From assembly GCA_938091905.1 (NCBI GenBank), contig CALKOM010000027.1, forward strand, positions 1 to 60,309: 60,309 nucleotides of DNA, read 5' to 3'. Under the pieces are notes generated by a model. It was given only the letters and a program-made list of their open reading frames with translations. It searched no databases and had not been told where the DNA came from. The translations under genes and the position numbers were made by a program. Below, piece by piece: positions 1 to 60,309 of this stretch (positions are counted from its first letter, which is position 1; each line of letters opens with the position of its first letter). The stretch comes from an uncultured Verrucomicrobiales bacterium (GTDB lineage: Bacteria; Verrucomicrobiota; Verrucomicrobiia; Verrucomicrobiales; DEV007).

Positions 1-343
1 AGGATCCATCGGTGGCCTGCCACCTTTATCGACTTCTGTTAGTTTTCCTCCTTGGGAATCAGATCAATTTTTTAGGCGTTTGGCTTGAGCCTCCGCCTTG
101 GCGTGTTCGTTGATCTGAGTCATAATATGTATGTTGGTGCCGCAACCCTACCATCTATCTTAAAAACAGCAAGGCGAAACCGTTATCAAACACACCCTAG
201 AAGATCCGCGAATGATGCTCGCAAACAATGTCTGAAATTTCACTTGAGGCCCTCCCAGAACTTCTAGGGTTTTGAATTGAATCAGTAAGGAGCTTGCTCA
301 GAAGTGTGAACAATCAAGGATGACCATCAACTTGCGTGAGTTC

Positions 344-411
344 GCGGGCCTCCCGTCTGGTATTATGGGACGTTCTGAAGAGAGATCATGACGGCGACGG
401 CGGGCCTCCCG
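344..411. repeat. Two direct copies of GCGGGCCTCCCG (344-355, 400-411), possibly degenerate REP-like elements
   Basis: Exact 12-nt GC-rich repeat 56 nt apart in the intergenic region downstream of pepP. Confidence 0.35.
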
Positions 412-444
412 ACCGGGATGAGAGTTCATTCGCCACAGCGTTCC

Positions 445-1734
445 TCAAGAAGCCATGAGCTTCTCAATCTCGTCGGCTTCGATCGGAATCGACTCCATGA
501 GGTCCACACGACCGGCTTCCGTGATTAGAATGTCATTCTCTAACCTTACCCCTAGATTCTCTTCAGGAATGTAGATGCCTGGCTCACAGGTGAAAACCAT
601 GCCGGGCTCCATCGGACGCCACGTTTCTCCCACATCATGAACATCGAGACCAATATGGTGAGCCGTGCCATGCATGAAGTACTTCTTGAATAGAGGCTTG
701 TCTGGATCTTGATCAGCAACCTCTTCGGCCTTGAGAAGGCCCAGCTCAATAAGCTCGCCTTCCATGAGTTTGCCCACCTGATCTTGGTAAGGCTTGAGCA
801 CCATGCCTGGTGCTAGCCAATCGACGGCTTGACGGAAGACACGGAGCACCGCATCATAGACTTGACGCTGGCGTTCGGTAAACTTACCATTCACCGGAAT
901 CGTTCGTGTTAGGTCACTGTTATAGTTGGCATACTCAGCAGCCACATCTAACAACAGCATATCGCCATCTTGGCAAACCTGATCATTGTCCAAGTAGTGA
1001 AGGGTACACGCTCCTGCACCGGAAGCGATGATCGGTTCGTAGGCGAAATGATTCGAACGGTTTCGCAGAAACTCATGAGCGAGTTCAGCCTCCACTTCCC
1101 ACTCGCCGACACCAGGTTTGACAAAGCCTAGAAGGCGTTCGAAACCCTTTTTAGTGATCTCGCAAGCTTCCTTGATCAAATCAATTTCGACTGGCTGCTT
1201 GATCTGACGAAGCGCTGACACCACGGGGGCAAAGCGTTCGTAATGATGCAGTGGGTAGGCCGCCTGGCACTCTTTCGCAAATCTAGCCTCGCGAGACTCC
1301 ATGAGGATCTCGGCCCTAGGATGCTCATTGAGGTTCAGGTAAACATGCTCCGCTTGGATCATGAGAAGGCGCAGGTACTTGGGAAATTCATCGAGCCAAT
1401 GCACTTCATGAATGCCCGTAACTTCGGTCGCTTGTTCCTTCGTGAGCTTAGCGCCTTCCCAAACTTTGATAAGATCGCTAGTCTCACGAACGAAGAGCAT
1501 TTCCCGCTGTTTCTCGTCCGGCGCATCCGGAAACAGGACGAGCACGGTCTGTTCCTGATCGACTCCAGAAAGGTAGAAGAGATCGCTGTTCTGGCGAAAC
1601 CGCATCGTGCCATCAGCATTGGTCGGCGCGACGTCGTTGGCATGAAGGATGACCAAGCTATTCGGCTTGAGCTGGTCACGGAGACGAGAGCGATTGGATA
1701 CGAAGAGCTGCGAATCGATGGGGCGATATTTCAT
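445..1734 (-). CDS. pepP: Xaa-Pro aminopeptidase (M24B)
   Basis: AMP_N-like start (FRQNSDLFYLSG) and M24 metal ligands (LLDVAAEY, SDLTRT, HGTAHHIGLDVHD, TCEPG, VRLEND). Start moved to ATG 1734 (MKYRPID) because the longer ORF overlaps the divergent helicase. Confidence 0.9.
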   Translation of the reverse strand: MKYRPIDSQLFVSNRSRLRDQLKPNSLVILHANDVAPTNADGTMRFRQNSDLFYLSGVDQEQTVLVLFPDAPDEKQREMLFVRETSDLIKVWEGAKLTKEQATEVTGIHEVHWLDEFPKYLRLLMIQAEHVYLNLNEHPRAEILMESREARFAKECQAAYPLHHYERFAPVVSALRQIKQPVEIDLIKEACEITKKGFERLLGFVKPGVGEWEVEAELAHEFLRNRSNHFAYEPIIASGAGACTLHYLDNDQVCQDGDMLLLDVAAEYANYNSDLTRTIPVNGKFTERQRQVYDAVLRVFRQAVDWLAPGMVLKPYQDQVGKLMEGELIELGLLKAEEVADQDPDKPLFKKYFMHGTAHHIGLDVHDVGETWRPMEPGMVFTCEPGIYIPEENLGVRLENDILITEAGRVDLMESIPIEADEIEKLMAS

Positions 1735-1798
1735 GAGTCTGGACTTTCCTAGGCGAAGGCTTGCAGTTAAGCAAGACTCCCCTGTGATTGAAGAGCCA

Positions 1799-4186
1799 AT
1801 GCCGTCCACCACCACGACTTGGGTGGTCTCTGTCAGAGACCTGGTCGATTTCGTGCTGCGCCGAGGTGGGCTCACCAGAAGCAGCTTTCGCAGCGCGCGG
1901 CGAGCCCAGGAAGGTACCCGAGGACACCAGGACGTCCAGAAGCAGCGCCCACCAGCATACCAACCAGAAGTGCCTATCCGCGATGAAATCCGGACGGCCT
2001 CCGGCCAAGTCCTCATCGTCCAAGGCCGAATCGATGGCGTCATGCAAACTGCTGCGAGCTGGCTCGTAGAGGAGATCAAGACCGTGGTAGGCGATTGGAA
2101 TGGTGAGGCCCGCGAAATGCATTGGTCGCAAGCCAAGGTCTATGCCGCGCTCTTCGCCCGCCAGCGCAACCTTCATGAACTCGACATTCAGCTAACCTAC
2201 CTTCACGTCGATACGAATGACCTCACGGTCTTTCGTAAGACGTTTACGAACGCGGAACTACTCACATTCTACGAACACCTGACAGATGTCTATCGTTCCT
2301 GGATCGAGCTTCAGGCCACCCATCGCCATGCTCGTGATCTTTCGATTCGTGAAGCCGACTTCCCCTTCCCTTCTCCGCGCGACGGGCAGGAGAAACTACT
2401 CTCCAAGTCTCGGGAAGTTCTTCAGCACAACCACACGTTACTAGCAGAAGCACCTACCGGCATCGGCAAGACAATCTCTGTCCTCTACGCTGCGGTTAAG
2501 GCTTTGCCTAAATCGGACGGCAAACTACGTCTCGCCTACCTAACGGCAAAGACAACCGGTCATGAATCCGCGCGCAAAGCCGTAGCGGATCTTGCCAAGA
2601 GCGGAGTCCGCCTAAATGCCCTAGCATTCGCGGCGCGGGATCGCCTCTGCCGTGGACAGAAGGACGGCTCCCCATGTGATGTCACCACTTGTCCACTGGC
2701 ACTGCAACACTATGACCATCGCCAAGATGCCATGCGCGACGCCCTCGATCAGGGCTGGGTGGGCATCGATGAGCTTCGCGGGCTAGCAGAGAAACACCAA
2801 GTATGCCCTTCCGCTCTCGCCATCGATCTCGTGCCCTGGGTCGATCTGATTGTTTGCGACTACAACTACGTCTTCGATCCAGGGGTCCGATTGGCCAGCC
2901 TCACCAATGAGGGCCAACGCCAGGTCGCCCTGCTTATCGACGAAGCGCACAACCTGCCTGATCGAGCGCGCCGAATGTTCAGCTCTTATATTAGCACCAA
3001 CCGACTCTCCAAGCTCAAGCAAGCCATTGGTAACGCCCATACGAACTGTAAACACGCTCTTGATAAAATTATTGTCAGTATTCGCGACGCCGGCCAGCGA
3101 GAGGGAGTAAACCGCGATAGCCTACTACTCGAGAAGCTACCCTCAGGACTACGCGCCGCCATTGGCAACTTCCTTCCCATTGCGGATCACATACTGACGC
3201 GAGGAGAAGCTGCCAGCTATCACGAAGACCTGTTAGAAAGTTACTTCGAACTAACAACTTTTCTAAAGTTGGTCGACCTTGGCAACGACCGAACGCACAC
3301 CCTATTGCTCGAGAAGTCTCGCCAGCAACTCCGGCTCCGATGGCTATGCCTCGATCCCGGACCTCTACTAGAGAAAGTCTATGAGGAAACAGGACCTACA
3401 CTCATCTTCTCGGCAACCTTATCCCCTGCTCCTTACTTTAAGCGCTTACTAGGGCAGACATCACACCAGACAAGACTACGGTTACCCTCGCCATTCCCAC
3501 CGGAGAATCTCGGGCTCCTCGTTCATACGGACATTGCCACGACCTACCGAAAGCGCGCCGAGTCCTACGACAAAGTCGCCGAAGTTCTTGCCACGTTTGC
3601 TTTGGGTAAGCCGGGCCACTACTTCGCTTTCTTCTCTTCCTACGACTATCTGCGTCAGGTCGAGGAACAGCTCCGCCTGCTTCGTGAAAAGAATCTTCGG
3701 ATCCTGAGCCAGTCGTCCGAGATGAGCATCGAAGAACGCGGGGCCTTCCTTAAACACTTCCAGGAGCCACCTTCCCAACGAGCGCGCAAGTCATTGTTGG
3801 GCCTCGCTGTGCTCGGAGGCGTCTTTGGCGAAGGCATTGATCTCGTTGGAGAAAGCCTCATAGGCGTCGCTGTTGTCGGCGTCGGTCTTCCTCAGGTGAA
3901 TCCCGAGAACGATCTCATCAAACAGCGCTTCAGCGAACTCGCTGACCGTGAAGATCCGGAACTCGGTTTCGACTTCGCCTACACCTATCCTGGATTCAAT
4001 CGCGTACTCCAAGCCGTCGGCCGACTCATTCGAACCGAGTCGGACCGTGGCATGGCCCTGCTCATCGACGAACGCTACCGGCAACACCGCTACAAACAGC
4101 TCTTTCCCGAATGGTGGCAACCCACGGTCGTGCGTTCTATCCATGACATGACCGATACTCAAGAGGCCTTCTGGAGAAATAGGTAG
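1799..4186 (+). CDS. DinG/XPD-family Fe-S DNA helicase with an N-terminal PD-(D/E)XK (Cas4/RecB-like) nuclease domain
   Basis: N-terminal GxxxH, GRIDG, EEIKT and QAKVYA motifs. Helicase Q motif (RDGQ), Walker A APTGIGKT, four Cys for an Fe-S cluster, DEAH, SATL, EGID and QAVGRLIR. Start at ATG 1799 (or GTG 1784). Confidence 0.88.
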   Translation: MPSTTTTWVVSVRDLVDFVLRRGGLTRSSFRSARRAQEGTRGHQDVQKQRPPAYQPEVPIRDEIRTASGQVLIVQGRIDGVMQTAASWLVEEIKTVVGDWNGEAREMHWSQAKVYAALFARQRNLHELDIQLTYLHVDTNDLTVFRKTFTNAELLTFYEHLTDVYRSWIELQATHRHARDLSIREADFPFPSPRDGQEKLLSKSREVLQHNHTLLAEAPTGIGKTISVLYAAVKALPKSDGKLRLAYLTAKTTGHESARKAVADLAKSGVRLNALAFAARDRLCRGQKDGSPCDVTTCPLALQHYDHRQDAMRDALDQGWVGIDELRGLAEKHQVCPSALAIDLVPWVDLIVCDYNYVFDPGVRLASLTNEGQRQVALLIDEAHNLPDRARRMFSSYISTNRLSKLKQAIGNAHTNCKHALDKIIVSIRDAGQREGVNRDSLLLEKLPSGLRAAIGNFLPIADHILTRGEAASYHEDLLESYFELTTFLKLVDLGNDRTHTLLLEKSRQQLRLRWLCLDPGPLLEKVYEETGPTLIFSATLSPAPYFKRLLGQTSHQTRLRLPSPFPPENLGLLVHTDIATTYRKRAESYDKVAEVLATFALGKPGHYFAFFSSYDYLRQVEEQLRLLREKNLRILSQSSEMSIEERGAFLKHFQEPPSQRARKSLLGLAVLGGVFGEGIDLVGESLIGVAVVGVGLPQVNPENDLIKQRFSELADREDPELGFDFAYTYPGFNRVLQAVGRLIRTESDRGMALLIDERYRQHRYKQLFPEWWQPTVVRSIHDMTDTQEAFWRNR

Positions 4187-4237
4187 GAAGGCCCCGTGAG
4201 AAATCTCATCCCCACGGAGCTTCCACAAGCAATACCA

Positions 4238-5254
4238 TTAACTACGAGTAAACGCTTTTTCATTGTCCGCCACGCGCTCGATGATGTCGCGCACGCGCTG
4301 AAAACGGGGGTCTTCCATCCGAGACAATGCTCGGCGCATCTTCGTTAGAGCCACATTCTGCAACTGGCGAATACGCTCACGAGTGACACCAAATTCTTTC
4401 CCCACTTCAACAAGTGTTCGGCTGCGACGCCCGCCTAGGCCAAATCGCAGATCGATAATCCGACGCTCGCGCTCGTCGAGTTCGCCGAGAAGTTCACCGA
4501 GCTGCTCAACCATGTCGGCACCACTGGTCGTGTCATCAGGAGAAACGATGGCATCATCCTTCACCGTCTCGCCGAATGTCATTCGGCTGTCATCCTCGCC
4601 CATAGGAGCATCAAGGGAAGCCGGACGCATGGCCGCTTCCATAAGCGCGGTAAGCTTATGGGTAGGAATGCCGGTGAACTCGGAGATCTCCTCGACAGAG
4701 GGTTCGCGTCCGAGTTCCTCGGTCAGATGACCGGCAATGCGGTTCATCTTGGAAATCTTCTCCTTCATGTGAACCGGAAGCCGGATGGTCCGCCCTTGGT
4801 TTGCCAAGGCCCGCTTCATGCACTGCTTGATCCACCACGCTGCATAGGTGCTCAGCTTTCCACCTTTCTTGGGATCAAATCGCTCCACAGCCTTCATGAG
4901 GCCGATATTGCCTTCAGCGATCAGATCGCCGAGCGGAAGGCCCAAATTCGAGTAATCCTGGGCAATCTTAACGACAAGTCGTAGGTTCGCCTTGATCATG
5001 TGGGAACGGGCTTTCTCGTCGCCTCGCTTAATGCGGGCAGCGAGCTTGACCTCCTGAGCACGAGTCAGGAGCGGTGTTTCAGCAATTTCCCGGCAGTAAC
5101 GACGGAGCCCCTGGTCAGGGGAACCTCCGGAATAGCTTGCTGGAGTGCTTGCATCAGTGCCTCGCCGAGCGGAAACTGAACTTGTGGTAGCTGGACGGAT
5201 GCTCCGAGTAGAAACTGGAGGCGCGGAGACTAGTTGAGGGGCAGTTGCTTTCAT
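4238..5254 (-). CDS. RNA polymerase sigma-70 factor, RpoD/RpoS-like, without region 1.1
   Basis: Region 1.2 (LRRYCREIAETPLLT), region 2 (ANLRLVV, DLIAEGNIGLMKAVERFD, STYAAWWIKQ), region 3 (SLDAP) and region 4.2 (GVTRERIRQ). Confidence 0.92.
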   Translation of the reverse strand: MKATAPQLVSAPPVSTRSIRPATTSSVSARRGTDASTPASYSGGSPDQGLRRYCREIAETPLLTRAQEVKLAARIKRGDEKARSHMIKANLRLVVKIAQDYSNLGLPLGDLIAEGNIGLMKAVERFDPKKGGKLSTYAAWWIKQCMKRALANQGRTIRLPVHMKEKISKMNRIAGHLTEELGREPSVEEISEFTGIPTHKLTALMEAAMRPASLDAPMGEDDSRMTFGETVKDDAIVSPDDTTSGADMVEQLGELLGELDERERRIIDLRFGLGGRRSRTLVEVGKEFGVTRERIRQLQNVALTKMRRALSRMEDPRFQRVRDIIERVADNEKAFTRS

Positions 5255-5367
5255 ACATATACTAAGACGCAGCTGAGATTACGTCGTGATTGCTCATTCA
5301 TTACATAGGCGTAATGGTCGGGTCAGATTGCCGTAATCCCCATCCTCCAGCCTGTTTCCACCTACCT

Positions 5368-6045
5368 ATGAGAGCCCTCATCGTCGAAGACGACCCCAAG
5401 ATAGCTTCGTTCCTTACCAACGGATTTGGCGAATCTGGGTTCGTCGTGGACAGTGCCCTAGACGGAATGCGCGGGCTCGAGCTGGCTCTTTCCCAATCCT
5501 ACGACGTCGCCATCATTGATCTTATGTTACCGAAAGTTGATGGACTTTCGATCATTGAGAAGATGCGCGCGGACAAGATCACTACTCCTGTCATTATTCT
5601 TAGTGCCAAAGATAGTGTGAATGATCGCATCACAGGGCTGCGCACAGGAGGCGACGATTACGTGTCCAAGCCGTTCTCGTTTGGCGAACTTCTAGCCCGC
5701 GTGCAAGCAGTCATGCGCCGAGCGTTACCGCAAGGCACGGAACAGGGGCCCCTCTGCGTTGGCGGATTAGAACTTGATCCATGGAAGCGAGAAGTACGAC
5801 GAGACGGAGAAATCATCGCTCTCCACGCGCGTGAATTTGCTTTGTTAGAGTTCCTTATGCGTCATCCAGGCAGAGTCCTTTCCAAGACTGCCATCCTAGA
5901 GAATGTCTACGACTACAACTTCGATCCCCAGACAAATGTAGTCGACGTTCTCGTCCATCGTCTTCGCAAGAAAGTTGACGAAGGTTTCAACAAGAAACTT
6001 ATCCACACACTGCGAGGCATGGGTTATGTCCTTCGAGAAGATTAG
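5368..6045 (+). CDS. OmpR/PhoB-family response regulator (CusR/CzcR-like)
   Basis: VEDD, DLMLP, LSA, DDYVSKPF and a winged-helix end (TNVVDV, IHTLRGMGY). Start at ATG 5368. Confidence 0.92.
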   Translation: MRALIVEDDPKIASFLTNGFGESGFVVDSALDGMRGLELALSQSYDVAIIDLMLPKVDGLSIIEKMRADKITTPVIILSAKDSVNDRITGLRTGGDDYVSKPFSFGELLARVQAVMRRALPQGTEQGPLCVGGLELDPWKREVRRDGEIIALHAREFALLEFLMRHPGRVLSKTAILENVYDYNFDPQTNVVDVLVHRLRKKVDEGFNKKLIHTLRGMGYVLRED

Positions 6046-7543
6046 TCATCGCTTTCCAGGACAAACGTTAGGATGGGGATTCAGCCTCCGTTTGAGCCTC
6101 TACTTTGCCGTGGTTTTCACCATCGGGGCTCTCGGTCTCCTCTTTATTGGGTATCATTCCCTCGCCCGCGCCTTTGAGGCTCGAGAAATCGGCACGCTGG
6201 AAGAGCGCCTTTATGAATACCAAGCATGGATGCGCCTCGGTCTGACCAGTTCCGAGCCTCTCCTTGAAGACGCCTTGACTCGCGACTACGTGAATTCCCG
6301 TTTCTACACGCAGCTCGATGTTAGTAACGATGACATGTTTCTCCGGCTCCAAGGGAATAGCCGCGTTCAACCAATGCTCCTTTGGCCACCGAACACGGCA
6401 ACGTTCTTTGACCAAGAAGTAGTCAAGAATCTGCCCGGGGGCACTCGTGAGTCCGGGCTCTTTCTCGGTGGTGATCACCAAGACGACCTCTGGGCGGTCG
6501 CCTCGCTACCTCTTAGCGCCGAGCTCGGTGGCGGCTTCCTTCAGGCCGGTAAAAGCTTGCGGACAGGCGAAGCTGTCCTCGATCGCTTTCGGCAAATATT
6601 TCTGTTAGGAGTCCTTCCTGTACTGCTTGTGGGTATCATCGGCGGCACCTTCATGACCTACAATTCCATTGGCCCGATCAGGGTGCTCATCAATACGATT
6701 CATGACATTCTAAGAACAGGGGACTTAAGTCGACGTGCCAAATCCCCCAAGGGAGGTGACGAACTGACACCTTTGGTCAACGCCTTTAATCGCTTGTTAG
6801 GACGTCAAGAACGCCTCATCGAGTCCATGCACACCTCGTTGGACAGCGTTGCCCACGACTTGCGCACGCCCATGGCACGGCTTCGTGCCACCGCAGAGTC
6901 CGCTCTGGAAAACACGAGCGACACGAAAGAGGCCAAGCACGCTGAAGCCCTCTCAGACTGCCTGGAAGAATCGGATCACGTCCTCAGCATGTTGCGCACG
7001 TTGATGGAGCTGAGTGAGGCAGACGCCGGCGCGATGCGTCTAAGGTTAGAGGAACTCTCAATGGATGAGATTCTCAAGACCGTCGCGGAGCTCTACGAGT
7101 TCGTAGCCGAGGAGAAGCACATTCAATTGGCAATCGAACCTTCTCAGAATGATGTCACGCTTGTCGCTGATCGCGCGCGACTGCTTCAGCTCTTCGCCAA
7201 CCTTGTGGATAACGCTCTCAAGTTCAGCCCGAAAGGCAGCACCGTCACTCTAGGGGCCCATAGCACGCGAAACCACGTGAACGTATGGGTGCAGGACGAG
7301 GGCACCGGTATCGAAGAAGAGAACCAATCCCGTATCTGGGATCGTCTCTTCCGCGGGGACCGCAGCCGCTCCACGCGTGGCGTCGGACTCGGTCTCAGCT
7401 TCGTTCGCGCTATCTCAGAGGCTCACGGCGGGTCGACCCAAGTTCAGAGCACACCCGGCAAAGGCGCTCGATTTATCATTCGGCTTCCTATAGATCCGCC
7501 CCCAGACGCAGGGGAACGTATCGATCTTACGAAAGACGAATAG
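6026..7543 (+). CDS. Membrane sensor histidine kinase (2 TM, HAMP, HisKA, HATPase)
   Basis: H-box AHDLRTP, N-box NLVDNALKF, G1 DEGTG, G2 GVGLGL. Overlaps the regulator end; start at ATG 6026. Confidence 0.92.
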   Translation: MSFEKISHRFPGQTLGWGFSLRLSLYFAVVFTIGALGLLFIGYHSLARAFEAREIGTLEERLYEYQAWMRLGLTSSEPLLEDALTRDYVNSRFYTQLDVSNDDMFLRLQGNSRVQPMLLWPPNTATFFDQEVVKNLPGGTRESGLFLGGDHQDDLWAVASLPLSAELGGGFLQAGKSLRTGEAVLDRFRQIFLLGVLPVLLVGIIGGTFMTYNSIGPIRVLINTIHDILRTGDLSRRAKSPKGGDELTPLVNAFNRLLGRQERLIESMHTSLDSVAHDLRTPMARLRATAESALENTSDTKEAKHAEALSDCLEESDHVLSMLRTLMELSEADAGAMRLRLEELSMDEILKTVAELYEFVAEEKHIQLAIEPSQNDVTLVADRARLLQLFANLVDNALKFSPKGSTVTLGAHSTRNHVNVWVQDEGTGIEEENQSRIWDRLFRGDRSRSTRGVGLGLSFVRAISEAHGGSTQVQSTPGKGARFIIRLPIDPPPDAGERIDLTKDE

Positions 7544-7555
7544 AATCAGGAGACG

Positions 7556-8446
7556 CTAGAGCGAATCCACCCAGCCCATCTCAATCAGGGCATCAATGTA
7601 GATCGTCTGCGTCGGCTTGTCATAGATTCGGCGAGCGGAAGCCATCCATTCTTCAGCCTCTTCCTTATCATCCTCTTGGAAAGCTTTTACGGCTTTTCCA
7701 TAGTAGTGTAAGGGAAAGTCGTCGAGGTAATCGAAAGAATCTAGCATCGCCATTGCTGCTCGATGCTTGGCGTCTCCCTTGGATTGGGACTGCATGAGTA
7801 GACTGATGTACAGTTTGTAATCGATCAGCTTCAGCGTTTCCAAACGTAGTTCAGGATTGTCCGTCTTCAGCTGGCGAAAGGCACTCTCAGAACGAGCAAA
7901 CTTCTTCTCCACAAAATCGAGTTCAGCTAAATTGAATTGCGCTTCCATCAAGCCAGGCTGAAGTGACAGCGCCTTCTTGAATTCGGCACGCGCTTTATCG
8001 AAGTCGCGCAGCTTCGTGTGGATGGCACCACGTAAATTGTAAGTCTGAAAAAGGTCTGGCGTGATCGCCTCGATCTGAATCAAACGATCCAGACCTTCCT
8101 GCAACCGAATCCCTTGAATGTATGTAGCCGCTTCACGAAGGAGACGCGTGATCTCGATCCTTTGGGCAGGTTTGAGATTGGCGACAGAATCCGGAAGCTG
8201 GTCCAGCATCTGCAGGCTCGGGTCATCAGGGTCCTTTGCCGGGCGGCCAAGGCTGTCTGGCAATGAGTTGCTCAAATCCCCTGGTAGAACTTGGCCTTCC
8301 TCGGTCAGTTTGACGTCTCCAGCACCCGTAGCTGTGCCAATGTCAAGACGGCCCGGCGCCAAGCCGCCTTCCTGCGCAAATAGAGTAAAGGACAGTGAAC
8401 TGACGGCTGCCACGGCGATGCATTTCAATAGGATTTCCTGACTCAT
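7556..8446 (-). CDS. Exported tetratricopeptide-repeat protein
   Basis: Signal-peptide-like N-terminus and TPR-like helices (YNLRGAIH...A...F.KAL...P, AQFNLAE). Confidence 0.7.
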   Translation of the reverse strand: MSQEILLKCIAVAAVSSLSFTLFAQEGGLAPGRLDIGTATGAGDVKLTEEGQVLPGDLSNSLPDSLGRPAKDPDDPSLQMLDQLPDSVANLKPAQRIEITRLLREAATYIQGIRLQEGLDRLIQIEAITPDLFQTYNLRGAIHTKLRDFDKARAEFKKALSLQPGLMEAQFNLAELDFVEKKFARSESAFRQLKTDNPELRLETLKLIDYKLYISLLMQSQSKGDAKHRAAMAMLDSFDYLDDFPLHYYGKAVKAFQEDDKEEAEEWMASARRIYDKPTQTIYIDALIEMGWVDSL

Positions 8447-8507
8447 GACTGATAGTATGATAATTAGACCTGGTGGATACTAAATGGGCCTTCGCTGATG
8501 TCAAAGC

Positions 8508-9089
8508 TCATGCGTCCCGATAGAGCCCCTTTTCATGGATATACGCGGCCACTTGGCCTTCCACGTATTCCTCTATGGACAATCCCTTGCTCGCTCGCGT
8601 TCGAATTTCGGTAGCGGAAGCAGCCTTGGCATCGGGCAGAAAGACGGCATCTCGGCCCAGTGCCACCTCTGGAGCCTCTCCATGGCGGGGAAAGACGATG
8701 AACGTGACGAGATCCGAAAGGTAGTCCACCCGAGCCCATTTCGAGAGCGATGCCCACTGATCCATTCCAACAATCCAATAGAGTTTGTCCTCCTCATCCA
8801 GGACCTCCTGGCGCCAATGCTCGGCCGCTTGCCATGAATAGGATGCCCCATCGCGAAGCAATTCCCAATCCGACGCCCACATTTTCGAGAAGCCCGCAAT
8901 GGCCAACCGCACCATCGCCAATCGGTCTTCGCCACCCGTCGTCTCCAGACTGAGCTTGTGCGGAGATTGCCGGCACGGTAGAAACACGACCTCATCAAGA
9001 TCACACTGCTCTAAAGCACGCTCAGCAATGAACTGGTGCCCCCGATGGATCGGATCGAACGTCCCCCCAAACAAGGCCACACGCTTCAT
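8508..9089 (-). CDS. nadD: Nicotinate-nucleotide adenylyltransferase
   Basis: FGGTFDPIHRGH, SPHK, IVGMD, SATEIR and a C-terminal YI...GLY. Confidence 0.92.
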   Translation of the reverse strand: MKRVALFGGTFDPIHRGHQFIAERALEQCDLDEVVFLPCRQSPHKLSLETTGGEDRLAMVRLAIAGFSKMWASDWELLRDGASYSWQAAEHWRQEVLDEEDKLYWIVGMDQWASLSKWARVDYLSDLVTFIVFPRHGEAPEVALGRDAVFLPDAKAASATEIRTRASKGLSIEEYVEGQVAAYIHEKGLYRDA

Positions 9090-9093
9090 CGCT

Positions 9094-10230
9094 CTAGTAA
9101 ACGTCGCGACGGTAACGCTTGTCCTTTTTCATCTGATCGACATACGCAGTAGCCTCTTCCTCAGACTTGCCGCCTTGCTCTGCAATGATCTCGTGCAACG
9201 CTGTATCCACATCTTTTGCCATTCGACTAGCATCGCCACAGACATAAACGATCGCACCGGCATCGAGCCATTCCCAAAACATGGCCGCCTTTTCCTTCAT
9301 GCGAGTCTGCACATAAATCTTATGGTCTTGATCTCTCGAAAAGGCCAAGTCTAGCTGATGTAGAACACCGTCCTTCTCATACTCTCCCCACTCCGCTTCA
9401 TAAAGATAATCGTTGGCACGCGTCTGATCTCCAAAGAACAACCATGCCTTACCCTTCGCACCAGTAGCTTTGCGCTCCTGCATGAAAGCGCGAAACGGAG
9501 CAATACCTGTTCCGGGTCCTACCATGATGATTGGGGTCTCATCCTCTGGCTCCGGCAGGCGAAAGCCTTTGCCAGGAGTAATGAATGTCGGGATGGGCGT
9601 GGACGAATCTAAGCGATCTGATAGGAATGTCGAGCAGACGCCTTTACGTTCTCTCCCAAACGAATCATAGGTCACCGTAGCCACCGTCAAATGCACTTGC
9701 TCTGGGTAAGCTTTCAAACTTGAAGCGATCGAATACAAGCGGACGTTCAGCTTCTTCAAAGAACTCACGAACTCTTGCGCTTCCCAGGCAACCGGATGGG
9801 CTTCCACCATGTCAATGATCTCGCGCCCCCAAAGATAGTCGGCCAGTTCCTTCTTCTTCTCTATTTCTAGCAAACCCGCCCATTCGGATGCCCCATGGCC
9901 CGCCTTCTCCGCCAACAACTTGAGAAACTTCTTCTCAGGCTGCGTGATCGAGCAATCTGCAACCAGAGTCTCCCGCAAAGACTTCTCTGTCTTCGCCGGG
10001 CTCGTCACGACCGTATCGCCATCAAGCTTCAACGTCTTGAGCAGGTCCTCTACCAAATCAGGGCAATTCGTCGCCTTCACCGCCAGCGAATCGCCAGGCA
10101 GGAATTCCATGCCCGATCCACTCAGATCAATCTCGTAATGCCTTGTATCCTTCCCAGATTCTGGCGAGGTCAGCATCTTGCTGCTTTTTAGGTGGGCAAT
10201 GAAGGGATTCTTAACATTGTATACGGCCAT
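9094..10230 (-). CDS. CysJ-like NADPH:flavin reductase (FAD and NADPH domains only; no flavodoxin domain)
   Basis: RLYSIASS, GVCSTFL, MVGPGTGIAPFR, AFSRD, YVCGDA and a terminal RYRRDVY. Start at ATG 10230; the longer ORF runs antisense through the tRNA. Confidence 0.85.
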   Translation of the reverse strand: MAVYNVKNPFIAHLKSSKMLTSPESGKDTRHYEIDLSGSGMEFLPGDSLAVKATNCPDLVEDLLKTLKLDGDTVVTSPAKTEKSLRETLVADCSITQPEKKFLKLLAEKAGHGASEWAGLLEIEKKKELADYLWGREIIDMVEAHPVAWEAQEFVSSLKKLNVRLYSIASSLKAYPEQVHLTVATVTYDSFGRERKGVCSTFLSDRLDSSTPIPTFITPGKGFRLPEPEDETPIIMVGPGTGIAPFRAFMQERKATGAKGKAWLFFGDQTRANDYLYEAEWGEYEKDGVLHQLDLAFSRDQDHKIYVQTRMKEKAAMFWEWLDAGAIVYVCGDASRMAKDVDTALHEIIAEQGGKSEEEATAYVDQMKKDKRYRRDVY

Positions 10231-10341
10231 AGTATTGAAGGGTTCCTCTCCCGTCCCTAAGAGACCGCTCCAGCAAATGCAAGCGGAGACACTCAAGATA
10301 AGCGTTGCCAAAGCACAGGTCCGTGATTCAACTACCCCAAC

Positions 10342-10435
10342 GGAGTGTGTTGCCTCCCTGGTGGGGACCGCGGTCTTCAAAACCGTTGAGGGCTCGAAAG
10401 AGTCCTGGTTGGTTCGATTCCTTCCCACTCCGCCA
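10342..10435 (+). tRNA. selC: tRNA-Sec, anticodon UCA (94 nt, CCA encoded)
   Basis: Runs GGAGTG...CACTCC-G-CCA. Long D-arm with a (C)TGGT loop, anticodon arm GCGGT-CTTCAAA-ACCGT, 7-bp variable arm AGGGCTC-GAAA-GAGTCCT, T-loop TTCGATT and G73 discriminator. Confidence 0.9.
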
Positions 10436-10495
10436 CTTCTCACACCAGGCCGCCAGAGCTCTAGCACAAGTCGAGAAGCGTGCCAGGGATCATTC

Positions 10496-12544
10496 CTAAT
10501 CAGCTTCCGGAGTCGTTAGTCGCGTGATACGGAAGAATTTCCCTGTTTCGATAGTTGATACGTCGATGAGCGATTCGAATTGGGCATATCCCGCACGGAC
10601 TTCTGGACCCACGGGCGTATAGTTCAACAAATCAATGCTCGATTCTAATCGATAGAACATCCCACGAGTGGCATCGCAAAAGACCTTATAGCGGCCATCG
10701 CTAAGATGGACTGCGGTAATGTTGTGCTCTTTCGCAATAATAGTTGCGTCAAAATATTGACTTGCTAGTGCCCATGCGGCAAGGCCACATTTAGAACCAA
10801 TGATACGGCCGGGGCCGTCATCCACAGGCACGTGAATGCCACCGTAGAGCCGCGATATCCCCGCTTCGTCTGCAGCGTCATAATAAGTGGCCCATTGCAA
10901 CTCGACATCGACTGAGGGACCTATCTCGAATTTAAGAAAAGCATTCTGTTCGGCGGTGAATGTCCCCAGCCCTTCTGGAAAGTAAGGATTTCCAGTAATC
11001 GAGGTGAGCACTTCCGCCGCTGCTCTGCTGAAAGCACTGTGTCCTGACACATACCCAGCAAAGGCCGGCGTGACAAACGTATCGCGCTGGTAAGGGAACC
11101 AGGTGCTTGCCGAAATCCACTTCGCCCCAGTGTATTCAGTCAACGGCTGTGCTGGCTCACCTCCCCAAGCAAAGAGGACGATTTCTCCTTCAACGAATCC
11201 CTCATGTCGCTCCCCAACAGCCGCAGACTCGGCGCTGACTACTTCGATCAAACCTGGCTCTAGTGGGATGCCTTCAGCGTGGTAGCGTGGACCACCTGCA
11301 TCGGAGGATTGTCCTTTGCTTGCCAGGTAGCGAATGCTGCTGATTGGCCTAACGTAATCGTATAGCTCCTTGCATCCCCACACGGCTACGGCAACGTCGT
11401 GCGTGGCGGCATTGAGGGCGAAGTAAAGTTTCACATCCCATTCCAGCTCGTCAAGGACAGGCCCTACCCCTCCAACGCGACGCTGAAACTCTGGGTGGTC
11501 AGAAACCTCATTAGCAACCACGTTCCAATGGCCCGGGGGCGTCTCAGAATCGGGTCCATCAGCCCAGAATTCAGCCAACACTCTACCATAATCCCCAAGA
11601 GGAACAATATTATCAGCGTAGGGTTGTCCCGTTACAGGATTGGCGCCATGGCCTGTCCCATCGTTCTGCCCAAGGGTATGATTCCCAGAGACACGGGGCG
11701 ACAAATTGACCATCACTCCACTATCAGGATCGAGATCACGACTACGTTCGATTACAGTGATGTTGCCAGACTTGAATAGCGCGTCCTCCACTCCACCTAA
11801 CTGTGGCGGTAGTCCGGGATCGTAGTAGATAGATTCGCCTTCCGCTAAGGTCATCGCAAACGGACGGACAGCCCCCCAATGAGACCCGACGAATGTTTGC
11901 ACATTTTCCGCCACCAGACCATTTTGCGTTAGGCGTTCATCAAACGCCAATGGCTGCCACCTGTTAGGGTCGAACATTATCGTTCCCGGATGAAGCACAA
12001 TCAAGGGATTGTTCACTGGAAAATAAGACCAGTCGACGTAGTTGCTGGCCTCGTTGGAAAGGTCGGATTCGGCAAACTCCAAGATGGCCGCCGCCACCCG
12101 ATTACCAACGGCGGCGGGCGTTTCACCCAACACGGTCTCAATTCCCGTGTTGTAACCCAATCCAGCCATCTCATCATCGAATGCTTGCAACGATGTCGCC
12201 GCATTGACCGAAAGCGCGTAGCGATGCTCCAGGATGCGATAGCCTGCATAACTGATGGCTTCCCTCCGAGCCGACTCGATGTCCGCTGCCGTGGCGTCCT
12301 CGCGATGAATGTACCCAATCGCACCCGAATCGTAGGCAGCCCAGGCATCCCACATAGCCACCGAGAGGTGGAAGAGATTCCGGGCGTGGACTGGTGGATT
12401 CGGAAAGTCAATTCGGATCGCATCCAAGTTTTGCTCATTCCAAACCCGCGCAATCGACTCACCAGGAACGGGTTGCGACAGGAGAAACCAGCTAAAAGCC
12501 ACAGCCCAGGACCAATTATGGCGCCTCGAAAGTATTGATTTCAT
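10496..12544 (-). CDS. Secreted vanadium-dependent haloperoxidase-like protein (PAP2 superfamily)
   Basis: Signal peptide; vanadate/phosphate-site motifs KELYDYVRP, YVSGHS and SRLYGGIH; C-terminal Y.LESS.DL...FFRI domain. Confidence 0.8.
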   Translation of the reverse strand: MKSILSRRHNWSWAVAFSWFLLSQPVPGESIARVWNEQNLDAIRIDFPNPPVHARNLFHLSVAMWDAWAAYDSGAIGYIHREDATAADIESARREAISYAGYRILEHRYALSVNAATSLQAFDDEMAGLGYNTGIETVLGETPAAVGNRVAAAILEFAESDLSNEASNYVDWSYFPVNNPLIVLHPGTIMFDPNRWQPLAFDERLTQNGLVAENVQTFVGSHWGAVRPFAMTLAEGESIYYDPGLPPQLGGVEDALFKSGNITVIERSRDLDPDSGVMVNLSPRVSGNHTLGQNDGTGHGANPVTGQPYADNIVPLGDYGRVLAEFWADGPDSETPPGHWNVVANEVSDHPEFQRRVGGVGPVLDELEWDVKLYFALNAATHDVAVAVWGCKELYDYVRPISSIRYLASKGQSSDAGGPRYHAEGIPLEPGLIEVVSAESAAVGERHEGFVEGEIVLFAWGGEPAQPLTEYTGAKWISASTWFPYQRDTFVTPAFAGYVSGHSAFSRAAAEVLTSITGNPYFPEGLGTFTAEQNAFLKFEIGPSVDVELQWATYYDAADEAGISRLYGGIHVPVDDGPGRIIGSKCGLAAWALASQYFDATIIAKEHNITAVHLSDGRYKVFCDATRGMFYRLESSIDLLNYTPVGPEVRAGYAQFESLIDVSTIETGKFFRITRLTTPEAD

Positions 12545-12689
12545 ACTTATACTAAGTTGCAATAAATACCGATATCAACGTTAATTGCAGATGTTAAATC
12601 ATTAGTTGACAATTACGAGCAAAACCTAGTGAAGGCCACCTGACCACGTGCAGATTGCCGTCTCCGACTAATTGTGGCAGGATCGGCTA

Positions 12690-14120
12690 ATGTTTCGCCA
12701 TGTTCTAGCAATCCATCTCGCGTGCGCTGCACTGGTTAACATTTCGCAGGCGTTGCCAAATGTCATCCTCATCGTGGCCGATGATCTCGGTTATGGAGAA
12801 CTCGGGTGCCAAGGCAATACGGATATACCGACTCCAAACATTGATTCCATAGCGACCAACGGAGTCCGCTTTACCAACGGGTATGTCAGCGCGCCTTATT
12901 GCAGTGCCTCGCGCGCCGGTTTCCTAACAGGTCTCTATCAAACTCGCTTCGGCTACGAATTCAATCCCACAGGCCACCACAACGAAGATTCCAATGCAGG
13001 CCTACCTACCAGCGAAGTGACCTTAGCAGAGCACCTGCTCGAATGCGGGTATGTCAGTTCACTTGTAGGAAAATGGCACTTGGGTGGAACGGCAAAGTAT
13101 CATCCCTTCCGTCATGGGTTCGATGAGTTCTTTGGCTTCACCCACGAGGGTCATTACTTTCTCCCGCCTCCCTATCTTGGATCAGTGACCATGGAACGTC
13201 GCACTCGGCTGCCAGGAGGTGGTGAAGGGCGCTGGATCTCAGAGGATGGCCAGACCGTCTACTCGACTCACATGGGCCACAACGAACCAGACTATGATGC
13301 CAATAATCCCATCGTCCGCGGCAGCCAACCTGTCGAAGAATCGACCTATCTCACGGATGCCTTCACTCGTGAAGCCATCGACTTCATCGAGCGAAAGCAG
13401 GATCAGCCATTCTTTCTTTATCTCGCCTACAACGCAGTACACAGCCCACTCCAAGGTACTAACACCAACATGGAGAAATTCGCTCATATCGAAGACATTC
13501 ACCGTCGCATCTTTGCGGCGATGTTAGCAAACATGGATGACAGCGTTGGCGAAGTGCTCTTCAAAGTGAGAGAGTCCGGGCTCGAAGACAAGACACTCAT
13601 CGTCTTCTTCAGTGACAACGGTGGCCCTACGAAAGAACTGACTTCAAGCAATGGTATTCTGCGAGGGGGGAAAGGTAGTGTTTACGAGGGAGGCCTTCGC
13701 GTTCCCTTTCTCATCCAATGGCCTGGCAAGCTCCCCCAAGGCAAAGTCTATAATCAGCCTATTATCTCCCTGGATGTCTTTGCCACAGCTGCGGCGGCAG
13801 CAGATCTTCCAACGAAACAACTAGACGGCGTCGATCTTGTTCCCTACCTGACTGGAAAGAAGACCGGAAGCCCACATCAAATGCTCTACTGGCGCACTGG
13901 TCGTAAGACTGCTCTCCGAAACGGGGATTGGAAACTCTTGCGCAATCCGGGCCGCGGTGAGACACCCGACTGGCAACTCTACAACCTTGCTACAGACACC
14001 AGTGAGACTCAGGACGTGGCTTCCACTGAGCCTGAACGCCTGAAGGCGATGCAGAACGCTTGGCAACAGTTCAACAATCAAATGAAAGCACCTCTCTGGT
14101 CTCCAAGACGAGATCGATAG
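12690..14120 (+). CDS. Formylglycine-dependent sulfatase (S1 family)
   Basis: PNVILIVADDLG, CSASR (CxAxR variant), GKWHLG, SDNGG and YEGGLRVP; signal peptide. Confidence 0.92.
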   Translation: MFRHVLAIHLACAALVNISQALPNVILIVADDLGYGELGCQGNTDIPTPNIDSIATNGVRFTNGYVSAPYCSASRAGFLTGLYQTRFGYEFNPTGHHNEDSNAGLPTSEVTLAEHLLECGYVSSLVGKWHLGGTAKYHPFRHGFDEFFGFTHEGHYFLPPPYLGSVTMERRTRLPGGGEGRWISEDGQTVYSTHMGHNEPDYDANNPIVRGSQPVEESTYLTDAFTREAIDFIERKQDQPFFLYLAYNAVHSPLQGTNTNMEKFAHIEDIHRRIFAAMLANMDDSVGEVLFKVRESGLEDKTLIVFFSDNGGPTKELTSSNGILRGGKGSVYEGGLRVPFLIQWPGKLPQGKVYNQPIISLDVFATAAAAADLPTKQLDGVDLVPYLTGKKTGSPHQMLYWRTGRKTALRNGDWKLLRNPGRGETPDWQLYNLATDTSETQDVASTEPERLKAMQNAWQQFNNQMKAPLWSPRRDR

Positions 14121-14125
14121 AACTG

Positions 14126-14573
14126 ATAGAGGGGCTAGGGATCAACTCATTTTGAAAGGAGGCATCGCCGATACCTTCTCTCCGCCCCCAGTGAAGGCAT
14201 CTAGTGATGACAAGGATTACTTACACATGAGCGGTCCTGAAGTTTTTAACTTTACGATCAAGGCCGTACCCAAGCTAATAAATTCAATTCTTAAAAAACG
14301 GGCTTAGCTCGAGCGAGATCGATCATTTCGTATTTCATTGACCCAATAAATACATGTTAGAAAAAACTCCATAGCAAGACCGGGATCGACCGCGACCGAT
14401 TCGTTCTCAGTTTGAAGGATGTTGGAAACACCGTGTCTTCATCGACTCCGATGGCATTGACCGATCTCAACTCCTGTGGTCGCCTCTTACCGGGGCAGAA
14501 ACTGATGCAGGTGGGATTCGGCGTCGGCTAATCTTAGGGTGATGCTACTCTTGAATGGAATGCACCACTGTAA
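14126..14573 (+). pseudogene. 5'-truncated 3-oxoacyl-ACP synthase III (FabH-like) pseudogene
   Basis: Stitching frames gives YLHMSGPEVFNFTIKAVP, IDHFVFH*PNKYML, GNTVSSS and GFGVG*S*G. Stops at 14339, 14529 and 14535, plus frameshifts in A-runs. Confidence 0.85.
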
Positions 14574-14582
14574 AACCGCACC

Positions 14583-14825
14583 ATGACTTTAGAACGCGAA
14601 GAACTAGTAAAGAAATTAGCAGAGCTGCTCGCAGATACCCCTGAAACAGTTAACGAGGACCCTGCTTTGGAGTCGTTGAGCGATTGGGATTCGATGGGAC
14701 AAATAGAAGTTATCTCGATGCTCGACTCTATTCAGGTATCACTGAAACTAATTACCCTTGAAGAATGTCAAACCATTGGAGACCTCTTAAAGGGACGTGA
14801 TCCTCCCCAAACCAAATCAGGGTAA
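14583..14825 (+). CDS. Acyl carrier protein (possibly decaying)
   Basis: 80 aa, acidic, with a WDSMG phosphopantetheine site and a C-terminal TIGDL; lies directly after the fabH remnant. Confidence 0.75.
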   Translation: MTLEREELVKKLAELLADTPETVNEDPALESLSDWDSMGQIEVISMLDSIQVSLKLITLEECQTIGDLLKGRDPPQTKSG

Positions 14826-14832
14826 GGCACCC

Positions 14833-14929
14833 GAACGGGCAGGCCTGCGGCCTCGCCGCACACGCTAGATGAATTCAAGACATGGCATCTCGATGAATTT
14901 CAAGCAGGCCGGAGGCCTGGCAACCGTTC
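14833..14929. repeat. Inverted REP-like doublet (REPIN-like)
   Basis: GAACGGGCAGGCCTGCGGCCTCGC (14833-14856) and GCAGGCCGGAGGCCTGGCAACCGTTC (14904-14929) are imperfect inverted copies, and each forms its own AGGCC-N3-GGCCT hairpin. An internal direct repeat GATGAATT(T)CAAG is also present. Confidence 0.55.
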
Positions 14930-15035
14930 ACCAAGGAAATGGAGACGCCCCTCTGGACTCCAAATCGATGAAGATCCCAAGCAAACCGATCTACTTTCGC
15001 TCGCCATCACCAAACGACCATGCCAGGCTTCCGCT

Positions 15036-17360
15036 ATGCTTATCTTCCGTTCATTTGTTGCATTTACGTTGCTGGGCCTAGTAATGACACTTAGCGCTCA
15101 GGATAAGCCTGTCGATGCGTTTCCACCGACCGGGGGCATGTGGTTGCCCAGTCAGATACCAGAACTCGAAGCTCAGCTTCGAGAACTGGGATTAGAGATC
15201 GATCCGCAAGAGTTGGCAGATCCAACTTCGAACACGCTTGAAGCAATCGTTAGCCTAGATGGCTGTTCTGGGTCCTTCGTGTCCAAGAATGGGTTAATTA
15301 TCACCAACCATCATTGCGTTGAGTCCTACCTCTCTTATATGACCGAGCAGGACAAGGCCGCACTGAAAGGGCAGAACATGGAACGGGAAAAGGAGGGGCT
15401 CCCAGCAATTGAGGCTGACATCGATTACATGCGCGATGGCTATGACTATCGCAAGGGTGGCGAGCGTTTCACCGGACCGGAATCACGTGTCTTCATCACC
15501 TTTGAGCAGAAAGATATCACGGAGCGGATGAAAAAAGGTCTGGCTAACATCACCGATCCCTTGGAGCGCTACAATGAGCTCGAAAGTCGTGAGAAAGCCA
15601 TCCTGAAAGAGGCAGAGAGTGATCCTAGTATCCGCGCTGAAGTGCGCAGTTTCTTCCGTGGCGAGCAGTATATTCTCATCCGCAAGCGAAAGCTAAAAGA
15701 TCTGCGTATGGTTTACGCTCCGCCAAAGGCAGTAGGTTACTTTGGCGGAGATGAGCGCAACTGGGAGTTTCCACGTCACGTGGGAGACTTTGCATTCCTA
15801 CGAATTTACACTGGGCCTAAAGGGAATAGTGCGGATCATGCCAATACGAACGTACCTTACAAGCCAAAGAACATTATTCCCGTAGCCCACGGTGGAAGCG
15901 GTCTGGAGCCTGAAGATTTGATCATGGTGGCGGGCTATCCTGGTCGCACCAATCGCGCTACCACGTTCGCTGAAGCTCAGGATACCGTGGGGCGCTCCAT
16001 GCCGTTCACGGTCGATTATCTTGGGCAGCTTCGTGACGTGTTCCGTGAACTTGAAAGCCGCAATGAAACCTTGGCCACGAAGACACAACCACCTCTCTTT
16101 GGTATCGAGAACTATCTAAAGAACAATCGTGAGGCCCTGCAGATTCTGGATGGCATTGGTTACTTAAAAAAGAAGGAGCAGCTTGAGAAAGATCTCCTCG
16201 CCTGGACGAAGAAGGATCCTTCCCGCGCTGAAAAGTACGCTCCTGTATTGGAGGCCATGGATGAAATCCAAAGTCGTTATCAGGAAGGCTGGCAGAAGCG
16301 AACCTTCACGGGTGGTCTCTTTCGTGGTTACTTCAACGGAATCGCCCATGCGGCCATGACGCTGGTTCGTATCGCCAAGGAGAAAGAGAAAGCAGACTCA
16401 GACCGCTTACCCGGCTTTCAGGAACGCGACTATGAGAATCTCAGAGATGGCCTATCACAAATGCAGGGCACCTATGCTCGTGACATTGCCATTGAAGTGA
16501 GCACCCATTTCCTCACGCGCTTGCTAAACGCCGAAGGCGGTGGCGATACCCCGAGCTTTGTCGCCGACTTCCTCGGAGCAGATCTGATGAAGAAGCCAGA
16601 CATTGATAAGATTCGAGCCAAAGTGAAAACGGTCCTCGATGCGACTACTTTAGAAGAACCTGAAACCAGACAAAAGCTGTTCAAAGAAGCTTCCTTCGCG
16701 GACCTAAAAGCAAGCAAAGACCCATTGATTCAGCTCGCCATCGCTGCCGAACCCTCGATCCTCAAAAACGAGCAGCACAGCAAAGCGCTAACAGGTGAAA
16801 TGATGCTAGTCTCCCCTCTCTACGTGGAAGTACTACGCGACTTTCTCAAGAGCCGAAAACAACTCATGGCTCCCGACGCCAATTCGACACTTCGCATCAC
16901 ATTCGGCCAGGTGGGTGGCTACGAGAAGCAGGAAGGCGATCATCTCAAACGTGTGCCAGCGTTTACGAACATGCGCCAACTAATCGAAGACGAGCACCAA
17001 CCTGGAAAGAAGGATTTCGTAGTACCAGCCCGTTGGTTAGCTGCCTATGAGCGTGCCAAGCAACACGGATTTGGTCCTTACGGCGAACGCTTCTTTGGTA
17101 ACCTTCCGTTGAACTATCTCGCGAACGTCGATACTACGGGTGGCAATTCTGGCTCGGCTGCCCTGAATGCGAAGGGCGAACTCGTGGGGCTCCTCTTCGA
17201 TGGAAACACCGATTCCCTCTATGGCGACTACGTATTCGATGCGGGTGTTCGAAGCATTCTGTTAGACATCCGTTATGCACTGTGGGTGCTCGATGAAATC
17301 GAGGGCCTCACTGATCTGCTCAAGGAGATGGGTATCGAACCAGCATTCGCAAAGAGGTAA
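15036..17360 (+). CDS. S46-family dipeptidyl peptidase, DPP7-like
   Basis: GGMWLP, TNHHC, NWEFPRHVGDF and DTTGGNSGS. FDGN (Gly) at the S1 position matches DPP7 rather than DPP11 (FDRN). Confidence 0.9.
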   Translation: MLIFRSFVAFTLLGLVMTLSAQDKPVDAFPPTGGMWLPSQIPELEAQLRELGLEIDPQELADPTSNTLEAIVSLDGCSGSFVSKNGLIITNHHCVESYLSYMTEQDKAALKGQNMEREKEGLPAIEADIDYMRDGYDYRKGGERFTGPESRVFITFEQKDITERMKKGLANITDPLERYNELESREKAILKEAESDPSIRAEVRSFFRGEQYILIRKRKLKDLRMVYAPPKAVGYFGGDERNWEFPRHVGDFAFLRIYTGPKGNSADHANTNVPYKPKNIIPVAHGGSGLEPEDLIMVAGYPGRTNRATTFAEAQDTVGRSMPFTVDYLGQLRDVFRELESRNETLATKTQPPLFGIENYLKNNREALQILDGIGYLKKKEQLEKDLLAWTKKDPSRAEKYAPVLEAMDEIQSRYQEGWQKRTFTGGLFRGYFNGIAHAAMTLVRIAKEKEKADSDRLPGFQERDYENLRDGLSQMQGTYARDIAIEVSTHFLTRLLNAEGGGDTPSFVADFLGADLMKKPDIDKIRAKVKTVLDATTLEEPETRQKLFKEASFADLKASKDPLIQLAIAAEPSILKNEQHSKALTGEMMLVSPLYVEVLRDFLKSRKQLMAPDANSTLRITFGQVGGYEKQEGDHLKRVPAFTNMRQLIEDEHQPGKKDFVVPARWLAAYERAKQHGFGPYGERFFGNLPLNYLANVDTTGGNSGSAALNAKGELVGLLFDGNTDSLYGDYVFDAGVRSILLDIRYALWVLDEIEGLTDLLKEMGIEPAFAKR

Positions 17361-18210
17361 GCTGATTCGTTAGGCAGCCAAGCCGGCAGCATCTCTTCCA
17401 TAGAGAACGGCTTGGAGACCACTGCAACCAGGTGACTCCTGCTCTCAGCGCTAAAAGTTTCAGGATCGATGCTGTATCCACTGGATACAATTACCGGAAT
17501 CTGGGGATAACGCTTGCGCACTTCACGGAGCACTTCTTTCCCGGACATGACGGGCATGGTGAGATCGGTGATCACCGGGTCGATCTCGTCTGCGTGCGTT
17601 TTAAGGTAATCCATGCCTTCCTGGCCGTTGGTCGCGCAAGTCACTGTGTAACCGTGATGCTTCAGCATGCCTTCGCCCACTGCCCTAACGAGTGCCTCGT
17701 CATCAATGAGCAGCACATTTCGAGACTGATCTTGTGTAACCTCCGCTTTAGGGCCGTCAGCAGGCTTTCCAATGGCCACTGCTTCTTCCGTGGAACGAAG
17801 CAAGAGGATGACAAACTGTGTCCCGACGCCGGGTTCAGATTCGCACTCGATTCTTCCGCCATGTTGCTCAATGATTCCTTAGGTCATGGCTAGTCCAAGA
17901 CCGGTCCCCTTCCCCTGTTCTTTCGTCGTGAAAAAAGGGCTCAAAGATCTTGCTCAGCACGCCCTCGTCCTTACCCACACCAGAATCTTTAACACCTATC
18001 CGTACAAATTCTTTTCCTTCAAGATCGACGAAATTCGAAGTAGATATCTTGATGATACCACCACCCTCGGAGCTCATTGCATCGCGCGCATTCTCGCAGA
18101 GATTGAGAAGCACCTGCGCTAGATGATTCCCATCCAGCTTTGTATTCCACAACGTGGTATCCAGGTCCAATGCTAGATCAATGTTGGTATCGAACGAGTT
18201 CTGAAGCCCC
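17361..18210 (-). pseudogene. Hybrid histidine kinase remnant (HATPase plus receiver; sensor and HisKA parts missing)
   Basis: QVLLNLCENARDAM, DSGVG and IFEPFF, then a frameshift in the T-run at 17931-17936, then TTKEQGKGTGLGLAMT*GII (TAA at 17879-17881) continuing into a receiver domain (IDDE, DLTMP, SSGY, SKPF). Confidence 0.85.
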
Positions 18211-18472
18211 GTAGGCGTTTGCCTTGATTTACTTAATGCTAGAGTAAGGAACACGATCGTCGCCCCAGCTTACAGCAAGATTTAGGAGGCTAGTGGCGAG
18301 GCCGTACGCATAGCACCACAATTTTTTACGTCGTTACAACTTAGCAAACCGGGCTCCCATAAATCCAAATTAAAGGCACTATTCATAATTATAAGCAAAT
18401 TTTACTGGTAACCTCCAAGTTTCGCACGCTGCCGCGACAAACATGCGAATTGGATTCTCCCAATTGAGAGGT

Positions 18473-19363
18473 CTAAAGGGCCATCGTCTGCTCTCGGCAG
18501 GCTTCGCTACAAAACCGCCCACGGCTTTCTTCGCACTCCGTACAGCAGAAGAATTGCGCATTGCACGGGGTAAAACCGCAATTTCGATACCGCTCAATCG
18601 GAACTCCGCAATGCCTGCAACTGGCAATCACTGACGGGTTCGCTCTATTCACTTGCACACCGATTCGCTGGTCAAAGACATAGCACTGCCCCTCGAAGTC
18701 GCGTCCTTGAGTCTCAGGATCACGACCGTAGGTCACGATACCACCGTGCAATTGGCTCACATCTTCATATCCTTCACTCAAAAGAAACCCCGAGAACTTC
18801 TCACAACGAATACCACCGGTGCAGTAGGTGAGAATCCGTTTTCCCTCCAGCTCTGATCGGTGATCACGGATCCACTGGGGCAGGTCTCGGAAGCTATCGA
18901 CATCTGGACAGATTGCATTTCGAAACTTGCCCAGCTGGGATTCATACTCGTTCCGCGCATCCACGATCACCGCATTGGGATCTTGCATAGCTTCGTAGAA
19001 GTCTTTAGGCGAAAGGTAATTCCCCGTTGTTTCATTTGGATCAATGTCTTCACACGGCGAAAGCCCTAGCGTGACAATTTCATCACGCGCCTTGATCGAG
19101 AGTTTCTGAAAGGCATGACCATCAGCGGGATCGACCTTGAACTCCATTTCATCCGTGCCGGGTTTCGAACGTAGATATTCCTGGTAAACCTGGGTCTGCT
19201 CTCGCAAACCACTGACAGTACCATTGATGCCTTCTCGGGCTACCAAAATACGCCCGAAGAGTCCGAGCTCCTCGCATAGACGACGATGCTCTGACACATA
19301 CTCTTGAGGCTCCTCAATAGAGAAGTATCGGTAGTAGAGAAGAACCTCGTAGAGTGCTGACAC
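18473..19363 (-). CDS. trhO: tRNA uridine(34) hydroxylase (rhodanese-domain YceA family)
   Basis: LLYY, GRILVAREGINGT, DARNEYE, YCTGGIRCEK, QLHGGI, CYVFDQR and a Cys-rich tail. Confidence 0.9.
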   Translation of the reverse strand: MSALYEVLLYYRYFSIEEPQEYVSEHRRLCEELGLFGRILVAREGINGTVSGLREQTQVYQEYLRSKPGTDEMEFKVDPADGHAFQKLSIKARDEIVTLGLSPCEDIDPNETTGNYLSPKDFYEAMQDPNAVIVDARNEYESQLGKFRNAICPDVDSFRDLPQWIRDHRSELEGKRILTYCTGGIRCEKFSGFLLSEGYEDVSQLHGGIVTYGRDPETQGRDFEGQCYVFDQRIGVQVNRANPSVIASCRHCGVPIERYRNCGFTPCNAQFFCCTECEESRGRFCSEACREQTMAL

Positions 19364-19378
19364 AAGCGTTAGAAAAAC

Positions 19379-21451
19379 CTATCCCTTCTTGCCTCGCTTC
19401 CGAAAGAAAGTCGGAACATCTAGGTTCTCTCCGTCCATCATCGTCGGCGCCGCTTTCTCAAAACGACCTCGCGAGGGCTCCAACTGCAATTCTTCCTGAG
19501 TGGTCCCCTTCGGTTTTCCCGCTGACTCGAGTTCGTCTGACTCTTCATCGGATAGTCGATTTTCTGGAGCTTTTCGCTTGGAAGAAAGCGATTTCGCTGA
19601 AGACACGGGAGCAGAATTACCCGGCATGCGGCTGGGAGGCAAACCCTGACTTTTAGGCTGCTCCGCAATCCTTTCACTTAAATCCAGGTCGTTATCTGCA
19701 TCGCCTAACTCAAGGCCTTTCTGAGGAGGCTTGGCCGTCATCGCTGCTTTCGAAGAAGCCGCATTCCGCGCAGGACGCTGTTTGTGAGCCTCATCCTCCA
19801 TCTTCAGCAGTTTCTCTAGCTCCTTTCGCTTTCGCCCAAGTTCTTCCTGAGCCCGCTGACGCTGAGCTTTCAAATCATCGGCAGTGTGTCGCTCCTTCGT
19901 AGCATCAGCCTCTTCAGCAATGGGAGCTTGCCTTTGCTGAGTTACTGGAGCCCTCGTCTCCTGTTTCGCCGCAGGTACCTTTTCCTTTTCAGACGCAGTA
20001 CGCTTGAGTTCTTCTCGGCGACGTTCGAAAGCCTCTCGTCGAGCACGATCATCCCCGGACTCTTCGCCACTTGCTGCAAGGACATCTTCCCTGGTCGACT
20101 CGGCTTTGGAAACGGCTTCTTTCTGCCGATCTGCTGCAGCCTTCTTTGCATTGGCTTCCGCCTTAGCCTTGGCCTGACGAGCCTCTTCTTCCCGCTTCTC
20201 TGCGAGTTCGTTCTCACGCTGAGCCTGAGCTTTCGCCTCCGCCGCTGCTTGGTCTCGCTTGGCCTGCGCTTCCGCCTCACGGCGGTTTGCTTCAGCTTCT
20301 TCCTCACGCTTCGCTCGAGCCTTCGCTAAGGCCTCTTTCTCTTCAGTTCTAGCTTCCTCAGCGCTTTTATCATTGTCCTCTCTCACTGATGACTCTCGCT
20401 CAGCGACGGCTCCGGCAAGTGCAACAGGCTCCGTATCACTTGCTGTCAGGGAAGACGTGTGCTGACGAAGATCATCCAACGTTAATGAGCTAATGATAGT
20501 CACACTTAACTCCTCATCCATCTTCTCATCAGTCGCTGCACCGAAGAGAATCTGGGTTTCACCACCAACGTTCTTACTCATCTCATTCATGAGCAATTCC
20601 ACTTCATAAAGCGTCATCGAGCCTCCGCCCACGATGTGGACAAGCACATTGCGAGACTTGTTGAGCAATTTGCCTCGATCGAGTAATGGGCTGCGCAGAG
20701 CCGTCTTGAGGGCTTCTTGGGCCCGATTCTTCCCCTTGGCAGCACCGTAGCCAAAGAGACAGCGCGAAATCGGTGTCTTCAAGGCCGTAAGCAAATCATC
20801 CATACCAATCTGAATTAGACCAGGCTGCGTGACCACGTAGGTGATCGCTCTGACGCTTTGGCTAATAATCTTATCGGCATTGCCAAAAGCTTGCTGAATG
20901 CCTTCCTTCGGAAGAACGAGCTCGCCCATGCGATCATTCTCAAACGTAATCAGTGCGTCAGCACTTCGCTCGAGCAGTTTGAGCGCGGTCTCTGCTTGCT
21001 GGATACGTCGACGTCCCTCAAACGAGAATGGCATCGTGGCGAAGACCACCACGAAGGCGCCTTCTTCCTTAGCGATACGACTGACAGTCGGCGCGGCACC
21101 TGATCCAGAACCTCCGCCCAGACCCGTGCAAATGAAAACCATGTCCTGGCCGCGCACAGCAGCACGAATCTCTTCTTCTGCTTCCTCCGCAGCAAGAATA
21201 CCAAGCTCTGGATCACCACCAGCACCGAGTCCTCGAGTGAGCTGACGCCCGATCTGGACTTTAGAATGAGCGGTCGAGGTCTTTAGAGTGCGTACATCTG
21301 TGTTCAGGCAAATCAGCTCGGCATCTTCCATGCCATCTAGAGCAATCTGGTCGAGCACATTACTTCCGGCACCGCCTACACCGATGACCTTGACCAGGAA
21401 ACCCTTGGCTTGAATCATCTCAATTTGTTCTTCGGTTTGGTATTCGATCAT
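19379..21451 (-). CDS. ftsZ: Cell division GTPase FtsZ (690 aa, very long linker)
   Basis: VIGVGGAG, NTD, GLGAGGDPELG, GLGGGSGSG, PFSFEG and the C-terminal peptide LDVPTFFR; follows ftsA. Confidence 0.95.
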   Translation of the reverse strand: MIEYQTEEQIEMIQAKGFLVKVIGVGGAGSNVLDQIALDGMEDAELICLNTDVRTLKTSTAHSKVQIGRQLTRGLGAGGDPELGILAAEEAEEEIRAAVRGQDMVFICTGLGGGSGSGAAPTVSRIAKEEGAFVVVFATMPFSFEGRRRIQQAETALKLLERSADALITFENDRMGELVLPKEGIQQAFGNADKIISQSVRAITYVVTQPGLIQIGMDDLLTALKTPISRCLFGYGAAKGKNRAQEALKTALRSPLLDRGKLLNKSRNVLVHIVGGGSMTLYEVELLMNEMSKNVGGETQILFGAATDEKMDEELSVTIISSLTLDDLRQHTSSLTASDTEPVALAGAVAERESSVREDNDKSAEEARTEEKEALAKARAKREEEAEANRREAEAQAKRDQAAAEAKAQAQRENELAEKREEEARQAKAKAEANAKKAAADRQKEAVSKAESTREDVLAASGEESGDDRARREAFERRREELKRTASEKEKVPAAKQETRAPVTQQRQAPIAEEADATKERHTADDLKAQRQRAQEELGRKRKELEKLLKMEDEAHKQRPARNAASSKAAMTAKPPQKGLELGDADNDLDLSERIAEQPKSQGLPPSRMPGNSAPVSSAKSLSSKRKAPENRLSDEESDELESAGKPKGTTQEELQLEPSRGRFEKAAPTMMDGENLDVPTFFRKRGKKG

Positions 21452-21478
21452 GGTGTTTGTTGTCTTGAATTAAAGAGT

Positions 21479-22711
21479 TCAGGAGGAACGTGGAGGCGCC
21501 CCAAAGAGGTCGCGAACAAAAGTGCTAACCCGTTTGACGATAGAGGTGTGGGGTCTTTCTTGATCTTGGAGTTGAGCGTATCTGATAAGGCCAATAGCCG
21601 TGCTGTAGCGGGGATCTTCCGCCACAGCGATAACGCCATTCACCGGAGCTGCACGAGATTTCACAATCGGAATGTTGCCGAAGACTTCTGCCGCGACCCG
21701 ATCGATTCCAGGGAGCAGACTCATGCCACCCGTCAGGTAGATACCACTACCGACGCGATCCAAATGACCTCGTTCCAAGAGCGGCTTCTTAACACAGTTA
21801 AAGATCTCCATCAGACGCAGGTAAATAATCTCGTGCAATTCCTCGAGATCAATCTCGCGTCCATTAAAACGAGTCTCATCCGTTAGGACAATCGAATTCT
21901 TGGAGCTCGCTTCCTCAACATTGGCGCGCCCGTAGTTCACTTTGAGCTTCTCGGCAAGATTATGGGGCACCTTAAGGACCATAGAGATGTCATTGTTGAT
22001 GTGATCTCCTCCTACCGCCAAGCATCCAGACTGGCAAACAGAGCCTCGATTGTAGAGCACGTAATCTGTAGTGCCTCCACCGATATCGATGACCAGAGCC
22101 CCCTCGTCTTTCTCCTGCCGAGACAACATGATCTGCGCAGCAGCTAGAGGACTGAACACAATGTCTGCCACCTCCATGGGCAACTCACGAACGAATCGAA
22201 TCGCATTCTGAAGACGAGTGCGAATACCGTGGATGAGATGGAAATCAGCCTCAAGCTGAGTCCCACACATGCCCACGGGATTCTCTACCCCTTCCTGCCC
22301 GTCGACAAAGTAGTGACGAATGTGCGTGTGAAGGAAGGCATTCGTTTCAGGTATCGCCACTTCGCGGGCAATCTTCTTCAACTCCTTGACATCATCCAAG
22401 GTGATCTCGCGCTGATCTTCAGGTATGCGAACACATCCCCGATCATTTAGGCTCGTGATATGCGATCCCGTGACACTCAGATAAACACGCCTGATTTCCA
22501 AATCAGCGCGATCCTCCGCCGCTCGAATAGCATTGTAAACACAGGTGCTCGCGAGCTCGAAATCAATGATCTCGCCTTTGCGAACGCCAGACGACGGGAC
22601 ATCACCGATACCAAGGATCTTCATGGCTCCATCAGCCCGCACCTCCCCGACGACGGCACACACTTTTGAGGTGCCGACTTCGAGTCCTACGTATATGTGC
22701 GTTCTTGACAA
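21479..22711 (-). CDS. ftsA: Cell division protein FtsA
   Basis: GLEVGTSKV, GVRKGEI, IDIGGGTT, GGDHINND, AEKLK, LTGG and YSTAIGL. Confidence 0.95.
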   Translation of the reverse strand: MSRTHIYVGLEVGTSKVCAVVGEVRADGAMKILGIGDVPSSGVRKGEIIDFELASTCVYNAIRAAEDRADLEIRRVYLSVTGSHITSLNDRGCVRIPEDQREITLDDVKELKKIAREVAIPETNAFLHTHIRHYFVDGQEGVENPVGMCGTQLEADFHLIHGIRTRLQNAIRFVRELPMEVADIVFSPLAAAQIMLSRQEKDEGALVIDIGGGTTDYVLYNRGSVCQSGCLAVGGDHINNDISMVLKVPHNLAEKLKVNYGRANVEEASSKNSIVLTDETRFNGREIDLEELHEIIYLRLMEIFNCVKKPLLERGHLDRVGSGIYLTGGMSLLPGIDRVAAEVFGNIPIVKSRAAPVNGVIAVAEDPRYSTAIGLIRYAQLQDQERPHTSIVKRVSTFVRDLFGAPPRSS

Positions 22712-22728
22712 ACCGTTAGAACCCTTGG

Positions 22729-23775
22729 TTAGGAATCCACACTCATGATGGCTTCAAATTCTTCTTCTGACAAACTGTTATTCATACCGGAACTGGGCTG
22801 CCAACGAGGCACGGGCTGCAACACACCATCAGAACTCGAATCATGCCGTTCTGGTGCGTAACCGACGTCGTGATAGATGACCGGAATATTGTCCGCTACA
22901 GTCAGATCCACTCGGGAAAAATAGCGATTCTGATGCGAAGCGTGCCAAATCGCATCTCCCAACTTGAGCAGCTGACCCGAAAGATTCTCCGGCTTAAAAA
23001 CAAGGTGCAATTCGGGTTCACAATCGACATCTAATCTGTAATGACGGCTAGCATCCAGCTGGGCCAACTGCACGCTTGGATCGGGAGTGCTTGATCGCCA
23101 GAGGGTCACGAGCTCCAAAGCGGAATTCACGCTGGGCAAGGTGACAGGCTCTCCAAAGAGCACCTGCTCAGACATGACATCGCGCGGCACGAGGATCACA
23201 GGGAAATCATAGAACTCGCGATAGAGCGTGTGACAACAAATGGCGACGCCATCCTCATCCAAAAGAACACCATTCTGCCTCTTATCGAGCCCCTGCCCTT
23301 GAAAGCCCAGCCACGCGACTGGCATACGCTCCCAAACCATGATTTCGAGGGTATCAGGCACCTTGCGCTGAACACGGACATCCTTGACCTGAGACCGCTC
23401 ACGCAGCCGCGAATCGATCTCTGCCAGGTCGATCTCCAACAGGTTGATCTTCGCCGGAACTTGAGCCGTCTTGAGAATCTCTTGCTTCGTCAACGTGCCG
23501 TCTGTAATCACCTGGACGTTCTTGAGCATGAACTCAGGATTATCGTAGAACGCTTTGTGCACTAGCATCCACCCGCCAACACAGAGAATGGCCAATACTC
23601 CTAACCAGCAGAAGCCTCTGATCAGACTTCGTTTGTACTGGGCCGCGCGGCGATCCACACCACGACGGGTCTCAACGGGCATATCCAGCATTTCGCGCAC
23701 TTCTCTAGCTTCGCGACGCGCTTGGCGAGCTTTCCCGCGAGAGCGTTTATTTCGAGAAATATTTTTTTTGCTCAT
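22729..23775 (-). CDS. ftsQ: Cell division protein FtsQ/DivIB
   Basis: Basic N-terminus, one TM helix and a POTRA domain (VQRKVPDTLEIMVWER.P); sits between ddl and ftsA. Confidence 0.85.
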   Translation of the reverse strand: MSKKNISRNKRSRGKARQARREAREVREMLDMPVETRRGVDRRAAQYKRSLIRGFCWLGVLAILCVGGWMLVHKAFYDNPEFMLKNVQVITDGTLTKQEILKTAQVPAKINLLEIDLAEIDSRLRERSQVKDVRVQRKVPDTLEIMVWERMPVAWLGFQGQGLDKRQNGVLLDEDGVAICCHTLYREFYDFPVILVPRDVMSEQVLFGEPVTLPSVNSALELVTLWRSSTPDPSVQLAQLDASRHYRLDVDCEPELHLVFKPENLSGQLLKLGDAIWHASHQNRYFSRVDLTVADNIPVIYHDVGYAPERHDSSSDGVLQPVPRWQPSSGMNNSLSEEEFEAIMSVDS

Positions 23776-23782
23776 GATTCTG

Positions 23783-24709
23783 CTAGCGTTGCGTGGCTAA
23801 AGACATTTCTGCGATGTGCACACAGAGTTCGGTAAAGTCGACCCCGGCAGCAAGCGCACCTTTCGGCAACAAGCTACTTTCAGTCATCCCAGGAATCGTG
23901 TTTAGTTCGAGCACCCAAGGCTGATCGCCCTCATCTAACAAAACATCCACCCGCGAATAAACCTCCACGCCAAGGGCACGATGTGTGTCGAGAGCAGCTT
24001 TCTGCACAGCCTCTGTAACCTCGGCAGATAACTCCGCCGGGCAAATGTAGTCCGTGCCACCCGCGTTGTTCAACCAGGGGTACTTGTTGTTGATATCGTA
24101 GAATCCTGAACGTGGTGAAATGTGCACGATAGGGAACACTTGATCGCCCAACACACCCACCGTGAGTTCTTTCCCCTTCACAAAGGCCTCAACCAACGCG
24201 ACATCCGTGTACTTTGCGACGTCCTCTCGGGCAGCTACCAGTTCATCAGGGCTCTGCACAATGTGAACGCCCACGCTAGATCCTTCACGTGGCGGTTTCA
24301 CCACCATAGGAATTCGCATGTCCGGTGCCGCACTCTCCTTCAATCGCCAATACTCATATGCTGGCGTAGACACCCTGGCCTCGATCAGTCGGTCTTTCGT
24401 CAGAATCTTATCAAAGGCGAGCTTGCTAGACTCCAACCCAGCACCGGTGTAGGGCAACCCTTTCGACTCAAGGATCGCTTGAAGATCGCCGTCTTCCCCA
24501 AACGTGCCGTGAATCACATTGTAAGCAAGATCTGTTGCTGGCGGCAGTTCGAAATCGGAATGCTTAACGTCCACATCGATCACGGTGACACCATCCAACG
24601 AACGAAGCGCTTGACTAACACTCTTTGCGGACACCAAAGAAATCGCGCGCTCTGATCCGGGACCGCCCATAAGAACAGCAATGGTTTTACCTGTTAGTGA
24701 ATGACTCAT
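23783..24709 (-). CDS. ddl: D-alanine--D-alanine ligase
   Basis: GGPGSERAIS, HGTFGEDG, EGSSVG, SRVD and ELNTIPGMT. Confidence 0.95.
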   Translation of the reverse strand: MSHSLTGKTIAVLMGGPGSERAISLVSAKSVSQALRSLDGVTVIDVDVKHSDFELPPATDLAYNVIHGTFGEDGDLQAILESKGLPYTGAGLESSKLAFDKILTKDRLIEARVSTPAYEYWRLKESAAPDMRIPMVVKPPREGSSVGVHIVQSPDELVAAREDVAKYTDVALVEAFVKGKELTVGVLGDQVFPIVHISPRSGFYDINNKYPWLNNAGGTDYICPAELSAEVTEAVQKAALDTHRALGVEVYSRVDVLLDEGDQPWVLELNTIPGMTESSLLPKGALAAGVDFTELCVHIAEMSLATQR

Positions 24710-24711
24710 CT

Positions 24712-27054
24712 TTATCGCACAAACTGATGGGGCTTTGGTGGCGCTTCTCCAAGGATCTGGACTTCTGTTTCCAAGGTTATGGAACGTTCCACCATGGCTT
24801 TGGACTGAATCTCGCCGATAAGATTCAAGACATCGGCAGCCGGTGCCTCACCCTCATTCACGATGAAATTTCCGTGAATATTGGAGACCCGCGCATTGCC
24901 CACACGATGCCCTTTCAACTCTAACTCATCGACAAGCTTACCTGCTGGGAGATCATCTGGATTCTTAAAAATGCATCCCGCGCTTGGCCCCACCGGTTGC
25001 GATGACTTTCGTTTGGATTTGGACTCCTCAAGTAGAGCATCGATATCAGCAAGTGCTGAGGTCTCTCCTCGAAAGACGGCCGAAAGCGCAATATTATTGG
25101 TCAGCTCAGGCACATTGCGATACTGATAATTAAAGTCATTGCCATCCTTATCCACGATTTTACTGGTTTCCCAATCGAGATACTTCACGGATACCACCTG
25201 ATCAAAAGTCGTAGTGCCCATGGCGCCGGCGTTCATGCGCAGTCCCCCACCAACGTTTCCAGGGATGCCTTCCATCCACTCAAAGCCACCAATCTCAGCA
25301 CCACGCGCTGCACCCGTCACCGCCTTGAATCGCGCACCCGCACCCGCCTCAATCTGATTGTCTTCGAGCACTTCAATCTTACTAAACGCTCCTTTCACTG
25401 GGTGAATAACGATACCTGGAATGCCTCCGTCACGGACAAGCAAGTTGCTCCCGCGGCCAATCACCCGAATGGGAAGTTGATTCTGCCTCCCGTAGCGCAC
25501 CACGGCCGCGAGTGCCTCAAAGCTGTGAGGCTCAAGCCAATACTGCGCGGGACCTCCAACCCTCAGCGTCGTATGCCTCGACATCGGTTCGTAAAGATGG
25601 CTCGGCCCATGCTCGCCTGCCATGACTTCATTGATTGACTCTATCACTGCCAAATCTTTCGCCAATTGCTTGCCGACAAGGTGAACGTCGCCAGCACCCA
25701 GAGTGAGAAATAGATCTCCATTCTTCAGGGCTCGGCCGACTTGCCAGTGAGCTTGGGCATTGTCAGACACATGAATAACTTCCACTTCTGGAGACTCCGC
25801 TTGGATCGCCTCAATAATGGTCATTCCTGTAATCCCAGGAATAGGTTGCTCGCTAGCAGGATAAATCTCGGTCACAAAGACGACGTCAGCTTTCGCAAAG
25901 GACTGCCCAAACTCCTTGGCCAAACGTTGCGTCCGTGTGTAGCGATGCGGCTGGAAAAGCACAACCAAACGCTCCGGCTTCTGGCTGCAAGCCGTGTCTA
26001 ACGTCGCCTCAACCTCCGTGGGGTGATGCCCATAGTCATCAACGATTAGGTGATTCGGCCCCGTGTATTTCCTATCAAACCGGCGTCGAGCTCCACGGAA
26101 CGTGCCAAGTGCGTCGGTTAACGCCTGAAAGCTCACGCCCAACTCATCAGCAATGGCAATCACGCTCAGCGCATTTAGCACGTTGTGCTTCCCGGGAATA
26201 TTCAGCTCCACCCTCCCTAACAATTCACCTCGGCGATAAACACTGAACTGTGAGCTCTGGGCGTCGGCGCTGACCACGCCAGCAGAGTAATCAAAGGAAT
26301 GATCCCATCCATAGCTCAGCGACCGCTTGTTCGGAGCGGCTTGGCAAACCTGCGCAGCGTTGGCATCCTCGCCGCAGTAGACCACAAACTTTCCAGTTTG
26401 TGAAACAAGCTGCCCAAAGACAGCAAGAATCTCTTCCAACCCACTGTAGTGATCCAAATGCTCTGCCTCAACATTCAAGAGAATGGCAATGTCTGGAAAG
26501 AAATTCACCAGCGTTCCATCACTCTCATCGCCCTCCGCCACAAGATGCTCTCCATCGGGATCATAGAACGCATTCGTACCTAACAAAGGAATCTCTGCTC
26601 CGACATAGTGCGAGGGCTTCAACTGCCCGACACGCATGACATGGGCCAGCAGCGCAGAGGTGGTCGTCTTCCCATGCGTCCCCGCTACAATGATGCCGCT
26701 TTTAGTTCGCATGATGGCAGCAAGGGCTTCGGCTCGCCGTAGCAAGACAATGCCCGCAGCCACGGCGGCATCATAGGCAAGATTACCAGGCTTTACCGCA
26801 GAGGAGTAAACCACCACCTCAGCGTCCGCCACGGCCTCAGCAGAATGAGGTGAACTAAAATGAAGCCCGATCGACTCCAATCGAGCCGTTTCACCCGTGG
26901 CTACACGGTCTGAACCGCTCACTCTATGCCCGAGAGCCAGGAACAACGAAGCAAGCCCGCTCATTCCCGAGCCCGCCACCCCGATGAGGTGAATGCGCTT
27001 TGGAGAATCTGGAGCGGGCTGTGCGAGTGCCTGGATGACAGCTTCTCGGGTCAC
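24712..27054 (-). CDS. murC: Bifunctional MurC-MurB fusion (UDP-MurNAc--L-Ala ligase plus UDP-N-acetylenolpyruvoylglucosamine reductase)
   Basis: MurC motifs GVAGSGMS, AGTHGKTTT, EGDESD, DDYGHHPTE and FQPHRYTRT, followed in frame by MurB motifs HTTLRVGG, GRGSN, GIPG.VGG..RMNAGA, SAGCIFKNP and HGNF. Confidence 0.95.
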   Translation of the reverse strand: MTREAVIQALAQPAPDSPKRIHLIGVAGSGMSGLASLFLALGHRVSGSDRVATGETARLESIGLHFSSPHSAEAVADAEVVVYSSAVKPGNLAYDAAVAAGIVLLRRAEALAAIMRTKSGIIVAGTHGKTTTSALLAHVMRVGQLKPSHYVGAEIPLLGTNAFYDPDGEHLVAEGDESDGTLVNFFPDIAILLNVEAEHLDHYSGLEEILAVFGQLVSQTGKFVVYCGEDANAAQVCQAAPNKRSLSYGWDHSFDYSAGVVSADAQSSQFSVYRRGELLGRVELNIPGKHNVLNALSVIAIADELGVSFQALTDALGTFRGARRRFDRKYTGPNHLIVDDYGHHPTEVEATLDTACSQKPERLVVLFQPHRYTRTQRLAKEFGQSFAKADVVFVTEIYPASEQPIPGITGMTIIEAIQAESPEVEVIHVSDNAQAHWQVGRALKNGDLFLTLGAGDVHLVGKQLAKDLAVIESINEVMAGEHGPSHLYEPMSRHTTLRVGGPAQYWLEPHSFEALAAVVRYGRQNQLPIRVIGRGSNLLVRDGGIPGIVIHPVKGAFSKIEVLEDNQIEAGAGARFKAVTGAARGAEIGGFEWMEGIPGNVGGGLRMNAGAMGTTTFDQVVSVKYLDWETSKIVDKDGNDFNYQYRNVPELTNNIALSAVFRGETSALADIDALLEESKSKRKSSQPVGPSAGCIFKNPDDLPAGKLVDELELKGHRVGNARVSNIHGNFIVNEGEAPAADVLNLIGEIQSKAMVERSITLETEVQILGEAPPKPHQFVR

Positions 27055-27057
27055 AGG

Positions 27058-28167
27058 TTACGTTTGGGCCTCCATTATATCGCATATCTTAATATTCGCA
27101 TCATCCGAACTAAATGAATGCATCTTTCTTTGCATGACCTCGTGGATGCCCGGATCGAGGAAGTCTTCTCGGATAAGACGCGCAAGTTCAGAGGCTTTTA
27201 AATCCCCTTGAGGACAGAGTACGGCGGCCCCCGCATCAGCAAACGGCTTCGCATTGAACGTCTGATGATCCTCAGCCGCATGAGGATACGGGATGAGAAT
27301 GCTGGGGATGCCGAAGTGAGCCAGTTCGCTCATGGAAGAAGCTCCTGACCGAGAAATGACGACATCCGCGCTGGCTAGTGCCTCACCCATCCGATCACAG
27401 AATGGAGCAACGTGGTGCGTGAAATCCGTTTTCTCGTAGGCCTCACGGACGTTGGCTTCGTCGTCCCTGCCTGTCAGGTGGATGATCTGGAGCGTTTCAG
27501 GATCGAGTTCGGCCAGCGCACCGGTCATGGCATTGTTCACTCCCCGGGCCCCCTGGCTCCCGCCCATCACGAGCAGTGTCTTCTTATCCGGGCAAAGCCC
27601 GAAACTAGCCCGCGCCTCGGCCCGATCGATGGCGGCTTTGAGACCATCGCGCACCGGCGTACCAACCACGTGGCAGGTCTTACCGGGAAAATGCTGAGTG
27701 CACACGTCCATGCCTACAAACACGGCAGAGCAGTACTTGGCGGTCAGCTTGTTCGCCTTCCCAGGGATGGCGTTCGACTCGTGAATAAAGGTCGCTTTAC
27801 CAAGGTGCTTCCCAGCCATAATCGGTGGCAGGCTTGTAAACCCACCCATTCCTAACACTGCATCGGCCCGAAACTCCCTGACGAGCCCTTTGCAATGCCG
27901 GTAGGTCTTCCACACCTTGAACAGGAATTTCAACATCGCCGGAGAAAGCGTTCGCGGCTTCCCCACCATGGAAATCTGTCGACTTTGCAAATCGGGATGG
28001 GCCTGGAGCGCGCGCTGATCAATGGCCTTTTCAGACACCAACAAGAGCACCTCGTGCCCGCGCCGCCTGAGTTCTTGCGCCACGGAAATCCCCGGAAAAA
28101 GATGGCCTCCAGTACCACCGCAAGCGATAAGAAACCGCTTTGATTGGTTAGGTTTTTGATCAGACAT
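27058..28167 (-). CDS. murG: Lipid II GlcNAc transferase
   Basis: GGTGGHLFP, GGFTS, HESN, GGSQGA, SRSGASS and DHQ..NA. Confidence 0.95.
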   Translation of the reverse strand: MSDQKPNQSKRFLIACGGTGGHLFPGISVAQELRRRGHEVLLLVSEKAIDQRALQAHPDLQSRQISMVGKPRTLSPAMLKFLFKVWKTYRHCKGLVREFRADAVLGMGGFTSLPPIMAGKHLGKATFIHESNAIPGKANKLTAKYCSAVFVGMDVCTQHFPGKTCHVVGTPVRDGLKAAIDRAEARASFGLCPDKKTLLVMGGSQGARGVNNAMTGALAELDPETLQIIHLTGRDDEANVREAYEKTDFTHHVAPFCDRMGEALASADVVISRSGASSMSELAHFGIPSILIPYPHAAEDHQTFNAKPFADAGAAVLCPQGDLKASELARLIREDFLDPGIHEVMQRKMHSFSSDDANIKICDIMEAQT

Positions 28168-28200
28168 AGTCAGTCCCGTCCCTACCGCAGTAAGAGACGT

Positions 28201-29328
28201 TTACAAGCGAGGTGTGATGCGGAGATTCGCTTTCAACTCAGGAGCCACATAATCCGGTTCCAGCCACGATTGTCGATGGATGCTCAAGAGCAAGCCCACG
28301 CAGGCAAAGCAGGCGATGAGATTCGTGCCCCCCTGGCTTACGAAAGGAAGGGGAAGCCCAGTATTCGGCATGATCGCTGTCGTCACGGCCATATGGATGA
28401 TCGCTTGGATGACCATCATCCCCGAGACGCCACAACCTAACAACATCCCAAATCGATCCGGGGCGTTCAGTGAAATCAGCACGCCCGCCACCATGATCAC
28501 GACATAGGCCAGCACAACTAGCAAAGACACCTGCAATCCAAATTCGCCGCCAATCACAGGAAAGATGAAATCACTTTCCAAGAACGGCAAACGCTTCACG
28601 TAGTGCATGATATTTCCAATTCCCACGCCGTCCCAACCGCCAACACCAAAGGCGAGAAGCCCTTTGCCCTGCTGCCAGAAATCTCCGTCGGCATGCTTCA
28701 CCGGGTCCATAAATGCTAGAAATCGGCCAGTGCGTTCGGGTAGACTCTTGACCGCGAAAGCAACAGCTCCGACGGCTCCGACAACACCCAGAATTAGCCA
28801 ACGAAATCGAACACCAGCCATGAGCATGACAATCGCTGTAACGACGCCTAACAAGGTCGACGCACCGATATCAACCTCTCCGGCAACCAAAGCCACAAGC
28901 ACAGTCATGCACAATCCTGGCAAGACAAACCCGAACCAGGTAGTACCTGCTCGGTCATGCCACTTCGTGTACCACGCAGCGAGAAACAAGATCCCCGCCA
29001 GCTTGGCTACCTCAGAAGGCTGAAACTTATAGCCAATCTTGATCCATCGCCTAGCTCCGTTGTATTCATGACCAATCCCAGGAGCGTAGCAAAGTGCCAG
29101 CAAGATTGCCGCAATCCCAAAGCCCCACCATGCAAACGCCTCCCAACGACGATAATCGATCATCGTTAGGCTATAGCAACCAACGAGACCTAGCAGCACC
29201 CAAGTCAAATGCTTGCCAAAGTTCGCCGTCTTCGACACCTGCTCGGCACTGAACAGCGTTATCAGGCCAAGCGCCACCAGAGCGCCAACTGCAGCCACGA
29301 GGACTAGAGAAACGTAGCGATTCACCAA
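28201..29328 (-). CDS. ftsW: SEDS peptidoglycan polymerase FtsW
   Basis: Multi-TM protein with NGARRW, QPSE, SDFIF..IG.E.G and TGLPLPFVSQGG. Confidence 0.92.
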   Translation of the reverse strand: MVNRYVSLVLVAAVGALVALGLITLFSAEQVSKTANFGKHLTWVLLGLVGCYSLTMIDYRRWEAFAWWGFGIAAILLALCYAPGIGHEYNGARRWIKIGYKFQPSEVAKLAGILFLAAWYTKWHDRAGTTWFGFVLPGLCMTVLVALVAGEVDIGASTLLGVVTAIVMLMAGVRFRWLILGVVGAVGAVAFAVKSLPERTGRFLAFMDPVKHADGDFWQQGKGLLAFGVGGWDGVGIGNIMHYVKRLPFLESDFIFPVIGGEFGLQVSLLVVLAYVVIMVAGVLISLNAPDRFGMLLGCGVSGMMVIQAIIHMAVTTAIMPNTGLPLPFVSQGGTNLIACFACVGLLLSIHRQSWLEPDYVAPELKANLRITPRL

Positions 29329-29336
29329 ACTGGAGT

Positions 29337-30128
29337 CTAACGAGGAATCTTCAGAGTCTGACCAGGCCTGATCGTCGTGCCTATTCCATTTGCCCGCATG
29401 ATGTCCTGATGACTCACACCGTTATATTTCCTTGCAATACTATACAACGTATCGCCCTTCTTCACCCGGTAGGTTTTAGACGTCACTGTGGGCTTGAGCT
29501 TGGGTTTCGACTTCTCAATTTGTTTCTTTGGAGGAGTGTAAGTCTTTACGGCAGGAGGCTTGGGCTGAGGGATTGGGTCAATGACAGCAACCTCAGGCTC
29601 TTCCCTCGGCGCCGTCACAACGGGAGCGAGAGGCAGATCATTCACGGCAGTAGGCTTAACCGAATCACTTGGCACGTAGACCGTTTCCCCTCGTAGAAGT
29701 GTTCCCGACGGGACCGGCGTGTGCTTGTTCACCTCAAGAAACTTCTCTTCCGTCAGGCCATATTGCAGGGCGAAGTAGCTTGTCGACATTTCCTTATCTA
29801 CCTTGACCGCTTTCGTGCTCGCAAGCTGTACGGGCTGTTGCTCTACGACGGTAGATTGTACGATACTCACTTCATCCTGCTTCGCTACAGGAACAAGTGG
29901 CTTCTCAGGAAGCTTGGTGTTCTCCCCCACCTTCGGCTTTTTACTATCAAAGAGGTTAAAAGCAGCCAATCCACCGACCGCCACGATGTGGAGGACGAGG
30001 ACGACAATGAAGGCACGAGAAAGCTTCATGTTCGGACCACTGTCCTCCCAGGCTTCTTCGTGCATGACGTTCGCAGGGAGACGAAACTCCCGCGAAATAT
30101 TCGAGCGGCGTTTGCGTGTTGATTTCAT
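29337..30128 (-). CDS. Membrane-anchored LysM peptidoglycan-binding protein
   Basis: TM helix (AFIVVLVLHIVAVGGL), a degenerate internal LysM, a Pro/Lys-rich linker and a C-terminal LysM (YRVKKGDTLYSIARKY...IRPGQTLKIP). Confidence 0.85.
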   Translation of the reverse strand: MKSTRKRRSNISREFRLPANVMHEEAWEDSGPNMKLSRAFIVVLVLHIVAVGGLAAFNLFDSKKPKVGENTKLPEKPLVPVAKQDEVSIVQSTVVEQQPVQLASTKAVKVDKEMSTSYFALQYGLTEEKFLEVNKHTPVPSGTLLRGETVYVPSDSVKPTAVNDLPLAPVVTAPREEPEVAVIDPIPQPKPPAVKTYTPPKKQIEKSKPKLKPTVTSKTYRVKKGDTLYSIARKYNGVSHQDIMRANGIGTTIRPGQTLKIPR

Positions 30129-31438
30129 ATATTTGCTAGGTGTTGTTCTACGAGATCGGTAAAGACATCCCCCCGCTGTTCGTAGCCGGAAAACATATCA
30201 AAGGAAGAGGTCCCAGGAGAGAAGAGTATAATTGCGTTGTCGGGAGCTTCTCTGAACGCAGTCTTGACGGCCGCCATTAAAGAATCCGCCACAGTGCTAG
30301 GACAAAGCCCATCCGCTAGTTCCGTTAGGTTCTGCCCAATTTCTCCCAATGCGACAAGATGGCAGACTTTTTCCGCCAACCAAGGCTTCAGACTATCATA
30401 GCTCAAACCCTTCTGTTTGCCACCAGCAATGAGCAGAATGGGACCATCTAGAGCACGAAGAGAACTCTCCAAGGCATGGACGTTTGTCGCTTTGGAATCA
30501 TTCAGAATAAGCAAGCCACGATCCGTCTGCGCCACACGCTCACAGCGATGGCGCGGTGGTCGGTAGCTCAAGGCTGCCCGCCGCATGCCCGCGGTAGAAA
30601 GCCCTTGGATCGAGCCCACCGCCATCGCAGCCATCAGGTTTTCTGCGTTGTGTTTCCCGGCGAGATACGTGTCTGACATCGACGCCATGGACTCCCCTCG
30701 GAGGAATATTTGGCCATCTCTATAGGCGAAATCTGCGCCCTCATCAAACGCACTAAAAGTCAGCGTCTGCGGAATGAGCTCGATGCCCGGCCCATTGCTC
30801 AAATTCACGATGGCCCAGTCCTCCGCCGTCTGATTGCGATACATTGCGAGCTTGGCATCGCGATAATCATCAACAGACTCGTAGCGATCCATGTGGTCAG
30901 GAGCGAAATTCATCCATACACTCACATTTGGACGAAACTGATCGATAGTTTCGAGTTGGAACGAACTCAACTCAAGTACCGCTACATCATAGGAGGCATC
31001 ATCAAGCACGATCTCAGCGAAAGGCTTCCCGTAGTTGCCGCCGGCCACAGCGGAGCACCCGTTCTCATTGAGGAGGTGCGTAATCAGTTCAGTCGTCGTC
31101 GTCTTTCCATTCGTTCCCGTAATACCAATGACCCTCTTTCCCCAGAATCGAGAAGCGAGCTCAATCTCTCCCAATACAGACGTTCCCGCTTCCACCCATG
31201 GAGCCACCAATGGATTCGCTAAATCAATGCCGGGACTGACGACGAGATGCGCAACGTCTTCGCGCCAAGTGAGCGCCTCTGGCCCAAAGACCCTGTCTAC
31301 GTCCGGGAGACCAGGCACGCTTGGCTCACCACTATCGAGCAACGTCACATGCGCCCCCTGAGCACAAGCCAACCGTGCTGCAGCTTGGCCACTACGCCCA
31401 GCACCGCATACAGCAATGGCTTGTTCTTTGAGGTTCAT
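30125..31438 (-). CDS. murD: UDP-MurNAc-L-Ala--D-Glu ligase
   Basis: SPGI, ITGTNGKTTT, ELSSFQL, DHMDRY, NDSKATN and SPGTSSFD. Confidence 0.95.
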   Translation of the reverse strand: MNLKEQAIAVCGAGRSGQAAARLACAQGAHVTLLDSGEPSVPGLPDVDRVFGPEALTWREDVAHLVVSPGIDLANPLVAPWVEAGTSVLGEIELASRFWGKRVIGITGTNGKTTTTELITHLLNENGCSAVAGGNYGKPFAEIVLDDASYDVAVLELSSFQLETIDQFRPNVSVWMNFAPDHMDRYESVDDYRDAKLAMYRNQTAEDWAIVNLSNGPGIELIPQTLTFSAFDEGADFAYRDGQIFLRGESMASMSDTYLAGKHNAENLMAAMAVGSIQGLSTAGMRRAALSYRPPRHRCERVAQTDRGLLILNDSKATNVHALESSLRALDGPILLIAGGKQKGLSYDSLKPWLAEKVCHLVALGEIGQNLTELADGLCPSTVADSLMAAVKTAFREAPDNAIILFSPGTSSFDMFSGYEQRGDVFTDLVEQHLANI

Positions 31439-31447
31439 AAATGTTTG

Positions 31448-32575
31448 CTAGTATCGTAGTTTAAGGGACGCCAAGCCAAGCCCAGCGCAGAGCAATGCGA
31501 GAATCCAGAAACGAATGATAATCTTCGTTTCCGACCAGCCTTTCAGTTCGAAATGATGGTGAATAGGCGCCATTTTAAAGATGCGTTTACGCCGTAGTTT
31601 AAAGCTACCGACCTGAAGCATGACCGAGAGCGCCTCCATTACAAAGACCCCCCCCACAATCACCAGGGTTATTTCCTGCTTGCAACATATGGCCACTGTT
31701 CCTAACATCCCTCCAATTGCTAACGATCCTGTATCTCCCATGAAGACACTTGCGGGGTAAGAGTTGAACCAGAGGAAGCCCATACCCGCCCCCACAATAG
31801 CCATACAGAAGACGGTCACTTCCGTCGACCAGGGATGATGAGGAATGAACAGATAGTCAGAAGCCCAGTCCGCACGTCCGGCGATGTAATTGAAGATGGC
31901 GTAGGTTGCCGCCGTGACAATGGTACAGCCAATGGCCAATCCATCGAGGCCATCCGTTAAGTTCACCGCATTGGAACACCCAACAATCACGCCACCGAAC
32001 AAAATTACTGCGAACCAGCCCAACTGCACATTCGAGAACGGGTTATCCACGTTGAGCAGTGGCAGGAACAGCGTCGTCATGATCCCTTCATGTTCCGGAT
32101 GCTGATAAAAGATGAGAAAGGCGGTCACTCCAACAGCAAGAAACGCTTGCACCGACATCTTGAAACGGGCACTCACACCATCAGAACTCTTCATCGTGAC
32201 TTTCTTGTAGTCATCCAGAAAGCCAAGACTTCCTAGCACAATCGTCACAATAAGGCACAACCAAATGAAAGGGTTCGTCAGACGAGCAAAGAGAAGCGTT
32301 GACGTGACCACGGCAGCCAAAATCATCACGCCACCCATCGTCGGCGTGCCCTGCTTCCGTCCGTGAATCTCAGCGAGCTCGCGCATGTCTTCGGCAGTAC
32401 GGATAGGCTGCCCCATTTTGAGAGACAATAGCTTCCGCACGACCCAAGGCCCCATGACAAGAGAGATCAAGAAGGCAAACAACGCCGCAGCAAGACTACG
32501 ACTACTCACGTATCGTAGCACACGCACGAGAGCCTCGTGGTCTTCCTTGAGAAGTTCGTAGAGCCAATAAATCAT
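31448..32575 (-). CDS. mraY: Phospho-MurNAc-pentapeptide transferase
   Basis: GTPTMGG, GFLDD, NAVNLTDGLDGL, FMGDTGS and APIHHHFE. Confidence 0.96.
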   Translation of the reverse strand: MIYWLYELLKEDHEALVRVLRYVSSRSLAAALFAFLISLVMGPWVVRKLLSLKMGQPIRTAEDMRELAEIHGRKQGTPTMGGVMILAAVVTSTLLFARLTNPFIWLCLIVTIVLGSLGFLDDYKKVTMKSSDGVSARFKMSVQAFLAVGVTAFLIFYQHPEHEGIMTTLFLPLLNVDNPFSNVQLGWFAVILFGGVIVGCSNAVNLTDGLDGLAIGCTIVTAATYAIFNYIAGRADWASDYLFIPHHPWSTEVTVFCMAIVGAGMGFLWFNSYPASVFMGDTGSLAIGGMLGTVAICCKQEITLVIVGGVFVMEALSVMLQVGSFKLRRKRIFKMAPIHHHFELKGWSETKIIIRFWILALLCAGLGLASLKLRY

Positions 32576-33936
32576 GATTCAGTCGCGTAGAGTTTGTAGA
32601 TGGTATCCATGGCGGCGGACCGGCTTCCTTTGAGCAGCACGAGATCTCCTGCCGTGGCCGTTTGTTTCAGGAAGTCCGCAGCTTCCTCGCGACTAGCGAA
32701 ATGGTGAACGACTTGGTCTGCATCCGCAGCAAGCCGATCCGTATACGCGCAAGCCCCATCGCCCACGCTACAAATGTGATCAAACCCCTCAGAGACCGCC
32801 AGCAGCCCAATCTCCCGATGCGCTATCTCAGCCCCTTGGCCAAGTTCACCCATCTCACCAAGTAATGCAAAGGTCTTTCCGTTAGGCTTCATTGCACCCA
32901 CTGTAGTCAAGGACACGCGCATAGAATCAGGATTGGCGTTGTAAGCGTCATTGATAATCTTGACGCCCGCATGCTCCAAGGTTTGCAATCTTCCAGGAGT
33001 GAGGCTCACCTGTGTGAGCGCCTTAGAGATTTCATCCAACGGCAATTCAGCCTCATGCCCAACAGCAGCCGCAATTACCGCATTCGACACCATGTGCCTG
33101 CCTGGAATCGGCAAACGCACCTCCGCGCTGTCGTTCCCGATCGTCAATGTGAATCCTGTTCCAGTATCTAACACTTCTAAATCTGTTGCCCGCACCTGCC
33201 CCGCCTCGATGCCCGCCTCGACAACGCGCGCCGAAGTCCGGCTTCCTATAGAAGACGCGAATTCGTCATTCGCATTCAAGACAAGCACACCTTTCTTCGT
33301 CATGGCCTCTGCCAGCATCCCCTTCTCTTGAGCAATCCCTTCCCGGCTGCCCATGTTCCCGATGTGCGCTGTGCCGATGTTCGTGATCACCCCGATATCA
33401 GGAGCCGTAATCTCCGCGAGGGGCGCGATCTCCCCATGATGATTCATGCCGATCTCCCAAATACCGAAGTCATCATCGGCTTCTGTGCTCAACACCGTCA
33501 ATGGCAACCCGATGTGATTGTTCAGGTTGCCTTTGGTCGCTGTCACCGCGAAGCGCTGACCCAACACCGCTCGAATCATATCCTTCGTCGATGTCTTGCC
33601 ATTGCTTCCAGTGATGACCACAGCTTTGGTCTCGATCAATTTGCGATAGCCCTTTGCCAGCTGCTGCAAACCTATCAAGGTATCAGCGACCTCAACGACA
33701 GGAACCGTTACACCGTCCACGGCACAGCTCACCAGCAGCGCACCCGCCCCGGCCTCGACTGCCTTTGCTAAGAAATCATGCGCATCAAAGCGCTCGCCAA
33801 CCAGAGCGATAAAGAGCGACCCCGGCGGGATGCTCCGCGTGTCGGTGCTCACCGCAGTGACCATCGAGTTGGGATCTCCCTGCATCACGCGACCACCTGA
33901 CAGATCGGCAACTTGCTGAACGGTCAACCGTTTCAT
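32572..33936 (-). CDS. murF: UDP-MurNAc-tripeptide--D-Ala-D-Ala ligase
   Basis: DTR, ITGSNGKTSTK, NNHIGLP, EIGMNH.GEI, DAYNANPDS and KGSR. Confidence 0.95.
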   Translation of the reverse strand: MKRLTVQQVADLSGGRVMQGDPNSMVTAVSTDTRSIPPGSLFIALVGERFDAHDFLAKAVEAGAGALLVSCAVDGVTVPVVEVADTLIGLQQLAKGYRKLIETKAVVITGSNGKTSTKDMIRAVLGQRFAVTATKGNLNNHIGLPLTVLSTEADDDFGIWEIGMNHHGEIAPLAEITAPDIGVITNIGTAHIGNMGSREGIAQEKGMLAEAMTKKGVLVLNANDEFASSIGSRTSARVVEAGIEAGQVRATDLEVLDTGTGFTLTIGNDSAEVRLPIPGRHMVSNAVIAAAVGHEAELPLDEISKALTQVSLTPGRLQTLEHAGVKIINDAYNANPDSMRVSLTTVGAMKPNGKTFALLGEMGELGQGAEIAHREIGLLAVSEGFDHICSVGDGACAYTDRLAADADQVVHHFASREEAADFLKQTATAGDLVLLKGSRSAAMDTIYKLYATES

Positions 33937-35450
33937 CGAGGCCGCCCTCCTGCCCGCCGTGGATTCAAGTCCAACACTTGCAGTGCCTTAAAAACCTCGT
34001 CCCGGTCGTCGAACGGCACCGTCTCCGTTGCAAATTGCTGCTCGGCTTCGTGACCTTTACCCGCGACGACCACGATGTCGCCCGGCAAAGCCATGGCAAT
34101 GGCACGGCGAATCGCCTCACGCCGATCGACGTACTTCACGTAATAATCCGTCCCAAAAGCGGCGCCGATATCGTTGATGATTGCCTCAGGGTCCTCATTG
34201 CGTGGATTATCCGAGGTCACTACCGACACATCCGCGTGGTTCCGCGAAGCCATGCCCATGAGTTTCCTCTTCTCACGATCACGGTTACCACCGCAGCCAA
34301 AGACACAGATCAATCGACGCGGACTCAGATCGCGTAGGATCTTAAGCACATTTTCCAAAGCATCCGGGGTGTGCGCATAATCCACGTAAACTTTGAAGCC
34401 ACCGATGTGGTCGATCGCCTCCAGACGTCCGGGAACTTGCGGCGCTTCTTCAAGGTGTTGCACGGATTCCCGCAAATTCAGCCCCATGGCTTTCGTGGCC
34501 GCGAGCACTGACAACACATTATAGACATTGTAACGCCCGATCAGAGGTAGCCGAACCATGAAGGTTCTCCCCTTCGCCTCAAGCTCGAAGCGTGTGCCGT
34601 TCACATCTGCAGCAATGCGCGTCGCACGGAAATCACAACCCACCCCCATTCCATACGTGACGACATCGACTCGGTCCTTAAATCGACGAATCAATCGCTG
34701 CCCATAGCCATCATCCTTATTAATTACAAAGACTGGCTTCTTCTTGCCTCCTTGATTCACGAGGAGTTCTCCGAGCAACGCCTTCGCCTCAAAGTAGGCG
34801 TCCATCGTCTTGTGATAGTCTAGATGATCTTGCGTGAAATTCGTGAAGATGCCAGCATCAAACAAGACTGAATCCACGCGGTGCTGGCTCAGAGCATGAG
34901 AAGACACTTCCATCACCGCACTACGGCACCCCGCATCCCGCATCTCGGCTAACAAAGATTGAATCTCCACTGATTCAGGGGTCGTGTGGGTGGCCTTGCG
35001 GTATTCACTACCCACGTCGTAGTGCACAGTTCCTAACATCCCAGCATAGTGCTGAACTCGCTTAAGCAAGTAATGGAGGAGGAAGGCCACTGTCGTCTTT
35101 CCATTCGTGCCCGTCACACCCGCCACGCGAAGGCCTTTCGAGGGATGCGCCTGCACTGCAGCGGCTGCACGAGCGAGAGCTTCTCGAGAATCACGCACCT
35201 GGACCCACGGGAAATCACAGGGCTCTGGAGCCGCCGTTTCAGCCACTATGCCAACAGCACCAGCTTCTCTCGCTTGCTCGATGTATTGATGCCCGTCCAC
35301 CGTCTCGCCCTTCAACGCAAAGAAGACCGATCCTGAATCGGGCGTTACCTCACGCGATGAGTAGCAAAGACGCAACACCTGCACATCCGCTCCCCCTTGG
35401 GAGGAGCGCACCGTTGGCATCACGTCGATCATGTCTTTCAAAGTAACCAT
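33933..35450 (-). CDS. murE: UDP-MurNAc-dipeptide--meso-DAP ligase
   Basis: VTGTNGKTT, TTPE, MEVSSH, DHLDYH, DYAHTPD, DNPR (DAP-type) and AGKGHE. Start at ATG 35450. Confidence 0.95.
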   Translation of the reverse strand: MVTLKDMIDVMPTVRSSQGGADVQVLRLCYSSREVTPDSGSVFFALKGETVDGHQYIEQAREAGAVGIVAETAAPEPCDFPWVQVRDSREALARAAAAVQAHPSKGLRVAGVTGTNGKTTVAFLLHYLLKRVQHYAGMLGTVHYDVGSEYRKATHTTPESVEIQSLLAEMRDAGCRSAVMEVSSHALSQHRVDSVLFDAGIFTNFTQDHLDYHKTMDAYFEAKALLGELLVNQGGKKKPVFVINKDDGYGQRLIRRFKDRVDVVTYGMGVGCDFRATRIAADVNGTRFELEAKGRTFMVRLPLIGRYNVYNVLSVLAATKAMGLNLRESVQHLEEAPQVPGRLEAIDHIGGFKVYVDYAHTPDALENVLKILRDLSPRRLICVFGCGGNRDREKRKLMGMASRNHADVSVVTSDNPRNEDPEAIINDIGAAFGTDYYVKYVDRREAIRRAIAMALPGDIVVVAGKGHEAEQQFATETVPFDDRDEVFKALQVLDLNPRRAGGRPR

Positions 35451-35454
35451 TCCG

Positions 35455-37323
35455 TTAGTTCGCCATCTCCGCCTCAGTTGAGGCGAGGCGACGCACTCCA
35501 AAGTGATACATCCCCGCCTCGGCGATTTCCTTAAAGATAGGTGCCGCCACACTTCCGCCATGCCGCTTGCCCTCGTTCTGAGGATCGTCTACGAGCACCA
35601 TGCCAATTAGAGCCGGCTCAGATTCGGTTCCTATGAATCCCAGAAATGAGGTGATGTTCCGATTCTTGCGATAGCCCCCACCAACGATCTTCATCGTAGT
35701 TCCCGTCTTGCCACCAACCACGTACCCCTCGACTTGTGCATTCTTCCCCGTTCCCTCTTCCACAGCATGGATGAGCGCCGACTTGAGCTTGCTAGCCGTA
35801 CGTGCTGAATACACATTCTCCACCACTTCCGAATCCAAACTAGCACTAACGCGCCTATAATCTTCGGTTAGGATTTCACGCACGATCCGCGGCTTCACGA
35901 GATCCCCGTGATTGCAGACCACGCTCATGAGACCAAGAACCTGGAGAGGAGTAGCGTTGAGATTGTAGCCCATCCCGAGACGAGACAAAGCCATGCGACT
36001 ACGCGACCACCCATCATTCGCATTCGCCACCTCACCCTTCACGGGATGGGGCACCTTCCCACGCCCTTCCGCTGGAAGACGAATTCCGGTCCTCTCCCCG
36101 AAGCCGAACTTCAACATGTAGCTATAATAATCACGGGGCTTCATCTGCTGTGCGACCATGAAGGTTCCCGTGTTCAGGGAATAGGCGAGCACGTCACGCA
36201 CTGATGCCGATTCACGAGGGGCAGCAGAATCTTCTAACGCTTTCTCCCAACCATGTTCACGGTAGTAGCCATTGTGACAACTCACCCACTCATCAAGTCT
36301 AACGAGATCCAAATCCAGGGCTGCACCCAAAGTCACGATCTTGAAGGTTGATCCCGGTTCATAGACAGCGGACACCGCGCGATTCCAGCGAGAGCGGGGC
36401 CTCGATTTGCCAGCGTCCGAAGGCTTGAACCCCGGTCGATTGACCAAGGCAAGAACCTCCCCACTGCTGGGCTCTGCAAAGATTGCAGTGATAGACTCCG
36501 CTCGTAATGCTTTGAAGTGCTTGTCCACAATCTGCTCGGCCATGTCTTGAAAAGCAGCATCTAACGTCAGCACCACATGCCGCCCATGTTGTGGCATCAC
36601 CTCTTCGACTAGCGTGCCTTCCAAATCGTAGTAGCGGGCACCATCGGTCCCTTTCAGGAATCCATCCATGCTCGCCTCGACCCCCTCTGCCCCTTCCGTT
36701 CCGTGATATACATACCCAAGCACATGGCAAGCCAGATCATCACTGACATAAGCCCTCTTCATAGAGTCAACGTAGCGGATGCCCCTAAACCCTTCGCGTT
36801 CCAAGTCTTTTACAATTTCACGGGCTAGCTGACTATCCACGCCTTTGGCAATCTCTGGGTTCGTCCTGCGCCCCTGGAGATCCTTCAGCACCTTGCCCAA
36901 CTCCAGCTTAAGCGGCCGCACCAACTTCGTAGCTAACATTTGGTAGTAGAGGGACTTACTGGCATCCTTACCGTAGCCCTTCAATTCTTCGTCGGTCATC
37001 CCAAGTTGCTGCTTAGCAATCTTGTGAATCTGCTCCACAAACGGAAGTTGATACTTATCGAGGATGAGATCACTCACAGGCTCGGTCGTCGCCAAAGGAC
37101 GCCGATCCCGATCCAGAATATCCCCACGACGGGCAGGCACGACCTCCTTGTCAAACGTCTCGTCCTTCATTTCATCTATCACCTCCTCATGCAGAGTATA
37201 CTGCACGTGAATCAACCGAATGGAGATAACTGTTAACAGAGACACGAATCCTACGCACAGCAGGATCGCCCGCAACTCAGTCGAGTATCGGTAAGGCGGC
37301 TTTGCTGTTGGGCGAGTCATCAT
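35455..37323 (-). CDS. ftsI: Class B penicillin-binding protein (septal transpeptidase)
   Basis: TM anchor, RRGDILDR, EPGSTFK (SxxK), SLN (SxN) and KTGT. Confidence 0.92.
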   Translation of the reverse strand: MMTRPTAKPPYRYSTELRAILLCVGFVSLLTVISIRLIHVQYTLHEEVIDEMKDETFDKEVVPARRGDILDRDRRPLATTEPVSDLILDKYQLPFVEQIHKIAKQQLGMTDEELKGYGKDASKSLYYQMLATKLVRPLKLELGKVLKDLQGRRTNPEIAKGVDSQLAREIVKDLEREGFRGIRYVDSMKRAYVSDDLACHVLGYVYHGTEGAEGVEASMDGFLKGTDGARYYDLEGTLVEEVMPQHGRHVVLTLDAAFQDMAEQIVDKHFKALRAESITAIFAEPSSGEVLALVNRPGFKPSDAGKSRPRSRWNRAVSAVYEPGSTFKIVTLGAALDLDLVRLDEWVSCHNGYYREHGWEKALEDSAAPRESASVRDVLAYSLNTGTFMVAQQMKPRDYYSYMLKFGFGERTGIRLPAEGRGKVPHPVKGEVANANDGWSRSRMALSRLGMGYNLNATPLQVLGLMSVVCNHGDLVKPRIVREILTEDYRRVSASLDSEVVENVYSARTASKLKSALIHAVEEGTGKNAQVEGYVVGGKTGTTMKIVGGGYRKNRNITSFLGFIGTESEPALIGMVLVDDPQNEGKRHGGSVAAPIFKEIAEAGMYHFGVRRLASTEAEMAN

Positions 37324-37332
37324 ACTAACAGG

Positions 37333-37644
37333 TCAACGAGACGCCGTCATTTCAGGCGCAAGCGCTTCCGTCTGTTCCACACTCACAGGGCTAAGATCGC
37401 TGTTATAAGCTTGTAGTCTGGCTTCGAGCACACGCGGAGCGAGATTTCTCTTGATGTCCACCTCCACATTCTGGACGGCAATGTACACACTCACTTGCTC
37501 CTCCTTTAGCTCCTGGATCTGTTGGCGCTTGGCCACATGACCCGAGCGGATATTGATGTAAAGGCACCCACAGACCACACAAAGCATGAGCACAGTCGCC
37601 CCTTTGACAACAAGGGACACACCAATCGGAGAATCGTTAGACAT
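37333..37644 (-). CDS. FtsL-like small bitopic coiled-coil protein
   Basis: 103 aa with one TM helix and a heptad region; occupies the usual ftsL slot between rsmH and ftsI. Confidence 0.6.
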   Translation of the reverse strand: MSNDSPIGVSLVVKGATVLMLCVVCGCLYINIRSGHVAKRQQIQELKEEQVSVYIAVQNVEVDIKRNLAPRVLEARLQAYNSDLSPVSVEQTEALAPEMTASR

Positions 37645-37668
37645 AGAATCGTGTAAGAGTTGAGTGAG

Positions 37669-38622
37669 TTATGTTGCACGCCGAATGGCAAAGCGAAGCT
37701 TCGCGCTTCGCGCGCGTGGGTTCTGGGAGGCTTCTTCAGGCGTGGCTTGAATGAGTTTAGCAGGCAGGTCGAAATGATAATCGGGGTTCAGTCGCGGCTC
37801 AGGCCACGTGGGATCGTCCACCATGGCTTGGCTGTGAGCGCGCAAGAATCGCTTCACGATGCGGTCTTCCAAAGAGTGAAAGCTGATCACTGCCAACTTG
37901 CCACCGGGCTTGAGCAGGCTCACGGCGTGGCTTAGCATTTCCGGTAATACATCCAACTCACGATTCACCGCAATGCGCAGGGCCTGGAACGAGCGCGTCG
38001 CTGGATGAATCTTTCCGGACCGGCGCCCACCGCGAGAAATCACATTGGCGAGATCCAGCGTTGTTTCAAAGGAGCGCTCTTGGCGACGCGCAACCAGGGC
38101 CTTGGCGATCCCACGACTCCCGCGTTCCTCACCATAGGTCCAAAGAACATCTGCCAATGCTTCCTCGCTAAGCTGATTGACCAAGTCTGCTGCCGTCGTC
38201 GTTTGGTCAGGATCCATCCTCATGTCGAGTGGGCCATCTTCCTGAAAGGAGAAACCACGCTCTGCTTGGTCGAGTTGCCAGGAGCTCACGCCAAGATCAA
38301 AGAGCATGGCATCGACTTGTTGAGGAAACGCCTCATGGGATTTTGCTAGTAAATCAAGGCTCGCAGCATTTCCCCGAATTCCCTGAAATTGGTGCCCAAA
38401 GCCCGACAATCGCTCAATCGCACGTTCGAGTGCTTCAGGATCTTGATCAACCCCGATGACGCGCGCACCCGCCTGCAAGAATCGCTCGCTGTGGCCACCA
38501 AAGCCCAGAGTGCCGTCAATGATGCACATCCTTGGTTCAGGCTGAAAGAACTCAAGAATTTCCTGGAGCAGGACCGGCACGTGGCAGGCATCACCCAAAG
38601 CTTGGTTGGAAGTGGTCTTCAC
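37669..38622 (-). CDS. rsmH: 16S rRNA m4C1402 methyltransferase
   Basis: HVPVLL, DGTLGFGGHS, DLGVSS.QLD..ERGFSF, FQALRIAVN.EL, ISFHSLEDR and NPRARSAKLR. Start at GTG 38622. Confidence 0.95.
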   Translation of the reverse strand: MKTTSNQALGDACHVPVLLQEILEFFQPEPRMCIIDGTLGFGGHSERFLQAGARVIGVDQDPEALERAIERLSGFGHQFQGIRGNAASLDLLAKSHEAFPQQVDAMLFDLGVSSWQLDQAERGFSFQEDGPLDMRMDPDQTTTAADLVNQLSEEALADVLWTYGEERGSRGIAKALVARRQERSFETTLDLANVISRGGRRSGKIHPATRSFQALRIAVNRELDVLPEMLSHAVSLLKPGGKLAVISFHSLEDRIVKRFLRAHSQAMVDDPTWPEPRLNPDYHFDLPAKLIQATPEEASQNPRARSAKLRFAIRRAT

Positions 38623-38641
38623 AATGCCTTCGGGTTGAATG

Positions 38642-39100
38642 CTAAAATCCGAGGGATTCTGCCATCGAGTCGACCGTGGCATCGGCATCTTGGCTTTGCT
38701 CTTCAACCCAATCTTCCGGGCGCCAGAGTTCCAGACATTCGCAGGCACCCACGATGACGACCTCGCCGGAGAATTTATACCGCTCTTGGAGTTCAGTAGG
38801 TACGACAATCCGTCCCTGCTTGTCCAAGGGACAAGGCATCGCTCGAGAGAACCAGCGGCGCTGGAACATCTTCTTTTGAGCGGGAGTATAGTCTTTTGAG
38901 TCATCGAGCGTGCGCTTCATGCGCCGAAGTTCATCAGCATTGAGAAGTTTGAGGCAGGGATTGTTGCTATCAGGGAGCGCGTGAAGCTCGGCATAACGAG
39001 CATCCCGCCATCTTGCCGGGATGTTGAGACGATTCTTCTCATCCACCACACGGCTCTCGTGCCCGTTGTAGATGCGCGGAGAATCGTCATGCTGGACCAT
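38642..39100 (-). CDS. mraZ: Transcriptional regulator MraZ
   Basis: Two DxxxR motifs (DEKNRLNIP, DKQGRIVVP) and ELW; first gene of the dcw cluster. Start at ATG 39100 (alternative 39130). Confidence 0.9.
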   Translation of the reverse strand: MVQHDDSPRIYNGHESRVVDEKNRLNIPARWRDARYAELHALPDSNNPCLKLLNADELRRMKRTLDDSKDYTPAQKKMFQRRWFSRAMPCPLDKQGRIVVPTELQERYKFSGEVVIVGACECLELWRPEDWVEEQSQDADATVDSMAESLGF

Positions 39101-39114
39101 TGTTGAGGAATCTT

Positions 39115-39152
39115 CACCACTTGCCCCCATTACCCCCCTTTTCTACCCCCAC
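39115..39152 (-). promoter_or_regulatory. Putative MraZ-binding direct repeats
   Basis: Minus strand reads GTGGGG...AAGGGG-ggta-ATGGGG-gcaa-GTGGTG, with the last three at a 10-nt period just upstream of mraZ. This matches the known GTGG(G)-type MraZ boxes. Confidence 0.65.
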
Positions 39153-39458
39153 AGGAATAAAGTTCAATTCTTTTATGGCCCGCCTACTGATTTTTATAAA
39201 ATATTTATCTTTGAGAGATCTTAGACTTCGAAGATAATTATCTCCGTCGAGTGAAACCTAAGTTCAATAGATTGTTCGGATTTCTGAAATATTCGCAACT
39301 CGAAACTGTTTCACTTTTCAGGGTTATTATGGAAGGTGCACCTTAGAATGAAGGCAACCTTCCCGCCCGAATTACGAGAATGGGAAACCCTCTACAAAGT
39401 TTTTATCGAAATTTCCCACAACCATTGTGAATAGCGCAATGCTCTGTAAACATCTGTA

Positions 39459-40568
39459 ATGCGCTGGACATACGCCATTTTTACCTACGGGCTCCTGATC
39501 ATCGTCTACGCTCTCACCCTCTATTTCCTCAAGCTTGGAAGGGTCGAACAGCAGCTCGCCGAAGCCACTCACCATGCACTCCTTGAGCAATTAGAGGACT
39601 CTCCAAAGTTTGAAACGGGCCAGCTTAAGGTCAAGTTCTCTGCCCGCAAAGGAACCGTGTTTGGGGTCGCCAGCACCGCTGCAGGCATGCAGATCGGCCA
39701 AGAAGTCGTCGAAAAGCTCTCTGCCACAGGCCTACCCGAACAAGCTAAAACCGAATACGACTTCGCCGAACTCACTCATGATTGGAAACTTCAGCCATCG
39801 TTCCAGGCCTTTGCTCAAGGCGAGGAGATTGCTCTTCGAGCCCAGCTAGCTCAATCCACCTTAATCATCCTCAAGAACGCCATTTCCAAGGCGACAGGAG
39901 CTGGGCCCGGCTCTCCCATTGATATCGAAACCAATCAACATGAAGCCGATGCCGTCGCGCTCGACAACATCGCAATTCCTGACTGGGAAAACACCTTTGG
40001 ACCAGCCGTAGAGTATTTCTTTAGCAACAAGCGCCTGAGGGAATCTGAAATCGTGGTCACGGCTTCTCAAGAGCTCCGCCTCATTGGAGTCATCGAAACA
40101 GCAAATGAAGCCCAAGCTCTCGAGGAAATCATGCGTGATGGATTCCCCTCTCTGGTAAATAACATTGTCAACATGGTGAGAGTCGAGCGCGAGAGACACC
40201 CACTTGTCCTTAAAGAGGAAAACGGCATCATCACGCTAGAAGGCGTTGCTCCCTCGACAAACAGTCGAGACGAGATCGCGGAATTCCTCCGATCGCAACT
40301 AGCACTCGGACAGCAACTTGAGGCAGCCATCCAAATCCTGCCGGAGGCACCCGTTCCAGATTGGCTCTCCACCAAGCCCACCTTCTTCGAAACCTACCTC
40401 GCATCAATCAAATCTCCACTCATCATCATTGGCTCAGGCGAGGCCATGCTGTGGGGCATCGCGCCAAGCATGGCAGCGGCAGATGAACTTGCCAATCTCG
40501 CTCAGGCCCAGCTAAGTGGCTATACCGTCACGAGCAGACTCACTTTCCCAGAAGAAGCCTCTCCTTAA
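39459..40568 (+). CDS. Membrane-anchored protein with repeated BON-like alpha/beta domains
   Basis: N-terminal TM helix; repeated LxGxx(P/E)s..a...l..la patterns each followed by V.n.l. Confidence 0.55.
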   Translation: MRWTYAIFTYGLLIIVYALTLYFLKLGRVEQQLAEATHHALLEQLEDSPKFETGQLKVKFSARKGTVFGVASTAAGMQIGQEVVEKLSATGLPEQAKTEYDFAELTHDWKLQPSFQAFAQGEEIALRAQLAQSTLIILKNAISKATGAGPGSPIDIETNQHEADAVALDNIAIPDWENTFGPAVEYFFSNKRLRESEIVVTASQELRLIGVIETANEAQALEEIMRDGFPSLVNNIVNMVRVERERHPLVLKEENGIITLEGVAPSTNSRDEIAEFLRSQLALGQQLEAAIQILPEAPVPDWLSTKPTFFETYLASIKSPLIIIGSGEAMLWGIAPSMAAADELANLAQAQLSGYTVTSRLTFPEEASP

Positions 40569-40585
40569 GAACTCATTTCCTGATC

Positions 40586-41986
40586 ATGCCCGACTTTGAA
40601 CTCCTGCTTCCAGATCTGATCACGGCGACGATCTTCGTCCTTGCCTCGGCGTTGGTCACCTTTCTCCTCTGTCGCTGGCGGGAGCGTCATCAAGATCGCG
40701 GAAATGCCTCGCACTTTGGCGACAGTGATTCCTTTGAAGTCCAGCAAAAGATGATGCGACTCACAGCCGAGATAGCCGACTACGAAGAACGAGACGGCAA
40801 CGCCCTAACACGCATCCAAGATCTGGAGCAAGAAATCGCCGCCACGGACAAACGTCAGCAGGAGACACTACAGGAAGTAACGCGCGCGAAACGCACCCTC
40901 GCAAACACCACTGCGGCCTTGGAAACGGCCAAGCATGAGCGTGATCAACTGGCTCAAGAAATGCAAACGCTGCAAAAGGAGCACGAGGTTCTTGCTGCGC
41001 GTGAAGAGAATCTCCATGGCTCTGAAAAAAAGGTCCTTGAACTCACAGAAGCTCTTCGCGAATCTGAGTATCAAGTGTCCCGACTGGGCACTGAGATCCA
41101 ACTCATCAACACAATACAAACCGAGTTCGAGGGCCTTCGCACCGACAACCGCGATCTTGAAGAAGATCTTGATCGGCTTCGCAAAGACAACGGGTCCTTG
41201 GAAACCCACGTCAATCGGCTCACGGCTGACGCCCATGCCGAACGCCAGCAACGCCGGCAAACTGAACGGGAACTCAACGAGGTCAGAGCCACCATGGCCA
41301 CTCTCCAGGCCTCCCCGCCTGATTCTGCTCCAATAGGTTTAGTTGCAGACGCACCAACTGATCCTAACAACGATGCGTTGACAGCAATCGAAGGCATCCC
41401 GGCTGGGATCGAGGCCAAGCTCAACGATATTGGGATCACTCATTGGGCCCAGATTGCTGCCTGGACTGAGGACGATGTTAGCAATTATTCAGATCAATTG
41501 GGTTTCCAGGACCGCATCCAACGAGATCGCTGGGTCGAGCAAGCTCGAACTCTCAGTGGCTCGGACGCAGTCTCCACGCCCTCGCAAGAAAGCGACAGCA
41601 CTGCAGGCACCTCAGACGAAGAGAAGAAGCCAGACGAAGAGATCGATCAATTTACTCTCTTCGCCTCCGAACCAATCGAGGACCCTGTATCACTGTCCGA
41701 ATCTCCCTCGGACGGCGAACTCCTTCTCGAAGATCCCAGCCTAGGCCATGTCTATCGTCGGCCACCCAGCATCATCGATGATCTCACACGGATAAAAGGA
41801 GTCGCTCGGGTAATCGAAGGGCGCCTCCACGAAATTGGGATCTTCCGCTTCAAACAGATTGCTGATTGGACCGACTCCAATGTGGAAGCCTTCTCCAAGC
41901 GCCTCAGCTTCAAGGAGCGCATCCAGCGGGACCAGTGGATCTCACAGTGTGAGAATCTTCATCGAGAGAAATACGGCAGTTCCTGA
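40586..41986 (+). CDS. TM plus long coiled-coil protein with two helix-hairpin-helix (COG3743-like) domains
   Basis: TM helix, about 190 aa of heptads, then DALTAIEGI...LNDIGITHWAQIAAWT...RIQRDRWVEQA and DDLTRIKGV...LHEIGIFRFKQIADWT...RIQRDQWISQC. Confidence 0.75.
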   Translation: MPDFELLLPDLITATIFVLASALVTFLLCRWRERHQDRGNASHFGDSDSFEVQQKMMRLTAEIADYEERDGNALTRIQDLEQEIAATDKRQQETLQEVTRAKRTLANTTAALETAKHERDQLAQEMQTLQKEHEVLAAREENLHGSEKKVLELTEALRESEYQVSRLGTEIQLINTIQTEFEGLRTDNRDLEEDLDRLRKDNGSLETHVNRLTADAHAERQQRRQTERELNEVRATMATLQASPPDSAPIGLVADAPTDPNNDALTAIEGIPAGIEAKLNDIGITHWAQIAAWTEDDVSNYSDQLGFQDRIQRDRWVEQARTLSGSDAVSTPSQESDSTAGTSDEEKKPDEEIDQFTLFASEPIEDPVSLSESPSDGELLLEDPSLGHVYRRPPSIIDDLTRIKGVARVIEGRLHEIGIFRFKQIADWTDSNVEAFSKRLSFKERIQRDQWISQCENLHREKYGSS

Positions 41987-42036
41987 TTCTTCGTTGTCAA
42001 CGCCTCATCGCCGCCCTACGGTTGCAAGACGGCGCG

Positions 42037-42498
42037 ATGACCACCCTGCTCACCATCTCATTCCTGCTCGTGGCCGGATCTATGTTTGCTAAGTTCCTCA
42101 CAGAGTGGCTAAGCAACCGCCCCGAACCAGGAAGCGACGACAGTCCTGAAGACATCTTGGCAGAAATGGAGGCCGCCTTTGTTCAACGTGAGATCCTCAC
42201 ATTCACAGTACATACAAATTCTGTCGGTGTCATGCTCCACCGGCTCACAGAAGCCGTCGGCCTCGGCTTCGGCACACGCCAGGCGGAAACTCTGGCCTAC
42301 CGAATCTCCAACCAGCACTCCCGGGAGTATTTCTCGGCCGTCTACCCTGTCGAGGTGAACAGTATCTCTAGTGACCTTGAGTTTCAGTGGTGCCGCGAAG
42401 AGGAGTGGACCGCAAGGATCGCCATTTGCGCAGTAGATGACGTGATCACCTTCGCTACAGACGCGATTGCCGATCTCGTGATCGAACAGCATTCGTAA
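42037..42498 (+). CDS. Hypothetical protein with an N-terminal membrane anchor
   Basis: Fills the gap in a co-oriented run of genes; hydrophobic N-terminus. Confidence 0.55.
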   Translation: MTTLLTISFLLVAGSMFAKFLTEWLSNRPEPGSDDSPEDILAEMEAAFVQREILTFTVHTNSVGVMLHRLTEAVGLGFGTRQAETLAYRISNQHSREYFSAVYPVEVNSISSDLEFQWCREEEWTARIAICAVDDVITFATDAIADLVIEQHS

Positions 42499-42515
42499 GT
42501 TTAGCGAGTTCCGTC

Positions 42516-43736
42516 TTGAAAGATCCTCTAAGGCACCTCGGACCCGGAACGCTCATTGCCGCAGCGTTCATCGGTCCTGGCACAGTGACAGCTTGTACCG
42601 TGGCAGGCGCAAACTATCATGTCACTCTGCTCTGGGCCATGGCCCTATCGATCGTAGCAACCATTGTCCTCCAGGAAATGGCCGCACGGTTAGGGCTCAT
42701 TCATGGCAAAGGACTAGCCGAGACAGTTAAGGAGCAAATCAAGCCTCCAATAGTGAAGGCCTTTGCCCTGTTCGTCGTGTTGTCAGCGATCCTCGTGGGC
42801 AATGCCGCGTACGAAGCAGGAAACATCAGCGGTGGCGCGCTCGGCTTGGAAACAATCTTCCCTTGGACCAACGTGACCATCGCTGGCTCTTCTCGGAACC
42901 TTGCCCCTTTAGGTATGGGCACCACTGCCTTCGTCCTCCTCTTCATCGGAAACTACAAGACAATCGAACGATGCCTTGTCGTGTTAGTGCTTCTCATGAG
43001 CCTTTCCTTTATAATTACTGCGTTAGTGACTCGACCCAATTGGAGCGAGGTTGCCAAAGGGATCTTCGTCCTACGCGTACCTGAGGGTAGCTGGTTGACC
43101 ATCATAGCCCTCTTTGGCACGACAGTCGTTCCTTACAATCTCTTTCTCCACGCCTCCTTGGTCCGAGAGAAATGGAAGGGCGCAAACGACCTTATGGCTG
43201 CCCGCAGAGACACCTACGTCTCCATCATCGGCGGTGGCCTCGTATCCATGGCCATCATCATCTGCGCCTCAGGAATCGATTCTAGCAGCACCGTTAAGCA
43301 TGCCGCCGATCTCGCTAGAGGATTGGAACCTCTCTACGGAACCTACGCGAAGTACTTTCTTAGTATCGGCATGTTCGCCGCAGGCATCACCTCAGCCATC
43401 ACCGCCCCACTAGCCGCTGCCTATGTTGCCAAAGGCCTGTTTGGGTGGGACTCCAATCTTCAATCCGCACGTTTCCGAACCGTCTGGATTATTGTTCTCA
43501 CGATTGGCGTCATCATCTCATCTTGTGGCTACAGACCAATCGAAGTCATTCAGTTTGCCCAAATTGCCAACGGATTCCTCCTCCCGATCATCGCTTCCTT
43601 CCTCCTCTGGATCGTCAATCGCCGTGCCGTCCTTGGCGACCACATCAACAGCCCCCGACAGAACATCTTCGGTGTCCTCATTGTCCTAGCGACGATCGCG
43701 TTGGGCATCAGAGGAGTTCTTAAAGCGCTATTCTGA
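42516..43736 (+). CDS. NRAMP-related transporter (YcsG-like clade)
   Basis: About 11 TM helices. AAAFIGPGT and TTVVPYN replace the canonical MntH motifs DPGN and MPHN. Confidence 0.8.
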   Translation: MKDPLRHLGPGTLIAAAFIGPGTVTACTVAGANYHVTLLWAMALSIVATIVLQEMAARLGLIHGKGLAETVKEQIKPPIVKAFALFVVLSAILVGNAAYEAGNISGGALGLETIFPWTNVTIAGSSRNLAPLGMGTTAFVLLFIGNYKTIERCLVVLVLLMSLSFIITALVTRPNWSEVAKGIFVLRVPEGSWLTIIALFGTTVVPYNLFLHASLVREKWKGANDLMAARRDTYVSIIGGGLVSMAIIICASGIDSSSTVKHAADLARGLEPLYGTYAKYFLSIGMFAAGITSAITAPLAAAYVAKGLFGWDSNLQSARFRTVWIIVLTIGVIISSCGYRPIEVIQFAQIANGFLLPIIASFLLWIVNRRAVLGDHINSPRQNIFGVLIVLATIALGIRGVLKALF

Positions 43737-43763
43737 CGACAACGATCAACGGCCGTATGAGAG

Positions 43764-46700
43764 CTATTGCATCGTCACACGAACCCGCACGAACTTTCGT
43801 GCTCCTGAACCACTCGCAATCTTTGCTTCAACCCGTTCCGTGCCATCACCATTGTCTTGAAGCACGTTGAGCTCCTGCACCGTAGCCGGTCCCCAGTTCT
43901 GGTCGTCAGGATCAGGCGTGATTCCGTTCTCTTCCACAATGTAGGTGAGTCCGTGTAGAGCCCCCTTCCGACGATCAAACTCGATGCAAACTTCAGTGCT
44001 AGTGGCACCACCATCAATCTCTGGCTCCACCTGATCCACCCCCAAACCAAACGCATACTCAACCAGGAGACTCTCACCATTGTTCTCAGGATCCATAGTA
44101 AAATCCGTAGACAAGGGCAATTGCCGAGACGCCAACCAGCTAAGCGGTTCAGAGAGTGCGCTGTCCGTCCAGAGAGCAAGCTCCCAGCAGTCGATTCTCC
44201 CTGCGGTAGCGGAAGAGTCACCGGTAAACGGATCTTCAAAATAGAGGTCCCAGATTCCGTTAGGGCTATCTCCATCGAAGACGCTGAAGGCCAAACCATT
44301 GGGAACAGAAGGTGCTGGTGAAGCAAAGCCGTTCCACATGGGATCCACCTGATGTGAAGGCGCATAAATGCCACTGGTAGGCGTGTCGCTGATACCCAAC
44401 GTCGCCGCTGCGTTATCTTCGAACGCGATGTCCACGTTGCTGACACTTGAACCGCCGCCAACGGCGTACCAAGGAACCATCTTATCGCCGCTCGGAGCAA
44501 CCAATAGCGCCGCCGTATGGATGGGGTCAGAGCTCGCATAATCGCGTAATGTCAGCCGGGTCTTCATGATGTTCCCTGTCAATCCACTCACTGACAGTGA
44601 ACTCGGATAGGGTGTGGCCGTATCATAAAGAAACAGAGCAATGTCATCGCTCTGTTCAAAGATTACCGGGTCGGCAGCAGTGTGAGGCAGAACCGTGATG
44701 GTGAAAGAAATGTTGGTGCACGCCCCATGCTCGTCGGTCACATAGGCAGTAATCGTTGAAAGCCCAGACACATTGGACTGAAGAGAGACGCTGATGGTCA
44801 CTTGACCAGTGCCTGTTGACAGCGACGCCCGGCTCGTGTCTACCAAAGCGCCTAGCGTGGATGTCATCGAAATGTCAAGGTCATTGCACGGCGTCAGATC
44901 GTCCGACAGACTCAAGACAAAGGACGCTGCGTCCGCATTAAACGGCACACTGATATTCGCCACGCTGCCTACGACAGGAGCAGTATTGGTCTGTAACATT
45001 GCCGTTTCACTGTGAACACTTCCCACACTATTGGTGATTTTTACCCAATAACGTGTGGGGGTCGCAGGCACGACCATCGAAAGTGAAGCCGCATTCTTGC
45101 TAGCAAGTGGTGATGACTCATCACCTGAATCCCCTTCATACCACTGATAAGAAAGGGTTGCATCGCCAATGGCCGTCACTGCAAGTACTCCCATCTCGCC
45201 AGCCTCTCGAGCACTATCATTCGGCTGCTCCGTGATCTGCGGCAAGCCTTGGCTTATCAGGTCGGCTTCATAGATAGTTCCATTGTCCCCCACTGAAAAC
45301 AATCGCCCATTGGCAAACGCAACGCCGTTCTGCGCAATCGCAGCACTGTGAGAAGGCGCGGTTACCCAAGCCGCGCCATCGATGGAAGTAGCCGCCGTCT
45401 GAACTCCTGACCAGTCTCCCGTGATGTAGTAAAACCCGTCGGTGACAACCATATCATTCGCAAAAATCTCGATATCGGTATCCAAATAATCCCAGGAAAG
45501 CCCATCCGATGACGTCAGTACATCCTGCGGCGAACCATAGCTCGTGATGATGACAAACTGATTGCCATCGTAACGAACCGTCTTGCCATGAAAGAAGGGC
45601 GTCGAAATGGCTGTCCATGTCGTCCCTGCATCGGTCGAACGGTAGAGCAACGAATCCGTTCCCACCGCGACAAACACACCGTCACCATACGCGACCGCCC
45701 GAAAGTCATCCGGGATCGCCGGGGAAACACTACGATCCGTCCATGCCGTCCCATCTGCTGAGGAATAGATCATGCCGTCAGTGCCAACGGCAACAAACGC
45801 ACCGCTTCCATAGGCAACATCACGAAAGATCCTCAGTTCACCATTAAGCGGAGTCGTCCAAATACTCCCATTCACACTCCGCTGGATGGTCCCACGCCAA
45901 TCTGACGCCGAGAAGTCATAATCCTGGCCCACCCCAACAAAAGCACCGCCACCAAAAGCCACACGATACTGAAACTGATTAATTCCAATCGATTGGCTTC
46001 GATTCCATGTATTGCCTTCAGAAGAATAGGCTGCGTAATTGTGTCCCGCAATCACATATAAACCATTACCATAGGCCATGTCGTAGAGGCGATTCGATTC
46101 AGCGTAGGTCCGCTGTGTCCAAGGATCAGAAACAGTGATGACCATGGTCGCACTTGCCGATTCCCCTTTGCAGTCTGTCGCAGTCACCGTCACCGTGTAG
46201 GTCCCTGAGCCTACAAACACTTTCTCAACTTGGTCGCCAAATCCATGGGCCGTGCCATCTCCGAAATCCCAACCATAGTAGATGGGATCACCATCGGCAT
46301 CCGTTGCGGAAGCCTTCAAGGTAATCGGCTCCCCCAATGATTGGGCGGTTGTGGGACCGGAGATTGCCAATCCTGTCGGCGCTTGATTGCCAGGAAACGC
46401 TCCGTTCATGACACAAACATCGATATACTCATTTGGAGCACTACCGCCATAGGCTACCGGGGTAATGTGCACCGTCTCCGTCGTCGCACTTTCGGTCCAT
46501 GACGTCGTCAGCGTCTTCCCAACCTGCAATGGCGCATCTTCTCGATCCGTCGTACTGTCTGCTTCGGAATCAGGTGTGGTGTCCACCAAGCGGGACAAAT
46601 TGGAAGAGCTCTTCCACGTGACGTAGGCCCCACTCTTAAGCAGAGGGTTGGTCGTCAAACTACGCCGATAGCCAAGCCAGATAGAATCATCATTCTGATA

Positions 46701-48293
46701 GGGAATGCGCAAAGCCTTCGTCCCGGACGTAGTGGTATGATCAACCCGGTGAATACGATAGACTTTGTCGTCCGTCACCTCACTAACCTCGGGACCTTCG
46801 ATCCAATTGAGTTCGTGTTTCGCCCACATGTTGAAATGTCCCTGTGGCGTAGGGCAACTTCCCATGATGTCAAAGACATCGCCGTACTCAAGTTCTCCCC
46901 CAGTGCCGAACGCACTCCCGTCTGTCGTCGACCAGAATCTTGCGTGAGGTAAGCCATAATTGTGGCCGAACTCGTGAACCATCGTCTCCGCTTCGAACGA
47001 GCCGTTGATCCATTGATTCGAACCACCCCGCGTCGCCAACCCGTCCCAGCTAATGCCTATGTTCGCAAATAGGTAAACATAAATGTCGTAGTCCTCCAGC
47101 GTGTAGTCAGCTCCGGCCAAAACCTGGGTATCAACCTCGATCGCATCGGCTCCAAGGCTCTGACCGGCTGGGGAGTTGGCTTCCAAAGTCTGGTAGGAAG
47201 CAGCCGTCTGAGGAAGACGATACACCGTGGGAGCGACGGTCTGCAGAATGGATGTTTTCCCATAGGACATCGCTACAATCTGATCTGAAGATTCCGAAAT
47301 CAATGCTCCAAGAGCGATGTCATCAATTGGATTGCCGACATTGTCACTAAAGTCGACTCTAATGAAAAGGACCTTCTTGGGGGTCTCAGTCCAATCCGAG
47401 CTTGATTGCTGAGCCTGGCTGAACATGCCAGGTAGGTCCACACTGCCTCCACTAGCCAAGTTCACGAGGATTGGTTCAAACACCTCAGGCCCTATCAACG
47501 TCTCTATCTCTGACAGCGTGGATTCCAGGTTTGCCAGAGACTTGCCATCCTCAAACGCAAACACCATGTTGCCGATCAAGGCTCTCATCGTCCCGTCACT
47601 CTCATTCAGCGTGATTGGGTCACGAGTAAGTCCACGAGGACCCGTTTCAAACATGGCTTCTGCAGCCTCAAATTCGTCAGCGCTCAATCGATGCACAGGC
47701 GATGGCTGAAGCACCGCCTCCTTGCCGAGACGAAGCCCAAAGGCGCCCACTCGCTGTTTCGAAGACAACCCGTCACGTCGACCGAAAGGATACCACGTCA
47801 ACGTCTCGCCATTCACCTTGAGCTGGTGACGATCGCCCGATGCTACTCCAGATTCAATCCCGCAGTTCGGCAAGCGCTCGTAAGACCCGATACCAGCGAA
47901 AGGACGCTCAATCAGTGAGGCCACTTCATCTGGCAATCCAGCATAGACTCGCAATGACAGCACGTTCTTCCAAGCTCTTTCAGGATCTGAACGCATCCAA
48001 TCTAACATTTGCTCACTTCTCTGCACTGCCAGCGCTCTACCCTTCTCCAAGAGCGACGGGCGCGCAGCGGCCGACGCTTCAAGATAACGCTCAGCCCAAA
48101 TCAGAAACGGCGACTCCTCGGCGCTGGCCTCGGCTAGGCTCGACACAACGGGCAACAACGCTGGCGCCTCGCCACGACTAAGGTCCCTTGCTCCATCCAA
48201 CGTGCCTGGAGGTAAATTTGGCTGCCAAAGGACGATTACAAACAGAACAACAAGGAAAAAGGCAAGAGCAGTAAACGCAGACAGTTTCATCAT
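43764..48293 (-). CDS. Large secreted multidomain zinc metallopeptidase (M11/gametolysin-like; PKD, beta-propeller, Ig and P-domain-like modules)
   Basis: HEFGHNYGLPH with a Met-turn (DIMG), PKD WDFGDG, repeats of VAYG.G.FVAVG..G..Y.S.DG..W, an Ig-like LSYQWY, and SPNGIWDL. Confidence 0.8.
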   Translation of the reverse strand: MMKLSAFTALAFFLVVLFVIVLWQPNLPPGTLDGARDLSRGEAPALLPVVSSLAEASAEESPFLIWAERYLEASAAARPSLLEKGRALAVQRSEQMLDWMRSDPERAWKNVLSLRVYAGLPDEVASLIERPFAGIGSYERLPNCGIESGVASGDRHQLKVNGETLTWYPFGRRDGLSSKQRVGAFGLRLGKEAVLQPSPVHRLSADEFEAAEAMFETGPRGLTRDPITLNESDGTMRALIGNMVFAFEDGKSLANLESTLSEIETLIGPEVFEPILVNLASGGSVDLPGMFSQAQQSSSDWTETPKKVLFIRVDFSDNVGNPIDDIALGALISESSDQIVAMSYGKTSILQTVAPTVYRLPQTAASYQTLEANSPAGQSLGADAIEVDTQVLAGADYTLEDYDIYVYLFANIGISWDGLATRGGSNQWINGSFEAETMVHEFGHNYGLPHARFWSTTDGSAFGTGGELEYGDVFDIMGSCPTPQGHFNMWAKHELNWIEGPEVSEVTDDKVYRIHRVDHTTTSGTKALRIPYQNDDSIWLGYRRSLTTNPLLKSGAYVTWKSSSNLSRLVDTTPDSEADSTTDREDAPLQVGKTLTTSWTESATTETVHITPVAYGGSAPNEYIDVCVMNGAFPGNQAPTGLAISGPTTAQSLGEPITLKASATDADGDPIYYGWDFGDGTAHGFGDQVEKVFVGSGTYTVTVTATDCKGESASATMVITVSDPWTQRTYAESNRLYDMAYGNGLYVIAGHNYAAYSSEGNTWNRSQSIGINQFQYRVAFGGGAFVGVGQDYDFSASDWRGTIQRSVNGSIWTTPLNGELRIFRDVAYGSGAFVAVGTDGMIYSSADGTAWTDRSVSPAIPDDFRAVAYGDGVFVAVGTDSLLYRSTDAGTTWTAISTPFFHGKTVRYDGNQFVIITSYGSPQDVLTSSDGLSWDYLDTDIEIFANDMVVTDGFYYITGDWSGVQTAATSIDGAAWVTAPSHSAAIAQNGVAFANGRLFSVGDNGTIYEADLISQGLPQITEQPNDSAREAGEMGVLAVTAIGDATLSYQWYEGDSGDESSPLASKNAASLSMVVPATPTRYWVKITNSVGSVHSETAMLQTNTAPVVGSVANISVPFNADAASFVLSLSDDLTPCNDLDISMTSTLGALVDTSRASLSTGTGQVTISVSLQSNVSGLSTITAYVTDEHGACTNISFTITVLPHTAADPVIFEQSDDIALFLYDTATPYPSSLSVSGLTGNIMKTRLTLRDYASSDPIHTAALLVAPSGDKMVPWYAVGGGSSVSNVDIAFEDNAAATLGISDTPTSGIYAPSHQVDPMWNGFASPAPSVPNGLAFSVFDGDSPNGIWDLYFEDPFTGDSSATAGRIDCWELALWTDSALSEPLSWLASRQLPLSTDFTMDPENNGESLLVEYAFGLGVDQVEPEIDGGATSTEVCIEFDRRKGALHGLTYIVEENGITPDPDDQNWGPATVQELNVLQDNGDGTERVEAKIASGSGARKFVRVRVTMQ

Positions 48294-48463
48294 GGGAAAC
48301 CTAAAAGATCAATTCTCCACAGAGCGACTACAAATGGGGATATCTGAAGATCATTCCAATCATCCTAATACTTCGTCTCGAGTTCATAGGATAAATCCAA
48401 GACTCCTGGAAACACACTATTAAGACAAAGCCTTTCTTTCAAATCTGAGACGCACAAACCACA

Positions 48464-51403
48464 TCAACGATCCCGCAGGCTTGCCGCGTCCTTCTGCTTC
48501 TCCGCCAGTAGCTCCCGAAATGCCACCAAGCGTTTCTGCAGGCCCGACTGGCTGGCAAGATTATGCTTCTCCTCCGGATCGGTCGTCAGGTTGTAAAGCT
48601 CTTCACCGTCGGGCCACTTCCCGTATCTCCAACGTTGATTTCGCAACGCGTAACCTAACTGTTTCCCGCGAGACACCACACTGTAGGCAACTTTCTTCTT
48701 TCCAGGCCGGTCAGGGTGATCAAGCAACGGGAGAAGTGAAGCTCCCGGCAATACTTCTGGCGGCGTGAGTCCTGTAAGATCGGCAAGAGTCGGATAGATA
48801 TCGATCAATTCAACCATCGCCTGGGAGACAGCACCTCCCTCTGTCACCCCTGGCACTCTTAAAATGAACGGCACCTTAGCCCCCACATCAAAGAGCGACA
48901 CTTTCCCCCAAAGGAAATGATCTCCCAGGTGATAGCCATGATCCGAGGTGAAGAGAACAATGGTATCTTCCCAATGGCCAGTCTTTCTGAGTGAATCGAC
49001 GACCAACTTAAGCTGAGCATCGATGAACGACACGCAAGCATGGTAGGCCTGCATGAACTCGCGACGACGTGCGTCGTCCTCCTTGCCGAGCTCGAAACCA
49101 AACGCTTTGTAACGTCCACTAAGCGCTTTGTGGGGAAGAGAGTCCCAGAGATCGGGGCGATCCGGAGTGTATTGTATCTTGTCTAACGGATACTGATCGA
49201 AGTACTGGCCTGGGGCTAAAAACGGCACATGCGGTTTCTGAATTCCGCAGACGATAAAGAACGGCTTCTCTTGACGAGCCTTCCCCTTCAGCCATCCGGC
49301 CACTTGGCGAACATTCTTTCCATCTTTGTGTTGGGCATCGGTCAGTCCGCTGCGCCCAAAGCCGGGCGGCGTCTGGGCATCGAGCTTCGCTGACGCCTCT
49401 TTGGCAAGCTTCCGCCATTTCTTTCGATTGGGTCCATCTTCAACCGAACCATGCGCCGCTTCGAACGCCTCACGTGCGGCGCTCACAACGGGAAGCTCAT
49501 CATTATCAAATCGAACAAACTCGTTCCACGCCTTCTTTCCGACCTCATGTCTCGGCGAGTGAAAGACCTTGCCCACGCTGCCGGTCCAGTAGCCGTTCTC
49601 TTTAAAAAACTGCGGCATGGTGATGGTGCCAGGACGCGTTTCTTGCAGGTTGACTTTGTTATCGAGGACGCCCGTCGACTCAGGATAAAGGCCACTGAGA
49701 AACGAAGCGCGCGATGGGCCACAAACCGGATACTGACAGAAAGCGCGTTGAAAAGTCATCGCCTCCGAGGCAAACTGAGCCAGCGTTGGCGTTTGGATAG
49801 GATCGTAGCCGGACGGCGAAACGTGCGTGTTCAAGTCATCACAAACGATCAGAAGAACATTCTTCTTTCGTAGTGTAGACTGCTTTGACCCCGCCGGGTC
49901 TAATGCAGCGCCCTTTTCCCAGCGAAAGGAGTCTCCCTCCAACACGAGATCTTTACGACGGTTCAGCTTTGGCTCGGGCTCGGCGAAAGTGGTCGGTGCC
50001 GACTGACGCATCGCTTCCTTCAATGGGGCATGCTCTTCTTCAGAAGCGAGGTTCGCCCATTCATTGGGATCGTTCTTGAGGTCATAGAGTTCCTCACCAT
50101 CCTGGCCATAGCGGATGTAGCGCCAGTCCTTGTTGATGATGACATATTCTCCCGCGTTCATGTGCGGGAGAAAGACGTTGCGATCCGTCGCTGAAGAAGG
50201 TTCACAAAGCGTCGCAGCCAGAGATTCGCCTTCCAACTTCTGACGAGGTGTTGATAGTCCACACAAATCGACGAAGGTTGGATACATATCGATCAGGCTT
50301 ACGGTAGTGTTGGTCTGCTGACCTTTGGCAATCCCTGGCCCAGCCCAAATGAACGGCACATTCGACGTCCGCTCCCACAGCGTGTGCTTCCCCCAATCGC
50401 CCTTCTCCCCATGGTGATAACCGTGATCACTCCACAGCACGACGATCGTGTTGTCTGCATACGGACTGGCTTCCAGTGCATCTAACACACGCCCCACCAT
50501 CGCGTCGGCGTAACTCATACAAGCGAGGTAGCCATGAATCGCATCTTGCACCACATCTAGGCTCTCCAGCTTCTGATGAATGCGTGACCGCGCCGTCTTG
50601 ATCTTACGAATCTTTGGTGGCAAATCGTCCAGGTCGTCTGCCTTGTAAGGAGGCAGAGCAATTTCATCGACTTCGTAGAGGTCAAAGTATTTCTGGGGGC
50701 AATAGTTCGGGAAATGAGGAGCGTACAGTCCCGCAGCAATAAAGAACGGACTCTTATGCTCCTTCTTGAGTTGCTCGACCGCCCAGTTGGCCCGGATGGA
50801 ATCCGCCATCTCCTCTTCCCGATCGTTGGGAATGGCACCCCACTCGAGGAACAAGCCGCCCGTCACTTCCTGACCTTTGTTGTAAACACTAGCCGGGAAG
50901 GGATCCGGGAACGGCGTTTCTTTACTCCACGAGTCGAGTGGCCATCCACTCTGGCGTTGTTCTGGATTCCTTAGAAAGAAGGTATCCCATCCCCGTTGAT
51001 CGATCATCCCAGCTGGATGATGGAAGAGCTTCCCTACACCCAAGGTGGTGTATCCGGCTTTGCTGAAACTCGTTTGAAGGGATTCAATGCTTGGACGATG
51101 GACAAAGTAAGTCGCCGTCCGATAGCACCCCGTGGTCGAAGCGAATTGCCCAGAGAAGATCGCCGCCCGAGATGGCGCACAGAAGACACCGGCAGTATGC
51201 GCATTCGTAAAGTTCACGCCACGGGCAGCCAGGCGGTCAATGTTGGGCGTGATCGCTCTCGGTGTCGTCTCAAGACAACCAATCCAGTCGTTCATGTCAT
51301 CGACCGCCAAGAAAAGAACGTTAGGTTTCTCTTGGGCATCACCGAGAACAATCGTGAATACCAGCGCAGCAAGAACAAGATGTTTGCAGAAGTGAGATAG
51401 CAT
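48464..51403 (-). CDS. Tandem double sulfatase (two iduronate/choline-sulfatase-like S1 domains)
   Basis: Domain 1: AVDDMN, CAPSR, GKLFH, SDHGYH. Domain 2: [24 protein letters not shown]. Confidence 0.92.
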
Positions 51404-51479
51404 GTAGGAAGCGTTGGGCTAAGTAGGCATGAAAGAACTACTCAAGACGGCAGTCAACACCCTGGGCAAGAAAGCTCCT

Positions 51480-53117
51480 CTACCTCGCTCCCAAAGCGAT
51501 CAACTCACCGAGTCGGAGGATCCCAGCCGTATCAAGAACGAGTTGCTTCTCCTGATCTGGAAGGTCAAAAGCTTTGAGATGAATGACATGGTCATCCGTG
51601 GCCGACATCTTTTCAACATCAGCGACCACGTCGATTGCATTGACAGCCTTGTCATCAGTGGGCTGCTGTTGACTCACCATCCAGATGAGTTTCGGAAGTG
51701 AAAGATCACGGCGGCTCTGTTCAATCAAAGAATGTAGACGCTTGGCAGCATCTCGTCGATAGGGCGCAAAGGACATGTCGTTCTCGCCAAGATGATAGAA
51801 CACACCAGCAAGCTGAACCTCATGGCCCTTGGCTTCCAGGTCGCGAACAGAATCACTGATGAACTTGATCAGTCTGGGCTAAAGGTTTCGAGTTTTAGCC
51901 ATGCTCCCCTCGGGCGTCCAGTCGATGATCTGCGAACCACTGTGAGTGAACTTGGCAATAGCGATGTTGCTAGTTCCGGCCTCCTTGAGAGACTGAGCAA
52001 AGCTCAATTCGGGACCAAAGGTGTCATAAGGGCCTGCCGGTCCGAGAGGCTCCCAACCATCGGAGACCTTGACTCCGCCGCCCAGGCTGTATTTGTAGGC
52101 AATGTCACCGTCATCATTGAGCAAGGACGGTTCCAGCTGTTGAAGGTTCTGCACGAAGGCGCGTTCGCCTTCCATATTGCGATGCCCCGCGAGGATAAAC
52201 AAGTTAACCTTGCTGCCCTCCTTATAGGGCCATTCATCAAGCGGCCTCTTGGCTTCAGATAACTTGCCGATAGACTTCAGATAGGCGTCAGCGTAATTCA
52301 CACCATGCTCAAGTTGGCCCAACGTGCTATAATGATAGTGCAACCCACCACCACCACCAATCTCGACGCCCACGTGCGCCGTAGGAACGTACTCTGCTAG
52401 AGAGTCGGTATCCGCAACCGTCTTCTGACCTTGGCTGATCGCATGCATCCTTGATCGCAGGTCCATTCCCCAAATGGTTTTCGTGCAGAGCTCACCAATA
52501 TAAAACTTCAAGTCGGGCACTGCCAGGTCACGGCGCCACTTGGTCAACAAATTGGCCAAATTATCGCCGTAGTACTTCATGTAATTCTCCTCAAACATAT
52601 CGTTCTCCCCCTGATGCCACATGACACCTTCAATGCGATAGGGAATCTGCTGTTTGTCGAATGCTGCCAGTGAGGATCGGATCAGTGCCAGAGATCGAGG
52701 ATACATCTTGAAACCGCTCGGCTTATCTGGGTTCCAGTCTCCACCCAGATGAGTGCCGCCAGCCGCGCACTTGATGATAGCAATGGGGATATCAATATGT
52801 TGCGTGACCTTCCGCGCAAAGCTCAACTCTGGCCCCACAATGTTGTTCACAGGTTGAAGATCGACCCAACCGTTAGAGGTCGACTTGTTCTCACGACCAA
52901 TGCTGTAGGAGCATCTAACAGTTGGCTGAGGTTTCTCCAAGCCAGCAAACGGAGGAAAGCGCTTGATATCGTCGACTTTAGAATCAGAACCAACCATATT
53001 CGACTGGCCCGCAAAGATGAAGACTCGAACGGGATCCTGATCTCCCAAGACATGTCCAGCAGTGAACAAGGGGAAGACGGCAGCAACAGAGAGTAGGAAT
53101 CCAGAAAGTCTGTTCAT
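51480..53117 (-). pseudogene. Two-domain SASA/DUF303 acetylesterase interrupted by one in-frame TAG (51879-51881)
   Basis: AGQSNM, GPELSFA and WHQGEND in domain 1. The frame reads RNL*PRLIKF...FYHLGEND straight into ORF 51480-51803. Confidence 0.75.
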
Positions 53118-53201
53118 TGCGCCAATCAAATCAGCTGAGACGGCGTACGGCCAGTTCCAAGACCGTTGCGAGTGAGGCAAATCGGGGAATAGCAAGTGCG
53201 C

Positions 53202-54692
53202 CTATGCCAGGACGTCCTCAATGACATGCCCGTGCACATTGGTTAGGCGGCGTTCAAGACCATTGTGGTAATAGCTCAGCCGCTCATGGTCGAGCCCCAT
53301 GAGATGGAGAATCGTGGCGTTGAAATCATAAATCTCAACAGGATCGACAGCTGTCTTGAATCCAAACTCATCGCTCTCACCAAAGCTGAACCCCTTCTTC
53401 ACCCCAGCGCCGGCGAGAATACAAGTAAAGGCGTCAGGATTGTGATCACGCCCCGTGCCGTTGCCTTGAAGGAAAGGCATGCGTCCGAACTCGCTGCACC
53501 AGACAACAAGCGTATCTTCTAACAAACCGCGACGTTTCATGTCGCGAATCATGGCGGCGGTAGGGTGGTCCATGATCTCAGCCTGCATGGCATGCGTGTC
53601 TAGAATATTGGAATGTGAGTCCCAGTTCGTGATCCCATTTCCCCCAGCAGGATCACTGCCATTGAAGAGCTGAACAACCCGTACACCTTTCTCGATTAGA
53701 CGGCGAGCGAGTATGCAGTTCTTCGCATACTCGCGTTTCAACTCGGTCCCCGTATCCGTGCCATATTCCTTATGAATCGACTCCGGCTCTCCGGACATAT
53801 CCATCATGTCTGGAACTGAGGTCTGCATCTGCCCCGCCAGCTCGTAGCTCGCAATGCGGGCAGCCAGGTCAGCGTCGCCAGGATACTGTTCGAGATGTCT
53901 AGCGTTCAGCCGCTTGAGGAGATCAACCGTCTTCTTATCATCAGAAGCCGTAAGACTCTGCGGGCGACGCAGATTGGCAGGAGGATTCTTGGCGTTGAAA
54001 TCGGTTCCCTGAAAGGCTGCAGGCAAGAAGCCATTCCCAAAGTTGTTCTTTCCGGATCGAGCAAGTCCACGTGGATCATTGATCGCCACAAAGGCGGGGA
54101 GATCGTGACACTCCGATCCTAGGGCATAGGTGACCCAAGCCCCAAACGATGGAAAGCCTTCCATCGTAAAGCCCGTGTTAAAGAAATTCTCACCCTGGGG
54201 ATGCGCACTCGTCTGTGTGTGAAGCGAGTGGATGAAACAAAAGTCATCCGCCAACGCGCCCATGTTAGGAAGGAGTTCGGACGTCATCTTACCGCTTTCG
54301 CCGCGCGGTTTGAACTCCCAGAAGGGTTTCGCGATATTGCCCGTTGGCCCCTCAAACGTCACGGCAGGTACACCAGGAGGCTTTTGACCGTGATACTTGG
54401 TTAGGGCAGGTTTGTAATCAAAGGTATCCACATGACTGGGCGCACCGGGGCAGTAGATGACGAGCACTTGCTTCGCAGCTCCGGCGAAATGGCTTCCTCG
54501 GGGCGTATACGGATTGTCGGCATCGATGCTAGGCCGAATGGGCTGCTTGCCGCTAAACGCCGCCGGATCGTCCTCCGCAGCCAACAACTGCGCTAGACCA
54601 AGCCCACCAAGCGTGAGACCGCTGTTGCGCATGAAATTCCTGCGATTGAGTAGCTGGCGCCCTCGAGGGGTCAAATGTTCTGGCTGAATCAT
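53202..54692 (-). CDS. DUF1501 family protein (Tat-exported)
   Basis: NRRNF twin-arginine motif, PSHVDTFDYKP, ARRLIEKGVR, WDSH, SEFGRMP and GRDHN. Confidence 0.9.
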   Translation of the reverse strand: MIQPEHLTPRGRQLLNRRNFMRNSGLTLGGLGLAQLLAAEDDPAAFSGKQPIRPSIDADNPYTPRGSHFAGAAKQVLVIYCPGAPSHVDTFDYKPALTKYHGQKPPGVPAVTFEGPTGNIAKPFWEFKPRGESGKMTSELLPNMGALADDFCFIHSLHTQTSAHPQGENFFNTGFTMEGFPSFGAWVTYALGSECHDLPAFVAINDPRGLARSGKNNFGNGFLPAAFQGTDFNAKNPPANLRRPQSLTASDDKKTVDLLKRLNARHLEQYPGDADLAARIASYELAGQMQTSVPDMMDMSGEPESIHKEYGTDTGTELKREYAKNCILARRLIEKGVRVVQLFNGSDPAGGNGITNWDSHSNILDTHAMQAEIMDHPTAAMIRDMKRRGLLEDTLVVWCSEFGRMPFLQGNGTGRDHNPDAFTCILAGAGVKKGFSFGESDEFGFKTAVDPVEIYDFNATILHLMGLDHERLSYYHNGLERRLTNVHGHVIEDVLA

Positions 54693-54720
54693 AAGGTTAG
54701 AAAGCAAAGGTGAATAAAGT

Positions 54721-54863
54721 CTCACGCAGAGACGCAGAGACGCAGAGACGCAGAGGGGGTGTTATTCTATGCCCGTTGAGCAATCGATGAGCGTCTGGCC
54801 ACGACCAAGCCCTATCACAGATAGCTTGTTTAGAAACTCTGCGTCTCTGCGTATCTGCGTGAG
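54721..54863. mobile_element. Short non-autonomous element with inverted (ACGCAGAG)n ends
   Basis: CTC(ACGCAGAG)x4 at 54721-54755 and an inverted x3 copy with one mismatch at 54837-54863; 81-nt interior. The ends match those of the GxxExxY element. Confidence 0.7.
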
Positions 54864-54866
54864 CAT

Positions 54867-56486
54867 TCATTTCTTCAGGATCTCGCTGAGTTCCGCCGTG
54901 AGTTTCGCGACGACATCAGGATGAGAACTAGCGACGTTAATAGTTTCCGTGGGATCTTTCTCGTGATCAAAAAGTTCGGTGAAGATCGGATTCGATGCGG
55001 AATCCCGATGATCGCGCCACACCACGAGACGATAGCGATTCGAACGCAGGGTGTACCCCGTCAGATGATTCTCAAAGAGATCCCGGTCCCAAACATCCCC
55101 CTGTTGCTTGATGATCTTGGCTTCCACATCCTTGATCAACGGGCCAAAAAAGGTCTCGCGCATTGCCGGTGAGAGAGGATTCGCAGCCCACTCGCGCAGG
55201 GCTGGATTGGGAAACTGACTGATCGCCGCCTTCTTCATCTCAAATTCCGGATCATCCAAGATAGGCGCAAAGCTACGGCCCTCAATATGCTTGGGCTTGG
55301 GAAGCCCTGCAAGATCACACAGCGCTGGATAAATGTCGAGTAGCTCTACCAGCCCTTTGCTACTCTTGCCTTTAGCTTTCATGTTAGGAGTCGACGCGAT
55401 CAACGGCACGCGTGTGGCGATCTCGTAGTTCGTCGCTTTTCCCCAAATGCCCATCTCACCGAGATGCCAGCCATGGTCGCCCCAAACAATGATGAGGGTA
55501 TTGTCACTGATACCGGTTTCCGCAAGGGTGCTGATAAGCTTGCCAATCTGGGCATCCACATAACTAACACTCGCATAATAGGCGTGAAGCAAAGTGCGGG
55601 CCAACTCCTCATCAAGCGGGCCATACTTTGGAATGCCAGCCCGCGTGCGCAGCTCGAAGGAAGCATGCAGCCCCATCGCTGCGCCAACTTTCGGGCCATC
55701 GATTTGGTTCGCTAGCTGGATCTTGTCACGATCATACATGTCCCAATACTTCTTTGGCGCGATCCAGTTGAGATGTGGAAGCTTGTAGCCCATTGCCAAG
55801 AAGATCGGCTTATCAACCTGGTCGCTCGTCATTTGCTTGAGCGTGGCCATGGCCAACTCAGTATTGTAGCCATCGATGTAACGATGATCCGGAACATCGG
55901 CATTCTCGTAGGCGGGCCCACTACCCAATCCGCGCTTGGCCGCTTCGCCATACTTTTCAAACATCGCCTTGAAGTTGTCATTACGCAGCTTCTGATTCTC
56001 TGCCAGAGCGTAGGGCGATTTAGGCCTGGGCACCCTGACTAGCTTGTGCGCCGGTTTGCGAGTCCAAGACTCCGGCGAGTGCTCAGGACGATGATAGATC
56101 TTGCCACAGAAGACCGTTTCGTAGCCATGGTTGGCAAAGTGATTGGGAAGCGTCGTCAGGCTTTTGTCTACAGCAGTGAAATCGATGTAGTTGTGCGTCA
56201 GTCCATTGGTATCCGGTCGCGTGCCCGTCATCAGACTCGCACGCGAGGGAGAGCAGATGGCCTCCTGACAATAAGCCCGATCGAAACGCATCCCTTGCGC
56301 TGCAAGCGCATCGAGATTTGGCGACTTCACCGCTGGCGAGCCGTAGCAGCCAAGTTCTGGCCTCAGATCATCGATGGCTATAAAGAGGATATTCGGTTTG
56401 TCGGCAGCGTGAGCGCCGCAGCAAATGAATAAAAGGCTCACGCAGAGACGCAGAGACGCAGAGGATTTTGATAACGAGTGGTTCAT
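54867..56486 (-). CDS. Sulfatase, iduronate-2-sulfatase-like
   Basis: KPNILFIAIDDLRP, CSPSR, GKIYH and GDHGWHLGE...WGK. Confidence 0.92.
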   Translation of the reverse strand: MNHSLSKSSASLRLCVSLLFICCGAHAADKPNILFIAIDDLRPELGCYGSPAVKSPNLDALAAQGMRFDRAYCQEAICSPSRASLMTGTRPDTNGLTHNYIDFTAVDKSLTTLPNHFANHGYETVFCGKIYHRPEHSPESWTRKPAHKLVRVPRPKSPYALAENQKLRNDNFKAMFEKYGEAAKRGLGSGPAYENADVPDHRYIDGYNTELAMATLKQMTSDQVDKPIFLAMGYKLPHLNWIAPKKYWDMYDRDKIQLANQIDGPKVGAAMGLHASFELRTRAGIPKYGPLDEELARTLLHAYYASVSYVDAQIGKLISTLAETGISDNTLIIVWGDHGWHLGEMGIWGKATNYEIATRVPLIASTPNMKAKGKSSKGLVELLDIYPALCDLAGLPKPKHIEGRSFAPILDDPEFEMKKAAISQFPNPALREWAANPLSPAMRETFFGPLIKDVEAKIIKQQGDVWDRDLFENHLTGYTLRSNRYRLVVWRDHRDSASNPIFTELFDHEKDPTETINVASSHPDVVAKLTAELSEILKK

Positions 56487-56903
56487 TCTGGAAGATCGTT
56501 GACGATGCGGTGGAGCCCCTCTTTCAGCAAGGGTGCTCCGAAATTGATGAGAAGGCCTAACTGGATTTTGGAGAGCTTCAAATAGGTAAAAACTTGTTTC
56601 TTGTGGAAAGGTTGCACCGACTCAAGTGACTTCAGCTCTATCAGAACCTTTCCATCCACGATAATGTCAGCACAAAAGCTCTCGTCGATGATATGACCGT
56701 CCCATTCTACAGGGATAGCCACCTCAGTCTTTACCTCTAAACCGGCTTTTCGTAACTCATAGGCCAAGATTCGCTGATACACCGACTCAAGCAATCCAGG
56801 GGCCAAAACCGTATGCACATTCACCGCCCGATCAACGATCAGCCCCGAGATTTCATTGGGTTCCGCACAAGAATCTCTGCGTCTCTGCGTCTCTGCGTGA
56901 GCC
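56435..56903. mobile_element. GxxExxY element bounded by perfect 29-bp inverted repeats
   Basis: GGCTC(ACGCAGAG)x3 at 56435-56463 and its exact reverse complement at 56875-56903 enclose the nuclease gene. Confidence 0.75.
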
Positions 56904-56917
56904 ATCTTCATCATCAC
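56483..56917 (-). CDS. GxxExxY protein (PD-(D/E)XK nuclease fold)
   Basis: PGLLESVY, ADIIV...IELKS, QVFTYL and GLLINFG. Confidence 0.92.
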   Translation of the reverse strand: MMMKMAHAETQRRRDSCAEPNEISGLIVDRAVNVHTVLAPGLLESVYQRILAYELRKAGLEVKTEVAIPVEWDGHIIDESFCADIIVDGKVLIELKSLESVQPFHKKQVFTYLKLSKIQLGLLINFGAPLLKEGLHRIVNDLPE

Positions 56918-59646
56918 GGCAGAAAGGCAAACTCGTTAGAATTCATCAGGCTGCGACAAACAAGCTCGAGTTCCGTGTCTTCACAGGCTGCAAGTTCATC
57001 CGCAACGGGTGCCCGTCCGAGCAGTAGCTGGAAGGCTCGAGTGACAGGGTCCGCGCTGCCCTCCGCCCGCGCACGCTCAGCGATAAACTTTGCTTGCTCA
57101 ATAACAAAGTCGCTATTCATGAGATTCAATGCCTGCAAGGGCGTGGTCGAAACAGGCCGCTTTGCCCGTACCTGACCACAATCAGGGAAATCGAAGGCTG
57201 TGAACATCTTATCATCAACCCGACGATAGCGTTCTTGATAGAGCATGCGTCTCCACGTATTGGGACCATGGTTATTGACGACCTCCCACTGCGCGTAGGT
57301 CTTTTTCACATTGTGAATCCGATAACTAGGACCACCAATGCGACGATCCAGCTTATCCGAGGCCTGAAGGATCCCATCGCGAATGACTTCAGCTTCCATC
57401 CGGCGAGGCGGATAGCGCCAGAGCAATGCTGAACCGGCGTCTGCCCGCAACGCTACCTCAGATGGGTGGCTGGCCCGACGAAACGCATCGGTCATCACAA
57501 GCCTTCGAACCATGCCCTTCATGGACCAAGGAGTCCCCTCGGCACCACTCGGCTCAACAAACTCAGCAGCTAGCCAATCAAGTAGTTCGGGGTGAGTCGG
57601 CATCGCTCCTGCCAAGCCGAAGTCACTGCTCGTAGGTACGATGCCTGCACCGAAGACATGATGCCAAAGGCGGTTTACAATCACGCGGGCAGTGAGTGGA
57701 TGGCCAGGATCGGTGAGCCATTCCGCAAATTGCAGGCGGCGTTTTGCATCAGGCGCGTTTGATTCGAGTCCGAGGTCGCCTTTCAAGATATCGAAGCCAG
57801 CGGGAGCCACTTCATCCCGTGGATTCTCAGGACTCCCGCGATGCAATATATGGGTAACTCCTGGTTGCTTGAATTGGCCTACAAAGCTATGCCGCGGCCC
57901 TTCCTCTTTCAGTTTAGCAATCTGTTCATGGAGCCTAGCAGACGCCCTCTTCATCGCCGGCTTCTGATTTAAGTTCTTTCGGGCCTGTTGGCTGTTTCCG
58001 ACCTCCTTCCAACTCCCATCTGACTGCATCGTAGAGATTCGCACGGCGGGAAAAGTGCCAGACGGCATCTTCTCCAAATAGTCTGTTTCGAAGTAGTACT
58101 CCCGATTACTGCTGAACCGAAATCGACTGACCTCGTGAGGCTCTTTGAAGTGAACCTCAACCCACGGTTTCACCTTGCTGCCTTCCGGCGCGCGAGACTT
58201 CCACGTCATGGTACCGTAGATGCCATCGTTCGCATTCTTCAGGTCACCTCGAAGTTGCGTCATGCTAGGATTGGTGACAAGCGATGCACCATTCGAAGCA
58301 AGGGCCACGTTTCGATAGTAATCATCTGGGCCAAAGAGCTCTAGCTCATCCACAAAGGCAGCCTTATTCTGAAACTCGATGCGCACCGCATTGGTCGTCG
58401 TGGCAGGGAACTGCACTTCGGCAAAGCCACCCCAATTCTCTTCCCACACGCCGAGAAACTTCCGCAGCGTGGCCCGTTCTTTGAACATCTTAGCCCCAAT
58501 AACTTGAGCGCGCTCTCTACGAGGATGATCTGCAGAGAATTCAGGAACCCGCCCGCCAAACTCGACGCCCTGAAAGACCGCTGTGAGTGCATAGTAGTCC
58601 TTGATCGAGATGGGATCGAACTTGTGATTATGACAGCGCGCGCAACCTACCGTGACCCCAAGCATGGATGCTCCCACCGTTTGCATGATCTCATCCATAC
58701 GATCCGCGCGCGCCTGGCGAATGGCTGTCTCCTCCTGGCCAACCGTAGCCGCAGGCACATGCGGTCCGGCCACGAGAAAGCCCGTGGCGTCACCACAGCC
58801 TAACTGATCCCCTGCCAGCTGCTCCCTGACAAAGCGATCGTAAGGAAGATCCTCATTGAACGCACGAATGACATAGTCGCGATAGATCCAGGCGTTCTTG
58901 CGATAGAGATTTGACTCGGAGCCATTCGTTTCGGCCCAACGAATCACATCGAGCCAATGTTGCGCCCAGCGTTCACCAAAGTGTTTGGACACAAGCAGTT
59001 CGTCCACCAGCTCTGCGTAAGCAGCGTCTGAATCCTGTGCACACGTTTCCTCAAAAGTCGCCACGCGTTCAGGCGTCGGAGGCAAGCCTGTCAATACAAT
59101 CGAGACGCGACGAATCAAGGATCGCGCATCGGCTGGTCCGTTCGCCTCAATCCCAACGTCCTTCAGCTCTGCGATGAGAAACGCATCCACCGGCTTGTTA
59201 GCACCACTCGGAACAGCCGGTCGGATCACCGATTGGAACGACCAGTGGTCTGTGGTGACCTCAGCTACTTCGTCCATCTGGCCAGGCCATTCAGCTCCGC
59301 CCTCGATCCACTTCACCAATAGGGCAATCTGGTCACTTGTCAGCGGTTCACCCTTTGGCGGCATGATTTCATCTGGATCTGTTCCTTTGACGAGATCGAT
59401 CAAGTGGCTCTTCGTCGGATCACCAGGCACGATGCTAGGCATACCACTATCCCCACCCCTTACCAAGAGCGCCCGCTTGTCGACACGGAGCTTTGACTTC
59501 TGCTTGTCAGGGCCATGGCAGTCGAGGCAATTCTCTTCAAGGATCAGCCTAATTTCCGTCTCATAGTCGGCCGCGCGAGAAGACCAGGGAAGGACGTAGG
59601 TGTACAGGAAACAGGCACCGAGTAAACGGCAGAAGGTAGGTCTCAT
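56914..59646 (-). CDS. Planctomycete cytochrome c / DUF1549 / DUF1553 protein
   Basis: CLDCH...MPP, HWSF, WLDVIRWAE, CARCHNHKFDPI, PLTARVIVNRLW, THPELLDWLA and QALNLMN. Confidence 0.92.
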   Translation of the reverse strand: MRPTFCRLLGACFLYTYVLPWSSRAADYETEIRLILEENCLDCHGPDKQKSKLRVDKRALLVRGGDSGMPSIVPGDPTKSHLIDLVKGTDPDEIMPPKGEPLTSDQIALLVKWIEGGAEWPGQMDEVAEVTTDHWSFQSVIRPAVPSGANKPVDAFLIAELKDVGIEANGPADARSLIRRVSIVLTGLPPTPERVATFEETCAQDSDAAYAELVDELLVSKHFGERWAQHWLDVIRWAETNGSESNLYRKNAWIYRDYVIRAFNEDLPYDRFVREQLAGDQLGCGDATGFLVAGPHVPAATVGQEETAIRQARADRMDEIMQTVGASMLGVTVGCARCHNHKFDPISIKDYYALTAVFQGVEFGGRVPEFSADHPRRERAQVIGAKMFKERATLRKFLGVWEENWGGFAEVQFPATTTNAVRIEFQNKAAFVDELELFGPDDYYRNVALASNGASLVTNPSMTQLRGDLKNANDGIYGTMTWKSRAPEGSKVKPWVEVHFKEPHEVSRFRFSSNREYYFETDYLEKMPSGTFPAVRISTMQSDGSWKEVGNSQQARKNLNQKPAMKRASARLHEQIAKLKEEGPRHSFVGQFKQPGVTHILHRGSPENPRDEVAPAGFDILKGDLGLESNAPDAKRRLQFAEWLTDPGHPLTARVIVNRLWHHVFGAGIVPTSSDFGLAGAMPTHPELLDWLAAEFVEPSGAEGTPWSMKGMVRRLVMTDAFRRASHPSEVALRADAGSALLWRYPPRRMEAEVIRDGILQASDKLDRRIGGPSYRIHNVKKTYAQWEVVNNHGPNTWRRMLYQERYRRVDDKMFTAFDFPDCGQVRAKRPVSTTPLQALNLMNSDFVIEQAKFIAERARAEGSADPVTRAFQLLLGRAPVADELAACEDTELELVCRSLMNSNEFAFLP

Positions 59647-59734
59647 TTTAAGGGAAGTGCTCTAAGCGTAGGAACCAATCGAAGCTGCGGCAAGCCGCTG
59701 CGCGATAGAATGATACATGCTCTCCTATTCTGCG

Positions 59735-59756
59735 TCGTCGACAGACCTGCCGACGA
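59735..59756. promoter_or_regulatory. Palindrome, candidate BlaI-family operator
   Basis: TCGTCGACAG-AC-CTGCCGACGA (9 of 10 positions inverted-complementary) in the divergent gap upstream of blaI. Confidence 0.45.
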
Positions 59757-59818
59757 ATATTTCTTAAATACCGCGCCTTCTCAAATCAAGCAGCCGATTA
59801 CTTTTTTAGCTTTAAGAG

Positions 59819-60223
59819 ATGGCTAAGAAGAAACAGATTCGTGATGGGCAAGATGGTGCCCTCACGCGGAGAGAAAACCAGGTCATGGATATTGTTTACG
59901 CAGGACGAGCGGCATCAGAGAGAGACATTCATGAAAAGTTGGCGGACCCTCCCACTTACTCTACCGTTCGCACTCTCTTGGGAGTGCTAGAGCGCAAAGG
60001 CCATTTGCTTCGACAAAAGGACGGAAGACGATTCGTCTACACAGCGCGATGGCAACGGGAGAAAGCCGCCGACTCCGCTCTTCGCCGAATTGTAGAGACC
60101 TTCTTCGATGGTTCCGTAGGACAAGCGGTCTCCGGTCTCTTGAACATGAAGGACCAAGAACTCGGCTCCGAAGACATCGCGCGAATTGAACGAAAAATCG
60201 AGGAGGCGAAACGCAACCGATGA
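59819..60223 (+). CDS. BlaI/MecI/CopY-family transcriptional repressor
   Basis: LTRRENQVMDIVY, YSTVRTLL..LERKG, GRRFVY and FFDGS. Confidence 0.92.
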   Translation: MAKKKQIRDGQDGALTRRENQVMDIVYAGRAASERDIHEKLADPPTYSTVRTLLGVLERKGHLLRQKDGRRFVYTARWQREKAADSALRRIVETFFDGSVGQAVSGLLNMKDQELGSEDIARIERKIEEAKRNR

Positions 60224-60309
60224 ATTTCGATCCCCTGACAATCACTCACTTGCATCCTGTATGGCTTGCTAGTCTCCGCGGGATGGTCATTCTACTTGTC
60301 TGCCATCTG
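60220..60309 (+). CDS. Probable BlaR1/M56 membrane peptidase, 5' end only (runs off the window)
   Basis: ATGA overlap with the blaI stop; open hydrophobic frame MNFDPLT...WLASLRGMVILLVCHL; usual gene pairing. Confidence 0.55.
   Translation, partial: MNFDPLTITHLHPVWLASLRGMVILLVCHL

Follow-up and report, generated by a model that had tools for sequence, protein, structure and literature searches.

A GxxExxY nuclease gene between translated inverted repeats in a verrucomicrobial operon: a candidate slow-moving selfish cassette

The window analysed here is a stretch of 60,309 nucleotides from an uncultured Verrucomicrobiales bacterium. Its minus strand carries an operon that runs from a DUF1549/DUF1553 planctomycete-cytochrome-c gene (56914..59646) through a GxxExxY gene (56483..56917), which encodes a predicted minimal PD-(D/E)XK nuclease of 144 amino acids, to a sulfatase gene (54867..56486) and a DUF1501 gene (53202..54725). 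Positions 56435-56463 and 56875-56903 are reverse complements over 29 bp without a mismatch, exactly as a first-pass annotation of this DNA had reported, and 56435-56463 reads GGCTC followed by three copies of ACGCAGAG. When mismatches are allowed, the arms lengthen to 36 nt at 92%. In the 6.19-Mb genome they are the second longest among 23 perfect inverted repeats of at least 20 bp whose halves lie within 1 kb. On the minus strand, 56875..56903 is the left (5') arm, composed of a GGC-TCAC head and three 8-nt units and beginning 10 nt past the stop codon of the upstream gene, and 56435..56463 is the right (3') arm, its exact reverse complement. By direct reading, the 8-nt unit is free of stop codons in all frames; a TGA arises in one frame, and only at the outer end of a right arm.

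The GTG start of the nuclease gene overlaps the upstream stop codon (GTGA), and the nuclease stop codon overlaps the sulfatase ATG (ATGA). The first nuclease codons traverse the 56875-56903 arm, which is translated in this frame as the N-terminal AHAETQRRRD; the ATG that relatives use after the arm is missing in the window copy and in genome G003. The earlier description of a gene lying between the arms holds in that an intact 144-aa GxxExxY gene is present, but the gene is not wholly enclosed, as its start runs through the left arm. The cassette end supplies the 5' end of the sulfatase gene: the right arm falls within it and codes SASLRLCVS of what, on visual inspection of the sequence, is a predicted signal peptide. 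The same sulfatase frame is used by the right arm in 13 relatives' sulfatases, the window copy included (10 aligned rows, G062 by its peptide, plus G003 and G020), and a different one in a single relative (G070). With its start/stop overlaps and its arms read as protein, the insertion keeps the flanking genes intact. The position of both arms in reading frames, the signal-peptide-coding right arm and a gene-less sister pair had been overlooked in the first-pass annotation.

The sister pair lies at the next junction, 1.6 kb from the cassette, and is built from the same repeat, 54713-54747 pairing with 54837-54871. Its left arm (54837..54871, minus strand) starts at the sulfatase stop codon, and its right arm (54713..54755, minus strand), with 4 units, precedes the DUF1501 gene. 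For that gene the annotated GTG at 54725 falls within the arm, and the start is probably the ATG at 54692. At 54724 the sister right arm is 16 nt (two units) shorter in all three of the DNA runs that cover it, as either a strain variant or an assembly difference. Derivation of the sister-pair spacer from a GxxExxY gene was rejected after nhmmer gave no match, in a search where only 11 of 62 junctions matched. No Rfam family matched anywhere across 54500-57200. The sequencing runs that contain the locus are marine.

The encoded protein scores 131.6 bits against the TIGR04256 profile (cut-off 35) and 127.7 bits against PF13366 (cut-off 22). The PF13366 match covers residues 22-138 of 144 and is thus whole-length; no other profile family matched the 144-aa protein, and profile searches found no DDE transposase encoded by the cassette. 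The motif residues G41-x-x-E44-x-x-Y47, D84, E94-x-K96 and Q108-x-x-x-Y112 are all present. Across 137 sequences, G41, E44 and Y47 are invariant, the catalytic-type residues are conserved at 90-100% (D84, E94 and K96 at 90% or more), and an HUH motif is absent among the conserved columns. The QxxxY conserved downstream of ExK corresponds to the motif of RecB/Cas4-type nucleases. A structure model with a pLDDT of 94 has its best fold matches among restriction-endonuclease-like and Cas4 chains, at middling Z scores of 7-8 (best 8.1); the match to Cas4 SSO0001 has a Z of 7.8 and an rmsd of 4.5 with 101 aligned positions. Foldseek gave no match at E 0.001, no sequence relative with a solved structure was found, and the structure atlas offered no look-alikes outside PF13366. 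The PD-(D/E)XK fold given for this family in the first-pass annotation is borne out by the model, in which both the core fold and the catalytic residues of that group are predicted. Among defence systems PADLOC found no match, and PHROGs gave only a weak match, of one homologue to a Cas-associated family (E 0.005). The GxxExxY family is very large, E 1e-10 being reached by 7998 of 8000 scored candidates. In PMC3424549 the function of PF13366 is listed as 'Unknown', with 'multiple transfers, mixed clades'.

The first-pass annotation had taken the gene and its arms for one unit and had suggested looking for inverted-repeat flanks around GxxExxY homologues. These are strongly enriched. An inverted-flank score of at least 28 was reached at 77 of 102 relative loci and at 7 of 1000 control positions, in a sample (109 loci of relatives, in sets of 79 and 30, less 7 left out for short flanks) that is skewed to one subclade whose protein C-terminus reads through the right arm. 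In a family-profile sample, inverted flanks occur at 31 of 52 genes from 11 genomes, these being 48 of 53 hits (5 partial ones excluded) plus 4 loci of the window's genome. The general arm design is one of tandem 7-nt words at a spacing of 8-10 nt, with a fixed TCAC head and a word conserved across phyla and with a variable number of units. The view of the arms as microsatellite-built therefore survives for the unit number but not for the head and word.

The word groups CGCAGAG, CACGAAT, CAGGATT, CGCAGAT, CACGGAA and CACGAAG each occur in several genomes. Between genomes, word similarity is 0.45 for proteins at least 60% identical (15 pairs) and 0.035 for those below 40% (265 pairs), and within a genome it is 0.019 (43 pairs); word and protein are correlated with a Mantel rho of 0.17, equalled in none of 2000 shuffles, in a comparison whose kin are not independent. 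The repeat word is thus shared along protein clades and not along host genomes, in support of gene and arms as one unit. This co-variation fits recognition by the protein and also plain co-inheritance. The variable linker base tends to change together in one arm and its partner (29 of 44 cases, 19.1 expected), which suggests pairing or copying between them. Neighbouring genes are co-directional upstream at 43 of 52 loci and downstream at 42 of 53, and the start of the left arm falls between -57 and +39 nt relative to the upstream stop at 26 of 43; all three counts come from crude ORF calls, have no null and include kin that are not independent.

Within the window's genome, six of the eight GxxExxY loci are broken. 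Where identity to the other copies there was measured, it is about 50% at most, and no near-identical copies were seen at separate loci. The repeat itself is low-copy, with 21 arrays in a scan allowing 2 mismatches, and a looser word scan gave 80 matches, compared with 32-39 in shuffled sequence, and about 6 pairs. The likeness to a RAYT/REP pair that had been drawn from the sequence is thus apt for an enzyme-specific flanking repeat, but the repeat is too sparse to be REP-like.

Comparison with G003 bears on the age of the cassette. The nuclease gene has a dN of 0.10 and a dS of 1.15 (dN/dS about 0.09), the neighbouring genes have dS values of 1.3-1.9, and the divergence of the nuclease matches that of its neighbours (83% versus 83-85%). 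The left arms are identical at 29 of 29 positions and the right arms at 27 of 29, against a difference of 59-69% at synonymous sites. The two substitutions in the right arm each change an amino acid, so that the constraint acts on the nucleotides. In these alignments the window gene is under purifying selection, gene and arms have both stayed conserved as synonymous sites diverged, and the window copy predates the split from G003 as an old resident, not a recent insertion.

Read data agree on the last point. A recent insertion or strain polymorphism was rejected, the site being filled in all three covering DNA runs (X13, X14 and X8; all 30 bins); a further run, X12, reaches just 6 of 30 bins and does not inform on the point. 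In the contigs of the three covering runs and of four RNA runs, contigs being apt to drop rare forms, there was no joint of an empty, excised or inverted site, and the arm-to-arm joints listed for the DNA runs have sides of less than 30 nt and are repeat-derived. Inversion of the gene between its arms was also rejected: no such joint was found, and all 12 whole or partial operon-locus genes lie on the operon strand. The selfish unit proposed at the outset therefore stands as regards gene and arms acting together, but not as regards recent or active mobility (dS 1.15-1.9; site filled in 3 of 3 runs). As had also been noted from the letters alone, there is no target-site duplication: at offsets of up to 5 nt, the outer ends share no direct repeat as long as 3 nt. 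Age could have erased one.

The history of the element can be followed across relatives at the same position. The operon's first gene occurs in 59 of 134 family genomes, and 58 loci were examined. Among 33 copies of the PSD1|sulfatase junction (31 plus G020 and G012, with classes assigned by eye), 7 hold a whole cassette, one of them broken and one split over contigs; 8 hold remnants; 6 have been replaced by other repeat families and 1 by an unrelated gene; and 11 are without trace, most of them with a plain stop/start overlap. The search for empty sites advised in the first-pass annotation thus had a positive outcome, with empty junctions in relatives and homologues at differing ones. Homologues of 55-72% identity sit at three other operon junctions (G108, G071, G146 and G141) and also elsewhere, at unrelated loci. 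G004 has a paralogous operon whose GxxExxY is 31% identical and comes with a different word. In G061 and G069 the remnants retain fragments from the 5' and 3' parts of the gene, flanked by arms, which means that gene-less palindromes have arisen by deletion in at least some cases. In the trio of G069, G083 and G074, the junction holds a remnant, a solo arm and nothing, respectively, with the left boundary at the upstream stop codon and no target duplication between the filled and empty states.

On the sulfatase tree the junction states show no clustering, with 13 changes compared with 13.2 after shuffling. They are also scattered on the PSD1 tree (FastTree), which miscounts G129, whose junction is off the contig, as 'none'; the sulfatase tree is preferred. 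The same-junction nuclease genes, on the other hand, are clustered (2 changes versus 5.6 when shuffled, 0 of 500), and an AU test weakly rejects placing the six tested ones in a single clade (p-AU 0.025). The simplest reading of this pattern would be an old insertion followed by many losses and by occasional hops or replacements. Loss from one old insertion fits both the scatter of states and the one-clade test too, and empty sites may be post-deletion.

The reading we favour, with a confidence only slightly above even, is that 56435-56917 is a slow-moving selfish cassette of arm, gene and arm, whose predicted nuclease would recognise and cut its own arms. Its cleavage and movement are what we infer from the sequence comparisons. 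Read-through and translational coupling from the host operon would express the nuclease, a minimal enzyme of Cas4/RecB type that would bind its own array of words, probably once the two arms have paired in single-stranded DNA with the gene looped out. Cuts near the arms could then yield a recombinogenic piece or end, which host repair might occasionally copy into another site without target duplication. The only insertions to survive would be those that spare their neighbours, and the junction bias would follow from this. Copies would subsequently erode by breakage of the gene, internal deletion to a gene-less palindrome, reduction to a solo arm, or clean loss. Against this selfish cassette stand the clustering of most same-junction genes and their neighbour-like divergence, so that a long stay in place by vertical descent, with losses many times over, accounts for much of what is seen. 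Selfishness alone hardly explains why a copy that stayed put should be under strong purifying selection; for gene and arms to be kept for so long, either the junction would have to be re-invaded or the host would have to benefit.

A broader claim can be put forward tentatively, as a possibility that we would not yet call probable. It may be that GxxExxY cassettes constitute a large, undescribed class of transposase-free mobile elements, in which a Cas4-like nuclease of 125 residues would recognise a clade-specific word, cut the element from single-stranded DNA and land at stop/start junctions. Such elements would remain silent in translation through stop-free arms and start/stop overlaps, and would even rebuild a host signal peptide.

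The alternative that survives best, though we regard it as rather unlikely, is that of a domesticated nuclease-plus-site module, formerly mobile and now kept for a benefit to the host, whose spread would be mostly a by-product. The benefit could come, for example, from cutting incoming or single-stranded DNA that bears the word and thereby adjusting recombination, in the manner of SsnA and its NTS repeats. The long stay of the gene under purifying selection, a divergence equal to that of host genes and the retention of several distinct clades per genome are all consistent with such a module, for which Ssn offers a precedent (PMC11893778). However, six of eight loci are broken in the window's genome, the gene is kept in only 7 of the 33 junction copies, a word so low in copy number (80 loose matches against 32-39 in shuffles) would present few targets, and PADLOC found no match.

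It might instead be at the level of RNA that the arms act. A single arm folds weakly (-1.2 to -2.1 kcal/mol as DNA), and the pair forms a long stem, with a strong mRNA-strand fold that pairs the two arms (z -6.8, and -5.0 for the sister pair). A transcript stem of 29-36 bp could be cut by RNase III or by the protein itself, releasing the gene RNA or setting operon stoichiometry, like an intervening sequence (IVS) of 23S rRNA moved into mRNA. The Coxiella IVS has a 28-bp terminal stem around an ORF and is cut by RNase III (PMC4990558), and both the co-directional upstream genes (43 of 52 loci) and the co-variation of the arms would fit such an element. We nevertheless consider it improbable. 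Arm mismatches show no excess of G·U-compatible pairs on the mRNA strand (37 versus 35 in 66 pairs; 20 versus 18 in 55 cleaned pairs), and the RNA-stem version of the first-pass proposal finds no support in this wobble comparison. Translation of both arms would unwind the stem, a cut in the right arm would take away the sulfatase start, and a plain stem has no need of a clade-specific tandem word. Contigs from RNA libraries span both junctions unspliced, at a depth of 3-7 that could be DNA, and RNA splicing was rejected when no joint appeared in the contigs of four RNA runs.

Least probable of all, and very doubtful, is that another enzyme, for instance one of the genome's RAYT-type tyrosine transposases, mobilises the arms in trans as MITE- or REP-like ends, with GxxExxY riding along as passive cargo: gene-less pairs do exist, the genome has two HUH-motif transposase-like genes with inverted repeats of their own, and PD-(D/E)XK nucleases cannot join DNA by themselves, but the HUH genes have repeats with no relation to the CGCAGAG word, which itself goes with the GxxExxY clade and not with the genome, some gene-less pairs are demonstrable products of cassette deletion, and target duplication is absent.

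Through its arms, each GxxExxY clade gains a specific candidate substrate, and a cleavage assay with swapped words could test the function of the family, as has been done for Ssn. The locus also adds a natural-history series in which a single operon position is whole, broken, internally deleted, reduced to a solo arm, empty or replaced, together with dating, a wobble test and translated arms. It shows the recruitment of element ends into protein N-termini, through which signal peptides can turn over and unusual peptides such as SASLRLCV or TQRRRD enter annotations. If the cassette moves, it would be a mobile element based on a PD-(D/E)XK nuclease alone, with an operon-sparing style of insertion. 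If the large undescribed class is real, its many clades would supply a ready-made collection of tiny nucleases, each specific for its own word.

A literature link between GxxExxY and flanking repeats or mobility was not found in searches of a collection with few subscription journals, and the cassette is provisionally considered undescribed. A preprint reportedly describes short tandem inverted repeats around four-helix-bundle genes. Classical IS elements and MITEs differ from the cassette, which has no target-site duplication, no DDE transposase and no near-identical copies at multiple loci. Homing endonuclease genes, like the cassette, cycle at a given site between whole, degenerate and empty states that are scattered over the host tree. 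Unlike them, the cassette has no intron or intein, uses many unrelated junctions and has a specificity that follows its own arms and not a conserved target.

Three systems come closer. Ssn with its NTS/SRM repeats is likewise a small single-domain nuclease gene with its own repeat on both sides; the repeat varies by homologue clade, gene-less copies occur elsewhere, and a classical transposase is lacking (Chenal et al. 2025, PMC11893778). However, Ssn is a GIY-YIG protein (cd10448), whereas the cassette protein is of predicted PD-(D/E)XK type with a whole-length PF13366 match; NTS are self-hairpins, often in hundreds of copies, whereas the cassette arms barely fold alone and are low-copy; and the activity of Ssn has been shown (PMC11893778), whereas that of the GxxExxY protein is predicted. 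RAYT/REPIN systems, REPtrons and TIRtrons share a gene of about 500 bp within inverted repeats, the pairing of enzyme and repeat, several enzymes per genome, long persistence and gene-less doublets (PMC3337134, PMC3733652). RAYT and TIRYT proteins have the HUH and tyrosine motifs of IS200/IS605 transposases, however, in place of PF13366, and, unlike REP sequences, the cassette arms are not palindromic units, are often translated and form few gene-less doublets (PMC3337134, PMC3733652). The Coxiella IVS resembles the cassette in its size of about 430-470 nt, its stem of 28-29 bp around one small ORF, its sporadic distribution and the tolerance of the host RNA for the insertion (PMC4990558). It differs in residing in 23S rRNA and encoding a four-helix bundle (PMC4990558), whereas the cassette resides in an mRNA operon, encodes a predicted nuclease fold and has neither a sign of RNA excision nor a wobble bias on the mRNA strand. 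The cassette works like Ssn with NTS or RAYT with REP and is built like an IVS, and it is a member of none of these groups.

In the sister palindrome, the gene-less pair of CGCAGAG-type arms at the operon's next junction, one arm (54724-54755) has four units in the window and two fewer in all three of the DNA runs covering it, which may reflect either a slippage variant or an assembly difference. A BlaI/penicillinase-repressor gene (59819-60223), divergent from the operon, may regulate the operon and, with it, the cassette. In relatives, the same junction, ahead of the sulfatase gene, has also been colonised by unrelated tandem-word families of the GCTAA, AATGAC and AGGGTACA types, at loci L205 (genome G007), L172 (G095), L182 (G060), L191 (G067) and L192 (G068), and further at L159, L160, L165, L173 and L178; several of them fall inside the N-terminus of the sulfatase. 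Internal deletions have left only the two ends of the sulfatase at L184 (G146), and only its C-terminal end at L157 (G087).

In 43 of 44 distant loci (L046-L124), the right arm is read by the C-terminus of the GxxExxY protein itself, giving the peptide SASPRLRVNQ in most, and ACCA is conserved immediately outside this arm.

Elsewhere in the window's own genome (G000), broken GxxExxY cassettes occur on C207 (22678-23107), C29 (34580-35013) and C20 (3901-4240), with CACGAAT-, CGCAGAG- and CACGGAA-type arms; each cassette closely follows the stop codon of an upstream gene. On C48 (14304-14834), a palindrome built from a different word comes after a broken GxxExxY gene; here too, the palindrome's right arm encodes the N-terminus of the protein that follows, which appears to be exported. 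Additional gene-less tandem-word palindromes are found on C118 (480-622), C21 (1193-1315), C140 (10229-10293), C204 (14286-14432) and C53 (86377-86941), the last of which surrounds arms of two other words in a nested pile-up. The intact, divergent GxxExxY-like gene L004 (C35, 11701-12024) forms a clade with L234 and L244, spanning three genomes, in which the catalytic region is altered and repeat arms are absent; this clade is possibly domesticated.

G000 also carries one four-helix-bundle (TIGR02436) gene, L207 (C148, 12454-12777), and two HUH-motif tyrosine-transposase-like open reading frames (C75, 8667-9432; C109, 14683-15489), each between its own palindromic inverted repeats. The CGCAGAG word is unrelated to those repeats; judged by motif and repeats, the two frames and their flanks are probably REPtron/TIRtron elements.
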